From the sequence record NC_100371.1: a DNA stretch of 64,000 nucleotides. One strand, 5' to 3'. The stretch is from a phage. Positions within the stretch are counted from its first letter, which is position 1; every line of letters starts with the position of its first letter. The notes beneath the pieces are model-generated. The model ran no database searches. It was not told where the DNA came from and saw only the letters and a program-made list of their open reading frames with translations. Shown piece after piece: positions 1-64,000 of the stretch. The translations under genes and the position numbers were made by a program.

Positions 1-1554
1 ATTTTCCATGTTGGATATGGAATTATCTCTGGTTGATGACATCTTAGAAGTGCCGTTGCCAGTGGATCCTGCAGCCATTCCATCGCCAGCTCTACTGATG
101 TCCTGGCCCAAGAGCTTCATTAGCTCTTCCTGATCCATGTCCTCGTCAAATCTTTCATCAAACCCACCTACTTCAAGAATCTTATTAATTACTGCAGGAG
201 TTTTTGGCAAGTAACCTACAGCACCGATCCTCTGGACAAACTTGGAGAAGCTCTCCATGTCCACCTCTTCAATCAGGCCAGGTTTCAGTTTAGGCATATC
301 ATCATCTTCAAGGATGATACCATTCAATGCCAGAAGCTGTGGAATAAGATCTTTATTGAAGGCCTCAGTGATAATATCTATATCACGCTGAACAAAATGA
401 CCATGGATAGACTGTTTTGACTCAGACAGAGAGAAGGATCCAACGTTATCGTTACCGAGGTTAATAAAGCCAGCACCGAAACGGTCAAGAATCGCCTTCT
501 TACGGGCATCAATCAAATCTTTAGTGGAATACTGCTTACCCATACCGTCAACCCCCTTCAGGGTCATGGAGTAAAGCTCTTTACCAGACTTATCTCTATC
601 AGACGGAAGTATAAAGAAACTTTGCTCCCCACTATGGGCGTTTGCTGCGTCCAACATAAGATCTGCAACCATTCTCCCTTCCATCGAATTCGGGTCAATG
701 CTGGCCTTGTTCAAAATATTGGAAGGAATTTTCAGCTCAAGCACACCACCAAGGTCTTTGGAGCAGCCAACAACCTCAAGGTTTTCAATCAAAACTTTCT
801 CACGGAAAGATCTGTAGCAACCTATCATCGGTGACACACCTGCAGGATTAGATTCTGTTCCTGACAGAGTCATGAGCATAAGCTTTTTAGCAGGGATGAA
901 AATTTCAGGCTCATTAAAGCCTTTTGAAGGCATTGCAGCGAGAGGTCCAGCCCAGCGTGCATTCTGAGTGTTTAGAAATGCATTAGGTGACTGATAAATA
1001 CCTGTCAGTGTTCTGCTATTCTTGTCAAAGACAAACGGCTCTGATCTGGACAAACTGGCCTGTGGTCGGAATGCAATTTTATCAATAAGAAGCATCCCGG
1101 CATATTTACCTTCTTTCTCTCTGCGGTATACTTTCTCAAACAGTGAAAAACCATACTCGTTAAAGGTAGCTGCGCTTCTTGCAATATCTCGAAGAGTTTG
1201 TTGGTTTGCCAAATTACGCAAAGAATACTCTATAAGCTCGGCGGCTTTCTTAGAGTCTTCACTTTTAACATTATAAAGGATCTTAAAATCATTGAATGCT
1301 TTCGTGATGAAAACATATTTTGTATCTAAGGCAGTAGCAACTGTGGAATCACATTTCATAGTCTCCACTGTGGCAATCAGCTGAGGCCAACGCAATTCCT
1401 CAACCATCATAGATTGTGATTCTGCCATAATTTGGGAAAGTGCGCCAGAACCGATCTCACTCATACGAACATTATGAGTTGGTGCGCCTGCGTTCCCAGA
1501 TTTATTCACAGTTTTGGCTGTGGCGTTGTGTTTCCTGCGGTTCTTTTTGGACAC
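1..1554 (-). CDS. putative portal protein (C-terminal part lies outside the window)
   Basis: Minus-strand reading frame open from a GTG at 1554 (GAGGGG RBS upstream) to the window edge, about 518 codons; sits immediately downstream of terL. Identity inferred from position and size only. Confidence 0.35.
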   Translation of the reverse strand, partial: MSKKNRRKHNATAKTVNKSGNAGAPTHNVRMSEIGSGALSQIMAESQSMMVEELRWPQLIATVETMKCDSTVATALDTKYVFITKAFNDFKILYNVKSEDSKKAAELIEYSLRNLANQQTLRDIARSAATFNEYGFSLFEKVYRREKEGKYAGMLLIDKIAFRPQASLSRSEPFVFDKNSRTLTGIYQSPNAFLNTQNARWAGPLAAMPSKGFNEPEIFIPAKKLMLMTLSGTESNPAGVSPMIGCYRSFREKVLIENLEVVGCSKDLGGVLELKIPSNILNKASIDPNSMEGRMVADLMLDAANAHSGEQSFFILPSDRDKSGKELYSMTLKGVDGMGKQYSTKDLIDARKKAILDRFGAGFINLGNDNVGSFSLSESKQSIHGHFVQRDIDIITEAFNKDLIPQLLALNGIILEDDDMPKLKPGLIEEVDMESFSKFVQRIGAVGYLPKTPAVINKILEVGGFDERFDEDMDQEELMKLLGQDISRAGDGMAAGSTGNGTSKMSSTRDNSISNMEN

Positions 1555-1574
1555 AAGCTTTACCCCTCAAAACA

Positions 1575-1606
1575 GTATAACAAAATAGCCCTCGTGTCAG
1601 AGGGCT
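1575..1606 (-). terminator. rho-independent terminator after terL
   Basis: Hairpin AGCCCTC-loop-GAGGGCT followed by a T-tract on the minus strand. Confidence 0.5.
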
Positions 1607-1656
1607 AGTATCTCCGATTACTCTATTCTACCACATCTAATTAAGATTGGCAACAC

Positions 1657-2757
1657 TTAGATAAAACGCTTGAACATAGAAGGTGATGAGATTGATGGAA
1701 TCACACAAGGCAGCGCTACCTCCTCTTTCTCCAGGAAATTAATCGCAGAAGCTACACAGTCGGCCCAGTCGTCTTTTCTGTTAAATGTTGATCTTTCCCC
1801 GTTGAACTTTTCAAGTTCAGTCAGAAATGCTTCCAGAGTGTCAGGATGGAAACTGGATTTTACAATCCTCACCATTCCTTGTTGGGCAAGATTGGCAAAA
1901 GGTGAGAACCTTGTCAGTTTAGATTTGTTGGAAGGCATTGGATCTTCTTCAACCCTGAACCCTTCGGCGAGCAAGGATCTGGACGAGGTTAAGAATTCAC
2001 TCTTACCTGCCTGACCGGGGTCCACAGAAAATACGATTATGCAATCATCTCCATCAAACTGCGCCTGTTTCCTGATGATCACATCTCGTTCCCCAGCCTT
2101 TTTACAGAACTTACCTTCCAGACCTGTGGAATACCTACCGTCATCCACGTTCTCAGGACAATAATCTCCGGACAGGTAATAAAAGCCGTCGCTATCTTTA
2201 CTTACCTTAACACTGGCGGTAAAGTCAGGAAATTTATTACCGGAAGTTCTCTCGGTTCCTGCTTTATCCCATGCCCTGCAAGATACTGATCCAAGAGGTA
2301 CTCTATCGGCATCACGAAGGAAAGATCTTTGGAAATAGTTTGCACCCTCAGGTTTGGCAAACCAGTTGCCATGAAGAAGCTGGGCTTTTTCAAGCTCTGG
2401 CAGACCTTCAAGGAAAGCAAGGTATTCTGGGTTGTCTCTCAAGCAGACAGGGTTATCGAAAATTGTTGCTCCTATAAACGAGAATGACAACGGTCTTGGC
2501 TTGATCTCCACACCCAGTCCGTTAACCGTGGTGTATTTCTCTATTAACTCTTCTTTAGAGTCTCCCCAAATAAATTCACCGTCGCGTCGGATAAAATATC
2601 TTTTCTTACCACATTTCTCCGGATCTGGATACCCTTCATCGTCCAACCACCACCTGACCAGTTTGGCAAGCATGTGTTCTGAGTCGGGGTTACAACTGAT
2701 AACCATTCTTGATGGATACTTTGACTGAGATCGCAGACGAGACATCAAATAGTCTAT
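1657..2757 (-). CDS. terL: terminase large subunit, exon 2 (nuclease/C-terminal part)
   Basis: 363-aa ORF ending with a terminase-like nuclease region (DWADCVASAINFLEK); the frame stays open upstream to about 2781. The 5' boundary (3' splice site) is approximate. Confidence 0.65.
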   Translation of the reverse strand: MDYLMSRLRSQSKYPSRMVISCNPDSEHMLAKLVRWWLDDEGYPDPEKCGKKRYFIRRDGEFIWGDSKEELIEKYTTVNGLGVEIKPRPLSFSFIGATIFDNPVCLRDNPEYLAFLEGLPELEKAQLLHGNWFAKPEGANYFQRSFLRDADRVPLGSVSCRAWDKAGTERTSGNKFPDFTASVKVSKDSDGFYYLSGDYCPENVDDGRYSTGLEGKFCKKAGERDVIIRKQAQFDGDDCIIVFSVDPGQAGKSEFLTSSRSLLAEGFRVEEDPMPSNKSKLTRFSPFANLAQQGMVRIVKSSFHPDTLEAFLTELEKFNGERSTFNRKDDWADCVASAINFLEKEEVALPCVIPSISSPSMFKRFI

Positions 2758-3661
2758 CTGCTCCCATTCGAATTGCGTCGTTTATGTTCGGGCAAGGTCG
2801 CTAGTCTTGCCCCGCCATTTTCAGGCAGCTGCATGTCTCCATGCAGACCAGACTATATCTTATGAATGTGCAAATACTCTGCTGCTCTAAGAATGGTTTC
2901 CTCATCCTCTTGGAAGAAACCTAAAGCTCTGTTGCATTTATCACAAAGCAACCCTCTTACAGCACCAGTTTTATGGTCATGATCAACACAAAAGAAATCT
3001 CTGTACCCTTGCGTCCTATACTCATCAAGAGATATTCTACAAATGGCACACTTATGATCTTGATCTGAGAGTAAGCGATAGTATTCATCTTTTGTTATGT
3101 GAAATTTCTTCTCAATCTGATAAAACTTTTCACACATCTTACACCTGTTCGTAACCAGATACACTTTACCATAGTCACGTTTTGTGTAAAAACTATCAGC
3201 AAGCATACTTTCATGACAAGATTTACATTCAAAAAGCTCACCTTTCTTCAGTAAGTCTTGAATAAAAGATGCTGCATCATCTCTCTTAACCATATTTTTG
3301 TTTCTACGAGATCCATTCTTCCTGTAGTACATATAGCATTCCTTGCATGTACCGGAGTATCCATCCTTGCTCTTAGATGATAAAAAGAAATCATCAAGAG
3401 GTAGAACTCTTTGGCAATCCATACATTTTTTAGTATTACACATTCACCCTCCCGTTTCGAATCGCTTGATTCTACGTCTTTCGACTAGTCGTTGAACGTT
3501 CATCCTTTCGGATGCTTCGCTGCGGATTATCTAAATTAACACACTGTTACCATACCTTCGATCTCTCTTCGAAGCCTCTATCATGTTACCATGACAGGTT
3601 GGTGGTGTCAATAATAAAGATTTCCCCGCAATTAGGGAGGTTTTACGAGAGCTACAAATTA
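2758..3661 (-). mobile_element. group I self-splicing intron with embedded homing endonuclease gene
   Basis: Minus-strand matches to group I core elements P (AATTGCGGGGAAA), Q (AATCCGCAGC), R (GTTCAACGACTA) and S (AAGATATAGTC), in canonical order, sit between the two terL ORFs. Exon 1 ends ...GAT GAG GGT followed by TAA. Boundaries are approximate. Confidence 0.7.
2853..3443 (-). CDS. intron-encoded homing endonuclease, EndoVII/HNH-like with N-terminal zinc fingers
   Basis: 196 aa; motif DHDHKTGAVRGLLCDKCN resembles T4 endonuclease VII; several CxxC pairs; GGGAGGG RBS; the stop codon overlaps the intron S element. Confidence 0.7.
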   Translation of the reverse strand: MCNTKKCMDCQRVLPLDDFFLSSKSKDGYSGTCKECYMYYRKNGSRRNKNMVKRDDAASFIQDLLKKGELFECKSCHESMLADSFYTKRDYGKVYLVTNRCKMCEKFYQIEKKFHITKDEYYRLLSDQDHKCAICRISLDEYRTQGYRDFFCVDHDHKTGAVRGLLCDKCNRALGFFQEDEETILRAAEYLHIHKI

Positions 3662-4087
3662 ACCCTCATCGAAGCAAACCATGGTGTACTCAAGTCCTTG
3701 ATGGTTAAGCTTATCTTGGACATACTCCATGTGGCAGTATTTTACAACAGCTCCTTTTTTGCTCCTGTCCCACTTGCCAGTGCTCGGATCAAACCGTGGA
3801 AAAATAAACTTATGATCCTTCTCTCTGAACTTTGGTTTAATGTTTTCAGGCAGATCACTGTAAATAGCTACTGCTTTAGGCCATAGCCCACCCTCACCTT
3901 CCAACTGTGGAGTTGTTCTTCGGAACATAACCACAGAGCTGTGTGGGTCATCAATAATTTTAAGCGGCATCAACTGCAGGAGGAACGACTTACCTGACCC
4001 AGCCGCACCACCAATGACAAGAATGTCTGCATCGTTTTCCAGGATCATCTTCTGCTTTTCAGAACACGGTCCGTAAATCTTAGACAT
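3662..4087 (-). CDS. terL: terminase large subunit, exon 1 (ATPase N-terminal part)
   Basis: Walker A GGAAGSGKS and Walker B-like VCFDE; the ORF is cut by a stop codon right after the Walker B region, where the intron begins. Confidence 0.7.
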
Positions 4088-4374
4088 TAACCTCTCTCCT
4101 TTGGAAACAGTGTTCTAATATAGTCTTGCAAAATGATCAATTTAGCCCTATCATTACTGCAAGACAGGTTATTATCCCTCATAATGCCAGAATTCACCGC
4201 ATCAGGCGCACCTTTCTTTAAAGGTATAGCTTTAGCAGGAGGCTTCATAGCACCCTCGGGAGGTTTAACAATCAACCTTCCTACATCCGGAGGGTCAATC
4301 TTGTATTCTCTCTCAACGCTGGTTGCACACCCACACAATAACAAGCACAAAACAACCAGTGCAGTAACTCTCAT
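4087..4374 (-). CDS. o-spanin (Rz1-like outer-membrane lipoprotein)
   Basis: Signal peptide with lipobox-like LLCGC, Pro-rich mature part; strong RBS CAGGAGG; start overlaps the stop of the upstream i-spanin (ATGA). Confidence 0.55.
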   Translation of the reverse strand: MRVTALVVLCLLLCGCATSVEREYKIDPPDVGRLIVKPPEGAMKPPAKAIPLKKGAPDAVNSGIMRDNNLSCSNDRAKLIILQDYIRTLFPKERG

Positions 4375-4769
4375 CGAACCTCCTGATTGATACTCTCATT
4401 ATAAATATCTATTAGCTGATCAGGAAGTGTTGACTTCTTACCTTCAGGAGATTGGAGGTAGATAATCTGCTTTTCTTTGCCTGCCTTCTCAGCCATATTT
4501 AATTTATCCTGTAGATCAGAAAGAGATTTTTCAAGGTTTTTAACCTCCTCTGCGTGGCCCATTTTAATTTTGTCGGCCTGCTTTTGTTGTTGGTCAAGGA
4601 TCCGTTCCCACTTTAACTCTGTTGCTGACACACCTTCTTGATAAGCATCATTGAGCTTAGAGTTAAACCAATACACGGCCCCAAGATAAGCCATACCTAT
4701 AGCCGCTGCAAAAACTAAACCTTTTATGATCCCTCTGTGTTTACTCATCAATGTTAAAACTGAAATCAT
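4371..4769 (-). CDS. i-spanin (Rz-like)
   Basis: N-terminal transmembrane segment followed by a charged coiled-coil-like region; GGAG RBS. Confidence 0.5.
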   Translation of the reverse strand: MISVLTLMSKHRGIIKGLVFAAAIGMAYLGAVYWFNSKLNDAYQEGVSATELKWERILDQQQKQADKIKMGHAEEVKNLEKSLSDLQDKLNMAEKAGKEKQIIYLQSPEGKKSTLPDQLIDIYNESINQEVR

Positions 4770-4786
4770 TTTTAAGGCTCCAGAAA

Positions 4787-4823
4787 CGAAAAAACCCCGC
4801 AGCTATACAGCTAACGGGGCGGG
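4787..4823 (-). terminator. rho-independent terminator
   Basis: Minus-strand hairpin CCCCG...CGGGG followed by TTTTTT. Confidence 0.5.
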
Positions 4824-4875
4824 TTAAAATTGAGTAACCTAAATAGATCGAAACTAACTAAAAGGAGACTAATAC

Positions 4876-5145
4876 TTATCGAGGCACTCGGTGGATGATT
4901 CTGACAGTAACCGCATTCTCATTCATCAAGTAAGCATCCACATCTCTGTAAATATAAAACTTCTGCTCGCTATCAACAACACAAGCTACTGCCCCTTCAG
5001 AGTTGTCTTCAAAGAAGACCACAACTGCATCGCAGCTTAGTTCATGATACGACTCTCGAAGATTTACAGCAAGAGGGTTGAAATCGTCACGAAGATCTAA
5101 AGTATGGGTTGGATTTACACGTTCTACAATTTTAAGTGTATACAT
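4876..5145 (-). CDS. hypothetical protein
   Basis: 89-aa ORF between the tRNA cluster and the terminator. Confidence 0.4.
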   Translation of the reverse strand: MYTLKIVERVNPTHTLDLRDDFNPLAVNLRESYHELSCDAVVVFFEDNSEGAVACVVDSEQKFYIYRDVDAYLMNENAVTVRIIHRVPR

Positions 5146-5191
5146 TTTAAAGGTTCCTTTTGTGTGTATATATTTAAAGTATAACTAAAGG

Positions 5192-5268
5192 TGGTCTCCA
5201 CGGAGTGATTCGAACACTCGACCTCCTGATCCCAAATCAGGCGCTCTACCAAGCTGAGCTACGCGGAG
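5192..5268 (-). tRNA. tRNA-Pro (anticodon UGG)
   Basis: Hand-folded cloverleaf: 7-bp acceptor stem, GTTCGAAT T-loop, anticodon loop TTTGGGA, encoded CCA. Confidence 0.75.
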
Positions 5269-5279
5269 TATTTATTATT

Positions 5280-5354
5280 TGGTGGCCCTGGGTGGAATTG
5301 AACCACCGTCTGGCGATTATGAGTCGCTTGCTTGAACCTTCCAGCTACAGGGCC
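5280..5354 (-). tRNA. tRNA-Met (anticodon CAU; could be initiator or Ile-lysidine type)
   Basis: Acceptor GGCCCTG/CAGGGCC, T-arm GGTGGTTCAATTCCACC, anticodon loop CTCATAA, encoded CCA. Confidence 0.7.
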
Positions 5355-5355
5355 A

Positions 5356-5431
5356 TGGTGCTGATGGCAGGACTTGAACCTGCAACCTATTGATTACAAA
5401 TCAATTGCACTGCCAATTGTGCTACATCAGC
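5356..5431 (-). tRNA. tRNA-Thr (anticodon UGU)
   Basis: Perfect 7-bp acceptor stem, D-stem GCAC/GTGC, anticodon loop TTTGTAA, T-arm GCAGGTTCAAGTCCTGC, CCA. Confidence 0.75.
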
Positions 5432-5435
5432 AAAA

Positions 5436-5534
5436 GGTGCTAGGTGATGGAATCGAACCATCTATGTATTCAACGACTACCTCGTCTATTTTCAGGATTA
5501 AAAATCCTCGCCCTTGCCAAAGGGCTTACCTAGC
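5436..5534 (-). tRNA. atypical tRNA-like gene (long variable region; anticodon not assignable by eye)
   Basis: Perfect acceptor pairing GCTAGGT/ACCTAGC and canonical T-arm GATGGTTCGATTCCATC, but about 99 nt long with an unusual anticodon-arm region (AGGAT-TTTTA-ATCCT); no complete encoded CCA. Confidence 0.4.
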
Positions 5535-5632
5535 TCAGCATGTTGACCATGTTGCTAGTCGGCGATGACGACTGTAACATTTGATAATCCGGTTCTGCTT
5601 CCGGCTTTCGCTTAATTACAAGGTCAACAATA

Positions 5633-5723
5633 TGGCAGAGGATAATGGAATCGAACCATCATCGAGTCATCCTCAACGGGACGGTTTTCAAGACCGCTTG
5701 AGCACCATTGCTCCCTACCCTCT
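5633..5723 (-). tRNA. tRNA-Ser (anticodon UGA), type II
   Basis: Acceptor AGAGGGT/ATCCTCT, anticodon loop CTTGAAA, long variable arm, T-arm GATGGTTCGATTCCATT, CCA. Confidence 0.7.
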
Positions 5724-5837
5724 TTTATAAACAATACTGATAATGACACTGATTTTCGAGCAGTTAGTGACTAGTATAAACGACGATAAATATCAATGCC
5801 ATTATCTGTATGATTTATGCATTTAAAAATATAAATT

Positions 5838-5925
5838 TGGTGGTGAGTGATGGAGTCGAACCACCCGAATCGCAATGATAACAGATTTACAGTCTGCCCC
5901 GCTACCCCTACGGAATTAACTCACC
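5838..5925 (-). tRNA. tRNA-Tyr (anticodon GUA), type II
   Basis: Acceptor GGTGAGT/ACTCACC, anticodon loop CTGTAAA, long variable arm, CCA. Confidence 0.7.
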
Positions 5926-6055
5926 TAAATACTAATATTTAAATTCTTTTTAAAATAGCTAGTGTTCTAACCACTAACTATGAGGTATCGGTAAAGTGGT
6001 TACCGCCACTTGCCGAAGATTTACTCTGCTAAAGTAAGCTACATTAAAAAGAACT

Positions 6056-6130
6056 TGGCACCCCGTACTGGACTCGAACCAGTGTCAACGGCTTAGAAGG
6101 CCGCTGCTTTATCCACTAAGCTAACAGGGC
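6056..6130 (-). tRNA. tRNA-Arg (anticodon UCU)
   Basis: Acceptor GCCCTGT/ACGGGGT, anticodon loop CTTCTAA, T-arm ACTGGTTCGAGTCCAGT, CCA. Confidence 0.75.
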
Positions 6131-6188
6131 ACTGGGTGGCTTTCTTTTACACCTGAGCCGCCAGAAAAGGTGGGAGACCATGTTTATA

Positions 6189-6217
6189 ATATTACACTGT
6201 TAGGCAAAGTTTGTCAA
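6189..6217 (-). promoter_or_regulatory. sigma70-like promoter for the tRNA cluster
   Basis: Minus strand TTGACA-N17-TAATAT, about 55 nt upstream of tRNA-Arg. Confidence 0.55.
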
Positions 6218-6226
6218 GAAAATATT

Positions 6227-6565
6227 TTAACTATTGCCAACAGGCTGTATTTCTGTGGTAAATGGCATAAAAGGTGCTGGTTTTTCAGCCTCTTCCACTA
6301 CCACCTCTTCCTCTTCACCAAACATCTCATCATATTCTTCCTGCATTCTGTCTGCCTTATCAAGAACATACTCTGCAATGCTTTGACGAATATTTTGTTT
6401 GGTTTTCGGGTCCAACATCAGCTCTCTTAAAACTTTGTGAGCTTCTGGAACCATCGCTATAAAAGATTCCTTCATATCAAGAATGTTCTTCTCTAGCTGA
6501 ATGGCGTTGGACTCCTCTTTCAGAGGTCTGCCTCTACGGCGACGCTTTTTAGTTGTATCCGCCAT
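6227..6565 (-). CDS. hypothetical protein (basic N-terminus, acidic C-terminus)
   Basis: ATG at 6565 preceded by GGAGGAAAC RBS; the 152-aa track ORF is probably an over-extension. Confidence 0.5.
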   Translation of the reverse strand: MADTTKKRRRRGRPLKEESNAIQLEKNILDMKESFIAMVPEAHKVLRELMLDPKTKQNIRQSIAEYVLDKADRMQEEYDEMFGEEEEVVVEEAEKPAPFMPFTTEIQPVGNS

Positions 6566-6593
6566 GTTTCCTCCATTATCACGTGATAGGTGG

Positions 6594-6622
6594 ATTTTAT
6601 CACGGCAAATACTGATTGTCAA
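6594..6622 (-). promoter_or_regulatory. sigma70-like promoter
   Basis: Minus strand TTGACA-N17-TAAAAT just upstream of the 6565 start. Confidence 0.5.
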
Positions 6623-6910
6623 GTTCGCCGCAGGGTGGTATTCCCTGCGACTTGCCCAGCGTCCTGGACCAGCAAGACCCAACAAGTGGGTTACCAGATA
6701 CCCATTACCGCGCTCTGGCTCGACCTTATTACAGGTTGGCTGGGGTCACATCGTCATGTGCTGGCTGCCCCTACCATTTTAAGTGTGGTGCACTATCAAG
6801 CCCTCTAAGGGGAACTCAGCCTTCTCCGAACCCTGTTTCAAAGCATCCGGAGATAAAGCCATCAAACTCATCTTTAAATTGGATATTCATCATGATACAC
6901 GAAAACAACC

Positions 6911-7153
6911 TCATTGTAAAGCACAAATAAATAAAACATACTTAATTTGTTTGTTATCAGGCTCAGGGTAGAAGTAGAAGATCTTGCTATCACCGATCTG
7001 AACACCACCATCCCAACAGCATAACCCATAACCAGTATTCATACAAGCTAAGTCGTTGGCAAAATCTATTGCATCATCTAGTGCACGAAATTCACCTTCA
7101 TCTTCTAAATAATCCTCATTCATGGAACGGAAAACGAGCTTAACCTTAAACAT
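6911..7153 (-). CDS. hypothetical protein
   Basis: 80-aa ORF in a same-strand gene array. Confidence 0.4.
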   Translation of the reverse strand: MFKVKLVFRSMNEDYLEDEGEFRALDDAIDFANDLACMNTGYGLCCWDGGVQIGDSKIFYFYPEPDNKQIKYVLFICALQ

Positions 7154-7229
7154 AGCATTACCTGTAGACCTCGTAAGTTAAAATTGTATCACATCATATT
7201 GCAGATCTTATCAGGTAACATTATTTTTG

Positions 7230-7418
7230 TCAACAGATTCCGGCCTTATCCCTCCTGTCTGCGTATTCTTTAATCGCAACCTCACCTGCATTGGTAACCA
7301 GATCTTCAAAGTAATTCTCAAGCTCCTCGTCAATGTCCGGTGACCAGCTCTTTTTCCTGTCAGTGTGAATTGCAGACTTGTTGAACTTATTACAATTCTT
7401 TGCTACCGGATTGTTCAT
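7230..7418 (-). CDS. hypothetical protein
   Basis: 62-aa ORF. Confidence 0.35.
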   Translation of the reverse strand: MNNPVAKNCNKFNKSAIHTDRKKSWSPDIDEELENYFEDLVTNAGEVAIKEYADRRDKAGIC

Positions 7419-7428
7419 TAAGCTCTCC

Positions 7429-8007
7429 TCAACGTTCGTAGTAAATCTTATTCAACATTACCTCATCGTTTGCAGAAAGGATATCAAGATATGCATCACC
7501 AAATCTGCCTGCAACAACCTCTGCATGATACATCACTTCGTTAACATCGTCAAGAGTGATAACCGGATGACCATATCTTTCTGAATATTGTCTCAGTGTG
7601 CGATGTAACGAGTCGTCATCATATGCAGACTTTTTAATATCACAAACACGACGAATGGCCTTGATGTCGAAAAAACCTGTGCGATACCACCCAAGAAAAA
7701 AGTTCCGTGTAGTGTCAACATCTACATCAATACCATTAAGAACCTTATCTACAAGATAGCTGTCATCCTTTGGACTAGCGTCCTTAGTGCGAATGTAGTT
7801 GCCATCTTTTCCAGGTGATAGCTCCTTCTCATCACCAACCTGCATGCCATCATTTGGCGGTGTTAGCCACTTATCAGGATGCTTACGATCACGAGCGTTA
7901 GAATGATTACGCTGGAAACCTGGCTTCCACTTGAAAGTTTTCTCCATCTGTTCTTCATTCTGATAACGTTTTGCAATCTTTTCACTGGCATCTTTGCGTG
8001 AACTCAT
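7429..8007 (-). CDS. hypothetical protein
   Basis: 192-aa ORF; GAGGAG-type RBS upstream. Confidence 0.5.
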   Translation of the reverse strand: MSSRKDASEKIAKRYQNEEQMEKTFKWKPGFQRNHSNARDRKHPDKWLTPPNDGMQVGDEKELSPGKDGNYIRTKDASPKDDSYLVDKVLNGIDVDVDTTRNFFLGWYRTGFFDIKAIRRVCDIKKSAYDDDSLHRTLRQYSERYGHPVITLDDVNEVMYHAEVVAGRFGDAYLDILSANDEVMLNKIYYER

Positions 8008-8510
8008 AGCAGACTCCTCTTCAAGTTATAGAAAAACTCACTGTATCGCTTTGTAACGAGCTTTTCTATCAAACTGGTGCGATTGCCTTACTTGGTATAG
8101 TTTATATAGCTGTGGAGCGATTTAGGGGCCTTCTTGTCAGTTTCCACACATAAACTTTATCCGAACTCGCGCGGGAGGCTCTCAACCGACTCCTTCCGGC
8201 GCTGGCAAGCTTTCGTCGGTGGTCCACATTAGTGCTCGGCCTTTGGCCTGCGCTATCGCTTCGCTCCCACACATGTTAACAGTCCTGCATGTATGCACTT
8301 CTGTTATTGTGTGCACTATGGAGGCCCGGCATCTCGCCCCTCGTAGGCGAGTGCCAATGAAGGGCCGACACTACCCATAATAAGTAATAAATTTAAAACA
8401 TGGTACTTAGGATCTAGTATATTCTACATAAGTTAAGTATATGTACTTTAGTACCATAAGTACTAGATCTTTTATTTTTTATTATTTAGTTATTTTAGTT
8501 ATATTCTTTA

Positions 8511-8594
8511 TGTGTCCGTATCACGGACAGTTAGTGTCCGTATTACGGGCAGATGTGTCCGCGTGACGGACAGTAGTGTCCGTATCACGGACAG
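8511..8594. promoter_or_regulatory. array of four tandem palindromic operator-like sites
   Basis: Four ~21-bp units with consensus GTGTCCGTATCACGGACAG (inverted half-sites TGTCCGT / ACGGACA) at 8511-8530, 8532-8552, 8553-8573 and 8574-8594, inside a 660-bp intergenic region. Confidence 0.6.
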
Positions 8595-8668
8595 TTACTA
8601 ACCTCTGTTCCAGAGTGAACATAAAACATACAAATCCTTATAGTACAGATGTTTAAGTTTTTACTGGT

Positions 8669-9019
8669 CTAACCAGTTGTTGACATTCGAATAACTTCTT
8701 CTGGTGGCAAAACTTTGGAAAATGTGCATCTTTTACCTCTCCCTTGTGTGGATATTTCAACCACTCCTGCACATTCTAAAGTTTTAACGCACGCTGCTGC
8801 TTTTGTTTTCTTTATCCCAACATCTGCTGCAATTTTCCTGGTGCTGGGTGTGAAGCGTGAATTTTCTCCAAGCTTATACCAGTTGTGCAGGTAGCAGTAT
8901 ACGATCTTGTCATATAAGTCAAGAACAATAACCTCCCCAGTTGTGCCATTCAAAACTTTTGACATAGACAGTATTTCAAGGGGGACTTTAAGATATAGCA
9001 GCTTATCCCCATCTTTCAT
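8669..9019 (-). CDS. hypothetical protein, possible helix-turn-helix DNA-binding protein
   Basis: 116 aa; segment RKIAADVGIKKTKAAACVKTLECAGVV looks HTH-like; lies next to the operator array. Confidence 0.4.
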   Translation of the reverse strand: MKDGDKLLYLKVPLEILSMSKVLNGTTGEVIVLDLYDKIVYCYLHNWYKLGENSRFTPSTRKIAADVGIKKTKAAACVKTLECAGVVEISTQGRGKRCTFSKVLPPEEVIRMSTTG

Positions 9020-9066
9020 ATCTCCTGATTCTCCTTGTGTGGCAATTTTCTTTAAAATAGCAGGGA

Positions 9067-9621
9067 TTACTCCCCGCTGTCAATAGCAAGACTCATTGCA
9101 ATACGGTATGCCTCTTCTAATGGTAAGAGTCTCCCCCACACATCCCAACCGACATCAAACTGCCTGCCAAACAACTGCTGTGTGGTTCCGTGAGCATGAC
9201 CGAACAGTTGGACTGATCCGTGAGGCTTTCTGTTCCACTTTGCAAACTGGTAATGGCTCATACAGATCAAATTCTTGTTGTGGCGAAGCTCGTAATAATC
9301 TACAACCTCATGACCGAACTCTTTCATAATTCTGACAGTCGTCCTTGTGTCATGGTTACCACGAACAAGAATAATATGTCCGTTCAACATATTTAGAACA
9401 TCTGGAAGCAATTTGTTGATATTCTTATCATTAGTGCACGCAATATCCCCCAAGTGAAACACAGTGTCTGCAGGTGACACAACAGAGTTCCACTTGGTGA
9501 TGATTCCCGCATTCATACTGTCAAGATTGTGATCATACTGAGATCTGTGTTTTTGACATGAGTCGAACTCCATTACCCGCTGGTGGAGAAAGTGTGTGTC
9601 GCTTGTTACAAAGTATTTCAT
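9067..9621 (-). CDS. calcineurin-like metallophosphoesterase
   Basis: MKYFVTSDTHF...GDIACTNDK...VRGNHDT motifs. Confidence 0.6.
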   Translation of the reverse strand: MKYFVTSDTHFLHQRVMEFDSCQKHRSQYDHNLDSMNAGIITKWNSVVSPADTVFHLGDIACTNDKNINKLLPDVLNMLNGHIILVRGNHDTRTTVRIMKEFGHEVVDYYELRHNKNLICMSHYQFAKWNRKPHGSVQLFGHAHGTTQQLFGRQFDVGWDVWGRLLPLEEAYRIAMSLAIDSGE

Positions 9622-9628
9622 ACATTCC

Positions 9629-10039
9629 TCATTTAAGTTTAATGCAGTTTTTAAGCTGGCGTTCCATACGATCCACAACCCTGTCTGGAACATCATGAAT
9701 GCTTTTATTACCATGGCGGTTTTCAACCACGATCACGGTATAACTATATCCATGACTGATCGCCATGTCAATATATTCTTGCACATATTTTTCTTTTGTA
9801 AACGTATTACTTACCACGATACGGTCGTAGCCCATACGCATCATATCTTCTACGTTATCTTTGCACCATTTTGCTGCAAGTGTTACTTTACTTGCATCCC
9901 AATTGTAATTGCCGTCATCGTCGTACCAGAACATATCGTTCTCAAAATGTGGATACAGACCTTCTAAAGATAGCGCATTTGCCAGTGTTGATTTGCCAGA
10001 CCCTGGTAGACCACGCACGATATATAGCATTTTAGACAT
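9629..10039 (-). CDS. P-loop kinase, polynucleotide-kinase-like
   Basis: ATG at 10039 with GGAGAG RBS; Walker A GLPGSGKST; about 136 aa. Confidence 0.55.
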   Translation of the reverse strand: MSKMLYIVRGLPGSGKSTLANALSLEGLYPHFENDMFWYDDDGNYNWDASKVTLAAKWCKDNVEDMMRMGYDRIVVSNTFTKEKYVQEYIDMAISHGYSYTVIVVENRHGNKSIHDVPDRVVDRMERQLKNCIKLK

Positions 10040-10139
10040 AGTAACTCTCCGTTTTAATTTTAATGATAGTATACCTAACTGTTTTGTTAATTTCAAGTGT
10101 TGACACCAGGTTATTTGTGTGGCAGAATAAAGGGACAAA

Positions 10140-11075
10140 ATGACAAATGAGGAATGTATGATGAAGTATTTTAATGCAGACGACCTGGTTGACAAAGGTC
10201 TTGTAACCAGCAGATATTACCCAGATCTTGGATTAAAGATCTACAAATATGCCAGAAAAGTATTCTACAACAATTTATGGCATTTGTCTCCGCGTTTACT
10301 AGAGTGCCGAGGCATTGTTGTCGGTAATGAAGGAAATGTTGTGGCATGGCCCTTCACAAAAGTGTTTAATTTGGGAGAAAACTCCACCAACCTGCCTGAC
10401 AATAAACTTGTGACGGCGGTAGAGAAAAAGAACGGATTCCTTGGTGTGGTATCATCTCATAAAGGTGAACTATTGTTTTCAACAACCGGGTCTCTTGATT
10501 CTCCATATTGTAACCTTGCAAAGGAAACCATCCAGGAGCAATGTGGTAATTTAGATCTTATCAAGAAGGTTATGGGCCATGAAAACATGACATTCATGTT
10601 TGAAATTTGTCACCCTTCAGATCCGCATATTGTTCAGGAAGATCATGGCGCATATTTGATAGGTTGCAGATATAATGATTCTGGAATAATGCTACCAGAA
10701 GCAGCTTTAGATGGGATTGCCAAATACCTTGGTGCAAAACGTCCTCACACTGTGCGTGAAATTCCGTTCAGCTATGCAAAAGAATTAGCTGCAGAAACAA
10801 GGGGTGAAGGGTATATGATCCGTAAGCCTTACTACCCTTATGACCTGCAACTAAAGATCAAGTCTCCCTACTATCTGGCACGGAAGGCCGTAATGAGGTG
10901 TAGAGCTTGGAAGATTTGGGATGATGATATCTTTAAACGTGTTGACGAAGAGTTTTACGGCATGGTAAACTTCATTCGTAGGAACTACACAGAAGATGTG
11001 TGGAATTGCCTCCTGGAGCAGGAACGCCGTGAGATACTTGACTGCTATTTCCACAACGAGGACTATATGCAATGA
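10140..11075 (+). CDS. RNA ligase, T4 Rnl1 (RnlA)-like
   Basis: Blocks LLECRGIVV, KVFNLGEN, EKKNGFLGVV and FSTTGSLDS parallel T4 Rnl1 ECRGIMF / KFFNLNEN / KEDGSLVS / FKSKGSIKS, including the nucleotidyl-transferase lysine. Confidence 0.6.
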   Translation: MTNEECMMKYFNADDLVDKGLVTSRYYPDLGLKIYKYARKVFYNNLWHLSPRLLECRGIVVGNEGNVVAWPFTKVFNLGENSTNLPDNKLVTAVEKKNGFLGVVSSHKGELLFSTTGSLDSPYCNLAKETIQEQCGNLDLIKKVMGHENMTFMFEICHPSDPHIVQEDHGAYLIGCRYNDSGIMLPEAALDGIAKYLGAKRPHTVREIPFSYAKELAAETRGEGYMIRKPYYPYDLQLKIKSPYYLARKAVMRCRAWKIWDDDIFKRVDEEFYGMVNFIRRNYTEDVWNCLLEQERREILDCYFHNEDYMQ

Positions 11076-11422
11076 AGAAGTTGATTGTGTGGCTTGATGA
11101 TTTTAGAGATCCGTCAGATTATGGACTACCAGACGCTCTGTGGCTGAAGAATTCTTCTGAGTTTATGGATTTTCTTAATGATAAGAGAAAGCTCTACAGA
11201 CGCGTATCTGAGTGGTATTTTGACAATGATCTAGGGGAAGTGCTTGAAGGGTACGACTGCTTCTCTGCGCTAGAGGAGAAACTTGTATTCGGAAAGCCAC
11301 CACTTATTGACAACGTGATTATTTTCGTGCATACTTCTAATCCATCGGCAGCTCGTAAATTTATGCTTGCTGCTGACTCATTCAAGAAGTTTGGAATAGA
11401 GATCAAACAAAACATCTACTAA
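11072..11422 (+). CDS. hypothetical protein
   Basis: 116 aa; ATGA overlap with the RNA ligase stop. Confidence 0.45.
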   Translation: MKKLIVWLDDFRDPSDYGLPDALWLKNSSEFMDFLNDKRKLYRRVSEWYFDNDLGEVLEGYDCFSALEEKLVFGKPPLIDNVIIFVHTSNPSAARKFMLAADSFKKFGIEIKQNIY

Positions 11423-11430
11423 GGACATTT

Positions 11431-12192
11431 ATGCGACGACTTATTGTTATTTCTGGTGCTGGCTTGAGCGCAGAATCTGGGATCCCAACTTTTCGTTCTG
11501 GTCAAACTGCAATGTGGGAGAATTTCAGCATCGATGAGGTGTGTAACATCCACACCTTTGCCAAGAACTACTATAAGGTGCATGACTTTTACAATGCACG
11601 GCGTGTAGCTCTGGGCAGTGTTGATCCTAACCTTGCACATCTCCGGATCGCTGAGTGGTATTCACGTTGGTCTGGTCGTGTGATCAACCTGACAACCAAT
11701 GTAGATGATTTGCTGGAGCGTGCTGGTGTTAAACATGAAGATATCTTACATGTCCACGGGTATTTGCCTGAAATCACCTACGAAGATGCTGAAGGTAATG
11801 ATGTAATTAAAAATATCGGATACACGGAGGTAGATACAGGCAAGTATACTTGGGTTAAGCCCAATGTGGTGTTCTTCGGTGAGGTTGCTCCTAAGTATAC
11901 AGACATGTATGACCTATTGACATCTCTTACCAGCAATGATATGGTGATCCTGGTGGGTTGTTCTAACACAGTTATTAATTTTAACTGGGAATTGTTTCCT
12001 GCTACTTGTAAAGGCACAAAACTACTGATTGTAAACAAGTATGATTCGCAGAGTGCAGATGGAAGCGGCATTTCACGTAGCGACCTTTATCAATATGAGG
12101 ATCGCGGGATCCCGGTTTGGTTTAACGGGGCGGTTGATGCTTTCTCTGATAAAACATTCATTGAGACCGTAGAAAACTTTATGGAACTTTAA
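11431..12192 (+). CDS. Sir2-family (sirtuin-like) NAD-dependent protein
   Basis: GAGLSAESGIPTFR, TNVDDL and VHG motifs; no obvious zinc-ribbon cysteines. Confidence 0.55.
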   Translation: MRRLIVISGAGLSAESGIPTFRSGQTAMWENFSIDEVCNIHTFAKNYYKVHDFYNARRVALGSVDPNLAHLRIAEWYSRWSGRVINLTTNVDDLLERAGVKHEDILHVHGYLPEITYEDAEGNDVIKNIGYTEVDTGKYTWVKPNVVFFGEVAPKYTDMYDLLTSLTSNDMVILVGCSNTVINFNWELFPATCKGTKLLIVNKYDSQSADGSGISRSDLYQYEDRGIPVWFNGAVDAFSDKTFIETVENFMEL

Positions 12193-12205
12193 AAGGAGAC
12201 CTTTA

Positions 12206-12919
12206 ATGCTGAATACCAAATTAATTGACAACCTGGAAAAACTGTCCCAGCCTGAAAACTACCTTTGGTCTGCCAACTGGGTGGAAAACTGGAACCGTGT
12301 AGCAGCTAAAGTGAAAAAATCATACACACCATTCGAACTTCAGCTGAGTTTCATTGAGGAAGAGTTCAATGAGGTTTTGGAAGAGTTGGAGAAAGGTGAT
12401 GGTGGGGATCATCTCCTAAAAGAGGCCTGCGATCTTCATGTTGTCACAAGTTATGCCGCTTATCTTGTTAACGATAACCATGAAAAGTGGTCAAACCTGT
12501 TTGATAATCCGCGAGGTCTTAAGTTTAAGATCGGTGAATTTTATGATACACTGATCGCTGCGAAAAATACCTCTAAGCAAAGAGCGTCTGCTTACCGCTT
12601 AGCAGAGTTGTCAACAGCTTTGCTGTTCCAGCTTCGCGGTGATGTGTGCGGGATGATGCGGAAGGTTCTAAAATCTAATGACAGCAAGTTTGCACGCGTC
12701 AACCATCTGCGGTATTCACACGGTGCCAGTGCAGATATGCCTGCTGAACAACTCATCGAGTTGGAGATTAAAGATCTTGAGCGACGCTTTGATGGTCGCT
12801 ATGAAGGTTTTGTTGCTAAAGAAGAATTCTACAACGGAAATAAAGTTATCATATTCCTTGACAGTAAAGGTAAGATTATGAAGCCTTCAAGCTTCAAAGA
12901 TGTAACAGAATATATTTAA
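12206..12919 (+). CDS. possible MazG-like all-alpha NTP pyrophosphohydrolase
   Basis: EEEFNEVLEELEKGD ... KEACDLHVV resembles the EExxE...ExxD metal-binding pattern; weak call. Confidence 0.35.
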   Translation: MLNTKLIDNLEKLSQPENYLWSANWVENWNRVAAKVKKSYTPFELQLSFIEEEFNEVLEELEKGDGGDHLLKEACDLHVVTSYAAYLVNDNHEKWSNLFDNPRGLKFKIGEFYDTLIAAKNTSKQRASAYRLAELSTALLFQLRGDVCGMMRKVLKSNDSKFARVNHLRYSHGASADMPAEQLIELEIKDLERRFDGRYEGFVAKEEFYNGNKVIIFLDSKGKIMKPSSFKDVTEYI

Positions 12920-12925
12920 TAACAT

Positions 12926-12952
12926 AGCCGGGGCGATCCCGGCTTTACTTGT
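12926..12952 (+). terminator. rho-independent terminator
   Basis: GCCGGGG-CGAT-CCCGGC hairpin followed by a T-rich tail. Confidence 0.5.
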
Positions 12953-12983
12953 TTCGGAAAGTATGCAAGTGAGGTAGAAAGTT

Positions 12984-13292
12984 ATGTACAAGCACTCCAG
13001 AGATCTTGAAAACGATGATGTGTTTGGGGATCAGATGAAAGAATTGGTTAAACTTATAGGTAGGATAGAGGATAAGTTTGACACTAAGATCTACATCGAC
13101 AGTAAAGTATTCAACCACAAAATATGGACAAATCTGTGTGTTGGACTGCATGGAGATAAAGATGTGGTAAATTTGGTTGTAATTAAGTTCATAGTGTGGC
13201 AGAATAAAACTATAAATTATTACGATCCACACCCACTTGTTTACCCGATAAAAGACCTATTAGAGAAGGAGGACTGCAATGCAGTTATTTAA
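12984..13292 (+). CDS. hypothetical protein
   Basis: 102 aa; GAGGTAGAAAG RBS. Confidence 0.45.
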   Translation: MYKHSRDLENDDVFGDQMKELVKLIGRIEDKFDTKIYIDSKVFNHKIWTNLCVGLHGDKDVVNLVVIKFIVWQNKTINYYDPHPLVYPIKDLLEKEDCNAVI

Positions 13293-13548
13293 TCTTGCTA
13301 AACCTGTAGAAGCACACCAGTTTGACGGAAGCTCTTCATCAGTATCTGATCTGCAACGGTGGATTGATACAGGTGTGTTTACACCGTCACCTGTTCGGAC
13401 CAGAGATATTCTTCGCATGTGTGAGCTTGTCGAGCCGTTTGGTAACCTGGTCTTGTACCAAGGGGATTGGTTAGTTGACTTTATGGGAGACTGGTTGGTA
13501 ATTAGCAAAGAAGAGATGTTTAAAATTTTTAAGGAAGAGGCTGAGTAA
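13279..13548 (+). CDS. hypothetical protein
   Basis: 89 aa; AGAAGGAGGA RBS. Confidence 0.45.
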   Translation: MQLFNLAKPVEAHQFDGSSSSVSDLQRWIDTGVFTPSPVRTRDILRMCELVEPFGNLVLYQGDWLVDFMGDWLVISKEEMFKIFKEEAE

Positions 13549-14831
13549 TGCATCAGATCAAAACAACACTGTACGCACTGAACAAAGATGGCAGCTACCA
13601 ACAGTGGAAAGTATTCACGGATGGTGATAAGGTTATCGTAGAGTTTGGCAAGCTTGATGGTAAACTGCAATACAAAGAGACGATCTGCACACCTAAGAAC
13701 GTGGGTCGTGCCAATGAAACTACAGCTGAGCAACAGGCTGAGCTGGAAGCGATCAGTAAGTGGGAAAAACAAGTCCGTCTGGGGTATGTTGAAAATATGG
13801 AAGATTGCGAGCAGGGTGTTGACCTTTTACCCATGTTGGTGCATGACTACCTGAAGCGTGGAAAGGCACTTAAATTACCTTGCTGGATTTTGCGTAAGTT
13901 AGATGGCCTTCGTCTACTGGTTGTTTTCCAAAACGGTGAGCCTAAATTTATTTCCCGTGGTAATAAGTCCTACCCTATTCAAGGAAAGCTTCTGGAGCAA
14001 CTTCGTTCTTTCCACTTCACCACCGGGATTAAACAGCTCGACGGAGAGATCTATATTCATGGTCTGCCTCTGCAGAAAATAGTGTCTCTTGCTAAACGGT
14101 GGCGCACACAGGAAGAGATTCAGGCCGAGATCGATAAAGACTACGAGGCAGATAAAAAACGCCGTCATGCCGCAATTAAGGCAGGCTTATCAACATACAA
14201 AAACTTCAATAAGGTAGATATTCCTGTTGATGTTGAGCCTGTTCGTGATGATTTGCGTTACGGAGGGTACTGTAGCTATGACTTAGAGTATCATATTTTC
14301 GACATCCCTAGTGACAAGGTATGGTGGGATCCAGAAACAGAATCTGGACGATGCAAGGATCTTATGGATGCAGAAGATACCATTACCACCCTGATGCTTG
14401 ACCATATCAAGGTTGTTGACGCAGAGCTTGCGTACACAGTTGATCATTGCGAAGAATCTGTTGGTGTATTCATGTCCGAAGGATATGAAGGTACTATCAT
14501 GCGTAACTTCTGTGGTAAATATGAATATGGTCAGCGAACATCTGAAGCATTGAAATGGAAAAAGTTCAACGATGCTGAGGTGAAAGTTATTGACGTTGAG
14601 AAAGATAAGAATGATGAAGGTGTTCTTATCTGCGTTGACAAGGAAGGTATCGTTGTTAAAATGAAGATGAAAGGCACGCACGAGGAGCGTAGCTATGACA
14701 GGATGCAGGAAATGATCGGCAAGTTTATCACCTTCAAATATCAAGCAAGGACAGAAGACAACAACTACCAATTCCCTGTCGGCATCTGCGTCCGAAATGT
14801 TAACCCTGACACTTGGGAGGTTCTGGAATGA
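13548..14831 (+). CDS. ATP-dependent DNA ligase
   Basis: 427 aa; nucleotidyl-transferase motif I KLDGLR (KxDG). Confidence 0.6.
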   Translation: MHQIKTTLYALNKDGSYQQWKVFTDGDKVIVEFGKLDGKLQYKETICTPKNVGRANETTAEQQAELEAISKWEKQVRLGYVENMEDCEQGVDLLPMLVHDYLKRGKALKLPCWILRKLDGLRLLVVFQNGEPKFISRGNKSYPIQGKLLEQLRSFHFTTGIKQLDGEIYIHGLPLQKIVSLAKRWRTQEEIQAEIDKDYEADKKRRHAAIKAGLSTYKNFNKVDIPVDVEPVRDDLRYGGYCSYDLEYHIFDIPSDKVWWDPETESGRCKDLMDAEDTITTLMLDHIKVVDAELAYTVDHCEESVGVFMSEGYEGTIMRNFCGKYEYGQRTSEALKWKKFNDAEVKVIDVEKDKNDEGVLICVDKEGIVVKMKMKGTHEERSYDRMQEMIGKFITFKYQARTEDNNYQFPVGICVRNVNPDTWEVLE

Positions 14832-14955
14832 TGTAGGAATGTTTAGTAGATAATGGTAGCCAATTGAATGATGGTTTTTCAATTGGCACCTACATAACCA
14901 CATTATGCAGTGTTGTTGATCTGGTTAGTTATGAGTAAACTGGAGAGTATGAAAA

Positions 14956-15426
14956 ATGAAACTTGATAAAAATGTTCAACGAAAAGCTTTCTTGGATATG
15001 ATCGCATATTCAGAAGGTACAGATAATGGTAGACAACCTACCAAGGATCGGGGCTATGATGTCATAGTCGGTGGCAAGCTGTTTAGCGATTACAGTAAGC
15101 ATCCAGGTGTTTACGTTAAGCTAAATGCTAAACTTACCTCCTCTGCTGCTGGGCGTTACCAGATTTTGGAGAAGTTTGCTAAACACTATATGGAACAGTT
15201 AGGATTACCAGATTTTGGCCCTGCCAGTCAGGACAAGATTGCATTGCAACTGATCCGTGAGTGTAAGGCTCTCACTGACATTGACGAAGGTCGCATCCAC
15301 GAAGCTATCCGCAAATGCCGTTCCCGCTGGGCTTCGTTACCCGGTGCCGGATACGGTCAGCATGAACAGAAGATTGAGAAGTTGATCGAGGTGTTTAAAA
15401 AGGCAGGCGGCATTGTCCTAGATTAA
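14956..15426 (+). CDS. endolysin, lambda R-type lytic transglycosylase
   Basis: Near-collinear with lambda R: QRKAFLDMIAYSEGTDNGRQ...YDVIVGG...AGRYQ...WASLPGAGYGQ. Confidence 0.8.
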   Translation: MKLDKNVQRKAFLDMIAYSEGTDNGRQPTKDRGYDVIVGGKLFSDYSKHPGVYVKLNAKLTSSAAGRYQILEKFAKHYMEQLGLPDFGPASQDKIALQLIRECKALTDIDEGRIHEAIRKCRSRWASLPGAGYGQHEQKIEKLIEVFKKAGGIVLD

Positions 15427-15489
15427 TCATTGACATGACCACATGGACGTGGTATTGTTACCTAGTAAAATGTTAAGAAGGGTTTAACC

Positions 15490-15696
15490 ATGAAAGATTT
15501 TCTGTTGGCAATTTTGTTCATGGCAGCATGTCTGGCCTGTGGTGTCGTGTTTGCAGGTGAAACAGCGTATCTTGTCGATGTATATCGGGACAATGGTAAA
15601 CGTATTTGCCTTTATGAAACAAGCCAAGGTGAGCTCTACGAGCTTGTTAAACAAGGCGAGGCTGGATCTTGTCCTCGGACTCACTTCTTCGAATAA
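15490..15696 (+). CDS. small secreted or membrane protein (possible lysis accessory)
   Basis: 68 aa with N-terminal hydrophobic signal-like segment; AAGAAGGG RBS; directly after the endolysin. Confidence 0.45.
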   Translation: MKDFLLAILFMAACLACGVVFAGETAYLVDVYRDNGKRICLYETSQGELYELVKQGEAGSCPRTHFFE

Positions 15697-15706
15697 GGTT
15701 GGTAGT

Positions 15707-15925
15707 ATGGCTTTAGAAGGCACTGATTATATTCACGATTACCGTGGGAGTGCAGTGTATGTGGGCGATACTGTTGCAGTATACTACGGTTATGGTTCCC
15801 TAGAAACAGCGAAGGTCATACAGATCAAGAATGACCGTGCTAAGCTTGAAGTTTATTACTCTAATGGTGAAAGATCGATTTCTAAGTGGAAAGATGGTCA
15901 TTGTATGGTCAAATTGGAGGGCTGA
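15707..15925 (+). CDS. hypothetical protein
   Basis: ATG at 15707 (AAGG upstream); the longer track ORF overlaps the previous gene. Confidence 0.4.
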   Translation: MALEGTDYIHDYRGSAVYVGDTVAVYYGYGSLETAKVIQIKNDRAKLEVYYSNGERSISKWKDGHCMVKLEG

Positions 15926-16389
15926 TGGAAGACGGACGTTTAATGAAGTCTGAACGCAGGCTTATTGTGCAGCTGATCCCAGAAACAGCTTGGTATAATA
16001 ATCTCCGAAACGCTGTGAAGAAGAGTGAGTGGGATAAGATCCGTAAGAAGTGCTACAGAGAAGCCAACTATACTTGTGAGGTGTGCGGCGGTAAAGGCAG
16101 CAAACATCCGGTGGAGTGTCATGAACTTTACACTTTCGAAGAGGGAGTGATCCGGCTTGTCGGACTGATAGCGTTGTGCCCAGATTGTCACACATCGGTG
16201 CATCCTGGGTTAGCAAATATCCGTGGAAAGTATGCTCAGGCAGTTAATCAGTTGGCTAAGGTGAATAAGATCACCAAGGGTATGGCAGAGGCCTATTACC
16301 GAGACTGCTTTGCAGAATGGCGGGAGCTTAGCAAAGTTCCTGAATGGAGAACTGACTTTTCGTGGATAGAGGGTTACCTTGATGGCTAA
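15925..16389 (+). CDS. zinc-binding protein, possible HNH-type nuclease
   Basis: CEVCGG...HPVECHE...CPDCH cysteine/histidine pattern; ATGA overlap with upstream stop. Confidence 0.35.
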   Translation: MEDGRLMKSERRLIVQLIPETAWYNNLRNAVKKSEWDKIRKKCYREANYTCEVCGGKGSKHPVECHELYTFEEGVIRLVGLIALCPDCHTSVHPGLANIRGKYAQAVNQLAKVNKITKGMAEAYYRDCFAEWRELSKVPEWRTDFSWIEGYLDG

Positions 16390-16672
16390 GAAACCTGTAA
16401 AAGAGAAATTTGATAAGACAGCTTTTGTATTCGATACACCTCTGGACGACATTATTAGAGGTATGCAAGCACTGTATCGAAAGGCTGAATCTGAGCAGTT
16501 GTCTGAATCAGAACTTTACTGGCTTGGTTGGTGGGAGTTAAACCTGCCTAAAGCTGAAAGTTCTTGTCTGAGAACTGTTAAAACGTGCGCCCAAGAAAAC
16601 GCCGCACTTGGAATCTACCACAAAAGGAAAAGATCAACAAAAAGCTCTCCAAGAAAGACTAAAAAGTCTTGA
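16379..16672 (+). CDS. hypothetical protein
   Basis: 97 aa, basic C-terminus. Confidence 0.4.
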   Translation: MMAKKPVKEKFDKTAFVFDTPLDDIIRGMQALYRKAESEQLSESELYWLGWWELNLPKAESSCLRTVKTCAQENAALGIYHKRKRSTKSSPRKTKKS

Positions 16673-16698
16673 CAAAAGTGCTATTAATCTGATATTAT
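16669..16698 (+). promoter_or_regulatory. sigma70-like promoter
   Basis: TTGACA-N18-TATTAT upstream of the 16732 gene. Confidence 0.5.
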
Positions 16699-16731
16699 CA
16701 GTCAGATATTTATAAACTAGGAGAACTAGAC

Positions 16732-17040
16732 ATGCTTAAAATTTTTATTGTTGAAGATAAAGATATTGTCCAGTTGTATGCAAACGAGAATCATAAAGGT
16801 ATGATCCTGAAGAAGGCAAGCAACCTTCATGAAAACACCATTCAACCTGGCGATGTAATTAAGATCTGTGGCTATCTGATACCAGACTCCTTGATGAAAA
16901 TAACCCACCACTGGGGGTCTAATCCGTTCCTTTTTGAAAAATATTGGGATGTTGAGTCGCTTATTGCAGAGAGTGATGATGCATTCCATTACAGCATCCA
17001 ACCATCTTGCAGAGTAACTAACAGGAGGGTCTTTGAGTAG
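16732..17040 (+). CDS. hypothetical protein
   Basis: 102 aa; AGGAGAA RBS. Confidence 0.45.
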   Translation: MLKIFIVEDKDIVQLYANENHKGMILKKASNLHENTIQPGDVIKICGYLIPDSLMKITHHWGSNPFLFEKYWDVESLIAESDDAFHYSIQPSCRVTNRRVFE

Positions 17041-25520: not shown

Positions 25521-27832
25521 TCACCAAGGTAATTAAAAGCAACGGATGTGAAGTGGCATTCGATCCGGAACGTTTAAATAAGGCAGCTATTTTCGGTGAC
25601 GACGGTAACGGCAATTGGTCACATATTGCACTTGATGCATACAAACGGCTGTATGATGGATGCACAACCAAAGAAGTTAACCAAGCTATTATAGACTCCT
25701 GTGTTAGCCGTAAGGACGAAGCACATTCTCGTATGGCTGGTCGTGTTCTTATCGGTCAGATTTATAAAGAGGCTTTTGGAGGATTCACAAAGATCCCTTC
25801 CTTACCATCATTTTACAATACCATGGTTGATAAAGGGTATTGGGAGGATATGGGCTATAGCTTTACCGAGTTAAACACTTTAGACACTGTTATTGATCAC
25901 AGTAAAGACCTTGGTTATGGCTATGCAGTCCTTAAACAGTTTCGAGACAAATACGGGATCAAGGATACTCTTAAAGACACCCTGTTCGAATCTCCACAGA
26001 TGATGTTTATGGGGATAGCGATGGCTGTCATGAAAAATATGCCGAAAGAACGCCGTATTGACGATGTTGTAAAATTATACACTTATCTGTCAGACTTAAA
26101 GATCAATGCCCCGACACCGTACTTAAACGGTCTACGCACAGGCAAGACAGGGTATGCATCTTGTTGTGTAATAAAAGCTGACGATACAGCAAAATCTATT
26201 GGTGTGGCACGTGAAGTTGCATACACAATGACGGTTAACCAAGCAGGTATTGGCTACTATTTATCATCAAGATCTGCAGGTGATGGTGTTCGTGGTAACA
26301 CTATTAAACATATGGGCAAGATTCCATATTATCGAGGTATTGATGCTGGGGTTAAGGAGAACAGACAACAATCACGTGGCGGTTCTGCAACAGTATCATT
26401 CCTTGCACTGGACCCGCAGATTGATGAGCTAATCCGTTTGAGAAACCCTATGACTGTTGCTTCAAAAAGAATCAACACCATGGACTACTCTATAGGTATT
26501 AATAGGTCGTTTATCAACCGTGTGGCTAAGAATTTAGATTGGATGCTTGTTTCTTATAAGCACGCGCCTCAACTGCATGAGGGTATCTTCACCATGTCTA
26601 TGGAGGAGTTTGATGCAGAGGTTGATCGTATCGCTAAAGATGACAGTATTCCTAAAACATGGATCCGAGCTAGAGATCTTGCTGTTGAGCTGATCACTCA
26701 GCGTACCGAGGTTGGAAGGCTGTACGTATACTGGACAGATGAGATGAATAGACATACACCTTTTAAAGATGTAATCTATTCAAGTAACCTGTGTGCAGAA
26801 ATAGCCCTCCCGACAAAAGGCTATTCAGATATGCGTAATATCTTCAAGTACGATGTTGATGATGGCGAAGTTGCATTGTGCTTCCTGTCATCTCTTGTAG
26901 CCGGAAGGGTTACCCCAGAGGAGTATGAGGATGTTGCATACTACACGGTGCTTATGATTGACAATGTTATGGAAATCATGACATATCCGTATGAAAATAT
27001 GGAGAGCACTGTTAAAAAACGCAGATCCATTGGGGTTGGCCTTACTAATGTTGCACATTTTATTGCCAGCCACAAGGTTACTTACGGATCTCCTGAAAGT
27101 AAACAGCTTGTTCACGATCTTGCAGAACTTCACAGCTACAGCTTGCATAAGGCAAGTTTACGATTGGCAAAAGAGCGTGGTGTCTGTGAGTGGATGCATA
27201 AAACAAAATACCCGGAGGGTTGGTTACCAATCGACACCTATAACAAAGAGGTCGATAGTGTGGTGAAAGATCCTTCTCTTAAGCAGGATTGGGAAGGGTT
27301 ACGTAAAGAAATCATTGAAAATGGTGGGCTACGTAATAGCGTTCTTGAAGCATATATGCCTAATGAAAGCTCTTCGCTGGCAACAAACACCACTAACGGG
27401 GTTTATCCTGTCCGTGAACACATTATCTTTAAAAAGTCACCACAAGGGCAGGTGCTGTTTATCGTTCCTGAATATGATGAACTGAAAGAGTATTATACCT
27501 CGGCTTGGGACGTTGATACTAACGACATGATTGATATGTATGCTGTGATTCAAAAATTCACAGGACAGGCAATCAGTGCTGACCTATATATTGATTACAC
27601 CAAGTTGAAAGATGGTAAAATTTCAATGAAAGAGCAGCTGGGGTATCTTATCCGTGCTACTAAATTCGGGATGAAGACATGGTATTACTTAAACTCTCGG
27701 GTTGGTGCTGGTGACTCTTTGACAGAGGAGCTTCACGCGAAGAAACAGGCTGAAGATGAAACCAGAAAGAACTATCCTTTGATTGCAGATAGTTCAGTTG
27801 AAGATCCGTATTGCGAAAGTTGTGCACTGTAA
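25517..27832 (+). CDS. nrdA: ribonucleotide reductase class Ia alpha subunit
   Basis: 771 aa; N-terminal ATP-cone-like region, catalytic SSNLCAEI, C-terminal cysteine pair YCESCAL; TTG start. Confidence 0.8.
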   Translation: MITKVIKSNGCEVAFDPERLNKAAIFGDDGNGNWSHIALDAYKRLYDGCTTKEVNQAIIDSCVSRKDEAHSRMAGRVLIGQIYKEAFGGFTKIPSLPSFYNTMVDKGYWEDMGYSFTELNTLDTVIDHSKDLGYGYAVLKQFRDKYGIKDTLKDTLFESPQMMFMGIAMAVMKNMPKERRIDDVVKLYTYLSDLKINAPTPYLNGLRTGKTGYASCCVIKADDTAKSIGVAREVAYTMTVNQAGIGYYLSSRSAGDGVRGNTIKHMGKIPYYRGIDAGVKENRQQSRGGSATVSFLALDPQIDELIRLRNPMTVASKRINTMDYSIGINRSFINRVAKNLDWMLVSYKHAPQLHEGIFTMSMEEFDAEVDRIAKDDSIPKTWIRARDLAVELITQRTEVGRLYVYWTDEMNRHTPFKDVIYSSNLCAEIALPTKGYSDMRNIFKYDVDDGEVALCFLSSLVAGRVTPEEYEDVAYYTVLMIDNVMEIMTYPYENMESTVKKRRSIGVGLTNVAHFIASHKVTYGSPESKQLVHDLAELHSYSLHKASLRLAKERGVCEWMHKTKYPEGWLPIDTYNKEVDSVVKDPSLKQDWEGLRKEIIENGGLRNSVLEAYMPNESSSLATNTTNGVYPVREHIIFKKSPQGQVLFIVPEYDELKEYYTSAWDVDTNDMIDMYAVIQKFTGQAISADLYIDYTKLKDGKISMKEQLGYLIRATKFGMKTWYYLNSRVGAGDSLTEELHAKKQAEDETRKNYPLIADSSVEDPYCESCAL

Positions 27833-27840
27833 TTTAAAAA

Positions 27841-27863
27841 AAGGGGCTTCGGCCCCATTTTAG
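27841..27863 (+). terminator. rho-independent terminator (probably partial read-through)
   Basis: GGGGC-TTCG-GCCCC hairpin followed by ATTTTA. Confidence 0.5.
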
Positions 27864-27873
27864 AGGTAGAATA

Positions 27874-28962
27874 ATGGCAGTATTTAATACTGAGAACACT
27901 GCTCATAAAACTGGTGATTATCCGCTGTTTTTAGGACAGCAGATGGGGATGTACGACTCTATTAACAAAAAGTACCCACAGCTGTTTGAACTATACAAAA
28001 AACAAAAAGAACAAGATTGGGCAGAGGACGAAGTAGATTTGTCACAGTCTATTTCGGATTTCGTAACATGCTCAAAGTCAACTTACGATGTAATGGTGCA
28101 GACACTGATGTGGCAATGGGAGGCAGACAGTGTTGCAGCAAGATCTATCATTTGTCTGTTTTCACCATTTATCACTAATAGTGAACTTTTCACCTTGTTG
28201 ATGAAGCAGTCTGAGATCGAGGTTCTTCATGCACTAACTTACTCAGAGATTGTTAGACAATGCCTTCCTAATGCTCGTGAGATTATAGAAGAGATTCAGG
28301 AAAACCAGAACGTGCTAAGCAGGTCTGGAGTTATTGTCAAATATATGCAAGAGCTTGAGGTTATTGGTGCAAAATACCGACTGGATCCTTCCAGTGTTGA
28401 AGAAGATGTTGTACGGAAATGTATCCTTAGAGCACTTTTTGCACTTTTAGCTCTAGAGAGTATTGAGTTTATTGCAAGTTTTGCATGTACGTTCGCAGTA
28501 GCTGAGCAAGGTATTTTTGTTCAAGTTGCACAACTCGTTCAAAAAATTATGCTTGATGAGATGCTGCATTCGAAAGGTGATTTTGCTATCATCGATATCC
28601 TGCTTGATGATCCTACATGGGAGCAAAGCTTTCTTGAGATTAAGGGAGAGTTAAAAGAGATTCTTGACGAAGTACGGATCAAGGAGTACGGTTGGAGTGA
28701 CTATATTTTCAGCGAAGGAAGGGCGATTATAGGGCTTAACTCACCATTACTTAAAGAATGGGTTGACTATAACTGTTCACCGATTTATGATTATTATAAC
28801 ATCGACAAAGACTTTGTGCCGCCAACAAAAGACCCGTTACCGTTTATGCAGGTGTGGATGAAACCTTCACTGCAACAGACGGCTAACCAGGAAATGTCTA
28901 ACACCGACTATCGCGTCAACACAACTGTTAATGACGCTGAAGAAGAAATTTGGGAGTTTTAA
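27874..28962 (+). CDS. nrdB: ribonucleotide reductase class Ia beta subunit
   Basis: 362 aa immediately downstream of nrdA; acidic C-terminal tail; call rests on context and size. Confidence 0.6.
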   Translation: MAVFNTENTAHKTGDYPLFLGQQMGMYDSINKKYPQLFELYKKQKEQDWAEDEVDLSQSISDFVTCSKSTYDVMVQTLMWQWEADSVAARSIICLFSPFITNSELFTLLMKQSEIEVLHALTYSEIVRQCLPNAREIIEEIQENQNVLSRSGVIVKYMQELEVIGAKYRLDPSSVEEDVVRKCILRALFALLALESIEFIASFACTFAVAEQGIFVQVAQLVQKIMLDEMLHSKGDFAIIDILLDDPTWEQSFLEIKGELKEILDEVRIKEYGWSDYIFSEGRAIIGLNSPLLKEWVDYNCSPIYDYYNIDKDFVPPTKDPLPFMQVWMKPSLQQTANQEMSNTDYRVNTTVNDAEEEIWEF

Positions 28963-28965
28963 TAT

Positions 28966-29244
28966 ATGAGCTGTGAAAAATCTTTTTTCATTATCATCTA
29001 CGGTAAGGATAACTGCCCACATTGTGTAAGAGCAAAAGAATTTGCAGCAAGCAAAGGTATACCTTTCGTATACAAGACGCTCGGTGAAGGATACACAAAA
29101 GAAGAGCTTATTGAGAAGTGTAGTCCATTTGTTCCCAGAACGTTGCCTCAGATCTTCTTGGAAAGCAACCTTGATAGTGTCCACATAGGTGGTGCTGACG
29201 ATTTCATCTCTTTTGTTAAGAATGGTTTTGGAGAGAAAAAGTGA
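28966..29244 (+). CDS. glutaredoxin/thioredoxin-like protein
   Basis: CPHC redox motif near the N-terminus; sits between the nrdAB and nrdDG pairs. Confidence 0.6.
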   Translation: MSCEKSFFIIIYGKDNCPHCVRAKEFAASKGIPFVYKTLGEGYTKEELIEKCSPFVPRTLPQIFLESNLDSVHIGGADDFISFVKNGFGEKK

Positions 29245-31364
29245 AAGTTGTAAAACGGGACGGTAGAGAAGAGGTCTATAACGGAGTTAAGGTAATCAAG
29301 GCGGCAGAGTCCGCCTTACTTGAGTCTGGGCATACTGAAGAAGAAGCTTACCGGATCGCTTGTGCGGTTAATGAAGTTGTTGCCAACAATCTACCAACCG
29401 ACCAGTGCACGATCTCTGTAAAAAATATCCATATCCTTGTTGAAGATGCTCTTATGGATATGGGTTTAAAATGTGCAGCCAGAGAATATATCCAGTATAG
29501 ACAGACAAGAGATAATAACAGAGAGGCAGGTGGAAAACTGCTTGCAGATATTAGTGGCTTCTTGGATCGAACTTGTGATGAATTTACAAAAGAAAACGCA
29601 AATAAGCCCACTAATCATGTACATACTCATCGTGACCTGCTTGCAGGTATCCTTAGCAAACACCTTGCATCAACACAGATACTGCCAGATCGTGTCTCCG
29701 AAGAGCACAACAAGGGATTCATCCATGTGCATGATCTTGACTATCTGATCAGTCCGTTAACAAACTGCTGTTTGGTGAATTATCCGGATATGCTGGAAAA
29801 CGGATTCAACATTGGCAACGCCCATGTCAGTAAGCCGAAGTCAATAGGGGTTGCAACAACAATCCTCAGCCAAATCTCTAGTGCAGTAGCTAGTGCTCAA
29901 TATGGTGGTCAGACCATGAGCCATATTGATCATTATCTGGCGCAGTATGCTGAAGCAACCTATGAGAAGAATCTTAAATTTTGTCAGGAACATTGGTTGC
30001 CGGATGCTGAGACTGTTGCAATGCAAATGACGGATAAAGACGTGTTTGATAGTATGCAAACTTTGCTATACCAAATCAATACGTTAACTTCTGTCAACGG
30101 GCAAACCCCATTCATCACATTAAGTTTAGGACTGGATACCTCAATCTTTGGTAGAATGATTACCAAAAACTACCTGAAAGTCCACAAAATGGGTCTTGGT
30201 GAAGAACGTATCACACCTGTGTTCCCTAAGGTGCTGTTCTTCCTGGAGGAAGGTATCAACATGAACCCCGGGGATCCTAACTATGATTTGAAACGATTAG
30301 CTCTGGAATGCTCTGCAGAGCGGATTTATCCTGACTTCGTATCTGTACCACTAAATAGAAAAGTGACAGGTTCAACAGAAGGTAATGTCACAAGCATGGG
30401 TTGCCGGAGTTTTCTTAGCAAATACAATGACTTGGAAACAGGAGAGGAGAAATACCTTGGCAGATTTAACTTAGGTGTTGTTAGCCTTAACCTACCAATG
30501 ATTGCGGCAAAAGCTAAAACGGAAGGTGTTGATTTCTTTGCAGTTCTTGACGAGTACTTGGATCTGGCATACGAGGCTCACCTTGTAAGGGTTAACCGTC
30601 TAAAAGGAACAAAGGCAGGGCAGAACCCCATCATGTGGTGTGAAGGAGCTCTTGCTCGCCTGGATCCTGAAGAGAGTATTGATAAACTCTTCTATGACGG
30701 GTATGCTTCCATAAGTATTGGATATATTGGTGTGTATGAAACCTGCCAGATTTTAGGCAGAGAGGGAGACAAGTCCTTAGCTCTTGGGATCCTTCAGCAC
30801 ATGAAAGACGCTTGTGATCGGTACAAAAAAGAAAGTGGTCTGGCATTCAGCTTGTACGGCACTCCTTCAGAGAGCTTGTGCTATAAGGCTGCAACATGTC
30901 TAGATCGTGAATATCCTGAAGTGTTGAAGCACGAGCACGAATACCTTACCAACAGTTTCCACCAGCCCGTGTGGATCAATAGCTCACCTTTTGACAAGTG
31001 GAAGTATGAGGAAGGTTTTGCTATGATCTCTTCTGGCGGTAACATTGGATACATAGAAACACCTAACCTGAAAAACAACCTGGATGCTTTGGAATCCCTT
31101 GTCGATTTCGGGTATAAACACATTATGTATTTTGGTATTAACCAACCTGTGGATAAATGTCTTAAGTGCGGATTCTCTGGTGAGTTCAGTGCAACAGCTA
31201 AAGGCTTTGTATGCCCAGAGTGCGGAAACCATGAAGAGGGAACGATCAGTGTGATTAGACGTGTATCTGGGTATCTGTCCAGTCCAAACTCCCGACCTTA
31301 CAACAAAGGTAAGCAAGCGGAAGTTATAGAACGGGTTAAGCACTACGGAAGCTGTGGTTGCTGA
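29241..31364 (+). CDS. nrdD: anaerobic ribonucleotide reductase (class III)
   Basis: 707 aa; C-terminal glycyl-radical motif RRVSGYLSS and Zn-ribbon CLKCGF...CPECG; GTG start. Confidence 0.75.
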   Translation: MKVVKRDGREEVYNGVKVIKAAESALLESGHTEEEAYRIACAVNEVVANNLPTDQCTISVKNIHILVEDALMDMGLKCAAREYIQYRQTRDNNREAGGKLLADISGFLDRTCDEFTKENANKPTNHVHTHRDLLAGILSKHLASTQILPDRVSEEHNKGFIHVHDLDYLISPLTNCCLVNYPDMLENGFNIGNAHVSKPKSIGVATTILSQISSAVASAQYGGQTMSHIDHYLAQYAEATYEKNLKFCQEHWLPDAETVAMQMTDKDVFDSMQTLLYQINTLTSVNGQTPFITLSLGLDTSIFGRMITKNYLKVHKMGLGEERITPVFPKVLFFLEEGINMNPGDPNYDLKRLALECSAERIYPDFVSVPLNRKVTGSTEGNVTSMGCRSFLSKYNDLETGEEKYLGRFNLGVVSLNLPMIAAKAKTEGVDFFAVLDEYLDLAYEAHLVRVNRLKGTKAGQNPIMWCEGALARLDPEESIDKLFYDGYASISIGYIGVYETCQILGREGDKSLALGILQHMKDACDRYKKESGLAFSLYGTPSESLCYKAATCLDREYPEVLKHEHEYLTNSFHQPVWINSSPFDKWKYEEGFAMISSGGNIGYIETPNLKNNLDALESLVDFGYKHIMYFGINQPVDKCLKCGFSGEFSATAKGFVCPECGNHEEGTISVIRRVSGYLSSPNSRPYNKGKQAEVIERVKHYGSCGC

Positions 31365-31427
31365 TACTTGACAAAAGCCACAAGGATGTGGCATATTGTT
31401 GTTACACAGTAAACTAGGAGGTGCAGT

Positions 31428-31544
31428 ATGTCGTCAGGTATTTATAAAATTTGCAAGTGTGGTTGTCATTGCAATCTTCGTTGGTGCAAGGCACTGGATG
31501 ATTTTATTTGGCATTGTCCTAAATGTGATGCGGAGTACTTATGA
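31428..31544 (+). CDS. small Cys-rich zinc-ribbon-like protein
   Basis: 38 aa MSSGIYKICKCGCHCNLRWCKALDDFIWHCPKCDAEYL; strong AGGAGGTG RBS; stop overlaps the nrdG start. Confidence 0.45.
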   Translation: MSSGIYKICKCGCHCNLRWCKALDDFIWHCPKCDAEYL

Positions 31545-32014
31545 ATATTGTCGGATACACAGAAATATCCTACACCGAAGGGCCAGGTCTCAGGACGGCC
31601 TTGTGGGTATCTGGGTGCCCACACGCTTGTCCTGGTTGCTTTAATCAAGCATTTTGGTCCAAAGATAAGGGAAGAGAATTCACCGAAGAAGATTTGCAGA
31701 GAATTTTGTCAGATTTGGACAATGAATCTATATGCGGTATTTCTTTGCTTGGTGGAGAGCCTTTGGCTACGTATAATGAGCCCGGTATTATTAAACTTAT
31801 GAGGAGAATTAAGGAAAAGTTTGGTGACAAGAAAACTATTCTTGTGTATACTGGGTTCACATTTGAGCATATCTCTAGTGATGTTCTTGAGCTGGCTGAT
31901 ATCATCATTGATGGCAAGTATGTAAAAGATTTACCAACAAAGAAATCATTCCGAGGCAGCGATAACCAAAGAATGTTTAAAAAGGTAGCAGGCGGTTGGG
32001 TTCAGGTTGACTAA
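31541..32014 (+). CDS. nrdG: anaerobic ribonucleotide reductase activating protein (radical SAM)
   Basis: CPHACPGC (Cx3Cx2C) radical-SAM cluster motif; about 157 aa. Confidence 0.7.
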   Translation: MNIVGYTEISYTEGPGLRTALWVSGCPHACPGCFNQAFWSKDKGREFTEEDLQRILSDLDNESICGISLLGGEPLATYNEPGIIKLMRRIKEKFGDKKTILVYTGFTFEHISSDVLELADIIIDGKYVKDLPTKKSFRGSDNQRMFKKVAGGWVQVD

Positions 32015-32017
32015 TCG

Positions 32018-32047
32018 TTGACAAAGCTTTGGTAAGTTGGTTATAAT
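32018..32047 (+). promoter_or_regulatory. sigma70-like promoter
   Basis: TTGACA-N18-TATAAT. Confidence 0.55.
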
Positions 32048-32076
32048 TATCGTAATGAAAGCAGAGGAGGTGCCAA

Positions 32077-32190
32077 ATGGCTAAAAAAGCCTTGAAGAAG
32101 GCGTACAAGAAAGAGATTGCGCTTGAGCTTAAGAAAAAACACAAGCGTGAAAAGAAATATCATGAAGATGTAGAGGGGGTGCAACAGTGA
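32077..32190 (+). CDS. small basic protein
   Basis: 37 aa MAKKALKKAYKKEIALELKKKHKREKKYHEDVEGVQQ; GAGGAGG RBS. Confidence 0.4.
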   Translation: MAKKALKKAYKKEIALELKKKHKREKKYHEDVEGVQQ

Positions 32191-32537
32191 CACAAGAGCG
32201 TATTGATTTAGCCAGTAAGTTTGTAGATCTCATTTTGCCACGGTTGGTTACTCAACATGCAGACGCTATTTCTACTAATCTTGATGGCTTACGCCTAATG
32301 CTGAACCGAACAGATGACCCACGTATTCGGGCCGATTTAGAGGCCTCTGCCAACAAACTGGAAAAGTTCTTGCAAGTAGACACGCAAGAAGCCTTGCACA
32401 AGATTATGGTGGAAGGTTTCTCTAAAGAATTCACCGTTAAAGAGCTTAAGGAGCTGATCCGCCAAGAAGAGATGAATATCCGAGTTCAGGCTGTTGCAAG
32501 CAGCATGGAAGCGGCTATTGAAAAACTGTTGCAGTAA
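32187..32537 (+). CDS. hypothetical protein
   Basis: 116 aa, GTG start overlapping the upstream stop. Confidence 0.4.
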   Translation: MTQERIDLASKFVDLILPRLVTQHADAISTNLDGLRLMLNRTDDPRIRADLEASANKLEKFLQVDTQEALHKIMVEGFSKEFTVKELKELIRQEEMNIRVQAVASSMEAAIEKLLQ

Positions 32538-32575
32538 AAGTCCTTGACACATCTCAATCTGAAAGGAGTCCCAAC

Positions 32576-33364
32576 ATGGGTCGAGCTAAAGAAACAAAAC
32601 GCATGCGTGATGAAGCCAGAGAGGCTCGCAAATCTGATCGCCTGCGTAAGGCTGCTGAGAAATTTGCTGACGAACGAGAGCACACAGCTCCAGCTCTCCG
32701 ACCAATGAACAAAAAGCAGCAAAAGTATCTTGATTATCTAGGATCGCGTAAGATTATTATTGTAAACGGTGTGTTTGGATCCGGTAAGACATTCATGGCA
32801 TCCGCATATGCAGGTGATCTTTTGCGTAAGAACGAGATTGATAAGATCATTGTTGCACGCCCTTACGTTCAGACAGGAAAGACTTCAGGGTTTAAACCTG
32901 GAAACGCAATGCAGAAACTGTGGCCCTATCTCCGAAGCATGATGGACACGATTTGTCGTCGTGTTGGCAAAGGTGCTTTTGCCGCAATGCTGGGAGATGG
33001 TCAGAACAGTCGTATCGAGATCTGTGAAGTTGAAAGCATTCGTGGTCGTAGTTTCGATGAGCGGTGCTTTGTCCTAATTGACGAGGCACAGCAAACTAAC
33101 CCTGAAGAAATGTTGTCAATTATCACAAGGATCTCTGATCAGGCCACACTTGTAATCATGGGTGATAATAGCCAACGTGACATCCCTGGTAAGTCTGGAC
33201 TTGCATGGGTAACGGATTTCTTTACTCGTCATCCAGATCCTGAGGTTGGGATGATTAGCTTTGATAGCCCAGATGATGTCGTTCGTTCCGGGTTGGGTCG
33301 TCAGATTGCACTCAATCTTATCGAGGATCGTGCAAATCATATTTGGACCCCTGTTTCCGAGTAA
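32576..33364 (+). CDS. phoH: PhoH-like ATPase
   Basis: Walker A GVFGSGKT; typical size; AAAGGAG RBS. Confidence 0.65.
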   Translation: MGRAKETKRMRDEAREARKSDRLRKAAEKFADEREHTAPALRPMNKKQQKYLDYLGSRKIIIVNGVFGSGKTFMASAYAGDLLRKNEIDKIIVARPYVQTGKTSGFKPGNAMQKLWPYLRSMMDTICRRVGKGAFAAMLGDGQNSRIEICEVESIRGRSFDERCFVLIDEAQQTNPEEMLSIITRISDQATLVIMGDNSQRDIPGKSGLAWVTDFFTRHPDPEVGMISFDSPDDVVRSGLGRQIALNLIEDRANHIWTPVSE

Positions 33365-33369
33365 TACAG

Positions 33370-33395
33370 AAGGGTGGTTATTCCACCCTTAAATA
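33370..33395 (+). terminator. rho-independent terminator
   Basis: GGGTGG-TTATT-CCACCC hairpin. Confidence 0.5.
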
Positions 33396-33408
33396 TCTAA
33401 AACAATTA

Positions 33409-33437
33409 TTGACAAACAGATAAGTTTTAGGTATTAT
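33409..33437 (+). promoter_or_regulatory. sigma70-like promoter
   Basis: TTGACA-N17-TATTAT. Confidence 0.55.
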
Positions 33438-33462
33438 CGAACAAAACAAGGAGAATGACAGT

Positions 33463-33774
33463 ATGGCTACAATACAAGAGAGACTGAATAAGATATACTG
33501 CCTATTTGTCTATAACGGTGAGACAATTTTGGCAAACAAAGGATACAAGAATGTGTGGATTAAGGACAGCGGTGGTAACATAATCAACTTGGCGCTACTA
33601 CGTGAGCGAAGACACCGATTCTTCACTGAGTCCCGTGTTATTGAAAGCAACACATTTTACAGAACAGGGGATAAAGTAATTGTTGACAATGACACGTGGT
33701 ATGTGGTAGACTGGCAATCGTTGACCTGTGATGCTTCTGACAATTGTAAGTATTCCATGGTAATTGCTAAATAA
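33463..33774 (+). CDS. hypothetical protein
   Basis: 103 aa; AAGGAGAA RBS. Confidence 0.45.
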   Translation: MATIQERLNKIYCLFVYNGETILANKGYKNVWIKDSGGNIINLALLRERRHRFFTESRVIESNTFYRTGDKVIVDNDTWYVVDWQSLTCDASDNCKYSMVIAK

Positions 33775-33835
33775 AGGCAAATGAGAATCAGGTTTAAATA
33801 GATCGCTTTTAACTTTCCAACATTAAGGACCTCAC

Positions 33836-34885
33836 ATGAATTTAACACCTCGCAGCACCATGGTACACGGCATGAAAGAAAAACAGAACGGCTTCGAACC
33901 GATGAGTAATAAAATGTTTGGTATGCCTGGTGGTATTATGGAAACATACAGCTACCCAACGCCAGTTGTTGACCACGTGCTTTATATTGACGATCTTGAT
34001 GATTTGCAGGATCATATGTCCCGTTTGCAAACAATTCGTATGGCACAGCCGGAAGAAAGTATCCGTGTAATTGTTAACAGCCCTGGTGGTTGCGTCCACA
34101 TTGCCATGGCGTATTTGCAGGCATTCCGCGAGTCTCAGGCAAGCGTTGTTGTACACGCTGAAGGAATGTGCTGCTCAGCAGGAACAATCTTATGGCTGGG
34201 TTGCAAAGAACGAACTGTGGCTCCGGACACAGAGTTTATGTTCCACTACTATCAAGGTGGCACCTATGGCAACGGTGTGAACATGAATACTCAGGTCAAC
34301 TACTGGAAGAAACGTTTTGAACGCCTGATCGAAAAATACTACGGTGGGGTTCTGACAGAAGATGAGATCGCATCCATCACGGCTGGTGGGGAAGTGTGGT
34401 TGGATGGAGAAGAGCTGGCAGCTCGAACTGGTGCTATCATTCTGGACGATGAAAACATTCAGCGTATTCAGAATGGGCAGAAACCGAAAAAGCTTTTGGC
34501 AAAAAGTGATGAAGAAGGTGTGCTAGGCGAAGCAGGCCTGCCAGAGATTCACCAATGCACATCTCTGGACGAGCTGGTTCACGCTGTTGAGTCTGCAAAA
34601 GCAAATGGTCTGAAAGGTGATGTTCACACTGTGTTCCTGAATCTGCAGATGGAGAGTGGTGAGACCGTTAAGATTGCACTGGGTGAGATTACCTCGGAAG
34701 ATCTGCAGCGATTCTCTGTGGTAGAGCTTCAGGACATTTTGTCCCAATTGAAAACCACCCTGAACGGAGGTGAAGAAGTTCAGGTTAAAGATAAGACCCG
34801 CAAGCGTCTGGTGGACAATATTATTAAAACAGCAAAAGAGCTCAATGAAAAAATCCTGGGCGCAGGAATTATCGAAGAAGCTTAA
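33836..34885 (+). CDS. ClpP-like serine peptidase with C-terminal extension
   Basis: VNSPGGCVHIAMAYLQ and GMCCSAGT resemble ClpP/S14 signatures; acidic C-terminal extension. Confidence 0.45.
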   Translation: MNLTPRSTMVHGMKEKQNGFEPMSNKMFGMPGGIMETYSYPTPVVDHVLYIDDLDDLQDHMSRLQTIRMAQPEESIRVIVNSPGGCVHIAMAYLQAFRESQASVVVHAEGMCCSAGTILWLGCKERTVAPDTEFMFHYYQGGTYGNGVNMNTQVNYWKKRFERLIEKYYGGVLTEDEIASITAGGEVWLDGEELAARTGAIILDDENIQRIQNGQKPKKLLAKSDEEGVLGEAGLPEIHQCTSLDELVHAVESAKANGLKGDVHTVFLNLQMESGETVKIALGEITSEDLQRFSVVELQDILSQLKTTLNGGEEVQVKDKTRKRLVDNIIKTAKELNEKILGAGIIEEA

Positions 34886-34897
34886 ACATTAATCTTA

Positions 34898-34921
34898 AAG
34901 CCCTCTTCGGAGGGCTTTTAT
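34898..34921 (+). terminator. rho-independent terminator
   Basis: AGCCCTC-TTCG-GAGGGCT hairpin followed by TTTTA. Confidence 0.55.
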
Positions 34922-34936
34922 GATCTGGAGATTTGC

Positions 34937-35470
34937 ATGACTTGTGCTAGAAAACCTGACGAACAACGTAACGCCTATGATGAATATGTGACACCAGAGT
35001 GGTGTGCAGAAGGGTTGTATGACCTCATTCCGTTCCCAGAAGATTGGACCTATTTGGAGCCTTGCAGGAATAGCGCCTCAGGTGTGTTCTACTCCCGTAT
35101 GCCGTTAGGATCTGCATGGGGAGAAATCCAAGAAGGTGTTGACTATCTGAATACAGAATACAACCATGTTGACTGTATTATCACCAACCCGCCGTACAGC
35201 CTGGCTCGTGAGTTTGTGGACAAGGCGTTGAAAGATGCCGACGTAGTTATTATGCTTTTGCGTCTTAATTTTCTGGAAAGCAAGGCCAGATTTGAATGGT
35301 GGCTTGATAATGCCCCTACCACTGTGATCACAATATCTAAGCGTCCATCATTCCAATCGAATGGCAGAACTGACGGGCAAGCATATGCATATTTTGTGTG
35401 GGACAAGAAGAACCGTTTAGACCTACCACCATTTATGTGGTTGGCACCTCCGGAGGCAGACTTGAAATGA
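34937..35470 (+). CDS. DNA N6-adenine methyltransferase, small phage Dam-type
   Basis: 177 aa with ITNPPYS motif IV. Confidence 0.5.
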   Translation: MTCARKPDEQRNAYDEYVTPEWCAEGLYDLIPFPEDWTYLEPCRNSASGVFYSRMPLGSAWGEIQEGVDYLNTEYNHVDCIITNPPYSLAREFVDKALKDADVVIMLLRLNFLESKARFEWWLDNAPTTVITISKRPSFQSNGRTDGQAYAYFVWDKKNRLDLPPFMWLAPPEADLK

Positions 35471-35751
35471 AAATGAGTGCTAAGGACAAGTTGCACCAGT
35501 TAGCGCTAAAACGTCCTGTAACTCTCCCTGACGAGCTTAACTCCATTTATGATGCGATTGTAGGGGAGATACAAAATAAGGCGTTAGCAGGCTTTCTGGG
35601 ATGCGGATTTTCGATAAATCTTCCATCACACCTCTCAGACTACTTCCCACACATCGTTGGGGATTTGAGGGCAGGAGGTCTGCAGGTGGATGTTGTTGGC
35701 ATCTCCCCGGAGAAAAATAACACAGTTGCCTACTTGACAGTGACCTGGTAG
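35467..35751 (+). CDS. hypothetical protein
   Basis: ATGA overlap with the upstream stop. Confidence 0.4.
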   Translation: MKMSAKDKLHQLALKRPVTLPDELNSIYDAIVGEIQNKALAGFLGCGFSINLPSHLSDYFPHIVGDLRAGGLQVDVVGISPEKNNTVAYLTVTW

Positions 35752-35786
35752 TAGTGTATTTTGTTTTCAACAAGAGGGGGTCATCT

Positions 35787-36026
35787 ATGTATAAGTCATT
35801 TTCAATTTACTCAAGACAGGCAAAACACTACACAGAGATTCTGATCACTCAGAAAAAATCTGTGGAAGGTGAGTGGGAATATCATCATAAAATGTTGCGT
35901 CCAGACTGGGTTTTTGATAGGCTTATTGCTATGATCCCTCTTGGAGAAGTATACCCTCTGACAGGTCATAGGGATGCTTGGGATTTAATTGACTATATAG
36001 ATTCATTTAAGGAGCCTAGATTATGA
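35787..36026 (+). CDS. hypothetical protein
   Basis: ATG with AGAGGGGG RBS. Confidence 0.4.
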   Translation: MYKSFSIYSRQAKHYTEILITQKKSVEGEWEYHHKMLRPDWVFDRLIAMIPLGEVYPLTGHRDAWDLIDYIDSFKEPRL

Positions 36027-36421
36027 AGATTGAGATTACTGAAGAAGGTAAGAAAGTCTCTGGTAACTATGCAACAGTTATCCGTGATGTAATGTTCGAA
36101 GTCACTAAGATTGGCACATCCAAGGTTGGTCAAACGGTGAGTGTGCAAGGTAATATCACCTCAGGAGAGAAGATATTCATCGTGATAAAAGGCCAGGATC
36201 CTGTAGAAGGGACAGTTGGACGTGGTGGATACTTGTGTATCTCTGAAGAGCCTCGCATGCTAGTTGCTGATAACTCCACAGGTAAAAAGCGAGTATGTAA
36301 CACGGACGAGGTGATGATTATCTATCCAGTCAACCCGGATGATCCGGCAACATGGATTGTGGGAAATGAAATCTTCTCTTTAGAAGAGTTATCCTTCCCA
36401 GCTCCGCGATCTGTTCAGTAA
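36023..36421 (+). CDS. hypothetical protein, MKIEIT-type N-terminus
   Basis: 132 aa; N-terminus resembles members of the small acidic family downstream. Confidence 0.45.
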   Translation: MKIEITEEGKKVSGNYATVIRDVMFEVTKIGTSKVGQTVSVQGNITSGEKIFIVIKGQDPVEGTVGRGGYLCISEEPRMLVADNSTGKKRVCNTDEVMIIYPVNPDDPATWIVGNEIFSLEELSFPAPRSVQ

Positions 36422-36460
36422 TAATTTATCTTACCAGGGACGGTAAAAGCAGGAGGTAGC

Positions 36461-36694
36461 ATGAAAGTTAAATTTCTTACAGATTTAGGGTACCCTTCCT
36501 TGGTTGACTGCGTTGGTAAAATTGTGGAAGCAAAACGGCTATCTGCAAACGATAATGTTGTCATGGTTAAGGGAAAAGATTTACTAGCTGCAGGTGCAGA
36601 GTCTGGCAGGATCTCTCCTGACTATACGTATTACCTGTCTTTAAGTAATCTACCAGAACGAGGCGGCAAAGGCCTTGAAGTTGTGGAGGAGTGA
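36461..36694 (+). CDS. small acidic protein, paralog family A
   Basis: MKVKFLTD...KGKDLLAAGA...EVVEE; clear paralog of 40118 and 40332. Confidence 0.5.
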   Translation: MKVKFLTDLGYPSLVDCVGKIVEAKRLSANDNVVMVKGKDLLAAGAESGRISPDYTYYLSLSNLPERGGKGLEVVEE

Positions 36695-36699
36695 CAGGT

Positions 36700-37236
36700 A
36701 TGCTTCTGATTAACTGGGAAGACCTCTATGGGGACAAAGACCCTGTTGCGTTTGTTGATCGTAGGTGGAGGTACACTGAAGAACAACTGGCTGCAAAAAA
36801 TTTAACTGCAAAACGCAGAAAGATCATCCAGTGCAAGTACAAATACGCACAGTTTGCTGCAAAAGTGTCTCCACAAATCGAGAGTTTTGTACTTAAATTG
36901 TATGACGAGTACCTCAAATTCAAATTGGATTTTGTACAGGTATACCGTGCACAGGTACGTCCAGATACCAACATCTGCAGATGGAAGGTTGTTTGTGATG
37001 GTAAAGATTTGCCGCTCAGTTTGACAATTGAGTGGCGTTGGGGGTATCATGAGTGCGGTTTGTATGATATTTGGGATGTCATTGTAGATCCTGCTAAGTA
37101 CCTGAACACAGAGGAGCTGGAATATATCAATAAGGTTATTCTAGATATGTTTTTCAGCTACACCCATGAAAACTCTGAGAAAGAACGGGATAATTTTCTT
37201 GACACCCTCGGCAACCACCTGCAGTGTACAATTTAA
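36700..37236 (+). CDS. hypothetical protein
   Basis: ATG 9 nt after a GGAGGA RBS. Confidence 0.45.
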   Translation: MLLINWEDLYGDKDPVAFVDRRWRYTEEQLAAKNLTAKRRKIIQCKYKYAQFAAKVSPQIESFVLKLYDEYLKFKLDFVQVYRAQVRPDTNICRWKVVCDGKDLPLSLTIEWRWGYHECGLYDIWDVIVDPAKYLNTEELEYINKVILDMFFSYTHENSEKERDNFLDTLGNHLQCTI

Positions 37237-37254
37237 CCTACAAAGGAGGAGCCA

Positions 37255-37491
37255 ATGAGTATAGATGCTGTGCTGATAGGTTACCTGGTAGTAGCTGTTA
37301 TAACAGCAGTAATCTTGGCAGGTATATGCATCGTGTCTACACGAAGGGTGAAGTTTGATGATTTTATCACCATCATCACTGCTGCGCCCTTTTGGCCTGT
37401 TGTTATCTTCATCGTAATAATGTGCCTAGTTGATTACCACAAGAATATCCGTAAGGAGAAAAAGGAGAGTAGGGATGGATACCGCACCTAA
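37255..37491 (+). CDS. small membrane protein
   Basis: Two hydrophobic segments; AAGGAGGAG RBS. Confidence 0.5.
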   Translation: MSIDAVLIGYLVVAVITAVILAGICIVSTRRVKFDDFITIITAAPFWPVVIFIVIMCLVDYHKNIRKEKKESRDGYRT

Positions 37492-37710
37492 AACTGTTTA
37501 TACTGTTCTTAAAGAGATTGCGTTCTACGCAGATCTTAGCCGGGCACCTTTATGGGAAAAGAATATGTATTTAAAATGGTGCGTGAAATTAGGGGGGCCT
37601 TCTAATGTTTCAAGCCATGTTTATTGAAATGCTCTCTGGGGTATTACTGCTGGTAGCCATTTTGGGTGGCGCGGCACTGATGTATAATTATCTTGAAAAA
37701 GGGGACAGTA

Positions 37711-37896
37711 ATGACAAAAAATAAATCCTTAGAACAGGCTGAAAACCTTCTCCACGAGCTGGTAAAGGAGTGGAAAGTTGAATACTCAGATTTTAATGCA
37801 AGAGAGGGGGAAGATTATTGGCCTACAGAGCGCTCAGAGGGAGAGTGGTATCAAGATTTCATAGAATGGCTATATCAGACGTGCGATGAGGGGTGA
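37711..37896 (+). CDS. hypothetical protein
   Basis: AAAGGGGA RBS. Confidence 0.4.
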   Translation: MTKNKSLEQAENLLHELVKEWKVEYSDFNAREGEDYWPTERSEGEWYQDFIEWLYQTCDEG

Positions 37897-38354
37897 CGAT
37901 GTTTGTTAAATATGTAAAAACGTGCCTCAACAACCTTGGTAGAGAGCATTGGTACACACTGCTTGAAAAAGGAGAAATTTTAACAAAATCTGGAAAGATA
38001 ACTTTGATACCTTTGGACGATAAAGACCCGTCACTACTTGTCATAGATGATTACGTTACAGGTGTGTCGTACGAGGTATCTGTGGAGAGGTTAATACGCA
38101 GATCTGGAGGTCCTTATGACCGAAGAGAGTATGTTTTCGATTCCGTTACAGAGAAGGAAGATCCGTCCCTAATGTTTAGAATGGTAATCAGGGATATGAA
38201 ATCATCTATAAATAGGATCGTAAAGGACATTAAGGAGCCTTTTAGGGTAAAAGTTAAGAAGTTTTTTGATTCTAAGATCAACATACTCGCCGTTGTGCTA
38301 GGCGTAATTCAACTTCTGTTAATTTTGCACTATTTTGAACTGTTGTTTAAGTAA
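37893..38354 (+). CDS. hypothetical protein
   Basis: 153 aa; hairpin after the stop. Confidence 0.45.
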   Translation: MTMFVKYVKTCLNNLGREHWYTLLEKGEILTKSGKITLIPLDDKDPSLLVIDDYVTGVSYEVSVERLIRRSGGPYDRREYVFDSVTEKEDPSLMFRMVIRDMKSSINRIVKDIKEPFRVKVKKFFDSKINILAVVLGVIQLLLILHYFELLFK

Positions 38355-38414
38355 TGTGCATTATGGCACAAAGGATGTGCCATAATTAAATAAACTAAGA
38401 AAGAGGTAGAGAGA

Positions 38415-38762
38415 ATGTCAAAGATTAAATCGATATTAATGTGGGTGGCTGTTGTAGCTTTTGTAGGATACTGGACTTGGGAAACTGAATTAAAAGATAT
38501 TGGGTATACCAGCCTTGAGAGCAAGGCGTGCATTGGCATAACCGATGCATTCAGGCAGAATGCTATGGATCACGAATGTGTCGATGCAGATATAGATGAG
38601 AAACTGTCTAAGGACAAAGATTTTTACCATGGTCATGCCTTGCTTGATAGTGGTGACACTGTGGAATTCTGGTCGTGGTTCCGTGAAGATGGGACAATAA
38701 AGACAGCAGTAAAGATTTCCAACAAAGAGTTGATGCTGTTGCAGCAGAAGGAGGTGCAATGA
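38415..38762 (+). CDS. hypothetical protein with N-terminal transmembrane segment
   Basis: 115 aa; AAGAGGTAGAGAG RBS. Confidence 0.45.
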   Translation: MSKIKSILMWVAVVAFVGYWTWETELKDIGYTSLESKACIGITDAFRQNAMDHECVDADIDEKLSKDKDFYHGHALLDSGDTVEFWSWFREDGTIKTAVKISNKELMLLQQKEVQ

Positions 38763-39046
38763 TCTGGATATCCTACGCTGATGGCACCATGCTGTATACT
38801 GCAGGTACTAGATATGAAGTTAAGGAGGACGATAAAAAATTTATCGTAAAAACATTTGACAAGGACGACAACCTTTTGCTAGAATTGACTTACAAGGTTG
38901 GGGATGTATCTAGCATCCAATTAGATTGCGGTCATAAAGATAACCCGCTCAAGAAACCTGGGGTAGGTAAAGCTTCAGAAGAACGCCTGTCTCGTATTGC
39001 AGAAAGCGTTTCTGCACAAAAATCTAAAAAGGGGACTAGAAAATGA
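38759..39046 (+). CDS. hypothetical protein
   Basis: 95 aa. Confidence 0.4.
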   Translation: MIWISYADGTMLYTAGTRYEVKEDDKKFIVKTFDKDDNLLLELTYKVGDVSSIQLDCGHKDNPLKKPGVGKASEERLSRIAESVSAQKSKKGTRK

Positions 39047-39237
39047 AAAACTTACATTTTAACACTTATTACTACAACACTTTGAATGATTTGTATTATA
39101 TTGTTCGAAGTAAAAATCCTGAAACAGTCCTATTCTGCCGCGAACCTTTCAAAGGAGAGGAAGTGGAGTCTGAGATGAATGTTAGCCAGATTACCTCTTT
39201 GTTGCTCTCAGGTGCAATGGAAGAAGCAATATTCTAA
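39043..39237 (+). CDS. hypothetical protein
   Basis: 64 aa. Confidence 0.35.
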   Translation: MKNLHFNTYYYNTLNDLYYIVRSKNPETVLFCREPFKGEEVESEMNVSQITSLLLSGAMEEAIF

Positions 39238-39255
39238 ACCAGGCGGGAGGGTTTT

Positions 39256-39441
39256 ATGAAGCACTATTGTCTGTCTGGTAGGATGGGGGTGGATTGTGAT
39301 TGGGTTTTCTTAAAACTTGTCAGCGTTCGAGAGTCCATCCCAGAGGAAGAGCAAGAAAGTGAGCTGATGTCATGGATCAACTATTACGGCAACACTTTCC
39401 GGCATGTCAAAATGGAAGAGCTGCCAAACGAGGCTGATTGA
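39256..39441 (+). CDS. hypothetical protein
   Basis: 61 aa; GGGAGGG RBS. Confidence 0.35.
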   Translation: MKHYCLSGRMGVDCDWVFLKLVSVRESIPEEEQESELMSWINYYGNTFRHVKMEELPNEAD

Positions 39442-39536
39442 TTATGGTCGCATCAATATTAACGTTTATGGGTGGCGTGGCATTCGGATTCATTCTTTGT
39501 CTGTTTATAGTTATCATGGCTATGCGAGGCTGAATT

Positions 39537-39821
39537 ATGAAACTGTTCGAGTGGTTTAAAAAGTTTAAATACCAGGCTGTTGCTGTATCGAAATGGACCG
39601 TCCGCTGGGTGGACGATGATGGAACACAAATTCCCGGTGATCAGGATACCGGATACTGGGTTATGATGGAGAACGGATTTGGGAAAAGGAAGTTTAAATG
39701 TGTTGGTGCTCCTACTCTTTTAAATGTTAGAAGTGTGCCAGGGTACAGCACTATGGTTGTTTGGGAGCTATCCGGTGTTCCTCCTGCTAATGTGCAATAT
39801 CTGCCAAACCAAGAAAAATAA
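39537..39821 (+). CDS. hypothetical protein
   Basis: 94 aa. Confidence 0.4.
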   Translation: MKLFEWFKKFKYQAVAVSKWTVRWVDDDGTQIPGDQDTGYWVMMENGFGKRKFKCVGAPTLLNVRSVPGYSTMVVWELSGVPPANVQYLPNQEK

Positions 39822-39833
39822 AAGGAGAAGATA

Positions 39834-40118
39834 ATGAGCAATGGTGTTAGCAATAGTGCTGCAGAGTTTAAAGTGATCTGTAAAGGAACTTATTGGATAG
39901 TGAAACAGAAAGTGTACCTATTCGGTTTCATACCGTTTTGGCAGAGATTTTGCTGGGGAGCTAACGAGCTTAAGAGATACGCAACCAAGGCTATGGCACT
40001 TATTGGTATAGCTGAATACATTGCTGCCAGGGACAGAGAGGGTAAAACTTGTTACTACACTGCTGACGAGATTCGTAACAGTGTTTACGTTCCACAACCG
40101 CCCGATGGAGACCGCTGA
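39834..40118 (+). CDS. hypothetical protein
   Basis: 94 aa; AAGGAGAAG RBS. Confidence 0.4.
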   Translation: MSNGVSNSAAEFKVICKGTYWIVKQKVYLFGFIPFWQRFCWGANELKRYATKAMALIGIAEYIAARDREGKTCYYTADEIRNSVYVPQPPDGDR

Positions 40119-40342
40119 TGAAAGTTAAAGTTTTAGATTCAAGCTTCTATATTGGTCAGGAGCCCTTAGTGGGGAAAGTGTTTACCGCTATCCCTAACGA
40201 AGATTATCCTGACCTTTTAAAAATAAAAGGTGCAGATCTTATTGCCGCTGGTGCATCCCAGGAATGCTTTGACAGTCAGTGGACCTACAACTTTGCCCTA
40301 GGAGAGGATGTGGAGATAGTGGAGGACGATCATGAAGGTTAA
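40118..40342 (+). CDS. small acidic protein, paralog family A
   Basis: MKVKVLDSSFYIGQ...KGADLIAAGA...EIVEDDHEG. Confidence 0.5.
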   Translation: MKVKVLDSSFYIGQEPLVGKVFTAIPNEDYPDLLKIKGADLIAAGASQECFDSQWTYNFALGEDVEIVEDDHEG

Positions 40343-40586
40343 AATTCTTGACTCTAACGTCTACTTGGGACAATCCTTCCTGAAAGGAAAGGTAGTACCT
40401 GCTGTATACTTCGAAGGGTTGCCGTGGGACGATCCTGTGCGGCAAAATCACAGCCATGTAGGCCACAATGTGGTGTTCATCTTGGGATCAGACCTGATCG
40501 CGGCTGGTGCCCCGGAATATTATTTCGGAGAGGACTCGTATTATGCCTTTGGGGCAGGGTCAGATGCAGATATTTTAGAGCTGTGA
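40332..40586 (+). CDS. small acidic protein, paralog family A
   Basis: MKVKILDSNVYLGQ...GSDLIAAGA. Confidence 0.5.
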   Translation: MKVKILDSNVYLGQSFLKGKVVPAVYFEGLPWDDPVRQNHSHVGHNVVFILGSDLIAAGAPEYYFGEDSYYAFGAGSDADILEL

Positions 40587-40598
40587 TGGGGAACTGTT

Positions 40599-40997
40599 GT
40601 GAAAAATAAACTGTTCAAAGTTACAATGAAAATTCGCGGAGCTTGGAGCGTAAAGCAAGGGCGTATCCCCGAATTTGAGAAAGACTTCTACGTAGTCTCC
40701 ACCTCGGAGGAGGCTGCATGCTGGCAGGCTGGCTATGCCTATGCAAGAACCTGGTACGAAGGATACCAGACTGGAGGCTATGACGGAGAAATTGTCAGTA
40801 AGGGTGTGGAAGAAATTAATGTGTTGACAAGTGAAAAAGTTTTTGTTATAGTGCATCCAGATTCCAGAGTGAAGCATTACTGGAATGCCAGAACAAAAAC
40901 CTGGACACCGTTTGCAGATTCTGCTACACCACTTTTAAACCAGAAAGCTCTTGACTCTGCCCCAAGCTATGGGGTTGTTGAAGAAAAGATAAGCTGA
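40599..40997 (+). CDS. hypothetical protein, paralog family B
   Basis: ...VIVHPDSRVKHYWNARTKTWTP... is paralogous to 42804-43199. Confidence 0.45.
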   Translation: MKNKLFKVTMKIRGAWSVKQGRIPEFEKDFYVVSTSEEAACWQAGYAYARTWYEGYQTGGYDGEIVSKGVEEINVLTSEKVFVIVHPDSRVKHYWNARTKTWTPFADSATPLLNQKALDSAPSYGVVEEKIS

Positions 40998-41014
40998 AAT
41001 AGTGGGGTGCTTAC

Positions 41015-41305
41015 ATGATGGATTTAGTTTTGGACGCTGATAACACCGGATCGTTTAAAAAAGATGGTGTAATAAGCATGGACCAATCCTGCGATGTCAA
41101 GATTGACTCAAAATGGACCTACAAGTTTGACGGTGAGATCTTCGCAAATGATGAGAAGGTCGTGGATGCTGTAGCCATTTTAAACGCTTTAGGGTATGAC
41201 CCTGTGAACTCATTGATCAAGGATCCTGTTGAGTTTGCAGAGTATGTTCGTAAAATGGCAGATCTTGCAGTAGATATTTTAAAAACTATCGACAACAAGT
41301 TGTAA
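41015..41305 (+). CDS. hypothetical protein
   Basis: 96 aa. Confidence 0.4.
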   Translation: MMDLVLDADNTGSFKKDGVISMDQSCDVKIDSKWTYKFDGEIFANDEKVVDAVAILNALGYDPVNSLIKDPVEFAEYVRKMADLAVDILKTIDNKL

Positions 41306-41310
41306 AAACT

Positions 41311-41339
41311 GTTGACACAACGCTTCAGATTTAGTATCA
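41311..41339 (+). promoter_or_regulatory. sigma70-like promoter
   Basis: TTGACA-N17-TATCAT upstream of the HPF-like gene. Confidence 0.55.
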
Positions 41340-41386
41340 TTGTTTTCAAAGAGGGGTTGGTCCCTCTTCTTTAAAAGGAACACATT

Positions 41387-41704
41387 ATGCAAATTGAAAT
41401 CACTGGCAACGTAGAGATCACTGAAGGTATGGTGTCTTTCATTTCCAACAAAATGTCCAAGCTGGAGCGTTTGCACCCCTCTGCCAACTATGCACGTGTG
41501 AGTGTAAAAGTTGAAAATGATCACCAGGAAGTTATGGCTTTCATTTTTGACACTTCTGGAAAAGAAGTTATCGCCAAAGCTAAAGGTAGTGATGCTTACG
41601 AGGCAACTGACCGTATGGTAGATGTTGCAGCACGCCAGTTGGCTAAGTGTGGTGGAAAGAAAGGTAAGGGAAAAGGCAAAGTAAAGATTGACTTTTTAGA
41701 TTAA
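41387..41704 (+). CDS. ribosome hibernation promoting factor (HPF/RaiA/YfiA)-like protein
   Basis: MQIEITGNVEITEGM...KLERLHP...RVSVKVE...AKAKGSDAYEATDRMVDVAARQLAK parallels bacterial HPF (MQLNITGNNVEITEAL...); Lys/Gly-rich tail. Confidence 0.6.
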   Translation: MQIEITGNVEITEGMVSFISNKMSKLERLHPSANYARVSVKVENDHQEVMAFIFDTSGKEVIAKAKGSDAYEATDRMVDVAARQLAKCGGKKGKGKGKVKIDFLD

Positions 41705-41841
41705 GGTGCTACAATGGGCACGATTAAGAAATTAATCCCAAATGTGGAGATTGCATGCTTTGAAATTATGTTTGCAATCGCAGTTGTAGTTAATGTGTTA
41801 GGTTACGGCTATTAATATCAAATAATTGAGGAGACCTCTAA

Positions 41842-42111
41842 ATGAAAATTAAATTATTCCAAACTGAGCTGGCAGACAAAAACTGTGGACTGGTTGAAGG
41901 CATGATCGTTGAAGCACAACCAGTTGACTACATGAAGGTGGTTCGTGATGCCCTGGGTGAAGGTTTTGATCTGATGGAGCCAGCTCTGCGAGAAGATGTC
42001 ATCGAAATGGCTAAAAAGCACACACCGGAAGGTTTGGTAGTGTTTGTTGCTCCAGGTAATGGAGAGGAGTTGATTGTAACTCCGGATGTGTATGAGGTTG
42101 TAGAAGAGTAA
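41842..42111 (+). CDS. small acidic protein, MKIK-type
   Basis: 89 aa ending EVVEE. Confidence 0.45.
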   Translation: MKIKLFQTELADKNCGLVEGMIVEAQPVDYMKVVRDALGEGFDLMEPALREDVIEMAKKHTPEGLVVFVAPGNGEELIVTPDVYEVVEE

Positions 42112-42203
42112 TCCTGCTTGGGTTGGAATACTTTCCTCGACAAGAAAGGTTTATAATTATTTGTGGGAAAGGAATCCCCATCTCTTACCAGAGGTGATAC
42201 TAT

Positions 42204-42467
42204 ATGATTGTTTATTTTAAAACTTCAGGTGGATACCCTGATTCTCAAAGCTTGATTGGAAAAACGTGCACAGCATACTCACCTCTTGATGAGGAGGTAA
42301 GTGGTATCCTACGAGATATGTATCGGATTGATCCACAAGAAGCTTTTGATCAAAACCTTGTATTTGTCAAGGGATCAGACATAAAGTCTTTGGGGGCATT
42401 CCCTGAAGCAGATGATGATGCTGTTTATTCGTTTATGACACCTTTTGAAGCTATGGTTGTGGGGTAA
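42204..42467 (+). CDS. small acidic protein
   Basis: 87 aa. Confidence 0.45.
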   Translation: MIVYFKTSGGYPDSQSLIGKTCTAYSPLDEEVSGILRDMYRIDPQEAFDQNLVFVKGSDIKSLGAFPEADDDAVYSFMTPFEAMVVG

Positions 42468-42471
42468 GAAT

Positions 42472-42804
42472 ATGAAAGTACGCTTTATTGGTGAAACAAT
42501 TCCTGTGCATCTCCGGTCTCCTGAAGACTCTGCAGATCTTGCATCTCAAAAGGCGAGAGGGTATGATAAGAAAGTGATCTCAAGCAATGTAGAGCTTGAG
42601 GCCACCAGTCTGCCTGACCCAGCTGCATTCTTCAATCATTATGGCTACTATTTTAGCAATCTGATGAATATTGGTGAGCTTGTGTTTATTAGTGGTGGAG
42701 AGATAGTTAGCAAGCTTGGTGGAGATCCGGATATCTTTCATGAAACCTGTCCTTTTGCATTTGTGGTGGGTTCAGATGTGGAAGTTATTGAGGAGGTTCG
42801 GTAA
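42472..42804 (+). CDS. small acidic protein, MKVR-type
   Basis: Internal ATG at 42472 chosen; ends VIEEVR. Confidence 0.45.
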   Translation: MKVRFIGETIPVHLRSPEDSADLASQKARGYDKKVISSNVELEATSLPDPAAFFNHYGYYFSNLMNIGELVFISGGEIVSKLGGDPDIFHETCPFAFVVGSDVEVIEEVR

Positions 42805-43199
42805 TGGTAAGTCTATACCGTGTTGAGTATAGCTCGGATACTGTATACAACGTAAGAAGCAAAGATCGCAGTGATAGAGTGCAAGAAATGTATGTTCTTG
42901 CAGATAGTCCGTTATCTGCAGCGTTCAAGGCAGGAGCTCTTGCATCTCGTTGGAAATTTGAGGGTGGATCTTTCTATGAAGAAACCCTTGAAGATTCTGT
43001 TGTTATTTCTTCTGTAGAGGTTTCAACCGACTACGAAGGGAAAAAGTTCGTAATGCGGCACCCACACAGCAATATTGCGTACTACTGGGATGTTCTGAAC
43101 AATGAGTGGACCCCTGATCTTCAGAAGGCCACTGTTCTAACCCCATTCCTGGCAGATAAGTTCCCACCAGAAGGTAATTTATCTGCACTGTTTCAGTAA
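42804..43199 (+). CDS. hypothetical protein, paralog family B
   Basis: ...VMRHPHSNIAYYWDVLNNEWTP... is paralogous to 40599-40997. Confidence 0.45.
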   Translation: MVSLYRVEYSSDTVYNVRSKDRSDRVQEMYVLADSPLSAAFKAGALASRWKFEGGSFYEETLEDSVVISSVEVSTDYEGKKFVMRHPHSNIAYYWDVLNNEWTPDLQKATVLTPFLADKFPPEGNLSALFQ

Positions 43200-43275
43200 T
43201 TTTATGCCACACAGGTGTTGACAACACCAACCCTGTGTGCAATAATACCTTCATCTTAACAAGATAGGAGACCGA

Positions 43276-43536
43276 TTGATGAAGATTAAATTGAAAAACC
43301 TTGAAACGGCAGAGATTCAGGAAGGTGTTGATTTCCGTTCTAAAGATGGAGACATCCTAGAGGCGAATGTCCCGACATATAAGTTGATTAAAGGTTTTGG
43401 CAACGTTCCGGAGGAGGATATTACAGACATTCTTATGATGTTGATCCTTGACGGGACTGTGTTTGTAGGTGAAGGTGAGAACGCTATTGCAATCCCGAGC
43501 CATTTTTATGAAGTAGTTGACGAAGAGGTGCTGTAA
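43276..43536 (+). CDS. small acidic protein, MKIK-type
   Basis: 86 aa ending EVVDEEVL. Confidence 0.45.
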   Translation: MMKIKLKNLETAEIQEGVDFRSKDGDILEANVPTYKLIKGFGNVPEEDITDILMMLILDGTVFVGEGENAIAIPSHFYEVVDEEVL

Positions 43537-43887
43537 ATGAAAGTAGAGATCACAGGTTTTGATATGAATGCGGTTCCGGAAGATATTTTAGCTAAACTCC
43601 CGGAAGGTTTTGGTAACGGTGTTGTGGTTGATGCTGTTCCTCCTACCAAAGACATCCTGCTGCAGTATGGTGTGGCAGAGGAAGATGTTGATAAAGTTCT
43701 TACAATGATGGCAATCGACCGTGTTGTCGTTGTTAAAGGTCTTGAAGGTTTTGATAACGATCCTCTGATTATTCGTGGTGATGACTATCGCATCATCGAC
43801 AACGAAGGCCAAGAGTTCTACGAACCTTCTGCTGAAGATGTTCTTAACTTACTACTGGAAGCAGGCACCGAAGAGGAGGAAGAATAA
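43537..43887 (+). CDS. small acidic protein, MKVEIT-type
   Basis: 116 aa with poly-Glu C-terminus. Confidence 0.45.
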   Translation: MKVEITGFDMNAVPEDILAKLPEGFGNGVVVDAVPPTKDILLQYGVAEEDVDKVLTMMAIDRVVVVKGLEGFDNDPLIIRGDDYRIIDNEGQEFYEPSAEDVLNLLLEAGTEEEEE

Positions 43888-44216
43888 TGAAAATTGATCC
43901 GTTACTGAAGGCTCGTGCAGAAAAAGCATACACTATCAAGCTGACCTCTCTGGTCCCTACTTGTCATCCGGATGTAGGTTGGCCTGAAGGCTTGGTAGAG
44001 GGGACTGTAACAGCTGCATACCTTCCTAACATCAAATACCTCATGGAGATCTTGGAGATGGATGAGGAAACGGCAGAACAGTTCCAGTTAGACATGAAGC
44101 AAAGTGGGACTCTGGTTATTCACGGGTGGTATAATACTAAAGATGCAGAAGATCCCCTGGTAACTTCTAATCTGGCATATGAGATCTTAGGGCCTTTGAA
44201 CTTGGGGGAAGACTAA
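43887..44216 (+). CDS. hypothetical acidic protein
   Basis: 109 aa. Confidence 0.4.
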   Translation: MKIDPLLKARAEKAYTIKLTSLVPTCHPDVGWPEGLVEGTVTAAYLPNIKYLMEILEMDEETAEQFQLDMKQSGTLVIHGWYNTKDAEDPLVTSNLAYEILGPLNLGED

Positions 44217-44503
44217 TGAAAGATTTGGTTAAGATCAAGATTAAAGACACCAATGGAGAACTCAGCCATTTTGGAATTAACGATGGTGACGAGCTGATCG
44301 CCCACCTGCCTACCAAGGAAGTTGTAAGCAAAGCGGTTGCCGGAGAAGAAGATGCAATGCAGGCTGCAGGTGTGGATGAAAACTATGTAGCAATGTGTAT
44401 GTGCCGAGATCAGGTTGTTCTGTATAAAGCGTATCGACCAAATGGAGCACCTGAGTGGCTTGTTTTCCGACCAGAAGGGTATGAAATTTTAGAGACGCTA
44501 TGA
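44216..44503 (+). CDS. hypothetical acidic protein
   Basis: 95 aa. Confidence 0.4.
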   Translation: MKDLVKIKIKDTNGELSHFGINDGDELIAHLPTKEVVSKAVAGEEDAMQAAGVDENYVAMCMCRDQVVLYKAYRPNGAPEWLVFRPEGYEILETL

Positions 44504-44592
44504 TAAATCCTGCCAAGGTTGCAACGGCACTGTTAATTATTTGCTGGATAGTGACCTTGGCACTATGTCTTGTATTTCATTAAGGGGGCTGT

Positions 44593-44856
44593 ATGAACAT
44601 CTTGGTGTGGGTTGTAGCAGTAGCGTTTGTTGCGTGCCTCTCTTGTTGGGTTGCTGTGAGGATTTCTATAGCCACTCTTCGGAAATTAGGGTTCTCAGAG
44701 TGGGATATTGATATCCTTTCTTTTCGCAATGAGACAATCTCAGCCGCCCTGCTGTGTAAGAAGTTTAAGTGGGAACCTTGTGAGGTCATGAACTATCTAA
44801 GAACAGGAGATATTCCTGAGAGATTTAAAAAAGTTCTTGACGGCAAAGACAAATGA
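44593..44856 (+). CDS. membrane protein
   Basis: N-terminal transmembrane helix. Confidence 0.45.
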   Translation: MNILVWVVAVAFVACLSCWVAVRISIATLRKLGFSEWDIDILSFRNETISAALLCKKFKWEPCEVMNYLRTGDIPERFKKVLDGKDK

Positions 44857-44884
44857 TAGTATAGTGACTAACAAGAGGTGAGGA

Positions 44885-45025
44885 ATGACTGATTTTACTG
44901 AAGCTTTAATGATGGCCTTATCTGTTTTAGCGCTATCGGTGTGTTTTGGGGCGTTATTCACATCTCTAGTTAAAGTTTTACATACCATATTCTCACCCAA
45001 GGAGCACAGTAATGACGAAGATTGA
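44885..45025 (+). CDS. small hydrophobic peptide (46 aa)
   Basis: Strong RBS AAGAGGTGAGGA; hydrophobic core; not in the ORF track (shorter than 60 aa). Confidence 0.4.
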   Translation: MTDFTEALMMALSVLALSVCFGALFTSLVKVLHTIFSPKEHSNDED

Positions 45026-45263
45026 CTTAAATGCTGGCGACCATGTTGTTGTCAAATGCATCGGGGATTATCTTGGATTCACAATCGGCAATACTTACGA
45101 GGCAGTGGTGGCGAAGGTTTATCATGATAAAGTCCTTAGCCTTGTATTTGACTGCGATGATGACGGAGATGACCGTTACGTCTGTGAGGTGCTGGCACGT
45201 GACGATAGTGAAGACCAGAAATTCCTGGTTATCGAACTGAACGGTATTTTTGTAGAACGTTAA
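45012..45263 (+). CDS. hypothetical acidic protein
   Basis: 83 aa. Confidence 0.4.
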   Translation: MTKIDLNAGDHVVVKCIGDYLGFTIGNTYEAVVAKVYHDKVLSLVFDCDDDGDDRYVCEVLARDDSEDQKFLVIELNGIFVER

Positions 45264-45291
45264 TTTAAAACAATATAAGGAGACTCTTACT

Positions 45292-45597
45292 ATGGCTAAA
45301 TCTAAAGTTGAACTGTTCACCTCTCTTCCTTCTGACATTGCAGAGCGTGATCGCCTCCGTAAAACAATTGAAGAGCTGGTGGAACTTCAGCTTCAGATTA
45401 AAGATCTGAAAGACGCTATCAAGGATATTATTCTTGTCGAGAAACAGGATCACCTGTACTCTCCTAAGTTTATCAAGTCTTTGGTGGCTACCGAATTCGA
45501 TATCCGCTACGAAGCTGAAAAACGTCGGGCTAAAATCGAAGAAGAGGTTGAGCACATGTCTGAAGCAGACATTCTGTTCAAACGCTCTGCAGAATAA
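45292..45597 (+). CDS. hypothetical coiled-coil protein
   Basis: 101 aa; AAGGAGA RBS; terminator follows. Confidence 0.5.
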   Translation: MAKSKVELFTSLPSDIAERDRLRKTIEELVELQLQIKDLKDAIKDIILVEKQDHLYSPKFIKSLVATEFDIRYEAEKRRAKIEEEVEHMSEADILFKRSAE

Positions 45598-45603
45598 CGA
45601 CAA

Positions 45604-45629
45604 AGAGGGGCCTTGGCCCCTCTTTTTTA
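45604..45629 (+). terminator. rho-independent terminator
   Basis: AGAGGGGCC-TT-GGCCCCTCT hairpin followed by TTTTTT. Confidence 0.6.
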
Positions 45630-45651
45630 CTATCTATGAAGGAGATCAGAG

Positions 45652-45978
45652 ATGCTAATGCCGGTTACTGTAAAAGAGCTAAATGAACGTGATGCAGGGG
45701 GCCTGTGGCCTGCACGGAAAATACGCTGCGTCTATATGAAAGAGAATCTTGAGCACCTTGATCAGCAGATTGCGGTTGGTGATATTTTCGAAGTTCTCTA
45801 TTCTAATCGTCGCAACTGGGAAACCATTCAACCTTCCGGTTTTGTTCTTGCCAGACTTGATACTGGAGAAGTGATTATCCCTGGGCTGGACATTGTCTTC
45901 GAAATTATCCAGGAGTGGGATCCTGATAAGATTAAATATGAAGAGTTATTCGGTGAAGGTATTATCAAACCTGTGTGA
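45652..45978 (+). CDS. hypothetical protein
   Basis: 108 aa; AAGGAGA RBS. Confidence 0.45.
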   Translation: MLMPVTVKELNERDAGGLWPARKIRCVYMKENLEHLDQQIAVGDIFEVLYSNRRNWETIQPSGFVLARLDTGEVIIPGLDIVFEIIQEWDPDKIKYEELFGEGIIKPV

Positions 45979-45986
45979 GGTGGATT

Positions 45987-46286
45987 ATGTCTACAACGAC
46001 AGCTAAATACTCCTATATGCCAGCAACCTCAGCAGAAATAGACTTCAGTTTCGATGTGTTTCCATTGTTTGAGGTGGTTCTGGCATACCCAACAATACTA
46101 TCTACTCCTGAATCCCTTGTACCTGTTAAGTTGCAGAACGCTATGCACTCCATGCACTACAACAATAAATGTAGGCACAGATGGTGTCAAGACGAGGAAA
46201 AAGATCTGGAGAGTTTGAAAGATTTTGACAGTCACCTTTTGACACCTTTTAGTTACTCAAACCTAGACAAGCCTTCATGGGTATAG
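45987..46286 (+). CDS. hypothetical protein
   Basis: ATG at 45987 with GAGGTGG RBS. Confidence 0.4.
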   Translation: MSTTTAKYSYMPATSAEIDFSFDVFPLFEVVLAYPTILSTPESLVPVKLQNAMHSMHYNNKCRHRWCQDEEKDLESLKDFDSHLLTPFSYSNLDKPSWV

Positions 46287-46310
46287 CAAAGTATCAAATT
46301 TAAGGCACAT

Positions 46311-46338
46311 AGGACGCTCTGTGGCGTCCTTTTCTTTA
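46311..46338 (+). terminator. rho-independent terminator
   Basis: AGGACGC-loop-GCGTCCT hairpin followed by TTTTCTTT. Confidence 0.55.
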
Positions 46339-47022
46339 TCCGGTGAACGATTCCATACCTTAAGCAGTTAATCTCATTACAGAGCGTTTAAGGGCGGCTT
46401 ACAAGCAACTCTCTATTTCGAGCGTAGCGAGAACGCACGTCCGTTTTGACCAAAATCACCATACGCTCGGATTTTAACCAAACCCTCGCGGCGCTTCTGT
46501 TGACACATTACCGCTCCTGTGATAGTATCCGCACATCGTTTGAAGAATATGGGATACACAATGAAAACATTGTCAGAGGTTTTAGTGGTGATCCTGATAA
46601 TCATTGCGTCCATAGCGGCTGTTGCCGGAATATGCTTATAGCATCGACACGTTCCAGCCATATGTCGATAAAGTCTTATTTTTTAAACATGTTGCCGGAA
46701 TACTCACGGGTGGAACATGACCAACACACATGCATCTAAAGAGACATCTGAAGGGGTGACAGAGGAAAACTTCAATTCTGAGGATTCTCTATCTCCGTCC
46801 CAGGTGGACCCTGAGGCTGATGACCTGACGTGGGAGGATATCATAGCCATCTGGTTCTCTATTATGCCTGAGCACGAAGAGTTCAGAGGTGGGAGACTAT
46901 GAAGCACCGAGCCCACATAAGTTTATCATGCTAAAGCATGGCCTGAAGGGGCAAACGTGTATAATTCTAGCGTATTGGAACGTATAAACCCTGTTCACAC
47001 TCTCATTTCCAGAGGAGATTTC

Positions 47023-47238
47023 ATGAAAATAGAGATATTTGGTGGGGCTGACAACACTCGTGGCCTGATTTACCTTGAATTTGATGAATCTTATCTGCCA
47101 GAGGTGTTAAATATAGATGCTGTTGCGGAAGCCCTTGATGTAGACCCTAAAGATCTCTACTCTGGTGCTGAGATTGATGGTTGGGAAGAGACTCTGAACA
47201 TTGATTTCAGTGAAGTAGTGGGTGAACCTTTGGACTGA
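47023..47238 (+). CDS. small acidic protein, MKIEIF-type
   Basis: ATG with AGAGGAGA RBS; last plus-strand gene before the ORF-free region. Confidence 0.45.
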   Translation: MKIEIFGGADNTRGLIYLEFDESYLPEVLNIDAVAEALDVDPKDLYSGAEIDGWEETLNIDFSEVVGEPLD

Positions 47239-47377
47239 CACACAAGTCTGCTTTGCAGGTTTAGCTGCCCAGCTAAGGTTCTGGAGGCACCTATAACATC
47301 TTTCAACTAAATTTCCTACCAACACAGTTACTTACCCACCACACATAACTGTTTGCTTGTTTAGTGAGCAGTCATCC

Positions 47378-47405
47378 CTTGACATTCTTGCCTATCTTGA
47401 TAAAA
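47378..47405 (+). promoter_or_regulatory. sigma70-like promoter with no ORF downstream
   Basis: TTGACA-N16-TAAAAT reading into a purine/GC-rich stretch with no credible ORF. Confidence 0.4.
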
Positions 47406-48766
47406 TTAAGTTCTTCTCTTTTCTTTTACCGAGTAATTCGGGTTTTCTGTTCTCTTCGGTTTGAAGGGGTATGGAGATACACCTGAGTGAACAGGGTGAA
47501 CAACCGAACATTTGGCTATGGCATTAGCATGGCGAAGCGGACGGGTGACGAAAGAGGGGCCGGAGGACACCAGTCACTGCCATATAGTATATGGGTGATA
47601 ACCTGAAGAGTCTGAATAAGTGTTTAAGTACCAGTCAGAGGAAAAGGTGAATGGTAGCCGAAGGGGGAGAGGGGGTTTCTTATATCTTTAATTTGTATAT
47701 TATGTATACACTTGTAAACCAATTCAATTAGGATCTGTTTACCACACAAAGTGGATGGAGACAAATATCACCTATTAAACTTGAATTATTTATAGAAAAT
47801 ACCACAACACCTCTTAAGTATTTGATTTTACACACAAATCTTACAAATATCCTACCTCCATATTTAACATACTTGTAACATATTCCATATCCTACCTGCC
47901 TGATCAATTTACTCCCACCACATCCCCACATTTTCCCTGTCTGTACTACCCCTGCCCCGCCGGGAGTCCCGTCATATCTGGCTTTCCAGCAAATATCGCA
48001 CCCACAAATATCATCACCTGAAGAGGGTTTCATCCCATAATACCTGCCTTACCTGAAGAGCGCTTCATACACCACGTAAATTTTTTAATTGACCCCTCCC
48101 CGCCGCCGGAGAGGTTGGCTTTTCCCACACAGGCCTGAAGAGTCAGCCAGAAATATCTGAACAGGTCCAGTTATACCCCGATTTTGTGCCTGTCCTACAG
48201 GAGTGCTGCCCTGTCAGGAGCCGGTAGCGACTGGAGTGCTGCCAGGCGGACGGAATGGGAATACTTCTCATTTTTATAATAATTCTCAAATATCGAGGCA
48301 GTGAGGCAAATTAATAGGCCAGGCCGTTCACACAGTGGCACAACATTTGCAATCTATCTTGTGGGAGTGAATGAGAATACCTATCATTGTGAGAATGGTT
48401 ATCATTACGGGCAATTTAACATAATACCCATTATGCGCACCACTGGCGATACATACAGGGATTGATAACATGGGTTACTGTTTACGCATATAACAATTAT
48501 ATTTCTTACTATTTGTGTGGGATATAGTTAGCAACCAATAGATTAGATATTGACCTGCAGACTTCTGACCGTCCAGACGTCTAAACGCCCACACAGCAAG
48601 GATTATACATACACTCCTGCATGTAAACAGGACCGCAAAAATGCTACCATACCAGTTTGTAAATTTTTCATGCAGCACTTGACAAAGAGGAGAAAAACTT
48701 GTCTGACACACTGGACACAATGTCCCACAATATGACACAATAACGGCTGTTACTATTCCATATCTC

Positions 48767-48824
48767 ACTGTTTACGCATAGACTGTTTACGCCTGAATAG
48801 TTTACGCAAAAACTGTTTACACAG
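48767..48824. repeat. four tandem iteron-like direct repeats (ACTGTTTACGC)
   Basis: Copies at 14-17-bp spacing; further copies near 48477, 49231 and 49267. Confidence 0.55.
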
Positions 48825-48833
48825 AGATGATAA

Positions 48834-49066
48834 GCCATGCCATTCGTTTGCATGAAAACAATTAACAAGCTAACAATCTATGACATAATATAAAAGCAGG
48901 GCAACTATTAGAAGATCTATAGTTGCCTTGCTTGTTATGTCATGATTAACTAAATACAAGGCAACTATGATCTGAATAATAGATTGCAGACAAACTATCA
49001 CGGGGGTGATTGTTACTGCTTTTATATTATGTCGCGACTCCGTCGCGCCATGCCATTCGTTTGCAT
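48834..49066. repeat. dyad-symmetric element bounded by a 20-bp direct repeat
   Basis: GCCATGCCATTCGTTTGCAT at 48834-48853 and 49047-49066; inverted 18-mers GACATAATATAAAAGCAG / CTGCTTTTATATTATGTC; several GGCAACTAT/ATAGTTGCC palindromes. Confidence 0.5.
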
Positions 49067-49681
49067 AGTTGCCTTATTGTTACAGGTAAAACAATTACAT
49101 TATTAATTATTTCTTATCTTTCTCTTAGTCATCTAATGATTCCAGTCAGTATAGTAATGTACAGTAAACATTAGACGACTAAAGATTTCTCTGTGTATAA
49201 TAACTTATCGTGACAATTTCGAACTGTTTACGAAAAATGTTGACACCTGAGCTGATTTATGTTATGCAGTTTACACGAATAATTATTTTATGCAGGTATT
49301 GACTATTCCGTTATTCTGTGGTTGGAATAAATACTTTGCAGACTATAGAATGGCGTGCGTACGTGAATTCTGAGATCTGGCGGCTATAGTTATACTCGAT
49401 TTTTCGCGTAGAACACGCTTTCGATGCTGTGTAAGTGTATGACTTATAAAGATTTTTAGTTGTTGACAAGATATTGGAGATGTGCATCAGGTTAAAATTT
49501 GTGCAATAGCGGCATTACGTGCACTTTTGGGAGAGAAAACGGGTAAAAATGGCCCTGCTACCACACAATGAAAGATTATGCAATAGTTATTTTCCATGTA
49601 TATTTGTACAGTATGTGGGATTGATGGCTAGTCAATTATTCCACTTGCCAGGTAGGGCCGTTTATGGTAGGAGAAGAGCAG

Positions 49682-49709
49682 ACAAAAAGAAAGGGGCCTT
49701 TAAGCCCCT
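49682..49709 (-). terminator. rho-independent terminator ending the minus-strand gene block
   Basis: AGGGGC-loop-GCCCCT hairpin followed by a T-tract on the minus strand. Confidence 0.55.
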
Positions 49710-49728
49710 TGATAATTCAGTTAAGAAA

Positions 49729-50148
49729 TTATAATGATTCGTATATTTCAAAAATCCGATTTGCCAGGTCGTTACGGTAGCGGAATTTTTCATCGCGCTT
49801 GATCATTAAATCCTTATAGCCGTACTCTTTAAGCACTTCATTAACTTTATAGCGGCATACCTGCATATTATCTTGAGCGTCACCAATAAACTTGTTGCTG
49901 TGGTGCATTGCTTTAATTTCTTCTTCCAGGACCAGGGCAACTACCCGGACCGGATCAAGCTGATAGGCGGTAACATCTATGCGGCATTGTAGACGGCTTT
50001 TAACGTCTGCCACCGGATATACTGCAACCTCTTCCCCGTCAACATTGACAATAATTAGTTTACCATCGATTTCGAATCCTTTCGCCGCCGGACCGTGACA
50101 AAAAGCGTTATCAAAGCTATATGCCGGATTATCAGATTTAATGTTCAT
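49729..50148 (-). CDS. hypothetical protein
   Basis: 139 aa; AAGAGGTAAAAAC RBS. Confidence 0.5.
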   Translation of the reverse strand: MNIKSDNPAYSFDNAFCHGPAAKGFEIDGKLIIVNVDGEEVAVYPVADVKSRLQCRIDVTAYQLDPVRVVALVLEEEIKAMHHSNKFIGDAQDNMQVCRYKVNEVLKEYGYKDLMIKRDEKFRYRNDLANRIFEIYESL

Positions 50149-50197
50149 GGTGTTTTTACCTCTTAGTTAATTTTCTTACAACTTCCCTTCAAAAAAG

Positions 50198-50226
50198 AAT
50201 ATAGCAAAACTGCCGATCCCTGTCAA
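50198..50226 (-). promoter_or_regulatory. sigma70-like promoter
   Basis: Minus strand TTGACA-N17-TATATT. Confidence 0.5.
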
Positions 50227-50292
50227 CAAGGGATAGCATAATTTTTATGTGATCAAGGGGCTTTATCGCCCCTGACCATGCAACCTGTTGTA

Positions 50293-50556
50293 TTATTTGT
50301 TGCTCATCCAGTTTTCCCAAGCTGCCTGATAATCTGCCTCACTACGGCGGATCTCTTCTTGTTCTTCAAGCCGGATCTCTTCTTCCAGGTACCCCAAGAT
50401 ATCGGCTTTTTTGGTCTGGCGTAACATCCAATCGTCTTTTTTGCGAGTAAAGATCTTGTACGCTTTCTCGCAAACTTCTTTTTTGCTACCTTTTTGGACT
50501 TCAAGAATTCTGTAAGCCATGTACTGAACTAGTTTGAGCTGGTCAAGACGTTTCAT
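50293..50556 (-). CDS. hypothetical protein
   Basis: ATG at 50556 with AAGAGGAAAAC RBS. Confidence 0.45.
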   Translation of the reverse strand: MKRLDQLKLVQYMAYRILEVQKGSKKEVCEKAYKIFTRKKDDWMLRQTKKADILGYLEEEIRLEEQEEIRRSEADYQAAWENWMSNK

Positions 50557-50617
50557 GATGTTTTCCTCTTTATGTGGTCCTGGTTTAGTGGGCCTTTTGG
50601 CCCGTGTCATTATCTTA

Positions 50618-50890
50618 TTACTTACGGCGGCAGAATTCAAGCGTTTTTAATTGATAATCTTCCTCAGCCTGGAGTACAACCGCCTCGATCATTTCGTTGG
50701 CATTGTTGAAGCCATACCCTTTAGCGAACTCGTCCGCACCACCTTCGTGATCATGTTCTGCGTTCATCGCTTCCACGAAATGGAATTCAAGATTATTGAG
50801 ATAAGGGCTTGATGTTCCGTCCTCTTTTTCGATGAGATCCCAAATAGTATTAAAACGTGATTCGACTTCTTGGTTAATCCAGCTTAACAT
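50618..50890 (-). CDS. hypothetical acidic protein
   Basis: 90 aa; AGAGAGGAAAAC RBS. Confidence 0.45.
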   Translation of the reverse strand: MLSWINQEVESRFNTIWDLIEKEDGTSSPYLNNLEFHFVEAMNAEHDHEGGADEFAKGYGFNNANEMIEAVVLQAEEDYQLKTLEFCRRK

Positions 50891-50996
50891 GGCGTTTTCC
50901 TCTCTTCTGGTTGTTGTGTGGGCACTTTTGCCCCTTCAAGATAAATGTTACCCTACCACCTGGCAGGTGTCAACGGTTTTTATAGTTTTTTATATG

Positions 50997-51043
50997 ACAG
51001 GCACCCCCGGTGATTGTCTCCCCCCGTCACCAGGTGCCTGCCG
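50997..51043. repeat. GC-rich long-hairpin repeat element (inverted copy of the 59318 family)
   Basis: GACAGGCACCCCCGGTGATTGTCTCCCCCCGTCACCAGGTGCCTGCC; preceded on the minus strand by a TTGTAA-N16-TATACT promoter-like sequence. Confidence 0.45.
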
Positions 51044-51102
51044 TGAAATAAGTATAACAAAAAACAGGACCATTACAAGCCCTGTTTTATGGTTTATAAA
51101 GA

Positions 51103-51294
51103 TTATATTTTTTCGCCTATATAGTCCGGTCGGTTTTTCTCTGTCATACGCTTAAGCAATTCTTGCATGTTGCTTATGGCTTGTAGTGTATCCTCTTCAA
51201 GGGATGAATCGAGATAATCAGGATCATTCTTCACCTTGCAATGATTATGGTAACGTAGTACTGCCAGTACTTTTTTAACTTCTTCTGCTGTCAT
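51103..51294 (-). CDS. hypothetical protein
   Basis: 63 aa. Confidence 0.4.
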   Translation of the reverse strand: MTAEEVKKVLAVLRYHNHCKVKNDPDYLDSSLEEDTLQAISNMQELLKRMTEKNRPDYIGEKI

Positions 51295-51302
51295 TATTCC
51301 AC

Positions 51303-51437
51303 CTAAAACAATGAGTTAATATATAACATTAGATCGCTGACTACCAGGACAACACTGATCAGCACATACCTAACCATAAGTGGAAAGATCGCCAACATTG
51401 CCACCACGATCCCCATGGTAATAATTATCTTTCTCAT
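51303..51437 (-). CDS. small hydrophobic membrane peptide (44 aa)
   Basis: MRKIIITMGIVVAMLAIFPLMVRYVLISVVLVVSDLMLYINSLF; tightly packed after the upstream gene; not in the ORF track. Confidence 0.35.
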   Translation of the reverse strand: MRKIIITMGIVVAMLAIFPLMVRYVLISVVLVVSDLMLYINSLF

Positions 51438-51439
51438 GG

Positions 51440-51724
51440 TTAACGGTTCACGTAAGTTTTCCCGTTTACGGTTATCGGCAGATCCTCCAGGTCTGGATCT
51501 TCTTTAAGGTCGCGAGCAAGTTCACCGCACCGGACGCCCTCGAATCCGTAGTACTCTGTAGTGCCGTCCTTAAAAGTTTTTGCGGCAAGGCATAGGCGAT
51601 AAGTAACCCCGATTTGATTGACGGCATGGATATCAGTTAGATCTACCTCTTTTGCCAACTCTTTAGCCATTACAGGCGCATTAAGTCCAACAACCAGGGC
51701 AACCACTGCGATCATCTTTTTCAT
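51440..51724 (-). CDS. secreted protein with signal peptide
   Basis: MKKMIAVVALVVGLNAPVMA signal-like N-terminus; AAGAGGATAG RBS. Confidence 0.5.
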   Translation of the reverse strand: MKKMIAVVALVVGLNAPVMAKELAKEVDLTDIHAVNQIGVTYRLCLAAKTFKDGTTEYYGFEGVRCGELARDLKEDPDLEDLPITVNGKTYVNR

Positions 51725-51815
51725 TGTGTCTATCCTCTTTCTGCTACGTTTAAGGCGGCAGTAACCGCCTGTTTATGCTTTGTTGGTTAATTTTCGGGTA
51801 TCTGTATAAATTAAA

Positions 51816-52031
51816 CTATGCTGTACGCTCAACTATAACAACGGCTTGAGGGATCTCACCTTCAACCACTATCAAGGCTTTTTTCTGCGTGATAGATATC
51901 TTTACCCGCTTCAGCGTGGCGGTAAAATCTTTCATTTCGTCACGTGGTGTTTTAGTGCAATACCAGATCTCAGGCTTGCCGATCTGCAAGTTGCGTAAAA
52001 ATTCTGTTTTGCCTGTTTTGTTGGTGATCAT
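51816..52031 (-). CDS. hypothetical protein
   Basis: 71 aa; AAGGTGG RBS. Confidence 0.4.
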   Translation of the reverse strand: MITNKTGKTEFLRNLQIGKPEIWYCTKTPRDEMKDFTATLKRVKISITQKKALIVVEGEIPQAVVIVERTA

Positions 52032-52040
52032 TTGCCCACC

Positions 52041-52145
52041 TTATCCGATACCGTTGGAAGACAAGATCATATTAGCCATGGTTGCAATCAGGCCAATACC
52101 TAGGGCAATAACCAGGATCATCGCATCAATTAATTTCTGTTTCAT
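52041..52145 (-). CDS. small hydrophobic membrane peptide (34 aa)
   Basis: MKQKLIDAMILVIALGIGLIATMANMILSSNGIG; GAGGAAAAC RBS. Confidence 0.35.
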   Translation of the reverse strand: MKQKLIDAMILVIALGIGLIATMANMILSSNGIG

Positions 52146-52237
52146 CTTGTTTTCCTCTTCTTGCTCCAGGTGGCGGACCATTCCACCACCTTATGTATTA
52201 TGCTTTGTTAGATAGTGTTGTTTGTTGTCAAACTATT

Positions 52238-52417
52238 TTAACGATAGTCATCATATGCTTTATTAACCTGGCGAATATAACATTCAAAAGCTAGATCAAT
52301 AGACTTATACTCACGGATATACTCGCCATAGGAAACCACATACATTTCTATAGCTTCCTCATATGCCAGGAGAATAGAATCTAACCCTACAATCTCGGTC
52401 TTTGCAATAATAGCCAT
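52238..52417 (-). CDS. hypothetical protein (59 aa)
   Basis: AAGAGGATAAAAATC RBS; just under the track's 60-aa cut-off. Confidence 0.4.
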   Translation of the reverse strand: MAIIAKTEIVGLDSILLAYEEAIEMYVVSYGEYIREYKSIDLAFECYIRQVNKAYDDYR

Positions 52418-52492
52418 GATTTTTATCCTCTTTGTGGTTGGTGGGGCTTGCCCCTTTGATTTATATACTACAGTCTTATACGGTCATGTCAA

Positions 52493-52726
52493 CTATTTTT
52501 CAAAAAATTTTTCTGCTGTGATATTCTTCCCGGTCGGATTAGCTACTTTTAAAATTCTATCATGCACCGGACGCCCAAAAGAATACGATCCGTATACAGT
52601 AAACCAATAATCCCCGTTCGGTTGAACTGTTACCGCAGCGTACGGTGTCCCTCTTTCATTATCACCAATAAAGTGAGAAACATTGCCGTTAACGTTCGGT
52701 TTAGTGCTTTTAATTTGTTCAATCAT
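52493..52726 (-). CDS. hypothetical protein
   Basis: 77 aa; AAGAGGGG RBS. Confidence 0.45.
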   Translation of the reverse strand: MIEQIKSTKPNVNGNVSHFIGDNERGTPYAAVTVQPNGDYWFTVYGSYSFGRPVHDRILKVANPTGKNITAEKFFEK

Positions 52727-52788
52727 GATGATTTACCCCTCTTTATTTTTTCATAATTTCAGGAGGGGCCTTTTCGGCCCCGCCAGGC

Positions 52789-53073
52789 TTATTTATTGAT
52801 GGCGTGCAACGGGAAAGGTACGCCAGGTTGATAGATAACTTTTACAACCTCATCAGGGCAAAAGAAGTTGCAAAATTCACCGCAATAGGCTTCGTCTTCT
52901 TTTAGCTCTTCATCAACATACTCAAAAAAGTAGTCGATGCTTGGATAATCCTGGCCGGGATTATAGTCGACCATTGTCAGGACTAGCTCAAGATCGTTGC
53001 GTAGGATATGCATACCCGCTTTTAAGTATTTGGCTTCCATTTCTACTACATCGCCAACGGTAACAATAGCCAT
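52789..53073 (-). CDS. hypothetical acidic protein
   Basis: 94 aa; TAGGAG RBS. Confidence 0.45.
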   Translation of the reverse strand: MAIVTVGDVVEMEAKYLKAGMHILRNDLELVLTMVDYNPGQDYPSIDYFFEYVDEELKEDEAYCGEFCNFFCPDEVVKVIYQPGVPFPLHAINK

Positions 53074-53274
53074 AGTTTTAACTCCTATCTATCCGGTTAA
53101 TGATTGGGGGCCGCCCCCTGACACGTCCTATTATCCATATTGTAGGACTTGATGCAAGTACTTCTTTAAAAAAATTTTTAAGCGCCTTGGGGCCGCTGTA
53201 ACGCCAAAATAATAAAGGCCATGCGGTTGCATAGCCTTTAGATGATTATATCGCTGTAGGCCCTGCTGGGGGCC

Positions 53275-53625
53275 TTATTTTGCATTATTTCCTATATTGC
53301 CGCCACGGTACCAGCGTTTACGGTGAAAATGGTAATAATCGCCATCGGCATTGAACATCAGATGGTTTTCAATAACCAGCTTACGAAGGTGGGCCGGATC
53401 TTGTTCCATTCTTGCCAGACTCTGGCGGCTGTTACGTAAGCGGATAAATTCCATATTCAGGCCGTTGATTGCAGCATGGATGTCAAAGTAACCACCTTTG
53501 AGACGTTCACGCATGGCGTTAATCTCAACACAATATACAGATTTCTCACAAATCAAGGTATTAGCCAGGGCGCGGACCTGGGCAAGGGGGTTAAGCTCAT
53601 TAAGGTAATATAGTTTTACTTTCAT
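53275..53625 (-). CDS. hypothetical protein
   Basis: 116 aa; weak RBS. Confidence 0.4.
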   Translation of the reverse strand: MKVKLYYLNELNPLAQVRALANTLICEKSVYCVEINAMRERLKGGYFDIHAAINGLNMEFIRLRNSRQSLARMEQDPAHLRKLVIENHLMFNADGDYYHFHRKRWYRGGNIGNNAK

Positions 53626-53642
53626 AAAATAACCTGCTGAAA

Positions 53643-53942
53643 CTAGTTTGAGAAAACATCGTTCACAATAGCGATCACAATGCCGTTCACCTTGTCACGG
53701 TCAACAATGCACAAATCGCCATAGATCATGTGGTAGTCTGGATGATCTTTCACGGAATAATCAATGAGTGTTTTCTTATCGTCCAGCTTACTAACTTCCA
53801 TTCTCATAACGATATGAGAATCATCGAAGACATTATTCCGAAAAGTCATAACCTGACCGCCAGGGCACCCTGTGATCTCTACTTCCACGCCGTCTACGAT
53901 CTGACCATCAAAGAAATAAAGATTATTAGCCTGGATAAACAT
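53643..53942 (-). CDS. hypothetical protein
   Basis: ATG at 53942 placed 8 nt after an AAAGGAG RBS. Confidence 0.45.
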   Translation of the reverse strand: MFIQANNLYFFDGQIVDGVEVEITGCPGGQVMTFRNNVFDDSHIVMRMEVSKLDDKKTLIDYSVKDHPDYHMIYGDLCIVDRDKVNGIVIAIVNDVFSN

Positions 53943-53986
53943 GATCATTACTCCTTTTTGCACTGATTATTTTAACAGGGTTTAAA

Positions 53987-54031
53987 TTTACTTTATTGAT
54001 GGCCCTGGAGTCAAGGCCATCTAAAAATAAA
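53987..54031. repeat. 45-bp repeat, copy 1 (promoter-like with hairpin)
   Basis: Identical to 57724-57768; the minus strand reads TTGACT-N18-TAAATT with an upstream GATGGCC...GGCCATC hairpin. Confidence 0.55.
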
Positions 54032-54033
54032 TT

Positions 54034-54234
54034 TTACAGGCCTACAATCTCTTTAATTCGTTTTACTGCTGCCTCAGCGCCTTGAGGGTAAAAATTATGG
54101 TAACCAATCACGCGGGTAATACTGATCGCCACTTGATGATCTTCATAATCGCCTTTGAAGATTTCTTGACCGTCAATCAACACGGCAATTTTTTCTTCTT
54201 TTTTGAAGTTAATAACGCGGATATTGTTGCTCAT
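54034..54234 (-). CDS. hypothetical protein
   Basis: 66 aa; AAAGGAGAAAC RBS. Confidence 0.45.
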   Translation of the reverse strand: MSNNIRVINFKKEEKIAVLIDGQEIFKGDYEDHQVAISITRVIGYHNFYPQGAEAAVKRIKEIVGL

Positions 54235-54376
54235 TTTGTTTCTCCTTTTGGAACTTTGTCTATGTGGTGAGGAGTGTCTCCCCGTTGATTGTTATTATCC
54301 ATATTCTGGATCGGATTGCAACACCCAGGGAGAAAAAAATTTAAAAAGTTAGGCCCCCAGGGATCAGGGGCCGTTA

Positions 54377-54496
54377 TCAGTTACTTACAGCGATAAAATA
54401 CATCCCTACGCCTAACAATATTTCAAGGGCGATGATCTCAAGCCATACCATAGCACGGCTTGCCTTATCGGTGCGGGGCTTATCCTTGGGTGTCAT
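54377..54496 (-). CDS. small hydrophobic peptide (39 aa)
   Basis: MTPKDKPRTDKASRAMVWLEIIALEILLGVGMYFIAVSN; AGGGGGAG RBS. Confidence 0.35.
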   Translation of the reverse strand: MTPKDKPRTDKASRAMVWLEIIALEILLGVGMYFIAVSN

Positions 54497-54516
54497 CGTC
54501 TCCCCCTTTCCTCCTG

Positions 54517-54738
54517 TTAGCAGTTACGTGGTTTGCAATGGTCCCCAGGAGTATTATCACCACGCACATTACAAGAAAAATTATCTCTGTCGTTGTTCGA
54601 TCCATTGTTATAAAATTCCTTAAGATCAGGCCTGAAAATAAAGCTTTCGTTATTGAATCCATCCCGCCAGGCGGCTGGCTTCAAATCTTCACTAAATGGA
54701 TTAATTAACGTGGCATTATTTAAACGGCTGGCCCACAT
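54517..54738 (-). CDS. hypothetical protein
   Basis: ATG at 54738 with GAGAGGAA RBS. Confidence 0.4.
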   Translation of the reverse strand: MWASRLNNATLINPFSEDLKPAAWRDGFNNESFIFRPDLKEFYNNGSNNDRDNFSCNVRGDNTPGDHCKPRNC

Positions 54739-55087
54739 ATTTTCTATTCCTCTCAAATAAGCGATCCGCCTCAGTTAAACAAATCTCATGGGCGTGATCT
54801 CTGGTTTTAGCTTCATCGAAAACCTGTTGTGCAAGGCTGCAACGTAGGGAGACTGGAAGATCACTATAATAGGCGTTGACAAACGTTTGAGCGTCGTACA
54901 GGTCTGAAAATACTTTACCCTTTCTATTATTCCCCTTGTCAACAATTGCAAGGATAACCAATACAATAGTTGCAACCACTCCCAGGAAGATAGATATAAT
55001 AAACCATAAAAAGGCGGATCTCCCCATCTTGCCAGCGATCCAGGCGTTAAACAAGGCAACCAATACAGCCAAAATAATAAATTCCAT
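54716..55087 (-). CDS. membrane protein (two predicted TM helices)
   Basis: ATG at 55087 with AAGAGGT RBS; hydrophobic N-terminal half. Confidence 0.45.
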   Translation of the reverse strand: MEFIILAVLVALFNAWIAGKMGRSAFLWFIISIFLGVVATIVLVILAIVDKGNNRKGKVFSDLYDAQTFVNAYYSDLPVSLRCSLAQQVFDEAKTRDHAHEICLTEADRLFERNRKYVGQPFK

Positions 55088-55151
55088 TCTATGTACCTCT
55101 TTTACAGTTCTGATTAACAATAAGGCGGCAAATATGCCGCCTGTTACCTGA

Positions 55152-55532
55152 TTAAAAATTATCGCCGTAAATCTTTCCGCTTTCTACCCATACCACCACG
55201 CGAGGCATACTATCCCACACGTCTTGTTTTAGATTGAGCGCGTGCAATTCTTCGGTGGTGCTCATACCGGGCACGGGCTGATTGTATACTGCAAAACGAC
55301 CGCCTGCATAATCATAGGCCAGGGTTAAATCACACTGGATCATCTTTTTGATCATGGCATTAAGCATGGCGTTAGCCGCGTACTGATCTCGTTTTAATGG
55401 CAACTCTTTAATCAGTTTGCGATAGTTTTCGATATGGTCGCACACTGTTTCACGCGGAAGATCTTTCATATCTTCACGGAATGTAACCAGGTTAAACATA
55501 ACGGTGTCAATAGCTTTAGTAGTGTTTTTCAT
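55152..55532 (-). CDS. hypothetical protein
   Basis: ATG at 55532 with AAGAGGAAAAC RBS. Confidence 0.45.
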   Translation of the reverse strand: MKNTTKAIDTVMFNLVTFREDMKDLPRETVCDHIENYRKLIKELPLKRDQYAANAMLNAMIKKMIQCDLTLAYDYAGGRFAVYNQPVPGMSTTEELHALNLKQDVWDSMPRVVVWVESGKIYGDNF

Positions 55533-55623
55533 GATGTTTTCCTCTTTGTTTTGTGGGAGGCAAGTCATCTCACCCCCTTGAGTTTTAAATATAGCAGGTT
55601 TTTAGATTATTGCAACACTTTAT

Positions 55624-56247
55624 TTATGAAAAACTCATCTCACCATATTCATCCACATCAAACCGCCAATCATTGGCTTCAATAAGGCCGATCAGGTTTT
55701 CGGTAGTAAACTGTTCAAGATAGGACTCCTCCAGGTCTACATAAACCTTGCGGGATAGCTCCCGTACCGTCTCGGTGATCAGCTCTTCCAGGTCTTCCAC
55801 TTTGTTTTCTTGTTTGGCGGTCAGATCTAGCCAGGTGGTATCAATGTATCCGCTTACAGTGTTTTCATGGCTGTAATGGCTGTACTTGTCGCGTTCAATA
55901 CTGGCTGATAACTCGCCATCGTGCATTGTGCCGAACAAGTGACGAATTGATCGGAACTTGGTCAGGGCCTTTACTTTACGCAAGAATTTTTCTAAATCCA
56001 CGTTTTCAGCACTGATTGACGCGCCGTCACCCTGGCACCAAAAGCCGGACCAATGTACTTCGGTATCTTCAAGGCCGTACTCTGGAAAAACTTGTTCTTT
56101 ATAATATTCAATTACACTTTCTGCGAAAAAATCCTCTCCGCTGTGTTCTTCTCTTTCGCGGACCATTTCAATAGCTTTTTCTTTTTGTTCGTCGGTCAGC
56201 ACGTTGAAAGATAAATTGCAACCTGTGGTAATGTTAACGGTGGTCAT
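55624..56247 (-). CDS. hypothetical protein
   Basis: 207 aa; AGGAGAAAA RBS. Confidence 0.5.
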   Translation of the reverse strand: MTTVNITTGCNLSFNVLTDEQKEKAIEMVREREEHSGEDFFAESVIEYYKEQVFPEYGLEDTEVHWSGFWCQGDGASISAENVDLEKFLRKVKALTKFRSIRHLFGTMHDGELSASIERDKYSHYSHENTVSGYIDTTWLDLTAKQENKVEDLEELITETVRELSRKVYVDLEESYLEQFTTENLIGLIEANDWRFDVDEYGEMSFS

Positions 56248-56321
56248 GATATTTTCTCCTATTTTCTTTGTTAGTGGCGGGAAGTTTTCCCGTTTACGTG
56301 TTTAAGTATACTTATCGAGAT

Positions 56322-56582
56322 TTACTTGTCAACACTATTTTTTAAATTATTGTGGCGCAAAATGTTTAAAATCTCTTCAACGTCATCAACACGGCGGCAA
56401 TTTTTAAACGCTACCAATTGCCCCATGATTTTAATCACTGGACGGCCTTGCCAGTGCCCCTGGAGAAAGCGCGCCTTGACTTTATCGGTGGAACTATCAC
56501 GCCACCAAATGGCCTTGTTGTTGCAGTAGTAAAAATTATTCAGGATAACATCAACTTTATCAAAATTTTTTAATTTACGCAT
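56322..56582 (-). CDS. hypothetical protein
   Basis: 86 aa; AAAGGAG RBS. Confidence 0.45.
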   Translation of the reverse strand: MRKLKNFDKVDVILNNFYYCNNKAIWWRDSSTDKVKARFLQGHWQGRPVIKIMGQLVAFKNCRRVDDVEEILNILRHNNLKNSVDK

Positions 56583-56784
56583 GGCGTTTACTCCTTTCTC
56601 TCTTTGATGTGGTTAGTATAGCTAACCTGTTTAAGATGTCAAGCTTTAAATAAAATCACTGCCAATAATATTTTTAACGCCATAAAACGGCCCTGGGCGA
56701 TGTTTTCAGGTTAAAGGGGCGATTGCATAGGTGGGGGCCTTTTTGGCGCTTACAGGGCCAACCAGGGGCGCTATTCGTAGAATA

Positions 56785-56814
56785 GAAATAAAAAGCCCCG
56801 CACAATGGCGGGGC
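56785..56814 (-). terminator. rho-independent terminator
   Basis: Minus strand GCCCCGC-loop-GCGGGGC hairpin followed by TTTTTATTT. Confidence 0.55.
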
Positions 56815-56822
56815 GTTGGTTG

Positions 56823-57020
56823 TTATTTGTCTTTATGGCGGTATCGTTCTGCCTGTCGTTCACGTTCCAAAAGTAGGCCAGGCAATTTACGATCATAATG
56901 ATTTCGCCAGATCTTTCCAAATCTTTTTGGCTTATTCAGTTTATTGTTACGCTGGCGGCGTTCCGGCAACTCTTCGGAATCATGAGATCGCTTTACAATC
57001 TTCTCAAAATTAATCTTCAT
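56823..57020 (-). CDS. small basic protein
   Basis: ATG at 57020 with AGGGGGGAA RBS. Confidence 0.4.
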   Translation of the reverse strand: MKINFEKIVKRSHDSEELPERRQRNNKLNKPKRFGKIWRNHYDRKLPGLLLERERQAERYRHKDK

Positions 57021-57363
57021 ATATTCCCCCCTTGCTAACTTCAATATTGGCCTGAATAGCCCGGATACGGCGCTTTATAACTTCCTGATCTGTGTGATCG
57101 TATCCCCAAAAGTCCACAATTTTTGCGCCCCCCGCCTCCAGGCGGTATAGTGTTTCCTGCATCTTGTAAGCCGGGATCGGTCGCGGTGTTACTTGGTCAC
57201 CTTCTTTATTTTTATACTTTATAATATAATCTTCGTTATCGTTGAATGCCCAAAATGGATATTCTGCAAGGGCGGTGCTTCCTCTTTCCTTTTTATCCTG
57301 GATCTTGTTTACAATTAAAGCCGTAGCAATAGCGCCAATAATAAAACTAGCCCCGCTGATCAT
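57010..57363 (-). CDS. membrane-anchored protein
   Basis: N-terminal TM segment; AAAGGAGAAAG RBS. Confidence 0.45.
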   Translation of the reverse strand: MISGASFIIGAIATALIVNKIQDKKERGSTALAEYPFWAFNDNEDYIIKYKNKEGDQVTPRPIPAYKMQETLYRLEAGGAKIVDFWGYDHTDQEVIKRRIRAIQANIEVSKGGIYED

Positions 57364-57437
57364 ATACTTTCTCCTTTCATGGTGTTAATAAATTATCTTT
57401 ATAGATGGCCCTGCAGCCAGGACCACCGAAAAAATAA

Positions 57438-57683
57438 CTATTTCACAATGCCCACAAAACAGATCCCGCCTTCCCCGACGTAGGCAATATCGGTCACTTT
57501 GTAGTCGGTTAAGATCTGTTTATTCAGATCATTAATAAAATCGGTCATTGCGTTGGTGTAGTTGTCTTCCATATCTAAGGCATAATCCCAGGTGTAGACC
57601 TTTTTACGTCCGAAGCCTTTTACCATGATACGGGCGCTTTTGGTGTTGGTAGGCGCATAATATTTGGTGATTAGTGCTGCCAT
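57438..57683 (-). CDS. hypothetical protein
   Basis: 81 aa; GAGGAG RBS. Confidence 0.45.
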   Translation of the reverse strand: MAALITKYYAPTNTKSARIMVKGFGRKKVYTWDYALDMEDNYTNAMTDFINDLNKQILTDYKVTDIAYVGEGGICFVGIVK

Positions 57684-57723
57684 GGTTTTAACTCCTCATT
57701 AGTTCAGTGTTAACAGTGTAAAG

Positions 57724-57768
57724 TTTACTTTATTGATGGCCCTGGAGTCAAGGCCATCTAAAAATAAA
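57724..57768. repeat. 45-bp repeat, copy 2 (promoter-like with hairpin)
   Basis: Identical to 53987-54031. Confidence 0.55.
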
Positions 57769-57769
57769 C

Positions 57770-58174
57770 TTAGTAAGTTTTCAGTACTTTACCGTCCAAC
57801 CTGTCAAGCTGGATCTCGATAGCTGCAGAAAACCTATTGTACACCACGTCGCCCATGGAATCCAACCAGTCTATGACGTTATACACCTGCTCTTTGTTCT
57901 TGCAGGTCCGGATCCGTTTCATGATGTAAGCCGGATCAATATTGGTACTTTCGTTGGTGTTCCCCTGTACCTGATTTGCCGTATTAGTTACATCTTTAAT
58001 GGCCTTTACCACCACCTGGAAGGGCTTTAAGGTGCCTTTTGCGTTCATCTCACGCGCTTTTGCGGCGCGGTTGTTATATGTTACACAACGGCGGCAAATG
58101 TTGATCAAATGCATGTCAATAATTTTTTCATCGTTTGCCAGTTCATTCATGATGCGGCGTACGTTCTTATTCAT
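57770..58174 (-). CDS. hypothetical protein
   Basis: 134 aa; AAGGAAAAAG RBS. Confidence 0.45.
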   Translation of the reverse strand: MNKNVRRIMNELANDEKIIDMHLINICRRCVTYNNRAAKAREMNAKGTLKPFQVVVKAIKDVTNTANQVQGNTNESTNIDPAYIMKRIRTCKNKEQVYNVIDWLDSMGDVVYNRFSAAIEIQLDRLDGKVLKTY

Positions 58175-58256
58175 GATCTTTTTCCTTTGTGTTGGCGGGA
58201 AACATTCCCGCCTTTTGTGATTAGTTTACTTGAATTTTGCAGCGTGTCAACAATTT

Positions 58257-58655
58257 TTATTCGTGGGCGCATGTTACAATGTGCTTTTTATAGCCCAGGT
58301 GGTTAGCAAGTGCCGACAAAAACTCTTCTTCATAGATCCAGCCGTTGGCAGTGATCCCCATAGCATTTAATGCGCTCTCAAGTGCTGCATTAGCTTTATC
58401 GTAACCGTGACCGCTCGCCTTCCCGCCAGTATAACCGTACTTATTGTTCTTGTTGTCGTGAATCCAAAAAACACAGTATTGAGTGTTCCCGCTGGCGGCG
58501 GCATAATACCGGATCTCAGCTACTTCGTGCAAATTATTGTCATCGTCCAGGCCCACCAGATTATAAGCCTTGTAAAATCCACGATCACGGCGGCAGTTCT
58601 TGACATCAGAAAAAGAAAAGTCCGCATTATCAAAATTAAAGGTAGTGGTTTTCAT
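58257..58655 (-). CDS. hypothetical protein
   Basis: 132 aa; AAGAGGATAAAATC RBS. Confidence 0.5.
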   Translation of the reverse strand: MKTTTFNFDNADFSFSDVKNCRRDRGFYKAYNLVGLDDDNNLHEVAEIRYYAAASGNTQYCVFWIHDNKNNKYGYTGGKASGHGYDKANAALESALNAMGITANGWIYEEEFLSALANHLGYKKHIVTCAHE

Positions 58656-58719
58656 GATTTTATCCTCTTAGTGTCTTTTGTGCTTTTAGTGTATTTGGTG
58701 TCAGACTGTATGTCAATAC

Positions 58720-58917
58720 TTATTTTTTATTAAACCAGTGGTTGATCTGGCCTTTTGTCAGGGCGCAACGATTAAGCTGTTGCCGGGTGTAGCTCTGACC
58801 GCGACGGAATTTATAAAGGCCTTGCCCGTTGTTGATGGTTACGTCCACCTGGCAAATCATTTGATCGGTGACGGCCTGGCGAGTGTTGCGACGTACTTTA
58901 ATTCCGTAGGCGTTCAT
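58720..58917 (-). CDS. hypothetical basic protein
   Basis: 65 aa; GAGAGGATAAAATC RBS, near-identical to the upstream gene's RBS context. Confidence 0.45.
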   Translation of the reverse strand: MNAYGIKVRRNTRQAVTDQMICQVDVTINNGQGLYKFRRGQSYTRQQLNRCALTKGQINHWFNKK

Positions 58918-59000
58918 GATTTTTATCCTCTCTGTTAATTAGTGTGGTGTTGTTCACCTTGCGAGGATAAGAATAACAGAACTATCCGAGCTGTCAACCA

Positions 59001-59162
59001 TTAGTTAGAATTATTTTTTGGGCAGAATTCTCCAGCCGCCGCCCCTGCCAGGTTAACCATCATTTTTTCGTACTCTTCTTTATGTTCCAACGCTCCCGCC
59101 ATAGCCTTTTCAACCAGGGCGATAGCCTCAGCGTCATTAATCGCTACATTTCCAGGGATCAT
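59001..59162 (-). CDS. hypothetical protein (53 aa)
   Basis: GAAGAGGAGG RBS region; not in the ORF track. Confidence 0.35.
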   Translation of the reverse strand: MIPGNVAINDAEAIALVEKAMAGALEHKEEYEKMMVNLAGAAAGEFCPKNNSN

Positions 59163-59271
59163 ATTACCTTTTATTTTTGTACCTCCTCTTCAGTTGTTGC
59201 CTACCCTATAGCATAGCCCCGCCAGGTTGCAACGGTTAGCGCATCAGGTTAGAATTTTTTTTTGAAAAGTG

Positions 59272-59540
59272 TTGACAGCGGCCCCGCCAGGTGGCACAAT
59301 ATACCTATCGAAAGGACGGCAGGCACCGGTGACGGGGGAGACAACCACCGGGGATGGGCGCTGCATAAAATGAGAACGGTTATCATTATCATTTAAAAAT
59401 TTATGCAAAAAATCCTTGCTTTCTTTGTCCTGTGTGATACTATAATAACAAGCCGGGGCAACAGGGGCCGGGAGACAATCACCGGGGGTGCCCGTTATTC
59501 TGCAAACGAGAATGATTATCATTCAAAATTCTAAATGAGA
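59272..59540 (+). ncRNA. candidate small RNA units (two tandem promoter plus GC-hairpin modules)
   Basis: TTGACA-N17-CACAAT at 59272-59300 and a TATAAT box near 59441, each followed by a GGCAGGCACC...GGTGCC-type hairpin and the shared tail GAGAA(C/T)G(G/A)TTATCATT; no ORF. Speculative. Confidence 0.25.
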
Positions 59541-59726
59541 CCTTTTCGCATTTCATAAATTTAGTTAGCATGCTAATTACCTACCGTGACAATTCTATAT
59601 AAAATAATACCTCCTTAAGTATTTCCATATACAAATTTTAAAAATCCATTTCCGAAAACGAAAAATCGATTTCGTCCCCAAAAATTTCAGGTCGAGCTCC
59701 GGAACGATTTCCAGAAAATCTGATTC

Positions 59727-59820
59727 AGAAAACGAAAAACAGATCGAGTACTAAGAAATTTATCGAGAAAAATTTTCAGAAAATTCAATCTTTGGAACGA
59801 AAAACAGATCGAGTACTGAG
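59727..59820. repeat. direct repeats AACGAAAAACAGATCGAGTACT(A/G)AG
   Basis: Copies at 59727-59754 and 59794-59820, with a partial copy at 59652-59677; TCCATTTT motifs recur at 59641-60090. Confidence 0.5.
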
Positions 59821-60128
59821 AGAGATGTATCAAAACCTACTGAGAATAATGGGTTTATTGTTATAAAGGGTCAAAGGTAAGCTGGGAAAGTTCTGGTAGA
59901 AGGGTGAGAGTATGTGCGGAAAATCTGGAATAGTAACTTAAAGTACGGTGCGAACGATAGAATGAGCAGCACATCTTATCGCGCCTGTCTTGAAAAATCC
60001 ATTTTAGTTTTCGATCCATTTTCTGATTTTCTAAGAATTTTAAAATATCCGGCCAGGTAAAATATCAAAAGGAGGAAGTCCATTTTAGAAATCCTCCTTA
60101 TACTTGATGTGCCAGGGATTTTCAAGTA

Positions 60129-60458
60129 TCAACTGTCTTTGTTTTTAGGCTTGTGCATACGTAGAGGTATGGTCTTTATAACATTCCATCTACCCAACCC
60201 CTCCCAGTTCCAATTGTGAGCGTGATACCCGGTTATGCATGCACTGCTGGCGTGATCATAAGCATAAGAGAACGCTATGCGAACCAGGTGGGGCCAGTCC
60301 CTCCACGGCTGTGGACCGTAAGCCTTTCTCCAACACCGACACAAACTAATTGTCTCAAGAATAGGTAGAATAACAAATCCATATACCGCCACCAAAATGG
60401 TCAGAGCAATGATTGTCAGGAATACATACCCTGCAGTTGAAATAATGATCTCTGTCAT
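60129..60458 (-). CDS. membrane protein
   Basis: Hydrophobic N-terminal region; AAGGGGATGACA RBS. Confidence 0.45.
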   Translation of the reverse strand: MTEIIISTAGYVFLTIIALTILVAVYGFVILPILETISLCRCWRKAYGPQPWRDWPHLVRIAFSYAYDHASSACITGYHAHNWNWEGLGRWNVIKTIPLRMHKPKNKDS

Positions 60459-60658
60459 TTGTCATCCCCTTTCTTACGGATATAGATGTGAGAGCCCGCT
60501 TGTACATAAATTTCCCGACCATCTTCTGCAAAGATGTGGAATACACGGTCGCCTTCGTATTCAATACGAGATATCTTCATAACGGTCTTCCCACCAGGGA
60601 TGCGGATCTCATCACCCACAGCAATGTTCCATGCAGATTTAAGCTTAAACATCTGCAC
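60455..60658 (-). CDS. hypothetical protein
   Basis: 67 aa; AAAGGAGGG RBS. Confidence 0.45.
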   Translation of the reverse strand: MQMFKLKSAWNIAVGDEIRIPGGKTVMKISRIEYEGDRVFHIFAEDGREIYVQAGSHIYIRKKGDDK

Positions 60659-60890
60659 CCTCCTTTGGGAGCTCTAACTCTGGCATAGCCATATACGCCA
60701 CAACAGGGTTGTAATCAAAGTAGAAATGACCGTTAATTATCCCAGTTTTGTGGGCATAGTCACCAGATCCTGCAAGAACAATCTCGCAAACTCCGAAATC
60801 CACCTTGCCATTCTCATCTGCCATGGCTACAATATACTTTCCTAGAGGCATGTTTTTAACGCCGTCTACAAATGTCCACCCTTTGTTCAT
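60645..60890 (-). CDS. hypothetical protein
   Basis: 81 aa; AGGAGATAAAGT RBS. Confidence 0.45.
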   Translation of the reverse strand: MNKGWTFVDGVKNMPLGKYIVAMADENGKVDFGVCEIVLAGSGDYAHKTGIINGHFYFDYNPVVAYMAMPELELPKEGADV

Positions 60891-60910
60891 ACTTTATCTC
60901 CTGCGTTTTA

Positions 60911-61243
60911 TTAAGGTAACCAGTAAACAATCTCACCTTTCAGCTTCATGTCGTTTCCAACATAAATTTCCCAGCCATCCATCTTAGCAACTGCAGGCCC
61001 AAAGTCATCAGCACCCCTTACTTCTTTCCAGGTCCCGTAGTCAGGCTGCCAGATATAGAAACCACCTTCCTTATCCCATGCACCTGCAACTACACCCAGC
61101 AGGCTACCCATTGCAACAATGGTGGGCCGTGGGAATAATACATCTACAGATGCGCCGCAATATCGGGTATCTTTTAAATTGCAATCCCAAAAGATGTCTG
61201 CCAGTGTGGCGGCGATAGCTTTACGTCTTTCTAATGTTACCAT
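60911..61243 (-). CDS. hypothetical protein
   Basis: 110 aa. Confidence 0.4.
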   Translation of the reverse strand: MVTLERRKAIAATLADIFWDCNLKDTRYCGASVDVLFPRPTIVAMGSLLGVVAGAWDKEGGFYIWQPDYGTWKEVRGADDFGPAVAKMDGWEIYVGNDMKLKGEIVYWLP

Positions 61244-61253
61244 AGTATAATAC

Positions 61254-61445
61254 TCACTTGTTGTTAAGAAGTTCTAAGACTTTCTGTTTTACTTTATCAA
61301 GATCTGTTGATTCAAAAACTGTGCGATATCCCCAACTTTGCCCATAGGAATGACTGCAATCACCGTAACACCATTGCTCAACCTGATAGTATTCAAGGAA
61401 TGGGTGCTGTCTAACTATGATACCGTCTCGATTAAAAATTACCAT
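61254..61445 (-). CDS. hypothetical protein
   Basis: 63 aa; GAGAGGGATAAATT RBS. Confidence 0.4.
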   Translation of the reverse strand: MVIFNRDGIIVRQHPFLEYYQVEQWCYGDCSHSYGQSWGYRTVFESTDLDKVKQKVLELLNNK

Positions 61446-61508
61446 AATTTATCCCTCTCTACTAGTTTATGTTTATATTATATACCGCAGTTTTCAGATG
61501 TCAACCTT

Positions 61509-61703
61509 TTACAGGTTACTCCAGTATACTCGGCATTTACACTTCGGGCAATGAGGTTCTTTTATGTAATAACCGTCAGTCTTTGGAACACTTTTTGGTG
61601 CAGTTTTAAGATTGTACCGAGTAAAGCAACGGAAGCAGGTTACCTCTCCTACCTGTTGATCGTTTATCCACTCGCCAGAGTAAAGCTCTTTCTTGTTTCT
61701 CAT
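61509..61703 (-). CDS. zinc-ribbon protein
   Basis: ATG at 61703 with GGGGAGATAATT RBS; CFRC...CPKC cysteine pairs. Confidence 0.4.
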   Translation of the reverse strand: MRNKKELYSGEWINDQQVGEVTCFRCFTRYNLKTAPKSVPKTDGYYIKEPHCPKCKCRVYWSNL

Positions 61704-61705
61704 AA

Positions 61706-61900
61706 TTATCTCCCCAAGCCTCTGCAATCTTCTACCAGAATCTCCAGCCAGAAAGCACACGGGAACACTTTGATGATTGAATCTTTACTCGGCTCGGAAG
61801 TTCTTTTTCCGTAGGGCAGGTAGAAATACCCTCCTGCAGATTCAAACATGGCTCCTTCTGTTGTATCTATCACAGCTAGAATTAAGATTTTAGTCTCCAT
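61706..61900 (-). CDS. hypothetical protein
   Basis: 64 aa; AGGGGAG RBS. Confidence 0.4.
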   Translation of the reverse strand: METKILILAVIDTTEGAMFESAGGYFYLPYGKRTSEPSKDSIIKVFPCAFWLEILVEDCRGLGR

Positions 61901-61954
61901 AGTGCTCCCCTGTCTTAATCGTTGTGGTGACTATACCACCTTAAAATATAGCTG

Positions 61955-62413
61955 TCAACACTCTTTGTACTCCACCACGATAATATCTATATCAAAAGTG
62001 GCAAGGTTAATAATGTCCTCTACATGTTCCCACTTCAAACCGCCTATGCCGCACCCGATCTTAGGGATGTAGAATGGTAAAATCGACCCCTCAAATACTT
62101 CATTGACTCGCTCAAATCCTTTCAGTATTGAGAAATATTCAGCATTAGGCCCTGGGTAGAACTGAGTATACAGATTTATTCCGTAGACAATACCTCTCGG
62201 AGATAAGTGCTCCCAGCGGGAGAACGCGCCCAGTTTACTTAGGCAACCGTGCATAGTCATTTTATCAGCTTCCAATGCTTGAGGGAACTCACGGGCAATC
62301 TGTTTTGCTACACCCTTACCCATTGTGTGGAAGCAGTTACAACCGTGGATCAGGTGACCAGCACCGCTCTTAAAAAGGGAGATTAAATCTCCCTCTACAG
62401 TATCAATAATCAC
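61955..62413 (-). CDS. macrodomain protein, TARG1/OARD1/DarG-like
   Basis: GDLISLF...HLIHGCNCFHTMGKGVAKQIAREFP...IPKIGCGIGGLKWEHVEDII parallels the TARG1 blocks GDLF...[21 protein letters not shown]...PRIGCGLDRLQWENVSAMI; GTG start at 62413 with GAGGAG RBS. Confidence 0.5.
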   Translation of the reverse strand: MIIDTVEGDLISLFKSGAGHLIHGCNCFHTMGKGVAKQIAREFPQALEADKMTMHGCLSKLGAFSRWEHLSPRGIVYGINLYTQFYPGPNAEYFSILKGFERVNEVFEGSILPFYIPKIGCGIGGLKWEHVEDIINLATFDIDIIVVEYKEC

Positions 62414-62828
62414 GATATTCCAGCTCCTCTTCCACAATTTCAAAAAACTCAGTCCAGCACTGTGGCATATTGGAGTTACCGAAGTGGCTTTCATAGTAAA
62501 GGTTTTTACCGCTCGGAAGATAGAAATCTGTTACCTCATAAAATCCACAATCGTCGCACTCTCCCTCTTCAAACTTGGCCTTAATCTTAATACCAAGGAA
62601 GGTGAAAAGTTTATGGATATCTTCGGTCTCGAACTCCCAACTAATGTTGTTTTCCGCATCGGTGTAAAACTGGATCAGTAGGCCATCATCCATTTTTCCA
62701 AAATATTCTGTGAAGTAGCTCCCTTCCCAGAAGTCTTTGTGACAAATAATATCCATGCGCTTGCCCATAATAAAGGTGTGGGCGTTTCGTGCATCGTCAC
62801 GAATCAGTTTTGGCATTTCATAAATCAT
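62403..62828 (-). CDS. hypothetical protein upstream of and overlapping the macrodomain gene
   Basis: 141 aa with a CDDC pair; GGAGAA RBS. Confidence 0.45.
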   Translation of the reverse strand: MIYEMPKLIRDDARNAHTFIMGKRMDIICHKDFWEGSYFTEYFGKMDDGLLIQFYTDAENNISWEFETEDIHKLFTFLGIKIKAKFEEGECDDCGFYEVTDFYLPSGKNLYYESHFGNSNMPQCWTEFFEIVEEELEYRDY

Positions 62829-62893
62829 CGTAGTTCTCCAGGATCAATAGGTGGTGCTACAGGAAGATCATAAAACATGGCGATCACATTCTC

Positions 62894-63091
62894 TTACGCA
62901 GGAATTGCTTCAAACAGGCCGTTATCGATACCATCTTTCAAGTAAAGATTATACTCTATGTCGGTATCTGTGTAAAGGGCAGCATCCAGCATTCTATCTG
63001 TGAGTCCATCCATTGGGTGGAGAAACCACCACCCACGCCAGTCAAAGTAACAACCTGGTGCATCTTCTCTCACACGGATTCGATAAATCAT
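62894..63091 (-). CDS. hypothetical protein
   Basis: 65 aa; AGGAGG RBS. Confidence 0.45.
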   Translation of the reverse strand: MIYRIRVREDAPGCYFDWRGWWFLHPMDGLTDRMLDAALYTDTDIEYNLYLKDGIDNGLFEAIPA

Positions 63092-63187
63092 GGGCAGTGG
63101 CCTCCTGTTAGTTACACATCCCAGTTTTCTTCGTTCATCACATCCTCCAGCTCTACAAGGTTATAATTGCACACCTTACAACCTGTG

Positions 63188-63604
63188 TCAACAGAAAACT
63201 TCAACAAATTCTTCCACAGTTTTAATGTCGTGGGAAAAAGGTTTACGGCTATAACGAGTAATAGCACTGTCAACCACCGCCCGGTACTCCAAATCTTCAG
63301 AATATTTCATGAAGCATTGCAATGTCTCTGGACAGATAGCCAGATAGCTCCACCACCCCTCTTCAGATTGGTAGTCAAATCCCATACTCTCTAGCCACGA
63401 AGCGTATACACCTGCACCTTCCAGCCAGTGAGTATTTTCATCAAGGAACTTGTTCACAGTCATGTGAGCTTCTAAGCATTTATCCAACTCTTTTCCGTTA
63501 ACCAGCCACGCACTGACAGTGGCGCATCCAAGGTCCACAGATTGGGTTGATAGATTGTATTGGTTATAGTTCTCAGGTTTAACAATGATATCTTCTAATG
63601 TCAT
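63188..63604 (-). CDS. hypothetical protein
   Basis: 138 aa; GAGAGGA RBS. Confidence 0.45.
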   Translation of the reverse strand: MTLEDIIVKPENYNQYNLSTQSVDLGCATVSAWLVNGKELDKCLEAHMTVNKFLDENTHWLEGAGVYASWLESMGFDYQSEEGWWSYLAICPETLQCFMKYSEDLEYRAVVDSAITRYSRKPFSHDIKTVEEFVEVFC

Positions 63605-63666
63605 TTTTCAGTCCTCTCTATACAAAAATGCCCCACCCTTTCGGGTAGGGCTATGTTAACTAGATG

Positions 63667-64000
63667 TTAAAAAGGTATGTCATCATCAAAGGCGTACTGT
63701 GCCGGATTCTGATCCATCGGGTCGTCTTCCGCATCATCTACAGGAGGAGCGTCTACAGTGTTTTGCTGTGGGGCGGCTTCCTGTTTGGCAGCTTGAGGCT
63801 CTTGATGGTCAGTGGCTCCAGCACCGTTCTTGATCCAATCATACAACGGTTCAGCAAGATTAGTCAAGACATCTTTTGCCTCTGCAGTAATTGCTACTGC
63901 AAAATCATCAACTTTCGTTTTCTTGTCAATACGGCGACAAGCGTTCAATACCGCATTACCAACACTGGCACCTACTTCATCTTCAGTTCGGTTAGTGGCT
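63667..64000 (-). CDS. single-stranded DNA-binding protein, C-terminal part (N-terminus outside the window)
   Basis: Frame open to the window edge; Gln/Pro/Ala-rich linker and terminal acidic tip ...FDDDIPF, typical of bacterial and phage SSBs. Confidence 0.5.
   Translation of the reverse strand, partial: ATNRTEDEVGASVGNAVLNACRRIDKKTKVDDFAVAITAEAKDVLTNLAEPLYDWIKNGAGATDHQEPQAAKQEAAPQQNTVDAPPVDDAEDDPMDQNPAQYAFDDDIPF

Follow-up and report, generated by a model that had tools for sequence, protein, structure and literature searches.

A conserved HPF/YfiA-family gene behind a predicted host-type promoter in an rV5-like phage, and its possible place on idle host ribosomes

Here we describe a small gene of the HPF/YfiA family and its surroundings in a stretch of phage DNA of 64,000 nucleotides (sequence record NC_100371.1), the whole of which is called the window below. 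Between positions 40500 and 42500 the window is 100% identical to Escherichia phage vB_EcoM-ECP32 (MK883718.1), of the genus Vequintavirus, the rV5-like myoviruses. The gene lies on the + strand at 41387-41704, is likewise 100% identical to MK883718.1, and encodes, from an ATG start, 105 amino acids followed by a stop; its product is identical to QDB73762.1 and is the ortholog of rV5 ORF144 (ABI79209). A ribosome-binding site, AAGGA, can be read at 41375-41379 (+), 7 nt 5′ of the ATG, and one is annotated at the equivalent position in the record of phage Murica. The protein comprises a folded S30AE/HPF domain (residues 1-89; 41387-41653, +) with the order beta-alpha-beta-beta-beta-alpha in an AlphaFold2 model, and a flexible Lys/Gly-rich C-terminal tail (residues 90-105; 41654-41701, +) of low pLDDT and charge +4. 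Upstream, a predicted sigma-70-type promoter equivalent to P144 of rV5 occupies 41312-41340 (+), with TTGACA at 41312-41317, a 17-nt spacer and TATCAT at 41335-41340. Downstream, five co-directional small genes equivalent to rV5 ORF145-149 follow at 41714-43199 (+), in what would be the same transcription unit, and the first intrinsic terminator found by a terminator scan, a 10-bp GC-rich stem followed by a T run, stands at 45602-45625 (+).

The family assignment rests on several layers of evidence. The name 'sigma 54 modulation factor' is an older one for the HPF/YfiA family, and it is the label that QDB73762.1 carries in its record. The first-pass annotation had recognized an HPF/RaiA-like protein in this reading frame, and the Pfam search that it proposed returned PF02482 (Ribosomal_S30AE) at E=1.2e-12, with 48.8 bits against a gathering score of 23.7; the score against TIGR00741 (HPF/YfiA family) is 47.0, the cut-off being 40.9. 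The likeness had been placed in a conserved N-terminal beta-alpha core; this core is indeed present, but the PF02482 match covers the whole domain, from residue 3 to residue 88 (profile positions 1-83 of 88), and not its N-terminal part only. The best sequence matches in the PDB are chains of E. coli HPF, at E about 1e-11. The AlphaFold2 model, of mean pLDDT 83.6, shows the canonical order of elements, with strands at 2-7, 33-42, 47-55 and 60-67 and helices at 13-29 and 70-89. When it is compared with the PDB by Foldseek, the best 37 matches are all HPF/YfiA/pY proteins, with an rmsd of 1.0 A to V. cholerae HPF and of 1.2 A to E. coli HPF in the 100S ribosome. Furthermore, at the near-invariant positions defined from a 29-sequence family alignment (G7, T12, K22, G58, D69, Y71 and D75, in the numbering of its first sequence, given also as phage numbering), the phage protein carries the family consensus residue in seven out of seven cases. 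Its scores, its fold and its invariant residues make the protein a member of the HPF/YfiA family, whose defining activity is to bind vacant ribosomes at the decoding region of the 30S subunit and to inhibit translation.

Within that family it stands apart from the two E. coli proteins. It scores 55.4 bits against the enterobacterial short HPF equivalog NF007780, whose cut-off is 125, and 19.3 bits against the RaiA/YfiA equivalog NF007654, whose cut-off is 158; it is an equivalog neither of E. coli HPF nor of RaiA. Long HPF, the self-dimerising type found outside the gammaproteobacteria, carries a C-terminal dimerisation domain after a linker and totals about 180-190 amino acids. The phage protein, with 105 residues of which 91-105 are disordered, does not belong to this class, and a Pfam search of it found no second domain corresponding to the long-HPF dimerisation domain. 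It is a short-type protein.

Many features are shared with E. coli short HPF (YhbH; PDB 2RQL, 4V8H, 6H4N): the two have the same single-domain fold, 40-44% identity depending on the alignment, an acidic core (pI 5.6 in the phage protein and 5.7 in E. coli HPF), a short basic C-terminus and the residues K26, E60, R83, K87 and K91 in common. The phage protein differs by the loss of one residue in the beta1-alpha1 loop, the gain of one in the beta3-beta4 loop, a tail that is Lys/Gly-rich and 10 residues longer, the replacement of T53, K80 and K89, and a location outside any rpoN operon. Enterobacterial short HPF acts together with RMF in turning 90S into 100S dimers, and the phage is not known to have an RMF partner. 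E. coli RaiA/YfiA (protein Y; PDB 4V8I, 1N3G) shares the family, the fold and, as predicted for the phage protein, the binding site, and both proteins extend at the C-terminus beyond the length of short HPF; however, they are only 23% identical, and the tail of RaiA, with its acidic end (…EEVEEE), is unrelated in sequence to the Lys/Gly-rich tail of the phage protein.

How much of the ribosome-binding surface has been kept can be judged from the contacts of enterobacterial HPF with 16S rRNA and uS9 listed in a 2025 cryo-EM preprint (bioRxiv 10.1101/2025.10.07.680626), whose positions we mapped on the alignment. K26, E60, R83, K87 and K91 are kept; R83 is described there as the single arginine that touches m4Cm1402. 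Q29 is replaced by R, a common family variant, and the position of N8 is deleted. Three other contacts are replaced in both phage lineages in which the gene is found, the rV5-like phages and a divergent sister lineage: T53, the contact to m2G966 in the enterobacterial protein (same preprint) and a T in 10 of 16 cellular sequences, is F or R; K80, a K in 14 of the 16, is V or T; and K89, K or R in 12 of the 16, is G or S. Between the two lineages only five of the 11 mapped contact positions are identical (K25, R28, F54, R83 and K87; the count leaves out the N8 deletion and the variable R33, T86 and H95), while 69% of the folded core is, so that no added constraint is visible on the canonical surface compared with the remainder of the phage protein.

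The Lys/Gly-rich tail noted in the first-pass annotation is borne out: residues 88-105 read CGGKKGKGKGKVKIDFLD, with a net charge of +4 over residues 89-105, they are encoded by a purine-rich tract, and residues 91-105 have pLDDT below 50 and are predicted to be disordered. The extra positive charge of the phage protein relative to E. coli HPF resides entirely in this tail. Among orthologs the tail varies, being truncated in Murica (99 aa), ending in FGE in rV5 and having a different sequence in the orthologs P0003 and P0004. We read it as a probable generic polycationic appendage for rRNA binding rather than as a specific motif.

Turning to expression, the promoter sequence TTGACA-N17-TATCAT agrees with the consensus at 11 of 12 positions, and its −35 block, AAACTGTTGACACA, is invariant in four rV5-like phages and also in the divergent L002/L004 lineage, where the identity of the HPF falls to 64%. 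In the window 36 sites fit the pattern TTGACA-N16-18-TAnnnT where 3.07 would be expected, and none of 100 shuffled sequences has as many. Both the excess and the invariance of the −35 block argue that the site is more than a chance occurrence. Since its −35 element is perfect and of host type, transcription would be carried out by unmodified host RNA polymerase, probably early in infection. The genome paper of rV5 likewise lists 33 host-type promoters, spread across the genome (PMC3606486). In the window, matches to the pattern switch strand in blocks, being mostly on the + strand from about 11.9 to 47.4 kb and mostly on the − strand elsewhere; the genes at 39-44 kb lie on the + strand, where the matches are also mostly +.

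The sequence of the promoter was thus correctly read in the first-pass annotation, although to call it the gene's own is an overstatement, as P144 heads a multi-gene unit, ORF144-149. Indeed, the curated rV5 record (DQ832317) gives the order P144, ORF144-149, P150 (equivalent to 43218-43246 in the window), ORF150-158 and then the first annotated terminator, a rho-independent one at the site equivalent to 45602-45625. From the HPF gene to the last of the equivalents of ORF145-149 no terminator is annotated in rV5 or predicted by the terminator scan, and these small genes would form one polycistronic block with the HPF gene as its first. In the last codons of the HPF gene (41688-41715, +), directly 5′ of ORF145, a hydrophobic reading frame of 33 aa at 41714-41815, lies another promoter-like sequence, TTGACT-N16-TACAAT, which has an upstream TG and 10 of 12 consensus matches.

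The predicted 5′ leader contains a stem-loop at 41349-41368 (+), with a stem of 7 bp and a 6-nt loop, which begins about 2 nt after the transcription start expected from the promoter. Its folding energy of −10.4 kcal/mol corresponds to a z-score of only −0.74, not significant against shuffled sequence; in Murica and nomo the stem is interrupted by a mismatch, and the sister lineage represented by L002 lacks the hairpin. We therefore do not claim it as a functional element, such as a 5′ stabiliser of the mRNA. The motif AGAGGG…CCCTCT is common to this hairpin and to the terminator at 45602-45625, these being its only two occurrences in the window. At 3960-4000 of L002 the 3′ half of the hairpin is missing and GAGGG appears to serve as Shine-Dalgarno sequence; the comparison suggests that an insertion may have created the hairpin together with a new ribosome-binding site. 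A search of Rfam around the gene gave nothing relevant, its sole match being a sub-threshold one to sraA at the terminator.

The neighbouring genes offer no clue as to the context in which the protein acts. Pfam gave no match at or near the curated cut-offs for the genes that adjoin the HPF gene, and the equivalents of ORF145-149 all fall in PHROGs of unknown function. The reading frame of 89 aa at 41842-42111 (+), which corresponds to rV5 ORF146, was considered as a second HPF and rejected: it has no Pfam match, and hhalign gives a probability of 0.3% against the HPF alignment. ORF146 is nevertheless labelled 'sigma 54 modulation factor' in the records of ECP32, nomo, pangalan and other phages, a label that seems to have slipped from the adjoining HPF gene and then to have been propagated. 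Paralogous small genes occur nearby, at 40118-40586, 40599-40997 and 42804-43199 (all +): the tandem pair 40118/40332 shows 40% identity, and the pair 40599/42804, both in phrog_7379, shows 26% and flanks the HPF block. Elsewhere in the window, at 5192-6130 on the − strand, there are six clustered tRNA-like genes (Pro, Met, Thr, Ser, Arg), among which one of 99 nt at 5436-5534 is given a four-base anticodon (atcc) by ARAGORN and may be an intron-containing or degenerate tRNA.

The gene is under strong purifying selection: the six pairings of ECP32, rV5, Murica and nomo give dN/dS values of 0.05-0.14. The measure is usable only within the rV5-like phages, since saturation of synonymous sites (pS 0.78) precludes it for the 64%-identical lineage. 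The gene recurs, in the same place, in 117 rV5-like phage records, and this retention together with the selection rules out that it is a decaying or dead relic. It also occupies the same position in the sister lineage, which is uncultured and syntenic, with contigs of about 125 kb and about 73-76% nucleotide identity to known Vequintaviruses over a third of the region; the protein there is 64% identical.

Beyond these phages the protein is isolated. A word-indexed homolog search reached close relatives only, for which reason an exhaustive search of 1.84 billion cluster representatives was used, and in it only the sister lineage scores below E=1e-10. The second-ranking match, P0006 (1160 aa, E=1.4e-8), is a false positive, built of nine PPC (pre-peptidase C-terminal) domains and without homology to HPF; its score is a sum over nine matched stretches. 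Cellular homologs are at most 44% identical, the closest being short HPFs of enterobacterial type. This distance, together with the isolation, means that the transfer was not recent or that the protein has evolved fast; on the sequence comparisons, the gene appears to be old in the phage lineage.

Much of what is described above was already on record, contrary to the novelty that the first-pass annotation implied. The rV5 record DQ832317 has shown ORF144 as 'sigma 54 modulation factor', with 'Sigma70-type promoter; P144' directly 5′ of it, since its deposition in 2006. The rV5 protein, at the same position and behind the same promoter, is 96% identical to that of ECP32 over 105 aa; its four substitutions (N21H, T56N and the last two residues, LD versus GE) make no functional distinction. 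In all, 118 phage records carry the gene, many of which label the product ribosome hibernation factor, HPF or RaiA. Mizuno et al. (2019; Nat Commun 10:752, PMC6375957) described HPF-encoding phages, namely rV5, FV3, JES-2013, FFH2 and typing phage 14, placed the HPFs of E. coli phages among gammaproteobacterial sequences, and proposed that a viral HPF might compete with the cellular protein and so prevent the formation of ribosome dimers. Mathieu et al. (2020; PMC6969025) cited hpf as an auxiliary gene of rV5 phages, and our literature search found no functional study of a phage HPF later than 2019. The gene, its family and its promoter are already known.

Other large virulent phages carry S30AE-domain genes too, such as Cronobacter phage GAP32, Xanthomonas phage XaC1 and the members of PHROG 8990. 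These are independent acquisitions: the rV5-type protein has its own PHROG, 12469, which matches PHROG 8990 only at E=1e-6, and the HPF of GAP32 was grouped with Firmicutes sequences (Mizuno et al., 2019; PMC6375957).

An experiment of the kind proposed in the first-pass annotation, co-sedimentation with ribosomes and analysis of 100S dimers, has already been published for the rV5 ortholog, with no association detected (PMC6375957). When rV5 HPF was expressed in E. coli, mass spectrometry detected it in the crude extract and not in purified 70S or 100S ribosomes, and its expression had no discernible effect on the 100S peak, which was small in these late-exponential cells. The cells had been harvested at an OD600 of 1 and the ribosomes pelleted through a sucrose cushion with 500 mM NH4Cl, and Mizuno et al. 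themselves named growth phase and stripping by salt as possible causes of the negative result (PMC6375957). The supplementary data of that study allow a further step. In the ribosomes of the strain expressing viral HPF, 71 proteins were identified, and host HPF, RMF and RaiA are not among them (Supplementary Data 4, PMC6375957), whereas all three are listed for the crude extract from these cells (Supplementary Data 5); over the samples of Supplementary Data 2-5, host HPF and RMF appear in crude extract only. As the host's own factors were lost in the same ribosome preparation, the assay is no proof that the phage protein fails to bind; without a working positive control, the published negative is uninformative.

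The same data contain a weak hint in the other direction. Host RaiA was detected on ribosomes of a strain expressing viral bS21 with one spectrum and on those of a strain expressing viral bL12 with six, as many as the ribosomal protein S14; in the ribosome sample of the viral-HPF strain S14 again gave six spectra and RaiA none (PMC6375957 supplement). The absence of RaiA from this sample is what would be expected from competition for a shared site, with n=1 for each strain.

Taking these elements together, we lean, with some reserve, towards a ribosome-binding protein that occupies the canonical HPF site on the 30S subunit of idle ribosomes, competes there with host HPF and RaiA and places the dormant pool under phage control. 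According to this reading, a short-type HPF-family gene would have been acquired long ago by the phage lineage from a gammaproteobacterial host. Most likely, host RNA polymerase would transcribe it from the strong sigma-70-type promoter as the first of the block of small genes. The protein would then bind to idle host ribosomes at the HPF/YfiA site of their 30S subunit, in the channel for tRNA and mRNA between head and body, through the retained contacts K25, R28, E60, R83, K87 and K91, while the flexible Lys-rich tail would add non-specific affinity for rRNA. By competing with host HPF and RaiA at this site, it would probably have the net effect that the phage, and not the stress response of the host, sets the state of the non-translating ribosomes, a pool that would stay intact and quickly reusable in the slow-growing hosts of gut or sewage. 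That a phage HPF could modulate host ribosome activity during infection, as the first-pass annotation had suggested, is an inference.

In favour of this interpretation are the family and fold scores, the family residues, the kept contacts, the selection on the gene, the conserved promoter and the hint from RaiA. Against it are the one experiment, which found no rV5 HPF on 70S or 100S ribosomes and an unchanged 100S peak (PMC6375957), the replacement of T53, K80 and K89 in both lineages on a surface with no visible added constraint, and scores far below the equivalog cut-offs of HPF (55 vs 125) and RaiA (19 vs 158). Moreover, blocking ribosomes would hinder phage translation too, and the benefit is not obvious.

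In the main rival reading, the protein works against hibernation. It would then act as a decoy whose weak or transient binding at the HPF/RaiA site displaces host RaiA and HPF, and RMF by means of its longer tail, so that 100S or RaiA-locked ribosomes resume translation for the phage. The idea goes back to Mizuno et al. (2019; PMC6375957), and the contacts lost in both lineages fit a lower affinity, as would loss of the protein in the 500 mM NH4Cl wash; host HPF and RMF, however, were lost in that wash as well, which makes salt sensitivity non-discriminating. The tail exceeds that of E. coli HPF by 10 residues, and RaiA too has a longer C-terminal tail, one that extends toward the RMF site (bioRxiv 10.1101/2025.10.07.680626), but the poor conservation of the phage tail and its truncation in Murica argue against a precise role in blocking RMF. 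Host RaiA is missing from ribosomes only in the viral-HPF sample, an observation that nevertheless rests on few spectra and n=1, and the small 100S peak showed no effect of the protein (PMC6375957). Neither the lost contacts nor the RaiA hint separates the two readings firmly. We regard the decoy as unlikely, though it deserves to be kept in sight. Its sharper version would have the binding deliberately weakened by the loss of T53, K80 and K89 and the Lys-rich tail added, giving a protein that evicts RaiA, HPF and RMF, leaves easily and wakes translation in stationary phase, and that is not a hibernation factor at all; put so specifically, it is a shade more doubtful.

A role away from the ribosome appears improbable to us. 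The HPF fold, which resembles a dsRBD, might have been repurposed as a scaffold that binds a non-ribosomal target, without any action on the ribosome, and precedents are at hand: T7 Gp1.2, which inhibits the host dGTPase, and SPO1 Acb4, a sponge for the cyclic nucleotides of CBASS, are small phage proteins with non-ribosomal targets whose closest structural matches include HPF/YfiA. Gp1.2 is also the first match of the phage HPF model outside the family (E=2.8e-3). Ribosome association was not detected (PMC6375957), several canonical contacts are changed, and the lineage is isolated, with one other cluster below E=1e-10 among the 1.84 billion representatives. Nevertheless, what has been reported for Gp1.2 and Acb4 is a structural resemblance to HPF and not sequence homology, whereas the phage protein is 40-44% identical to E. 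coli HPF and scores above the family cut-offs; it keeps R83, K87 and K26, which are key to contact with rRNA, and its model matches Gp1.2 far more weakly (TM 0.45) than HPF (TM 0.82).

Least probable is a general shut-off of host translation, in which an early protein would block initiation on free 30S and 70S and suppress host and defence proteins while phage mRNAs escape by other means: the host-type promoter with its perfect −35 element, the first place of the gene in its unit and the blocking of the A and P sites by HPF-family members (bioRxiv 10.1101/2025.10.07.680626) would suit it, but these proteins bind vacant ribosomes without discriminating between mRNAs, leaving no evident way to spare phage messages, and cultures expressing the protein from pBAD24 reached an OD600 of 1 with unchanged ribosome profiles and no reported toxicity, growth not having been quantified (PMC6375957).

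As a discovery the locus carries little weight, given that gene, family and promoter are public and that the viral auxiliary gene has been in discussion since 2019. What a phage gains from a homolog of a hibernation factor bears on how virulent phages deal with dormant and slow-growing hosts. It has also some relevance for phage therapy, Vequintaviruses being common candidates for therapy and biocontrol. In this context, the published negative should not be read as meaning that the protein does not bind ribosomes.

Finally, some of the records that carry the gene are mislabelled, or probably so. In MT884008.2, MT884010.2 and OR062528.1 its product is called 'ATP-dependent protease La type I', plainly the wrong name for an S30AE-domain protein of 105 aa. 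Furthermore, eighteen records of 'Campylobacter phage' (MG0656xx, host C. jejuni) share 94-95% identity with rV5-like coliphages in the HPF region; their host and organism labels are probably wrong, and the sequences may possibly derive from contaminating coliphages.

What the first reader, a model, noticed from the sequence alone, without database searches (positions are those of the whole stretch)
47239..49728. 2.4-kb ORF-free region where the plus- and minus-strand gene blocks converge
No ORF with a plausible RBS or protein-like composition lies between the last plus-strand gene (ends 47238) and the minus-strand terminator (49682-49709). The region holds a promoter with no gene, purine/GC-rich stretches, CCTGAAGAG at 47601, 48016, 48052 and 48134, duplicated GGAGTGCTGCC and CCCCGCCGG motifs, an iteron array and a large dyad element. 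This density suggests a cis-acting site (replication origin, packaging signal, or DNA-injection control region) or non-coding RNAs.
Basis: seen in the sequence. Interest (0 to 1): 0.8.

Follow-up and report, generated by a model that had tools for sequence, protein, structure and literature searches.

The report
Phage chromosome ends and packaging region
This gene-free 2.5-kb stretch is where the linear chromosome of an rV5-like E. coli phage begins and ends: a 459-bp repeat carried at both tips, flanked by conserved candidate DNA-cutting and packaging signals, plus one almost invariant promoter-driven non-coding element whose role is unknown.

Summary
Window 47239-49728 has no conserved ORF, and every listed motif is present and non-random. 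The window is a Vequintavirus (rV5-like myophage, 97.5% identical to ECP32). rV5's 2013 map already shows this gap as a 'non-coding' box. Window 48245-48703 aligns end to end with the 459-bp direct terminal repeat (DTR) annotated at both ends of phage Gotham. Published relatives have 458-459-bp terminal repeats. So 47239-48244 is the unique right end, 48704-49728 is the unique left end, and the whole gap is the concatemer junction of a T7-type short-DTR genome. The same layout, conserved end sequences and the same short motifs (CCTGAAGWG, GACACWATAAC, GTTTACRC) recur in three other genera. These are most likely packaging or end-processing sites, which is an inference. The iteron array and the dyad are poorly conserved, and FV3 lacks the dyad. 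One part is undescribed: a sigma-70 promoter (47379-47406) followed by a 265-nt G-rich block. The block is 99% identical across the genus (flanking genes 73-93%), matches no Rfam family and is absent from other genera. It is probably a transcript, function unknown.

The parts
47239..47378 (+). Spacer after the last + gene. It is C-rich and G-poor on the + strand, which resembles a Rho-utilisation (rut) site. Only composition supports this.
   Evidence: C 29-30 against G 11-14 per 100 nt at 47250-47399. Variable among relatives, with a 15-nt indel.
47379..47406 (+). Orphan sigma-70 promoter pointing towards the terminal repeat, with no ORF downstream.
   Evidence: TTGACA-16-TAAAAT with TG, 11 of 12 positions. 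In the divergent contigs L012/L020 the spacer is rewritten and 2 nt longer, yet both hexamers are unchanged.
47413..47677 (+). Ultra-conserved G-rich block, a putative ~265-nt non-coding transcript. The 5' pyrimidine run (47413-47428) is predicted to pair with the 3' purine run (47662-47677).
   Evidence: Mean pairwise identity 0.990, against 0.73-0.93 for flanking genes. 96-99.7% identical in about 117 genomes. No Rfam match, no E. coli match, no homologue in other genera. MFE -83.8 kcal/mol with z -1.8 on + and z -0.15 on -. 11 of 17 variable columns are predicted unpaired.
47429..47441 (+). Small hairpin followed by a U-run about 15 nt after the predicted start site. It is either attenuator-like or part of the larger 5' hairpin.
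   Evidence: CCGAGTAATTCGG followed by GTTTTCTGTT.
47602..47610 (+). CCTGAAGAG copy 1, inside the conserved block.
47678..47930 (.). Variable AT-rich spacer.
   Evidence: Mean pairwise identity 0.82, with 12-15-nt indels in relatives. GC 27-32%.
47800..48100 (+). Strongly C-rich, G-poor tract on the + strand. It is a candidate Rho-loading site that would stop transcription before the terminal repeat.
   Evidence: G=4 and C=28 at 47800-47899; skew -0.75 to -0.36. Analogous C>G tracts follow the last + gene in KPP-1, PVP-SE1 and 4MG.
48017..48068 (+). Two 18-nt repeats ACCTGAAGAGsGyTTCAT, carrying CCTGAAGAG copies 2 and 3.
   Evidence: Repeat family D9. Conserved in all aligned relatives.
48093..48114 (.). 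C-rich hairpin motif CCCCTCCCCGCCGCCGGAGAGG, conserved upstream of the terminal repeat in other genera.
   Evidence: Counterparts are CCCACCCCTCCCCCGCCCGGAGGG in PVP-SE1 and 4MG, and CCCCTTCCCCCGTGGGG in KPP-1.
48134..48148 (+). CCTGAAGAGTCAGCC, CCTGAAGAG copy 4. It is homologous to CCTGAAGTGTCAGCC in KPP-1.
48197..48243 (+). Duplicated ACWGGAGTGCTGCC. The second copy abuts the left genome end.
   Evidence: Repeat family D17. The first copy is deleted in rV5, Murica, FV3 and others; the second copy is kept.
48245..48703 (.). 459-bp direct terminal repeat, present once in this circularised assembly. The left genome end is 48245 and the right end is 48703.
   Evidence: Aligns end to end with both annotated terminal repeats of Gotham. 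Records EdH4, bov11CS3 and bov25_3 start at this base, and Gotham, YN3 and Aya end at 48703. Mean identity 0.951. Weak homology to the PVP-SE1 and 4MG repeats, E about 5e-4. End motifs are conserved in 4 genera.
48705..48745 (+). Array with a ~10-bp period of GACACAAT-type units, immediately inside the right cut site.
   Evidence: TRF: period 10, 2.9 copies. GACACWATAAC recurs right of the repeat in KPP-1, PVP-SE1 and 4MG.
48767..48820 (+). Iteron array with a 15-bp period, ACTGTTTACGCATAG x3.6.
   Evidence: 7 of the 15 GTTYACRC sites in the 64-kb window lie in the gap, all on +. Copy number differs between relatives, with more units in rV5.
48834..49066 (.). Dyad element bounded by a 20-nt direct repeat GCCATGCCATTCGTTTGCAT (48834-48853 and 49047-49066). 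It holds four AAGGCAACTAT sites.
   Evidence: FV3 has one copy of the 20-mer and lacks everything between the two copies. rV5, Murica, LL12 and A135 carry extra hairpin insertions.
49067..49690 (.). Conserved, partly AT-rich, ORF-free left-end region with several weak + strand promoter-like sites.
   Evidence: Mean identity 0.909. GC 29-36% at 49100-49300. Promoter-like sites at 49172 and 49322.
49691..49710 (-). Intrinsic terminator ending the - strand gene block.
   Evidence: AAGGGGCTTAAAGGCCCCTT followed by TCTTTTTGTC. Annotated as a terminator in Murica, Alma and Gotham.

Best explanation
The ORF-free stretch is the terminal region, or concatemer junction, of a phage genome with short direct terminal repeats of the T7 type.

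Shown by homology: in the virion the DNA is linear, starts at window 48245 and ends at 48703. The 459 bp between those points are present at both tips. The assembly in this window has collapsed them into one internal copy. So 47239-48244 is the unique right end and 48704-49728 is the unique left end. The two gene blocks run outward and stop short of the ends.

Inferred, step 1: replication produces head-to-tail concatemers that share one copy of the repeat. Terminase recognises sequence at or near the two boundaries, cuts there, and the repeat is duplicated by repair synthesis, as in T7.

Inferred, step 2: the oriented short repeats on either side are candidate binding sites for terminase or an end-processing or end-protecting protein. 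These are CCTGAAGAG upstream, and the GACACAAT and GTTTACGC arrays just inside the right cut. They would play the role that cosB or pac boxes play in other phages.

Inferred, step 3: transcription is kept out of the junction. The - side has an intrinsic terminator. The + side has C-rich, G-poor tracts that look like Rho-loading sites.

Inferred, step 4: Vequintavirus also carries a strong host-type promoter 866 bp upstream of the repeat. It fires towards the junction into a 265-nt block that is nearly invariant. This is most likely made as a structured RNA, or it acts through the act of transcription, comparable to the T7 phiOR promoter near that phage's right end.
For: Identity: the window is a Vequintavirus.

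Terminal repeat: Gotham's two annotated 459-bp terminal repeats align to window 48245-48703, and identity stops at both boundaries. Several GenBank records start at 48245 or end at 48703. The literature reports 459-bp terminal repeats with a fixed packaging start in Gotham (PMC7471380) and 458-bp redundancies in EdH4 and HdK5 (PMC6563267). KPP-1, in the same subfamily, has a 514-bp DTR from 2x coverage and PhageTerm, called T7-type (PMC9862379).

Same layout in other genera: a converging-block gap holding the repeat is seen in KPP-1, PVP-SE1 and 4MG. Both ends carry conserved sequence: the left core is CGGAC, and the right end is TTTGTAAAT..CTTGACA..GAG..GArAA..TGT. The motifs CCTGAAGWG, GACACWATAAC and GTTTACRC are shared.

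Selection: most of the gap is more conserved than neighbouring genes.

Orphan promoter: a promoter pointing at the repeat is also predicted just after the last + gene in KPP-1, PVP-SE1 and 4MG.

Transcription barriers: C>G tracts on the + side and a terminator on the - side.
Against: No reads from this isolate were available, so the ends are assigned by homology only.

Two papers describe relatives as circularly permuted: rV5 in 2013 and the bov phages, analysed by PhageTerm on Nextera libraries.

No protein has been shown to bind any of the motifs.

The GACACAAT and GTTTACGC arrays are poorly conserved within the genus (0.50 mean identity). This is unexpected for an essential recognition site, unless only the core words matter.

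The copies of CCTGAAGAG fold into small hairpins in different registers, so its level of action (DNA or RNA) is unclear.

The Rho-site reading rests on base composition alone.
Confidence: 0.75

Rival explanations
1. The main function of the gap is to encode a trans-acting non-coding RNA, for example a regulator or an anti-defence decoy. The RNA would be made from the promoter at 47379 and span about 47413-47677. Its position near the genome end would be incidental.
For: Both promoter hexamers are conserved although the spacer is rewritten in L012/L020. Conservation starts within a few bases of the predicted start site and ends at the 3' strand of the predicted closing helix. The block is 0.990 identical while neighbouring genes are 0.73-0.93. 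Folding is better than shuffles on the + strand only. Variation is concentrated in predicted loops (11 of 17 columns, binomial p = 0.017). Substitutions in the one ORF lying fully within the predicted transcript (39 aa, 47487-47606) are mostly non-synonymous when read by eye, which argues against coding. A related phage, phiTE, expresses a functional anti-toxin RNA from an intergenic site, so there is precedent (PMC3475682).
Against: There is no Rfam match, no intrinsic terminator and no compensatory base-pair change. The whole-block z-score is only -1.8. No complementarity to the rest of the window or to E. coli rises above chance. The block contains two words also found next to the terminal repeat, CCTGAAGAGTC and GCGGACGG, which hints at recognition at the DNA level. 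The phiTE RNA lies in a different locus.
Confidence: 0.3
2. The gap holds the replication origin. One version is an iteron-type origin made of the GTTTACGC array, the dyad and the AT-rich stretch at 49080-49300. The other is a transcription-primed (R-loop) origin in which the G-rich transcript from the 47379 promoter primes DNA synthesis, as at ColE1 or the T7 secondary origins.
For: Tandem oriented repeats lie next to a dyad and a 29-36% GC stretch. A strong promoter is followed by a non-template strand with GC skew +0.23 to +0.50 and several G4-5 runs. The region is non-coding yet conserved.
Against: The array has a 15-bp period, which is not in helical phase. Its copy number differs between close relatives and it has only 0.50 mean identity. 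FV3 lacks the dyad. No initiator-like gene is adjacent, since the flanking ORFs have no Pfam family. Both gene blocks are transcribed towards this region, so forks starting here would meet transcription head-on. The rV5 authors attributed the skew change here to transcription orientation.
Confidence: 0.2
3. The gap is a DNA-ejection control region of the T5 type, that is, an injection stop signal.
For: Direct repeats, a large palindrome and closeness to a genome end resemble the T5 stop-signal region superficially.
Against: The terminal repeat is 459 bp and gene-free, so no first-step-transfer gene set could be expressed. The dyad is dispensable in FV3.
Confidence: 0.04
4. The gap is decaying, functionless spacer DNA left where two gene blocks meet.
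For: Some segments are variable with many indels: 47678-47930, 48704-48833 and the dyad.
Against: The repeat (0.951), the block (0.990) and 49067-49690 (0.909) are as conserved as, or more conserved than, flanking genes. Motifs and end sequences persist across four genera.
Confidence: 0.03

Closest known systems
Terminal repeats of Vequintavirus phages Gotham, EdH4 and HdK5, and the 'non-coding' box of rV5
   Same: Same genus and same sequence. The 459-bp repeat aligns base for base with 48245-48703. rV5's Figure 2 marks this ORF-free box.
   Different: Those papers give only the repeat length or an unexplained box. None of the papers read here describes the flanking motif arrays, the conserved end sequences or the ultra-conserved promoter and block.
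T7/T3 concatemer junction: short DTR, the phiOR promoter near the right end, and transcription-linked processing (from established T7 literature, recalled from memory)
   Same: A short direct terminal repeat of hundreds of bp and fixed ends. A promoter a few hundred bp upstream of the right repeat fires towards the junction with no essential gene behind it. PhageTerm classes the relative KPP-1 as T7-type.
   Different: The repeat is 459 bp rather than 160 bp. The promoter is a host sigma-70 type rather than a phage RNA polymerase type. Genes converge on the ends instead of all running left to right. There is no sequence similarity. Terminase type was not examined.
Lambda cos (cosQ-cosN-cosB) and pac sites with repeated small-terminase boxes (from established literature, recalled from memory)
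   Same: Arrays of short oriented repeats lie immediately inside a terminase cut site (48705-48820, next to the cut at 48703/48704).
   Different: The ends here are terminal repeats, not 12-nt cohesive ends or headful cuts. Binding has not been shown. The arrays vary in copy number.
Terminal regions of KPP-1 (Mydovirus), PVP-SE1 and 4MG (Seunavirus)
   Same: A gap between converging gene blocks holds a terminal repeat of about 514 bp. End sequences and motif families are homologous, there is a dyad right of the repeat, and an orphan promoter points at the repeat.
   Different: They lack the 265-nt conserved block. Their repeat is about 55 bp longer. The gap upstream of the repeat is shorter (335-665 bp against 1006 bp).
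T5 injection stop signal region
   Same: A repeat- and palindrome-rich non-coding segment near a genome end.
   Different: In T5 the region lies inside a terminal repeat of about 10 kb that carries pre-early genes. Here the repeat is 459 bp and carries no genes.

Membership tests
Short direct terminal repeat (T7-type) genome ends | The same sequence of some hundreds of bp is present at both physical ends of the virion DNA. | tested here: met
   Met by homology. Gotham's record carries the 459 bp at both ends, and both copies align to window 48245-48703 with identity stopping at the boundaries. The repeat occurs once in the window, as expected for a circularised assembly.
Short direct terminal repeat (T7-type) genome ends | Fixed, non-permuted ends, seen as read-start pile-ups and 2x coverage over the repeat. 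| not testable with these tools
   No reads were available for this isolate. Relatives support it: Gotham, EdH4 and HdK5, KPP-1. Relatives conflict with it: rV5 2013 and the bov phages on Nextera libraries were called circularly permuted.
Short direct terminal repeat (T7-type) genome ends | A large terminase belonging to the short-DTR clade. | not tested
   The terminase gene was not sought in the window.
Iteron-type replication origin (lambda ori, iteron plasmids) | Three or more direct repeats in helical phase next to an AT-rich unwinding element. | tested here: inconclusive
   There are 3.6 units with a 15-bp period, which is not in helical phase. The AT-rich stretch lies about 250 bp away, beyond the dyad.
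Iteron-type replication origin (lambda ori, iteron plasmids) | Iteron sequence and number conserved among close relatives. | tested here: not met
   Mean pairwise identity is 0.50 and copy number differs between relatives.
Iteron-type replication origin (lambda ori, iteron plasmids) | A cognate initiator gene adjacent to or containing the iterons. | tested here: not met
   Ten flanking ORFs have no Pfam family, and the gap has no conserved ORF.
Curated structured RNA family (Rfam) | A match to a covariance model at or near its gathering score. | tested here: not met
   No match at E<=1 over 46000-51000. The highest-scoring match over 47380-47720 is 13.2 bits against a 45.3-bit threshold.
Independent non-coding RNA gene (generic criteria) | Its own promoter under selection. 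| tested here: met
   An 11/12 sigma-70 match. The hexamers are kept while the spacer diverges and lengthens by 2 nt in L012/L020.
Independent non-coding RNA gene (generic criteria) | A defined 3' end, meaning an intrinsic terminator or a processing site. | tested here: not met
   No terminator-like site after 47441 on the + strand. Conservation ends at about 47677. A Rho-dependent 3' end is possible but untested.
Independent non-coding RNA gene (generic criteria) | Base-pair covariation supporting a structure. | tested here: inconclusive
   Only 17 variable columns in 13 distinct sequences and no double-sided change. 11 columns are unpaired, 2 are compatible one-sided changes and 3 are disruptive.
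T5-type injection stop region | Lies within a long terminal repeat that carries pre-early genes expressed after first-step transfer. | tested here: not met
   The repeat is 459 bp with no conserved ORF.
Hammerhead ribozyme (considered because CUGAAGAG fits the CUGANGA core) | A three-helix junction with CUGANGA and GAAA cores and a cleavage site. | tested here: not met
   No Rfam hammerhead match. No GAAA core or helix II follows any copy, read from the sequence contexts.

The most novel reading that the evidence does not exclude
The 47379 promoter and the invariant 265-nt G-rich block would be a previously undescribed RNA element restricted to Vequintavirus, sitting 570-830 bp upstream of the terminal repeat. 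Either the RNA itself or the act of transcribing towards the concatemer junction would be required for genome replication or packaging. That would make it a functional counterpart of T7 phiOR driven by host RNA polymerase. Alternatively, it would act in trans as a regulator or an anti-defence decoy.
Probability: 0.4. Interest if true: 0.6.

Novelty: new member of a known kind. Interest (0 to 1): 0.4.

Why it matters
rV5-like phages are among the most frequently isolated E. coli phages and are candidates for therapy and biocontrol, yet many database records treat them as circularly permuted and start at arbitrary positions. Placing the true ends inside this gap explains the long-standing 'non-coding' box. 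It gives a rational zero point for annotation. It also defines the DNA that must be kept intact when these genomes are engineered or rebooted. The conserved end sequences and motif arrays across four genera are concrete candidates for the packaging recognition site of the whole subfamily. The near-invariant promoter-driven block is a specific, testable candidate for a new phage RNA or a transcription-dependent cis element.

Tried and rejected
- Rfam scans of 46000-51000 and, with lax filters, 47380-47720 gave nothing credible.
- blastn of the conserved block against 5,426 E. coli genomes gave no match, so it does not copy a host RNA.
- blastn and nhmmer of the block against other phages and other genera found nothing outside Vequintavirus.
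- Scans of IMG/VR and metagenomes for divergent copies returned only 2 and 4 loci, all near-identical, so covariation could not be tested.
- A search for antisense targets of the block in the 64-kb window found only chance-level 10-11-mers.
- Protein-coding readings failed. ORFs are not conserved and have no Pfam or PHROG family. The 'structural protein' label on APCEc02 gp065 has no mass-spectrometry basis, and the paper notes that the ORF lacks homologues.
- Hammerhead reading of CUGAAGAG: rejected, with no Rfam match and no core elements.
- An FtsK/KOPS idea arose because a neighbouring 87-aa ORF is annotated 'DNA translocase FtsK' and GGGNAGGG-like words occur in the gap. The ORF has no Pfam family, so the idea was dropped.
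- A dif-like site at 47694-47705 (TGTATATTATGT) was rejected. The XerC arm does not match, and the segment is deleted in some relatives.
- The phiTE pseudo-ToxI RNA, in an rV5-like phage, lies between + strand genes near tRNAs and terminase, not in the terminal gap.
- CCTGAAGAG as a promoter element: spacing to -10-like hexamers is inconsistent.
Full report
**What the window is.** The 2,490 bases match 121 phage records at 87-97.5% identity. Nearly all are Vequintavirus (rV5-like E. coli myophages), and the best hit is ECP32. Most of these records annotate no gene under the region. A few list many tiny 'hypothetical proteins' that differ from record to record.

**Check of the observation.**
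- The last + gene ends at 47238. The first - gene ends at 49729. The - strand terminator hairpin is at 49710-49691.
- The largest ORFs in the gap (101 and 97 aa) are intact in only 1-2 of 10 aligned relatives. Nine ORFs gave no Pfam or PHROG family above threshold.
- The one 'structural protein' label in a relative (APCEc02 gp065) has no mass-spectrometry basis. Its authors note that the ORF lacks homologues in other rV5-like phages.
- The orphan promoter at 47379-47406 is TTGACA-16-TAAAAT with an upstream TG.
- CCTGAAGAG occurs 7 times in the window against 0.47 expected. Four copies lie in the gap, all on the + strand. The other three are Pro-Glu-Glu codons inside genes.
- GGAGTGCTGCC occurs twice against 0.03 expected. 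CCCCGCCG occurs twice, which is only weakly unusual.
- Tandem Repeats Finder confirms a 15-bp-period array ACTGTTTACGCATAG x3.6 (48767-48820).
- The dyad is strong. It has 18/18 arms at 48882-48899 and 49016-49033, and folding z-scores of -5 to -7 on both strands.

**The decisive fact: the genome ends are here.** Several GenBank records of relatives begin or end inside the region, at two recurring points: query base 1007 (window 48245) and query base 1465 (window 48703). Phage Gotham carries an annotated 459-bp repeat_region at both ends of its record. Aligning both copies with the window shows they cover 48245-48703, and similarity between the left-end and right-end copies stops at those bases.

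The literature agrees. [quoted passage not shown] The window is therefore a circularised assembly in which the terminal repeat has collapsed to one internal copy; its end 25-mers occur once each. Hence 47239-48244 is the unique right end of the virion DNA and 48704-49728 is the unique left end.

The rV5 genome paper of 2013 already drew this stretch as a grey 'non-coding' box. It noted a skew change at 104,425-105,475 linked to transcription orientation, but it regarded the genome as circularly permuted. One later note also reports 'circular permutated' for bov phages from Nextera libraries. This is conflicting evidence and I could not resolve it without reads.

**The architecture is shared across the subfamily.**
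- KPP-1 (Mydovirus) has a 514-bp terminal repeat at 116,316-116,829, established by doubled coverage and PhageTerm and called T7-like (PMC9862379). In its record the repeat sits in a 1.8-kb gap between converging gene blocks. The record of phage KP12 starts at that same base.
- PVP-SE1 and 4MG (Seunavirus) have the same kind of gap, 2.27 kb in PVP-SE1.
- The left end has an invariant CGGAC core in all four genera. The right end reads TTTGTAAAT..CTTGACA..GAG..GArAA..TGT in all four. This places 514-515-bp repeats in PVP-SE1 and 4MG.
- nhmmer finds weak but significant homology inside the repeat (E about 5e-4).
- The short motifs recur in the same relative positions and orientation. CCTGAAGWG and CACACAA lie upstream of the repeat. 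GACACWATAAC, GTTTACRC and a large dyad lie downstream.
- In all four genera the + strand turns C-rich and G-poor right after the last + gene. The effect is strongest here, with G=4 and C=28 at 47800-47899.
- KPP-1, PVP-SE1 and 4MG each have a sigma-70-like promoter just after the last + gene. It points at the repeat and has no ORF behind it.

**Conservation within the genus** (mean pairwise identity among 10 sequences).

| Segment | Mean pairwise identity |
|---|---|
| Conserved block 47413-47677 | 0.990 |
| Terminal repeat 48245-48703 | 0.951 |
| Last + gene 47023-47238 | 0.931 |
| Left-end region 49067-49690 | 0.909 |
| + gene 46717-46902 | 0.817 |
| First - gene 49729-50148 | 0.726 |
| Dyad 48834-49066 | 0.673 |
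| Two arrays 48704-48833 | 0.502 |

- Iteron copy number differs between relatives, and rV5 carries extra units.
- FV3 has a single copy of the 20-nt direct repeat GCCATGCCATTCGTTTGCAT and lacks all 213 bp between the two copies. Other relatives carry extra GC-rich hairpin insertions at this spot.
At least the dyad is dispensable.

**The undescribed part.** The segment 47339-47688 is 97-100% identical in every 50-nt window. It is 96-99.7% identical in about 117 genomes. It is 94-100% identical even in the most divergent contig, whose flanks drop to 16-90%.
- In that contig the promoter spacer is rewritten and 2 nt longer, yet both hexamers are untouched. Conservation resumes a few bases after the predicted start site.
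- Conservation ends at about 47677, at the end of the purine run GAAGGGGGAGAGGGGG. This run is predicted to pair with the pyrimidine run CUUCUCUUUUCUUUU at the 5' end, closing the molecule.
- The + strand folds to -83.8 kcal/mol with z = -1.8. The - strand gives z = -0.15. Sliding windows give z = -2.2 to -2.5 on the + strand only.
- Of 17 variable columns in 13 distinct sequences, 11 fall in predicted unpaired positions, which make up 37% of columns (binomial p = 0.017). Two are compatible one-sided changes and three are disruptive. There is no compensatory double change.
- Substitutions in the only ORF lying fully within the predicted transcript (39 aa, 47487-47606) are mostly non-synonymous when read by eye.
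- There is no Rfam match, no E. coli homologue, no homologue outside the genus and no antisense target in the window.
- There is no intrinsic terminator. A Rho-dependent end in the C-rich tract downstream is possible but rests on composition only.
- The block also contains CCTGAAGAGTC and GCGGACGG, words that recur beside the left terminus. A DNA-level role therefore cannot be dismissed.

**Mechanism.**
- Shown by homology: fixed ends at 48245 and 48703 with a 459-bp direct terminal repeat.
- Inferred from established T7 biology, recalled from memory: replication yields concatemers sharing one repeat copy, terminase cuts at both boundaries, and the repeat is duplicated by repair synthesis.
- Inferred: the conserved boundary sequences and the oriented motif arrays are recognition or binding sites for terminase or an end-binding protein. 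Transcription from both converging blocks is stopped before the junction, by an intrinsic terminator on the - side and by rut-like tracts on the + side.
- Inferred: the orphan promoter directs transcription towards the junction, as phiOR does in T7.
- I put 0.75 on the terminal-region explanation as a whole, about 0.9 on the position of the repeat, and about 0.35 on the motifs being terminase sites. I put about 0.5 on the block being made as a discrete RNA.

**Rivals.** A replication origin (iteron-type or R-loop-primed) is not excluded. Against it are the poor conservation of the arrays, the missing dyad in FV3, the absence of an initiator gene and the head-on orientation of both gene blocks. 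A T5-like injection stop region does not fit a 459-bp gene-free repeat. Functionless spacer is contradicted by conservation above the coding level.

**Novelty and score.** The gap and the terminal repeat are already on record for this genus, so the core of the finding is explained by known biology. I found no description of three things in the papers I read:
1. The anatomy of the junction.
2. The end sequences and motif families conserved across genera.
3. The near-invariant promoter-driven block.

I rate it a new member of a known kind (short-DTR terminal regions), with interest 0.4. The most novel reading not excluded is that the block is a new RNA or transcription-dependent element needed for replication or packaging (probability 0.4, interest 0.6 if true).

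Noticed in passing
GenBank records MG0656xx, e.g. L009 = MG065690.1: Nineteen 'Campylobacter phage' records, marked UNVERIFIED with host C. jejuni, are full-length Vequintavirus genomes 86-90% identical to this E. coli phage region. They are probably mislabelled or contaminant phages.
   Followed up: no
window 5436-5534 (-): Within a cluster of six tRNA genes, ARAGORN reports a 99-nt 'tRNA-???' with a four-base anticodon (atcc). It could be an odd or intron-bearing tRNA, or a false call.
   Followed up: no
window 48834-49066; L011 (FV3), L006 (rV5), L007, L009, L010: The dyad element is bounded by a perfect 20-nt direct repeat, and FV3 lacks everything between the two copies. Other relatives carry extra 33-48-nt GC-rich hairpin insertions at two spots inside it. 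This looks like a hotspot for small palindromic insertions or for deletion by repeat recombination.
   Followed up: partly
L016 4306-4336, L017 1838-1868, L018 1894-1923: In Mydovirus and Seunavirus the right boundary of the terminal repeat lies inside a sigma-70-like promoter (TTGACA-18-TAGCAT/TAGCAA). The -35 box is in the repeat and the -10 box is in the unique left end. The promoter is therefore complete only at the left end or in concatemers. The Vequintavirus counterpart has no -10 box.
   Followed up: partly
window 50293-50556 (-): The 87-aa ORF annotated 'DNA translocase FtsK' in naswa and APCEc02 matches no Pfam family. The name appears unsupported.
   Followed up: yes
MT884009.2 / MT884011.2 (bov phages): The announcement paper lists these Vequintavirus genomes as 'circular permutated', 135,960 bp. 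The current record versions are 135,883 bp and start at the first base of the terminal repeat. The records appear to have been re-oriented after publication.
   Followed up: no
L016 2480-2510 (KPP-1) and L017 818-840 (PVP-SE1): In other genera one CCTGAAGWG copy forms the loop of a terminator-like hairpin, GGAGCC-TGAAGW-GGCTCC. In KPP-1 the hairpin is followed by a T-run; in PVP-SE1 it is not. In KPP-1 another copy is the loop of a hairpin that overlaps the orphan promoter. The motif may act at the RNA level in some contexts.
   Followed up: partly
L023 (phiTE) 3215-3273: The experimentally proven anti-ToxN RNA 'pseudo-ToxI' of the rV5-like phage phiTE lies between + strand genes near tRNA-Tyr and the terminase genes, not in the terminal gap. 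It shows that this subfamily carries functional non-coding RNAs in intergenic DNA.
   Followed up: yes

What the first reader, a model, noticed from the sequence alone, without database searches (positions are those of the whole stretch)
47378..47700. Promoter with no gene, followed by a purine-rich GC-rich segment: candidate non-coding RNA
TTGACA-N16-TAAAAT at 47378-47405 points into sequence with a GNRA-like hairpin (CCGAGTAATTCGGG), then a GC/purine-rich stretch (GGCGAAGCGGACGGGTGACGAAAGAGGGGCCGGAGGAC ... GAAGGGGGAGAGGGGG) without an ORF. I found no match by eye to tmRNA, RNase P, 6S or intron cores.
Basis: seen in the sequence. Interest (0 to 1): 0.6.

Follow-up and report, generated by a model that had tools for sequence, protein, structure and literature searches.

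The report
Conserved orphan-promoter RNA in rV5 phages
At the edge of the 2.5-kb gene-free gap of an rV5-like E. coli phage, a consensus early promoter is followed by about 265 nt of non-coding, G-rich sequence that is far better conserved than the neighbouring genes; it is probably an undescribed phage RNA, but its transcription and function are untested.

Summary
The window is a Vequintavirus (rV5-like) genome. TTGACA-N16-TGATAAAAT lies at 47379-47406, one base off the reported position. No credible ORF follows, and the transcribed stretch includes the G-richest 150 nt of the 64 kb.

New evidence:
- Conservation island: 47413-47662 is 98.9% identical among nine genomes. The adjacent gene is 91% identical and the upstream spacer 82%.
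- Boundaries fit a transcript: in the most divergent relative the promoter spacer is rewritten but both promoter boxes are kept. Two lineages lose homology right after the G-run.
- Structure on the + strand only: a G·U-rich hairpin (z = -4.0), and a 5' pyrimidine tract that pairs with the 3' G-run.

Limits: there is no Rfam, tRNA, E. coli or protein-family match, and no homolog outside the genus. Seventeen distinct sequences gave no compensatory change, so the fold is unproven. I found no expression data.

Best reading (about 0.4): a discrete, structured early ncRNA that acts as RNA.

Main rival and most novel reading (about 0.28): an origin-linked transcript that forms an R-loop. The top-scoring G-quadruplex motif abuts the least stable 200 bp of the window. 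However, a classical iteron origin candidate lies at 8.4-8.6 kb.

The parts
47379..47384 (+). -35 hexamer TTGACA
   Evidence: 11 of 12 match. Invariant in 21 homologs.
47398..47406 (+). Extended -10, TGATAAAAT
   Evidence: Invariant in 21 homologs, while the spacer 47385-47397 is rewritten and 2 nt longer in L012/L017. The same motif occurs in rV5 promoter P074.
47413..47678 (+). Inferred ~265-nt non-coding RNA, from the predicted start about 7 nt after the -10 to the end of the conserved block
   Evidence: 47413-47662 has 98.9% mean pairwise identity (minimum 97.6%), against 91.3% for ORF163 and 81.9% for the upstream spacer. No ORF. No Rfam or tRNA hit. The start and end are inferred, not measured.
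47412..47423 (+). 5' pyrimidine tract UCUUCUCUUUUC, the 5' strand of the predicted terminal helix
   Evidence: Pairs with 47660-47672 at probability 0.8-0.99 in five sequence variants. Duplex energy is -17.2 kcal/mol, in the 0.12% tail of pairs with the same geometry in the window.
47429..47441 (+). Small hairpin CCGAG-UAA-UUCGG followed by GUUUUCUGUU; terminator-like but weak
   Evidence: 5 pairs. -4.5 kcal/mol. Not a GNRA loop. Mutually exclusive with the long hairpin.
47436..47488 (+). Long G·U-rich hairpin of about 22 bp
   Evidence: -21.1 kcal/mol, z = -4.0, 0 of 200 shuffles on the + strand; z = -1.3 on the - strand. The 47473 G/A polymorphism converts a G·U pair to A-U.
47500..47660 (+). 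Purine-rich central and 3' domains, including the CCAUAU/AUAUGG hairpin at 47580-47594 and one copy of CCTGAAGAG at 47602
   Evidence: G-richest 150 nt of the 64 kb. Sub-domain folds have z of -1.8 to -1.9. The common polymorphisms 47510/11/14 and 47586/87 fall in predicted unpaired positions. CCTGAAGAG copy.
47660..47675 (+). G-run GAAGGGGGAGAGGGGG (G5AG6, G6AG6, G5AG5, G7AG6 or G6AG8 in relatives); 3' strand of the terminal helix and right-hand boundary of conservation
   Evidence: The only G4+N1-4G4+ motif on the + strand of the 64 kb. Highest G4Hunter-like score on that strand, 1.72. Length variants listed. Homology to LL12 and L018 ends just after it.
47676..47689 (+). T-rich tract TTTCTTATATCTTT, a possible U-tail
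   Evidence: Not conserved in the second allele, which reads TTACCTGCTTCTG in LL12, C7 and L018.
47678..47877 (.). AT-rich stretch directly downstream, 27% GC
   Evidence: Least stable 200-bp duplex of the 64 kb: -227.5 kcal/mol against a mean of -264.6, sd 9. It stays at 27-31% GC in every allele, including the one whose sequence is replaced.
47810..48130 (+). C-rich, G-poor tract. It would be rut-like for + transcripts and G-rich for - transcripts. Whether it belongs to the unit is uncertain.
   Evidence: G 6-10% and C 34-37%, among the lowest purine contents of the window. Best hybrid-minus-duplex score of either strand, for a - strand RNA. Contains three more CCTGAAGAG copies.

Best explanation
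This is a self-contained early transcription unit whose product is an RNA, not a protein.

Proposed steps:
1. Host sigma-70 RNA polymerase starts at about 47413 from a consensus extended -10 promoter of the phage's early class.
2. It makes a purine-rich RNA of about 265 nt.
3. The RNA folds on itself. A long G·U-rich 5' hairpin forms at 47436-47488. The pyrimidine-rich 5' end pairs with the 3' G-run, closing the molecule.
4. The mature 3' end lies at or just after the G-run. It forms either by termination at the following T-tract, or by Rho-type termination in the C-rich, G-poor tract downstream followed by exonuclease trimming back to the closing helix.
5. The RNA then acts in trans, most likely as a partner or decoy for a protein. 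Every position is conserved, loops as well as stems.

Shown: the promoter motif and its conservation pattern, the absence of coding capacity, the conservation island and its boundaries, and folding specific to the + strand.
Inferred: transcription itself, both RNA ends, the fold, and action in trans.
Unknown: the partner.
For: Promoter. It scores 11 of 12 with TG and belongs to the phage's early class, whose 18 hits all run with the local genes (compare). The -35 and TGATAAAAT are invariant, while the spacer is rewritten and 2 nt longer in L012/L017.

Conservation. 47413-47662 is 98.9% identical, against 91.3% for ORF163, 81.9% for the upstream spacer and 86-89% for the other parts of the gap that aligned reliably (profile). 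All 118 phage records are 95-99% identical over the element, while most are 90-95% identical over the whole 2.5-kb gap.

Boundaries. In L012 the changes reach the predicted start (47407, 47411, 47412) and then stop. On the right, two lineages carry an unrelated allele starting just after the G-run.

Structure. The hairpin at 47436-47488 has z = -4.0 on the + strand and -1.3 on the - strand. The whole RNA has z = -1.8 on + and -0.15 on -. The terminal duplex is -17.2 kcal/mol, in the 0.12% tail, with pairing probability 0.8-0.99 across variants. All six non-singleton polymorphisms are either unpaired or convert G·U to A-U.

Not coding. There are stops in all frames and no family hits. The 101-aa ORF next door is broken in 7 of 8 relatives.

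Distribution. The element is confined to one genus, as accessory early functions often are.
Against: I found no transcript data. There is no covariation: 0 of 85 pairs show a compensatory change, the covariation term is -0.07, and five pairs are broken in single sequences. The sequences are too similar to test a fold.

There is no canonical local GC-rich terminator hairpin, which most bacterial sRNAs have. The T-tract is degenerate in the LL12/L018 allele.

The whole-molecule z-score is weak. No target or partner can be named. GGA (CsrA-type) motifs are not enriched, and there is no long complementarity to E. coli or to the rest of the window.

This reading treats three things as coincidence: the unique G-run, the adjacent least-stable DNA, and the mirrored G-rich tract on the other strand.
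Confidence: 0.42

Rival explanations
1. Origin-linked transcript acting in cis. The early promoter drives a G-rich transcript that stays hybridised to its C-rich template as an R-loop. It could be anchored at the G5-6AG5-8 run by an RNA/DNA hybrid G-quadruplex. This opens, and possibly primes, the adjacent AT-rich unwinding region. The arrangement would resemble the promoter-plus-unwinding-element origins of T4 (oriF/oriG), ColE1 RNA II, and the LSP-CSB II unit of human mitochondrial DNA.
For: Three extremes of the 64 kb lie in order behind the orphan promoter:
- the G-richest tract, which ranks second on the + strand for RNA:DNA-hybrid stability minus DNA-duplex stability;
- the top G-quadruplex score, which is also the only G4+N1-4G4+ motif on the + strand;
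- immediately after it, the least stable 200-bp duplex. Its AT-richness is kept even where the sequence is replaced.

There is no local terminator hairpin. The surrounding gap is full of elements that look like DNA-level sites: TGTTTACRC iterons at 15-bp spacing, GGCAACTAT palindromes and four CCTGAAGAG copies.

Precedents: T4 oriF/oriG consist of a promoter plus a DNA unwinding element, and ColE1 uses an rG-stretch/dC-stretch persistent hybrid. The CSB II G-quadruplex drives termination and a stable R-loop, and also does so with T7 RNA polymerase.
Against: A textbook iteron origin candidate lies elsewhere in the window. At 8378-8597 there is an AT-rich stretch plus four 21-22-bp palindromic iterons, next to a gene matching PHROG 12838 'replication initiation protein' with an HTH_36 domain.

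R-loop formation depends on composition, yet here every base from the start onward is conserved. The RNA is also predicted to sequester its own G-run in a helix.

The element is missing from sister genera that share the gap, namely A73 and phAPEC8.

The hybrid-stability parameters come from memory, and the score largely restates G-richness. G-quadruplex-dependent arrest of E. coli RNA polymerase is not established to my knowledge.
Confidence: 0.28
2. Transcription-boundary module. The conserved block and the C-rich tract mainly stop or organise + strand transcription at the end of the early + gene block, which has no intrinsic terminator. The RNA would be a by-product, or the leader of a longer heterogeneous transcript that runs into the gap.
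For: The rV5 authors expected a terminator between genes 163 and 164 and did not find one. My scan found none on the + strand apart from the weak hairpin at 47429. The tract 47810-48130 is the most C-rich, G-poor stretch a + transcript meets in the window, which makes it rut-like. The closing helix plus T-tract could also act on read-through RNA.
Against: A terminator does not need its own consensus promoter, nor 250 nt of invariant sequence. The T-tract is not conserved in one allele.
Confidence: 0.1
3. A DNA-level site, for example a binding platform for a phage replication, packaging or regulatory protein. The promoter match would be incidental or secondary.
For: One CCTGAAGAG copy lies inside the element and three more lie within 540 bp, all on the + strand. 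The window holds 7 copies against 0.47 expected, and the other three sit in coding-looking sequence where the motif would read Pro-Glu-Glu. The gap as a whole looks like a hub of DNA-level sites.
Against: The constraint begins at the predicted transcription start and respects the promoter boxes but not the spacer. Folding is strand-specific and depends on G·U pairs, which has no meaning in duplex DNA. A 265-bp footprint with no internal repeats would be unusual for a binding site.
Confidence: 0.08
4. An unannotated small protein gene, for example the 39-aa GTG ORF at 47487-47606, which has a GGAG 10 nt upstream.
For: ORFs of 39-40 aa exist. Some deposited records annotate short hypothetical proteins here.
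Against: There are no family hits. The conserved block is more than twice as long as any ORF. Variable sites show no third-position bias, and the common polymorphisms would be non-conservative (Phe to Ile, Gly to Ser, Ser to Asp in that frame; derived).
Confidence: 0.03
5. No function: a chance promoter match in a recently swept, and therefore uniform, stretch of DNA.
For: Only one genus carries it, and overall divergence is low, so a sweep cannot be excluded formally.
Against: The island persists in the most divergent lineage (86% identical in the flanks, 98.4% in the RNA), with divergence resuming on both sides. The promoter boxes are conserved inside a diverged spacer.
Confidence: 0.03

Closest known systems
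Phage-encoded stable small RNAs of unknown role, such as T4 species 1 and 2 (RNA C and RNA D) (from my own knowledge)
   Same: Non-coding and transcribed early by the host polymerase. Conserved within a phage group. No assigned function.
   Different: The T4 RNAs lie in the tRNA cluster and are processed from a tRNA precursor. This element has its own promoter, lies 41 kb from the tRNA cluster, is longer, and has no sequence relatives.
T4 oriF/oriG R-loop origins (citing Carles-Kinch & Kreuzer 1997 and Belanger & Kreuzer 1998)
   Same: A promoter with no gene to serve, whose transcript runs into a DNA unwinding element.
   Different: In T4 the unwinding element follows the promoter closely (about 50 bp, from memory) and its sequence is not critical. 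Here about 265 nt of invariant, foldable RNA lies between them. T4 uses a MotA-dependent middle promoter; this one is a plain sigma-70 consensus.
ColE1 RNA II primer (citing Masukata & Tomizawa 1990)
   Same: A sigma-70 promoter some hundreds of nt upstream. A structured RNA whose G-stretch matters.
   Different: No antisense RNA I promoter was found in the first 300 nt. No Rfam match at all, so nothing resembling plasmid copy-control RNAs. No RNase H site or Pol I logic is evident. The phage has its own replisome.
Human mitochondrial LSP-CSB II unit (the CSB II sequence itself is from memory)
   Same: G5-6AG5-8 followed by T's on the non-template strand, downstream of a promoter. The run varies in length between isolates, and one relative carries G6AG8. 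It lies next to where DNA must open.
   Different: A different polymerase, and about 250 nt rather than about 100 nt from the promoter. Nothing shows that E. coli RNA polymerase responds to such a motif. Here the G-run also has an intramolecular pairing partner.
6S RNA
   Same: An RNA of about 200 nt closed by pairing of its 5' and 3' ends. It would make sense in a phage that also carries an Srd-like anti-sigma factor.
   Different: No Rfam 6S hit even at E = 10. The predicted fold is multi-branched, not a rod with a central bubble.
HK022 put RNAs, cis-acting antiterminator RNAs (from my own knowledge)
   Same: Structured RNA directly downstream of an early promoter.
   Different: put RNAs are about 70 nt and serve downstream genes. 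There is no gene downstream here for 2.3 kb on this strand.

Membership tests
Any curated Rfam family (6S, tmRNA, RNase P, introns, riboswitches, CsrB/C, Y RNA-like, omega-RNA/HEARO, and others) | A covariance-model score at or above the family's gathering threshold | tested here: not met
   The only hits at gathering threshold in the whole window are six tRNAs at 5.2-6.1 kb. A permissive scan of 47150-49800 gave only miRNA-type noise at E of 3-9.
tRNA / tmRNA | Cloverleaf or tRNA-like domain detectable by ARAGORN | tested here: not met
   No call near 47.4 kb.
Bacterial sigma-70 promoter (the phage's early class) | TTGACA, a spacer of 16-18 nt, and an extended -10 (TGnTAnnnT) | tested here: met
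   11 of 12 match with TG. Same class as 17 other sites that run with their genes and as published rV5 promoters. The boxes are conserved across a diverged spacer.
Bacterial sigma-70 promoter (the phage's early class) | A transcript starting about 7 nt downstream | not testable with these tools
   No RNA data were available. No paper on Vequintavirus transcription start sites was found.
Typical Hfq-type sRNA gene | A local GC-rich intrinsic terminator hairpin followed by a U-tail | tested here: not met
   The only terminator-like site is the weak 5-bp hairpin at 47429, about 17 nt after the start. The G-run has no nearby C-rich partner. The T-tract is degenerate in one allele.
Structured RNA (generic) | Compensatory base changes that support the helices | tested here: inconclusive
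   17 distinct sequences, 85 predicted pairs: 0 compensatory changes, 6 pairs with a pair-preserving change on one side, 6 pairs broken in one sequence each. Divergence is too low to decide.
Structured RNA (generic) | Folding energy better than shuffled sequence, and specific to one strand | tested here: met
   Hairpin 47436-47488: z = -4.0 on + and -1.3 on -. Whole RNA: -1.8 on + and -0.15 on -.
T4 oriF/oriG-type origin | A promoter followed by a DNA unwinding element | tested here: inconclusive
   The promoter is present. The least stable 200 bp of the 64 kb starts at 47678. However, it lies about 265 nt from the start, not directly adjacent.
T4 oriF/oriG-type origin | A persistent RNA-DNA hybrid and replication initiation at the site | not testable with these tools
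   Needs DRIP and initiation mapping. Only a nearest-neighbour propensity score could be computed.
ColE1-type primer RNA II | A convergent antisense RNA I promoter within the 5' region | tested here: not met
   No - strand promoter-like site lies inside 47413-47690. The nearest (47727-47699, 9 of 12) lies in non-conserved sequence.
Mitochondrial CSB II-type priming element | Two long G-tracts (GnAGm) on the non-template strand followed by T's, downstream of a promoter | tested here: met
   G5AGAG5 here; G5AG5, G5AG6, G6AG6, G7AG6 or G6AG8 in relatives. Unique on this strand in the 64 kb. This is a resemblance in sequence only; there is no common descent.
RNA anti-CRISPR / solitary CRISPR repeat mimic | A repeat-like hairpin with both stem halves and the flanking handle | tested here: not met
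   There is a 13 of 14 match to the 5' half of a type I-F repeat (repeat sequence from memory; 1 of 500 shuffles do as well). The GGCAG half of the stem is absent, and the match drops to 11 of 14 in the allele carried by most relatives.
CsrB/RsmZ-type protein sponge | Enrichment of GGA / ANGGA motifs | tested here: not met
   6 GGA against 7.1 expected; 1 ANGGA against 1.9 expected.
Protein-coding gene | An ORF with a start signal, protein-level conservation and family membership | tested here: not met
   ORFs are at most 54 aa with GTG or TTG starts, with no Pfam or PHROG match. The conserved block extends beyond every ORF, and variable sites show no third-position bias.

The most novel reading that the evidence does not exclude
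The element is the priming and opening module of a transcription-dependent phage replication origin. A host-polymerase early transcript, shaped by its own fold, arrests or anchors at a two-tract G-run by forming an RNA/DNA hybrid G-quadruplex and R-loop. This exposes the adjacent, exceptionally unstable 200 bp for loading of the phage helicase-primase. It would be a bacterial-virus counterpart of the mitochondrial LSP-CSB II mechanism, working alongside a separate iteron-type origin at 8.4-8.6 kb, much as T4 combines oriE with oriF/oriG.
Probability: 0.27. Interest if true: 0.75.

Novelty: new member of a known kind. Interest (0 to 1): 0.5.

Why it matters
rV5-like phages are widely isolated, are used in E. 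coli O157 typing and biocontrol work, and form part of the BASEL reference collection. Their 2.5-kb 'non-coding' gap has carried no functional annotation since the genome was described.

This analysis picks out the one segment of the gap that is under much stronger constraint than the neighbouring protein genes. It gives that segment a promoter, boundaries, a strand and a testable fold.

If it is a trans-acting RNA, it would found a new phage ncRNA family expressed at the start of infection, when host takeover and counter-defence happen. If it is origin-linked, it would show R-loop and G-quadruplex priming in a phage that uses host RNA polymerase. It would also give a tractable bacterial model for a mechanism known mainly from mitochondria and ColE1.

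Either way, the element is small, defined and absent from sister genera, so knock-out and transplant experiments are straightforward.

Tried and rejected
Searches for homologs
- Rfam at gathering threshold over the whole window, and permissively over the gap: nothing relevant. ARAGORN: nothing.
- blastn with 11-nt words against 50,697 phage records found only 118 Vequintavirus records at 95-99% identity.
- No hit in E. coli genomes. One hit in plasmids, in a 137.6-kb record I take to be a mislabelled phage genome.
- IMG/VR gave two contigs. The metagenome scan with a pattern tolerant of purine/pyrimidine swaps gave five contigs, none more divergent. GTDB genomes gave none.
- Synteny. The gap of phAPEC8 and A73, found through the ORF164 homolog, has no homolog by blastn or nhmmer. 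PVP-SE1 and KB57, reached through the ORF158 homolog, are not syntenic here, so they were uninformative. The search with ORF163 protein in IMG/VR added nothing new.
- I did not build a covariance model for remote search.

Ideas tested and dropped
- Covariation: none found.
- The 101-aa - strand ORF at 47728-48033 as a real gene: broken in relatives.
- Small ORFs: no families.
- CRISPR-repeat mimic: partial match only, and not in the common allele.
- CsrA sponge: GGA motifs not enriched.
- DnaA boxes: at the chance level.
- Long-range pairing of the G-run with CCCCTCCCC at 48093: that C-run is not conserved, and the 889-nt fold is no better than shuffles, z = +0.9.
- Antisense targets within the window: only chance 11-12-mers.

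Literature
- Six literature searches found no description of this RNA, nor any Vequintavirus transcription map.
Full report
**Where the finding lies**

The window is an rV5-like phage (genus Vequintavirus). The 2.5 kb around the finding is 97.5% identical to phage ECP32 and matches 121 phage records.

The finding sits at the left edge of a gene-free stretch, 47239-49728. On the left, a block of + strand early genes ends with the rV5 ORF163 homolog at 47238. On the right, a block of - strand genes ends with the ORF164 homolog at 49729, which has its own terminator at 49691-49710.

The rV5 genome paper draws this stretch as a grey box labelled 'non-coding'. It notes only that a GC-skew change falls there, and that the terminators expected between genes 163 and 164 were not found. 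Its promoter table lists none at this site; promoters were sought only upstream of genes. I found no paper that describes an RNA here or maps Vequintavirus transcripts.

**The observation**

The promoter is TTGACA-N16-TAAAAT with a TG extended -10, an 11 of 12 match. The loose scan finds 19 promoter-like sites in 4 kb against 10.8 expected, so a match alone means little. A stricter pattern for this phage's early promoters (TTGAC[AT], spacer, TGnTAnnnT) hits 18 times in 64 kb. Every hit points the same way as the local genes, and this is the last one of the + block. The same TGATAAAAT occurs in the published rV5 promoter P074.

No credible ORF follows. There are stops in all three frames. The ORFs present are at most 54 aa, have GTG or TTG starts, and match no Pfam or PHROG family.

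The 150 nt starting at 47531 are the G-richest of the whole window, at 37% G and 67% purine. GC is 48% against 42% for the window.

One detail is wrong. CCGAGTAATTCGG is a 5-bp stem with a three-base loop, worth -4.5 kcal/mol. It is not a GNRA tetraloop.

**Conservation**

This is the strongest new evidence.

All 118 matching phage records are 95-99% identical over the element, while most are only 90-95% identical over the whole gap.

Among nine genomes with long flanks, mean pairwise identity is as follows (profile):

| Segment | Mean pairwise identity |
|---|---|
| 47413-47662 (the element) | 98.9% (minimum 97.6%) |
| ORF163 coding sequence | 91.3% |
| 47239-47378 (upstream spacer) | 81.9% |
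| AT-rich, C-rich and other reliably aligned gap segments | 86-89% |

The values that one search returned for the iteron segment and for ORF164 were distorted by truncated loci, and I do not use them.

The boundaries of the island are informative.
- Left boundary. The most divergent relative (an IMG/VR and metagenome contig, L012/L017, about 86% identical in the flanks) has a rewritten promoter spacer that is 2 nt longer. The -35 and TGATAAAAT are intact. Further changes reach 47407, 47411 and 47412, and then almost none follow. That is the pattern expected if selection acts on two promoter boxes and on the transcript from its first base.
- Right boundary. Phages LL12 and C7 and metagenome contig L018 carry an unrelated allele that begins two to three bases after the G-run.

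The unit is therefore 47379 to about 47678.

**Is it a structured RNA?**

The whole 289 nt folds only modestly better than shuffles on the + strand (z = -1.8), and no better on the - strand (z = -0.15).

One sub-structure is clearly non-random. The hairpin at 47436-47488 has about 22 pairs, many of them G·U. It folds at -21.1 kcal/mol, z = -4.0, with 0 of 200 shuffles doing as well. Its reverse complement gives z = -1.3. Stability that depends on G·U pairs points to RNA of the + strand rather than to a DNA cruciform.

The pyrimidine-only 5' end (UCUUCUCUUUUC) pairs with GAAGGGGGAG(A)GGG at the 3' end.
- The pairing probability is 0.8-0.99 in five sequence variants.
- The duplex energy of -17.2 kcal/mol is reached by only 0.12% of equally spaced segment pairs in the window.

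Comparative support is weak. I aligned 21 homologs, which gave 17 distinct sequences.
- Of 85 predicted pairs, none shows a compensatory double change.
- Six pairs have a pair-preserving change on one side, and six are broken in a single sequence each.
- The covariation term is -0.07.
- All six polymorphisms seen in more than one sequence are either unpaired or convert G·U to A-U. They form about three independent clusters, so this is only suggestive.

No more divergent homolog exists in the phage, plasmid, E. coli, IMG/VR, metagenome or GTDB collections. None is present in the homologous gap of the sister lineages phAPEC8 and A73. The fold therefore remains a prediction.

**Known families**

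Rfam gives nothing, either at gathering thresholds or permissively. ARAGORN gives nothing.

I also tested and rejected these ideas:
- A CsrA sponge. GGA motifs are not enriched.
- A CRISPR-repeat mimic. There is a 13 of 14 match to half of a type I-F repeat (repeat sequence from memory), but the other half of the hairpin is missing and the match weakens in the common allele.
- A neighbouring - strand gene. The 101-aa ORF is interrupted in 7 of 8 relatives.

Three extremes of the 64 kb lie in a row behind the promoter.
1. The transcribed tract is the G-richest of the window. It ranks second on its strand for RNA:DNA-hybrid stability minus DNA-duplex stability (parameters from memory).
2. It ends in the only G4+N1-4G4+ motif on the + strand, which also has the highest G-quadruplex score on that strand. 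The tract lengths vary between isolates: G5AG5, G5AG6, G6AG6, G7AG6 and G6AG8.
3. The next 200 bp form the least stable duplex in the window, -227.5 kcal/mol against a mean of -264.6 with sd 9. They stay at 27-31% GC even in the allele whose sequence is replaced.

Beyond that lies the most C-rich, G-poor tract of the window. After it come repeat families typical of DNA that acts in cis:
- CCTGAAGAG four times on one strand, one copy inside the element. The window holds 7 copies against 0.47 expected. The other three lie far from the gap in sequence that looks coding, where the motif would read Pro-Glu-Glu.
- TGTTTACRC iterons at 15-bp spacing.
- GGCAACTAT palindromes.
- A second very unstable stretch at 49091.

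This order of promoter, G-rich transcript, G-run and unwinding element recalls three known systems. T4 oriF/oriG consist of a promoter plus an unwinding element and form a persistent R-loop. ColE1 RNA II forms a hybrid between an rG stretch and a dC stretch. In the mitochondrial LSP-CSB II unit, a G-quadruplex in the nascent RNA causes termination and a stable hybrid with the non-template strand.

**A fact that cuts against the origin reading**

The window holds a better classical origin candidate elsewhere. At 8378-8597 there are 130 bp of AT-rich DNA, the least stable at the 60- and 120-bp scales. Next come four tandem 21-22-bp palindromic iterons. Both lie immediately downstream of a 116-aa gene matching PHROG 12838 'replication initiation protein', with an HTH_36 match just below Pfam's cut-off (24.8 against 25 bits). 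The arrangement is conserved in 118 records. T4 shows that iteron origins and R-loop origins can coexist, but the gap element is no longer needed to explain replication.

**Weighing the readings**

That the unit is functional and acts through its transcript seems likely; I put this at roughly 0.7-0.75.

For the mode of action I favour a discrete, structured, early ncRNA acting in trans (0.42). My reasons:
- Every base from the start to the G-run is conserved.
- The hairpin and the terminal helix are features of the RNA itself.
- The predicted fold sequesters the G-run.
- The element is confined to one genus, like an accessory function.

The lack of a local terminator could be explained by termination in the U-rich or C-rich sequence downstream, followed by trimming back to the closing helix. 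That step is inference.

The origin-linked R-loop reading (0.28) explains the G-run, the missing terminator and the adjacent unwinding-prone DNA. The trans-RNA reading has to call those coincidence.

The remaining readings each get 0.1 or less: a transcription-boundary module, a DNA binding site, a small protein, and no function.

**Verdict**

This is a real, sharply bounded, non-coding element with very strong sequence conservation, and it is missing from the literature and the Rfam library I could search. It is best filed as a new phage-encoded ncRNA candidate with no known family. Its transcription, ends, fold and function all still need experiments.

Noticed in passing
window 8378-9019: A candidate iteron-type replication origin. 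It has 130 bp of AT-rich DNA, the least stable 60- and 120-bp duplex of the window. This is followed by four tandem 21-22-bp palindromic repeats, GTGTCCGTATCACGGACAGTTA, at 8512-8597. Both lie directly downstream of a 116-aa - strand gene at 8669-9019 that matches PHROG 12838 'replication initiation protein' (HTH_36 just below Pfam's cut-off). Conserved in 118 Vequintavirus records.
   Followed up: partly
window 48470-49300: Repeat families in the gene-free gap. TGTTTACGC/TGTTTACAC iterons lie at 15-bp spacing at 48769-48822, with further copies at 48479 and near 49226; their copy number differs between relatives, and this is the least conserved part of the gap. There are four GGCAACTAT/ATAGTTGCC palindrome arms at 48894-49082, an 18-nt perfect inverted repeat at 48882/49016, and a 20-nt perfect direct repeat at 48834/49047.
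   Followed up: partly
window 47602, 48017, 48052, 48134: CCTGAAGAG occurs four times within 540 bp, always on the + strand. The window holds 7 copies against 0.47 expected; the other three lie in sequence that looks coding, where the motif would read Pro-Glu-Glu. The A73 gap carries a related array of CCACAGAG-type repeats.
   Followed up: partly
window 47810-48130: The most C-rich, G-poor tract of the 64 kb on the + strand (G 6-10%, C 34-37%). It would be a good Rho-loading site for untranslated + transcripts. Read on the - strand it is the most R-loop-prone tract in the window. No convincing - strand promoter was found to feed it.
   Followed up: partly
window 49091-49290: The second least stable 200-bp duplex of the window, also inside the gap, just to the right of the palindromes.
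   Followed up: no
window 48391-48406 and 59508-59523; L003 6619 (- strand): A Fur-box-like motif, GAGAATnnTTATCATT, in the gap next to a looser copy at 48368. It occurs again at 59.5 kb and in the phAPEC8 gap. The resemblance to the Fur consensus is from memory.
   Followed up: no
window 5192-6130 (- strand): A tRNA cluster. ARAGORN reports one 99-nt gene at 5436-5534 with a four-base anticodon 'atcc'; Rfam scores it as tRNA at 37.5 bits. The two tools also disagree on two other calls: 5633-5723 is found by ARAGORN only, and 5841-5925 by Rfam only.
   Followed up: no
window 47728-48033 (- strand): A 101-aa ATG ORF, annotated as a hypothetical or 'membrane' protein in some deposited genomes. 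It is interrupted by stop codons or frameshifts in 7 of 8 relatives, so it is probably spurious.
   Followed up: yes
L004 (phage A73) 6008-6150, - strand of the locus: The sister genus has its own orphan promoter-like site (TTGACA-N16-TACATA). It is followed by a purine-rich RNA of about 105 nt closed by a perfect 16-bp stem (z = -2.0). A G5AG5AG5 run followed by AT-rich DNA lies elsewhere in its gap. There is no sequence homology to the element studied here.
   Followed up: partly
L012 / L017, inserted at window position ~48093: The most divergent relative has an insertion of about 70 bp where the window has CCCCTCCCC, and other relatives have different short insertions there. This is an indel hot spot inside the gap.
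   Followed up: no

Follow-up and report, generated by a model that had tools for sequence, protein, structure and literature searches.

The window analysed here, a 64,000-nucleotide stretch of phage DNA (NC_100371.1), derives from a Vequintavirus, i.e. an rV5-like Escherichia coli myophage, and shares 98% identity with Vequintavirus ECP32. The tandem array under study lies within an ORF-free stretch of about 2.5 kb (approximately 47240-49730) at a convergent junction, the plus-strand genes stopping at 47238 and the minus-strand genes at 49729, where the cumulative GC skew also reaches its maximum, tracking the direction of transcription. The rV5 genome paper shows this gap, between genes 163 and 164, as a 'non-coding' box for which it offers no explanation, and its skew analysis could not locate an origin (PMC3606486). 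Certain GenBank records label the array merely as 'repeat_region', and we found no paper in the Vequintavirus literature on the function of the gap or of its repeats. An Rfam scan of 46500-50500 with E values up to 1 returned zero matches, and Pfam searches of the ten flanking ORFs gave none above threshold, with weak sub-threshold matches only. A 71-codon plus-strand ORF (49519-49734) annotated in a few records was discarded, since it overlaps a terminator and its translation does not look like that of a coding sequence.

The array occupies positions 48767-48826 of the plus strand and consists of four direct units, ACTGTTTACGCATAG, ACTGTTTACGCCTGA, ATAGTTTACGCAAAA and ACTGTTTACACAGAG, arranged head to tail and each made up of an 11-bp core, A-Y-W-R-T-T-Y-A-C-R-Y (ACTGTTTACGC and variants), followed by a 4-nt spacer. 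The preliminary description had reported four copies at 14-17-bp spacing; the four copies are real and non-random, the spacing being instead exactly 15 bp, with no mismatches in units 1 and 2, two in unit 3 and one in unit 4. Tandem Repeats Finder recovered the array with period 15, 3.6 copies and a score of 64, and the repeat search gave the identical register. Allowing up to one mismatch, the 11-mer occurs six times in the 64-kb window against 0.78 expected, a number reached by none of 100 shuffles, and five of these six occurrences lie between 48477 and 49233. On both strands of the 64 kb, CTGTTTAC is present in eight copies, six of which fall inside 48245-49300 where 0.13 would be expected (binomial P ~5e-10). 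Beyond the window we relied on ECP32, the 98%-identical phage, as the source of sequence for this count, and its corresponding ~64 kb (bases 1-50000 plus approximately 119300-133317) contain a single CTGTTTAC and zero arrays. The early expectation that the motif would not be scattered at random genome-wide was thus borne out by the search over the window and ECP32, six of the eight CTGTTTAC copies lying within ~1 kb; the motif is confined to this one region of the genome.

The anatomy of the repeat was inferred from 51 distinct units collected from 20 phages with RTTYAC alone as selector. Position -3, which is outside the selector, is A in 50 of the 51 units, preceding Y at -2 and W at -1, and R and Y follow the core, while the remaining 4-5 spacer positions carry approximately 0-0.3 bits. 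This combination of a conserved 11-bp core (AYWRTTYACRY) and a free 4-5-nt spacer is the signature of a protein-binding site and supports a binding-site-like nature of the units, which are probably recognized by a protein because the core is conserved while the spacer is random; recent duplication or neutral decay is disfavoured, since neither predicts a conserved core with a free spacer.

The surroundings of the array were defined by the ends of related genomes. The records of HdK5 (Germany) and ECP2309 (China) carry an identical 459-bp repeat at both ends, which maps with 96% identity to positions 48245-48703 of the window, an interval that starts GGCGGACG and finishes AAAACTTGTC. The coordinates of this direct terminal repeat (DTR) in the present phage are therefore transferred from relatives at 96% identity, and they would mark the genome ends or, in concatemers, the junction. 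At least three of the relatives' records begin at one common base within the gap, and short terminal redundancies of 458 bp have been described in HdK5 and EdH4 by Korf et al. 2019 (PMC6563267). In our 20-genome alignment the DTR appears as a block with conservation of at least 0.9, which falls sharply to ~0.4-0.6 on either flank. Inferences of headful packaging with permutation made in some papers on related phages (PMC13211470, PMC3475682) count against a DTR-packaging reading. The array starts 64 bp beyond the right boundary of the DTR and spans 64-123 bp from it; as judged from the mapped ends, it is well supported that in packaged DNA the array lies ~520-580 bp away from the left physical end and that in concatemers it is located at the junction. 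The feature would hereby move from a 'possible origin' to the edge of the terminal repeat, and the 'non-coding box' of rV5-like phages becomes a chromosome-end or concatemer-junction region made of at least six repeat families.

Several of these families lie immediately next to the DTR. A second array, at 48704-48745 of the plus strand, follows the last base of the DTR without a gap and consists of GACAC-type repeats of ~10 bp with an RRCAY core and a variable spacer; the right boundary reads CTTGTC/TGACAC, the slash marking the end of the DTR, and Tandem Repeats Finder detected period 10 at 48714-48742 within this zone, with large copy-number differences between phages. The repeats of the GACAC array are spaced by about one turn of the helix, and the first of them is formed by the boundary sequence; we infer from this that direct recognition by the terminase is more plausible for the GACAC array than for the 15-bp array. 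On the other side, the left flank of the DTR (48197-48243, plus strand) is hypervariable and contains AC(A/T)GGAGTGCTGCC twice at 33-bp spacing, with one or two copies or an insertion in the relatives; this motif differs from those of the right flank, and no TGTTTAC array was found left of the DTR. Both flanks are indel hot spots with unrelated repeats. Together with the DTR boundaries, these hypervariable flanks matter for genome orientation, assembly and the engineering of therapeutic coliphages. The 5 bp just outside the boundaries, TGCCA before the left one and TGACA after the right one, form a weak inverted repeat. Further to the left of the DTR, conserved C-rich non-coding DNA harbours four copies of CCTGAAGAG, at 47601, 48016, 48051 and 48134.

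Solitary copies of the 15-bp array motif complete this arrangement. They had been reported near 48477, 49231 and 49267; all three exist, with true starts at 48477, 49223 and 49266, and two reverse-strand copies had been overlooked. An exact copy (ACTGTTTACGC) lies inside the DTR at 48477-48487 on the plus strand, its GTTTAC core being invariant in 20/20 genomes, including V18, while two motif positions vary. Also within the DTR, at 48621-48631 on the minus strand, is a reverse copy (CCTGTTTACAT on that strand) in which TGTAAACA is invariant in 20/20. The other reverse copy, at 49161-49171 on the minus strand (ATGTTTACTGT on that strand), lies directly against the TAGACG that forms the -35-like element of a promoter predicted on the plus strand and is kept in 18/20 genomes, and the plus-strand copy at 49223-49233 (ACTGTTTACGA, one mismatch) is placed directly upstream of an invariant TTGACA, with GTTTACGAAAAATGTTGACA invariant in 20/20 between varying flanks. 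The weak plus-strand copy at 49266-49276 (GCAGTTTACAC) retains the core alone and is conserved in ~15/20, and a possible further copy was seen at 47734-47744. The four copies at 48477, 48621-48631, 49161-49171 and 49223 are thus conserved in 18-20 of the 20 genomes amid otherwise variable DNA, some of them inside the DTR and others ~350-450 bp further in from the array. The idea that the repeats are protein binding sites, already put forward in the preliminary description, is supported by the core/spacer pattern, by these invariant or near-invariant solitary copies and by the local confinement of the motif.

In contrast to the solitary sites, the array is strikingly variable. Among the 20 aligned genomes of our comparative set, the number of copies goes from 0 (V18) through 1-2 partly degenerate ones (four phages) up to 7-8 (rV5, BP9 and one IMG/VR contig), the period being 15-16 bp in every lineage. 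In V18 about 135 bp (the equivalent of 48746-48879), including the whole array and the first copy of a conserved 20-mer, are replaced by ~47 bp of unrelated sequence with an A12 run and a small hairpin, and the GACAC repeats and all solitary motif copies are retained; the array is therefore shown by V18, a propagated phage, to be dispensable. A scan of IMG/VR with CTGTTTAC-N8-TGTTTAC, a pattern that proved too loose, retrieved scattered single matches among the matches listed, and the conserved 20-mer retrieved 2 loci.

Comparisons beyond the genus separate the array from the cut sites. For Mydovirus KPP-1, a 514-bp DTR and T7-type packaging have been deduced from twofold coverage and PhageTerm (PMC9862379). 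This DTR (boundaries at 2517 and 3030 of the KPP-1 stretch analysed) lies within the equivalent convergent ORF-free gap, and its edges are homologous to those of Vequintavirus, with A/GRCGGAC on the left and TTGACAA-purine-rich-TTGTS/TRRCA on the right. Given that these homologous boundaries were determined independently in each genus, they suggest that the determinants of the terminase cut lie at or inside the DTR edges. Despite this homology, no arrays were found in the terminal region of KPP-1. The terminal non-coding DNA of Phapecoctavirus Schickermooser showed neither nucleotide similarity nor clean arrays, and a homologue of ORF164 is again the last gene before this DNA and a 329-bp DTR. 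In the window the ORF164 homologue (49729-50148, minus strand) encodes 139 amino acids with 89% identity in Phapecoctavirus, which belongs to a different subfamily and in which the gene is transcribed towards the genome end; phage groups may have exchanged it as a gene linked to the terminus.

The nearest analogue known for this array comes from T7, in which Dunn and Studier reportedly described in 1983 the SRL and SRR arrays of CCTAAAG heptamers on either side of the 160-bp terminal repeat; to our knowledge no function has been assigned to them since then. On the T7 sequence, the terminal repeat (1-160) is followed by ~12 CCTAAAG units at 175-341, mostly with a 13-bp period, a similar array stands left of the right terminal repeat, ACCTAAAG is found at 16 and 59 inside the terminal repeat, and two promoters, A0 (an annotated E. 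coli promoter, inside SRL) and phiOL, are situated within the array or just past it. The likeness to the present phage is considerable: a short core (7 bp in T7, 11 bp here) with a free spacer and a period below 20 bp which does not correspond to whole helical turns (13 bp in T7, 15-16 bp here), an array separated by no more than tens of bp from a short exact DTR, additional copies of the motif within that DTR, and promoters, here promoter-like elements, in the array or close behind it. T7-type packaging has in addition been described in the subfamily of the present phage (Mydovirus KPP-1, PMC9862379). On the other hand, motif and lineage are unrelated (a 135-kb myovirus here, a 40-kb podovirus in T7), T7 carries its motif array on both flanks, whereas here it is on a single DTR flank with two distinct arrays side by side, and the copy number of the present array varies from 0 to 8 within the genus. 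By analogy, we regard the array as a counterpart of SRL/SRR in architecture and not as a homologue, because its motif is arrayed on one DTR flank only, and the analogy does not give its mechanism. On the same comparative grounds the array is best classed as a further case of the DTR-flanking short-repeat arrays long known from T7; it is real, non-random and biologically meaningful, yet ordinary in kind. The natural variation of Vequintavirus, with 0-8 copies, one natural deletion and an array-free sister genus, could make the function of such arrays testable.

Repeated sites for the terminase small subunit, such as R1-R3 of lambda cosB, the pacL/pacR boxes of SPP1 or the hexamers of P1 pac, offer a second term of comparison; they are essential and fixed in number. 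Like them, the array presents repeated short motifs within ~50-150 bp of the cut, on the DNA that becomes the packaged end, but it is dispensable (V18), variable in number and missing in the sister genus with homologous cut sites. Because V18 is without it, and because conservation across genera extends to the cut-site sequences but not to the arrays, the array cannot be the core packaging signal, and any role in packaging must be accessory. Furthermore, with a period of 15-16 bp neighbouring sites face opposite sides of the helix, an awkward geometry for DNA that is to wrap round a ring of terminase small subunits.

Our tentative preference goes to an accessory role in the maturation of the DTR junction, in packaging or in marking, which would be exerted through a sequence-specific and probably genus-specific protein on the array and the solitary sites. 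Such a DNA-binding protein, probably encoded by the phage itself, would load in multiple copies on a 'landing pad' at the chromosome end and act in cis on the events taking place there, lending auxiliary help to junction maturation or packaging, for instance by positioning or stimulating the terminase nick 64 bp away; alternatively, within the same end role, it could mark and protect the DNA end. In this view the conserved solitary sites would be the core targets, and the array would serve as an enhancer that is dispensable and acts in a dosage-like manner. We consider it rather improbable that the array and the conserved solitary sites form the cis-acting half of a dedicated chromosome-end system of Vequintavirus. 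In such a system a genus-specific protein would cover an adjustable number of sites beside the terminal repeat, so as to protect or tether the DNA end or to time its processing, for instance in the face of RecBCD or while DNA is ejected and concatemers are resolved, and the copy number would be an evolvable dial. If this were true, the natural variants already sequenced, which number more than 100 and have 0-8 copies, would constitute a genetic series for assigning a function to T7-type DTR-flanking repeats. About 1.7 kb from the gap, at 45292-45597 of the plus strand, a gene encodes a 101-amino acid protein with 42-57% identity in Klebsiella, Salmonella, Cronobacter and Erwinia phages (Vequintavirinae genera), which is called 'transcriptional regulator' in some records and gave a weak sub-threshold match to a GapR-like DNA-binding domain (E = 0.04); on this basis it is a candidate DNA-binding protein, and it also occurs in genera without the array. 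Comparison with PVP-SE1 was unhelpful, as the conserved 101-amino acid gene is there without an adjacent non-coding gap.

The solitary sites beside promoter-like elements fit a transcription regulator about equally well. Nearly as likely as the favoured accessory role, and doubtful when taken by itself, is hence that a motif-binding regulator controls sigma-70-type promoters at the left chromosome end; the array would, with the same doubt, serve as a roadblock or high-avidity sink downstream of the promoter-like TGACA...CACAAT in the GACAC zone. The site at 49161-49171 abuts the -35-like element of a predicted promoter, TAGACG-18-TATAAT (10/12), whose -10 varies in the relatives and yet keeps A2 and T6; the 49223 site precedes the invariant TTGACA, the 49266 site falls at the expected -10 or transcription start, and promoter-like matches at 48703-48741 are directed into the array. 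Ribbon-helix-helix regulators such as MetJ and omega do use variable numbers of tandem operator units, and in T7 the annotated E. coli promoter A0 sits inside SRL. These promoters are, however, consensus matches only, 16 having been found against 10.1 +/- 3.2 expected, and those on the plus strand would fire towards the 3' ends of minus-strand genes with no convincing plus-strand gene downstream; moreover, Pfam recognized no regulator gene among the ten ORFs flanking the gap and no array unit has a usable -10 at promoter spacing. Among known regulatory arrangements, array units acting themselves as promoters with TTTACG/A as -35 were rejected for the lack of a usable -10 at 16-18 bp in any of them, and a T4 MotA-box-like middle-promoter arrangement for its inconsistent spacing between sites; spacing or orientation does not fit the PhoP box (TGTTTA-N5-TGTTTA, 11-bp period), CpxR (GTAAA-N5-GTAAA) or LexA (CTGT-N8-ACAG, inverted). 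It is unlikely that the array is simply functionless, i.e. a satellite produced by slippage or unequal recombination from a functional solitary site in the recombination-prone DNA by the DTR. The extreme variation in copy number, the loss in V18, the degenerate units in the phages with 1-2 copies and the indel hot spots with unrelated repeats on both DTR flanks would all be expected of a satellite, and unit 1 and the DTR copy at 48477 have ACTGTTTACGCATA in common and match over 14 bp; but the core is kept and the spacer randomized across paralogous and orthologous units (A in 50/51), whereas neutral decay would erode both, and the period of 15-16 bp is held in all lineages. An element working at the RNA level is very improbable; here, a repeat ncRNA made from the GACAC-zone promoters would titrate a host or defence factor, like the pseudo-ToxI repeats of phiTE. 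ToxI units are structured, whereas the 15-nt units of the array are without self-complementarity, there is no Rfam match in the scanned region, and conserved solitary sites in reverse orientation suit recognition of DNA better than that of RNA. The RNA reading draws on the promoter-like matches upstream of the array, on its highly variable copy number and on the precedent of the rV5-like phage phiTE, whose expandable non-coding pseudo-ToxI repeat has a copy number selected by host defence (PMC3475682), although ToxI units are 36 nt long (PMC3475682).

The preliminary description had interpreted the array as iteron-like binding sites at an origin. In this reading an initiator would melt nearby AT-rich DNA, and the origin could be a secondary or late one tied to the terminus. 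This interpretation gained little from our data and we hold it to be improbable, although an origin might still lie somewhere in the terminal gap. It is in keeping with direct repeats that have a conserved core, with AT-rich tracts (27-31% GC) at 49050-49350, ~230 bp from the array, and with the situation in T7, whose secondary origins phiOL and phiOR adjoin SRL and SRR, in positions that we saw on the T7 sequence. Classical iterons, on the other hand, are three or more direct repeats of 17-22 bp placed about two helical turns apart, whereas the present core is of 11 bp and the period of 15-16 bp (~1.5 turns), both shorter. Against an origin also speak the copy number of 0-8, with none in V18 and decaying units in low-copy phages, the absence of the array from KPP-1 despite a homologous terminal region, and its place abutting the right DTR boundary, i.e. 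a chromosome end or concatemer junction. The ten flanking ORFs gave no Rep, O or initiator-type Pfam match, and no DnaA-box cluster was found in the gap, which has one box with 1 mismatch. The replisome genes are of T7 type (PolA plus gp4-like helicase-primase) and the nearest lies ~20 kb or more away, and T7-type replisomes start from transcripts and not from iteron-bound initiators. The convergent junction, finally, coincides with a maximum of the cumulative GC skew. With the origin iterons of lambda ori, of iteron plasmids and of PLE (the RepA iterons; PMC7145576), the array shares direct repeats for protein recognition in a large non-coding region, but it differs from them in the shorter core and period, in copy numbers down to zero, in lying between convergent rather than divergent genes and in being without a nearby cognate initiator gene and without a cluster of DnaA boxes.

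A further argument for an origin comes from ICP1, which is listed among the homologues of the rV5 DNA polymerase (PMC3606486). Late coverage in this phage peaks at the terminus, which lies in an ORF-free gap; the authors read the peak as a rolling-circle origin that works late, and the terminus as a pac site (PMC7145576). The peak, however, is also seen in virion DNA (PMC7145576) and so may be an end artefact. ICP1 resembles the present phage in its related polymerase, in having its terminus in a 1.3-kb ORF-free gap and in its PhageTerm peaks at 431 (plus) and 891 (minus) (PMC7145576), 460 bp apart compared with the 459-bp DTR here, and comparable tandem arrays were not found in its terminal gap. 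Because the distance between the peaks essentially equals the DTR length of vequintaviruses, the ends of ICP1 may be formed by a short DTR and not by headful packaging from a pac site.

Our analysis of the window also brought out other conserved elements. At 47350-47670 there is an ultra-conserved non-coding block of ~320 bp, with ~1.00 identity in 19 relatives against ~0.9 for the neighbouring genes; it is present with 95-99% identity in all 118 phage records, from Vequintavirus only, and starts at a near-consensus sigma-70 promoter (47379-47406; TTGACA-16-TAAAAT with TG, 11/12). The block had no Rfam match and its RNA fold is not significant (z = -1.34). It could be a sequence-constrained ncRNA or DNA element, and as an origin or packaging signal it may be a stronger candidate than the array. 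A conserved composite element at 48834-49085 combines two copies of the 20-mer GCCATGCCATTCGTTTGCAT (48834 and 49047), the first of which is missing in V18 and FV3, a perfect inverted repeat of 18 nt (48882-48899 / 49016-49033) and AAGGCAACTAT, which occurs four times with its orientation alternating (~48898, 48919, 48957 and 49065); the element resembles a protein-binding module of the operator or origin type. At the other end of the window, in a cluster of six tRNA genes (5192-6130), ARAGORN called a 99-nt tRNA-like gene on the minus strand (5436-5534) with a 4-base anticodon (atcc) and no identity assigned.
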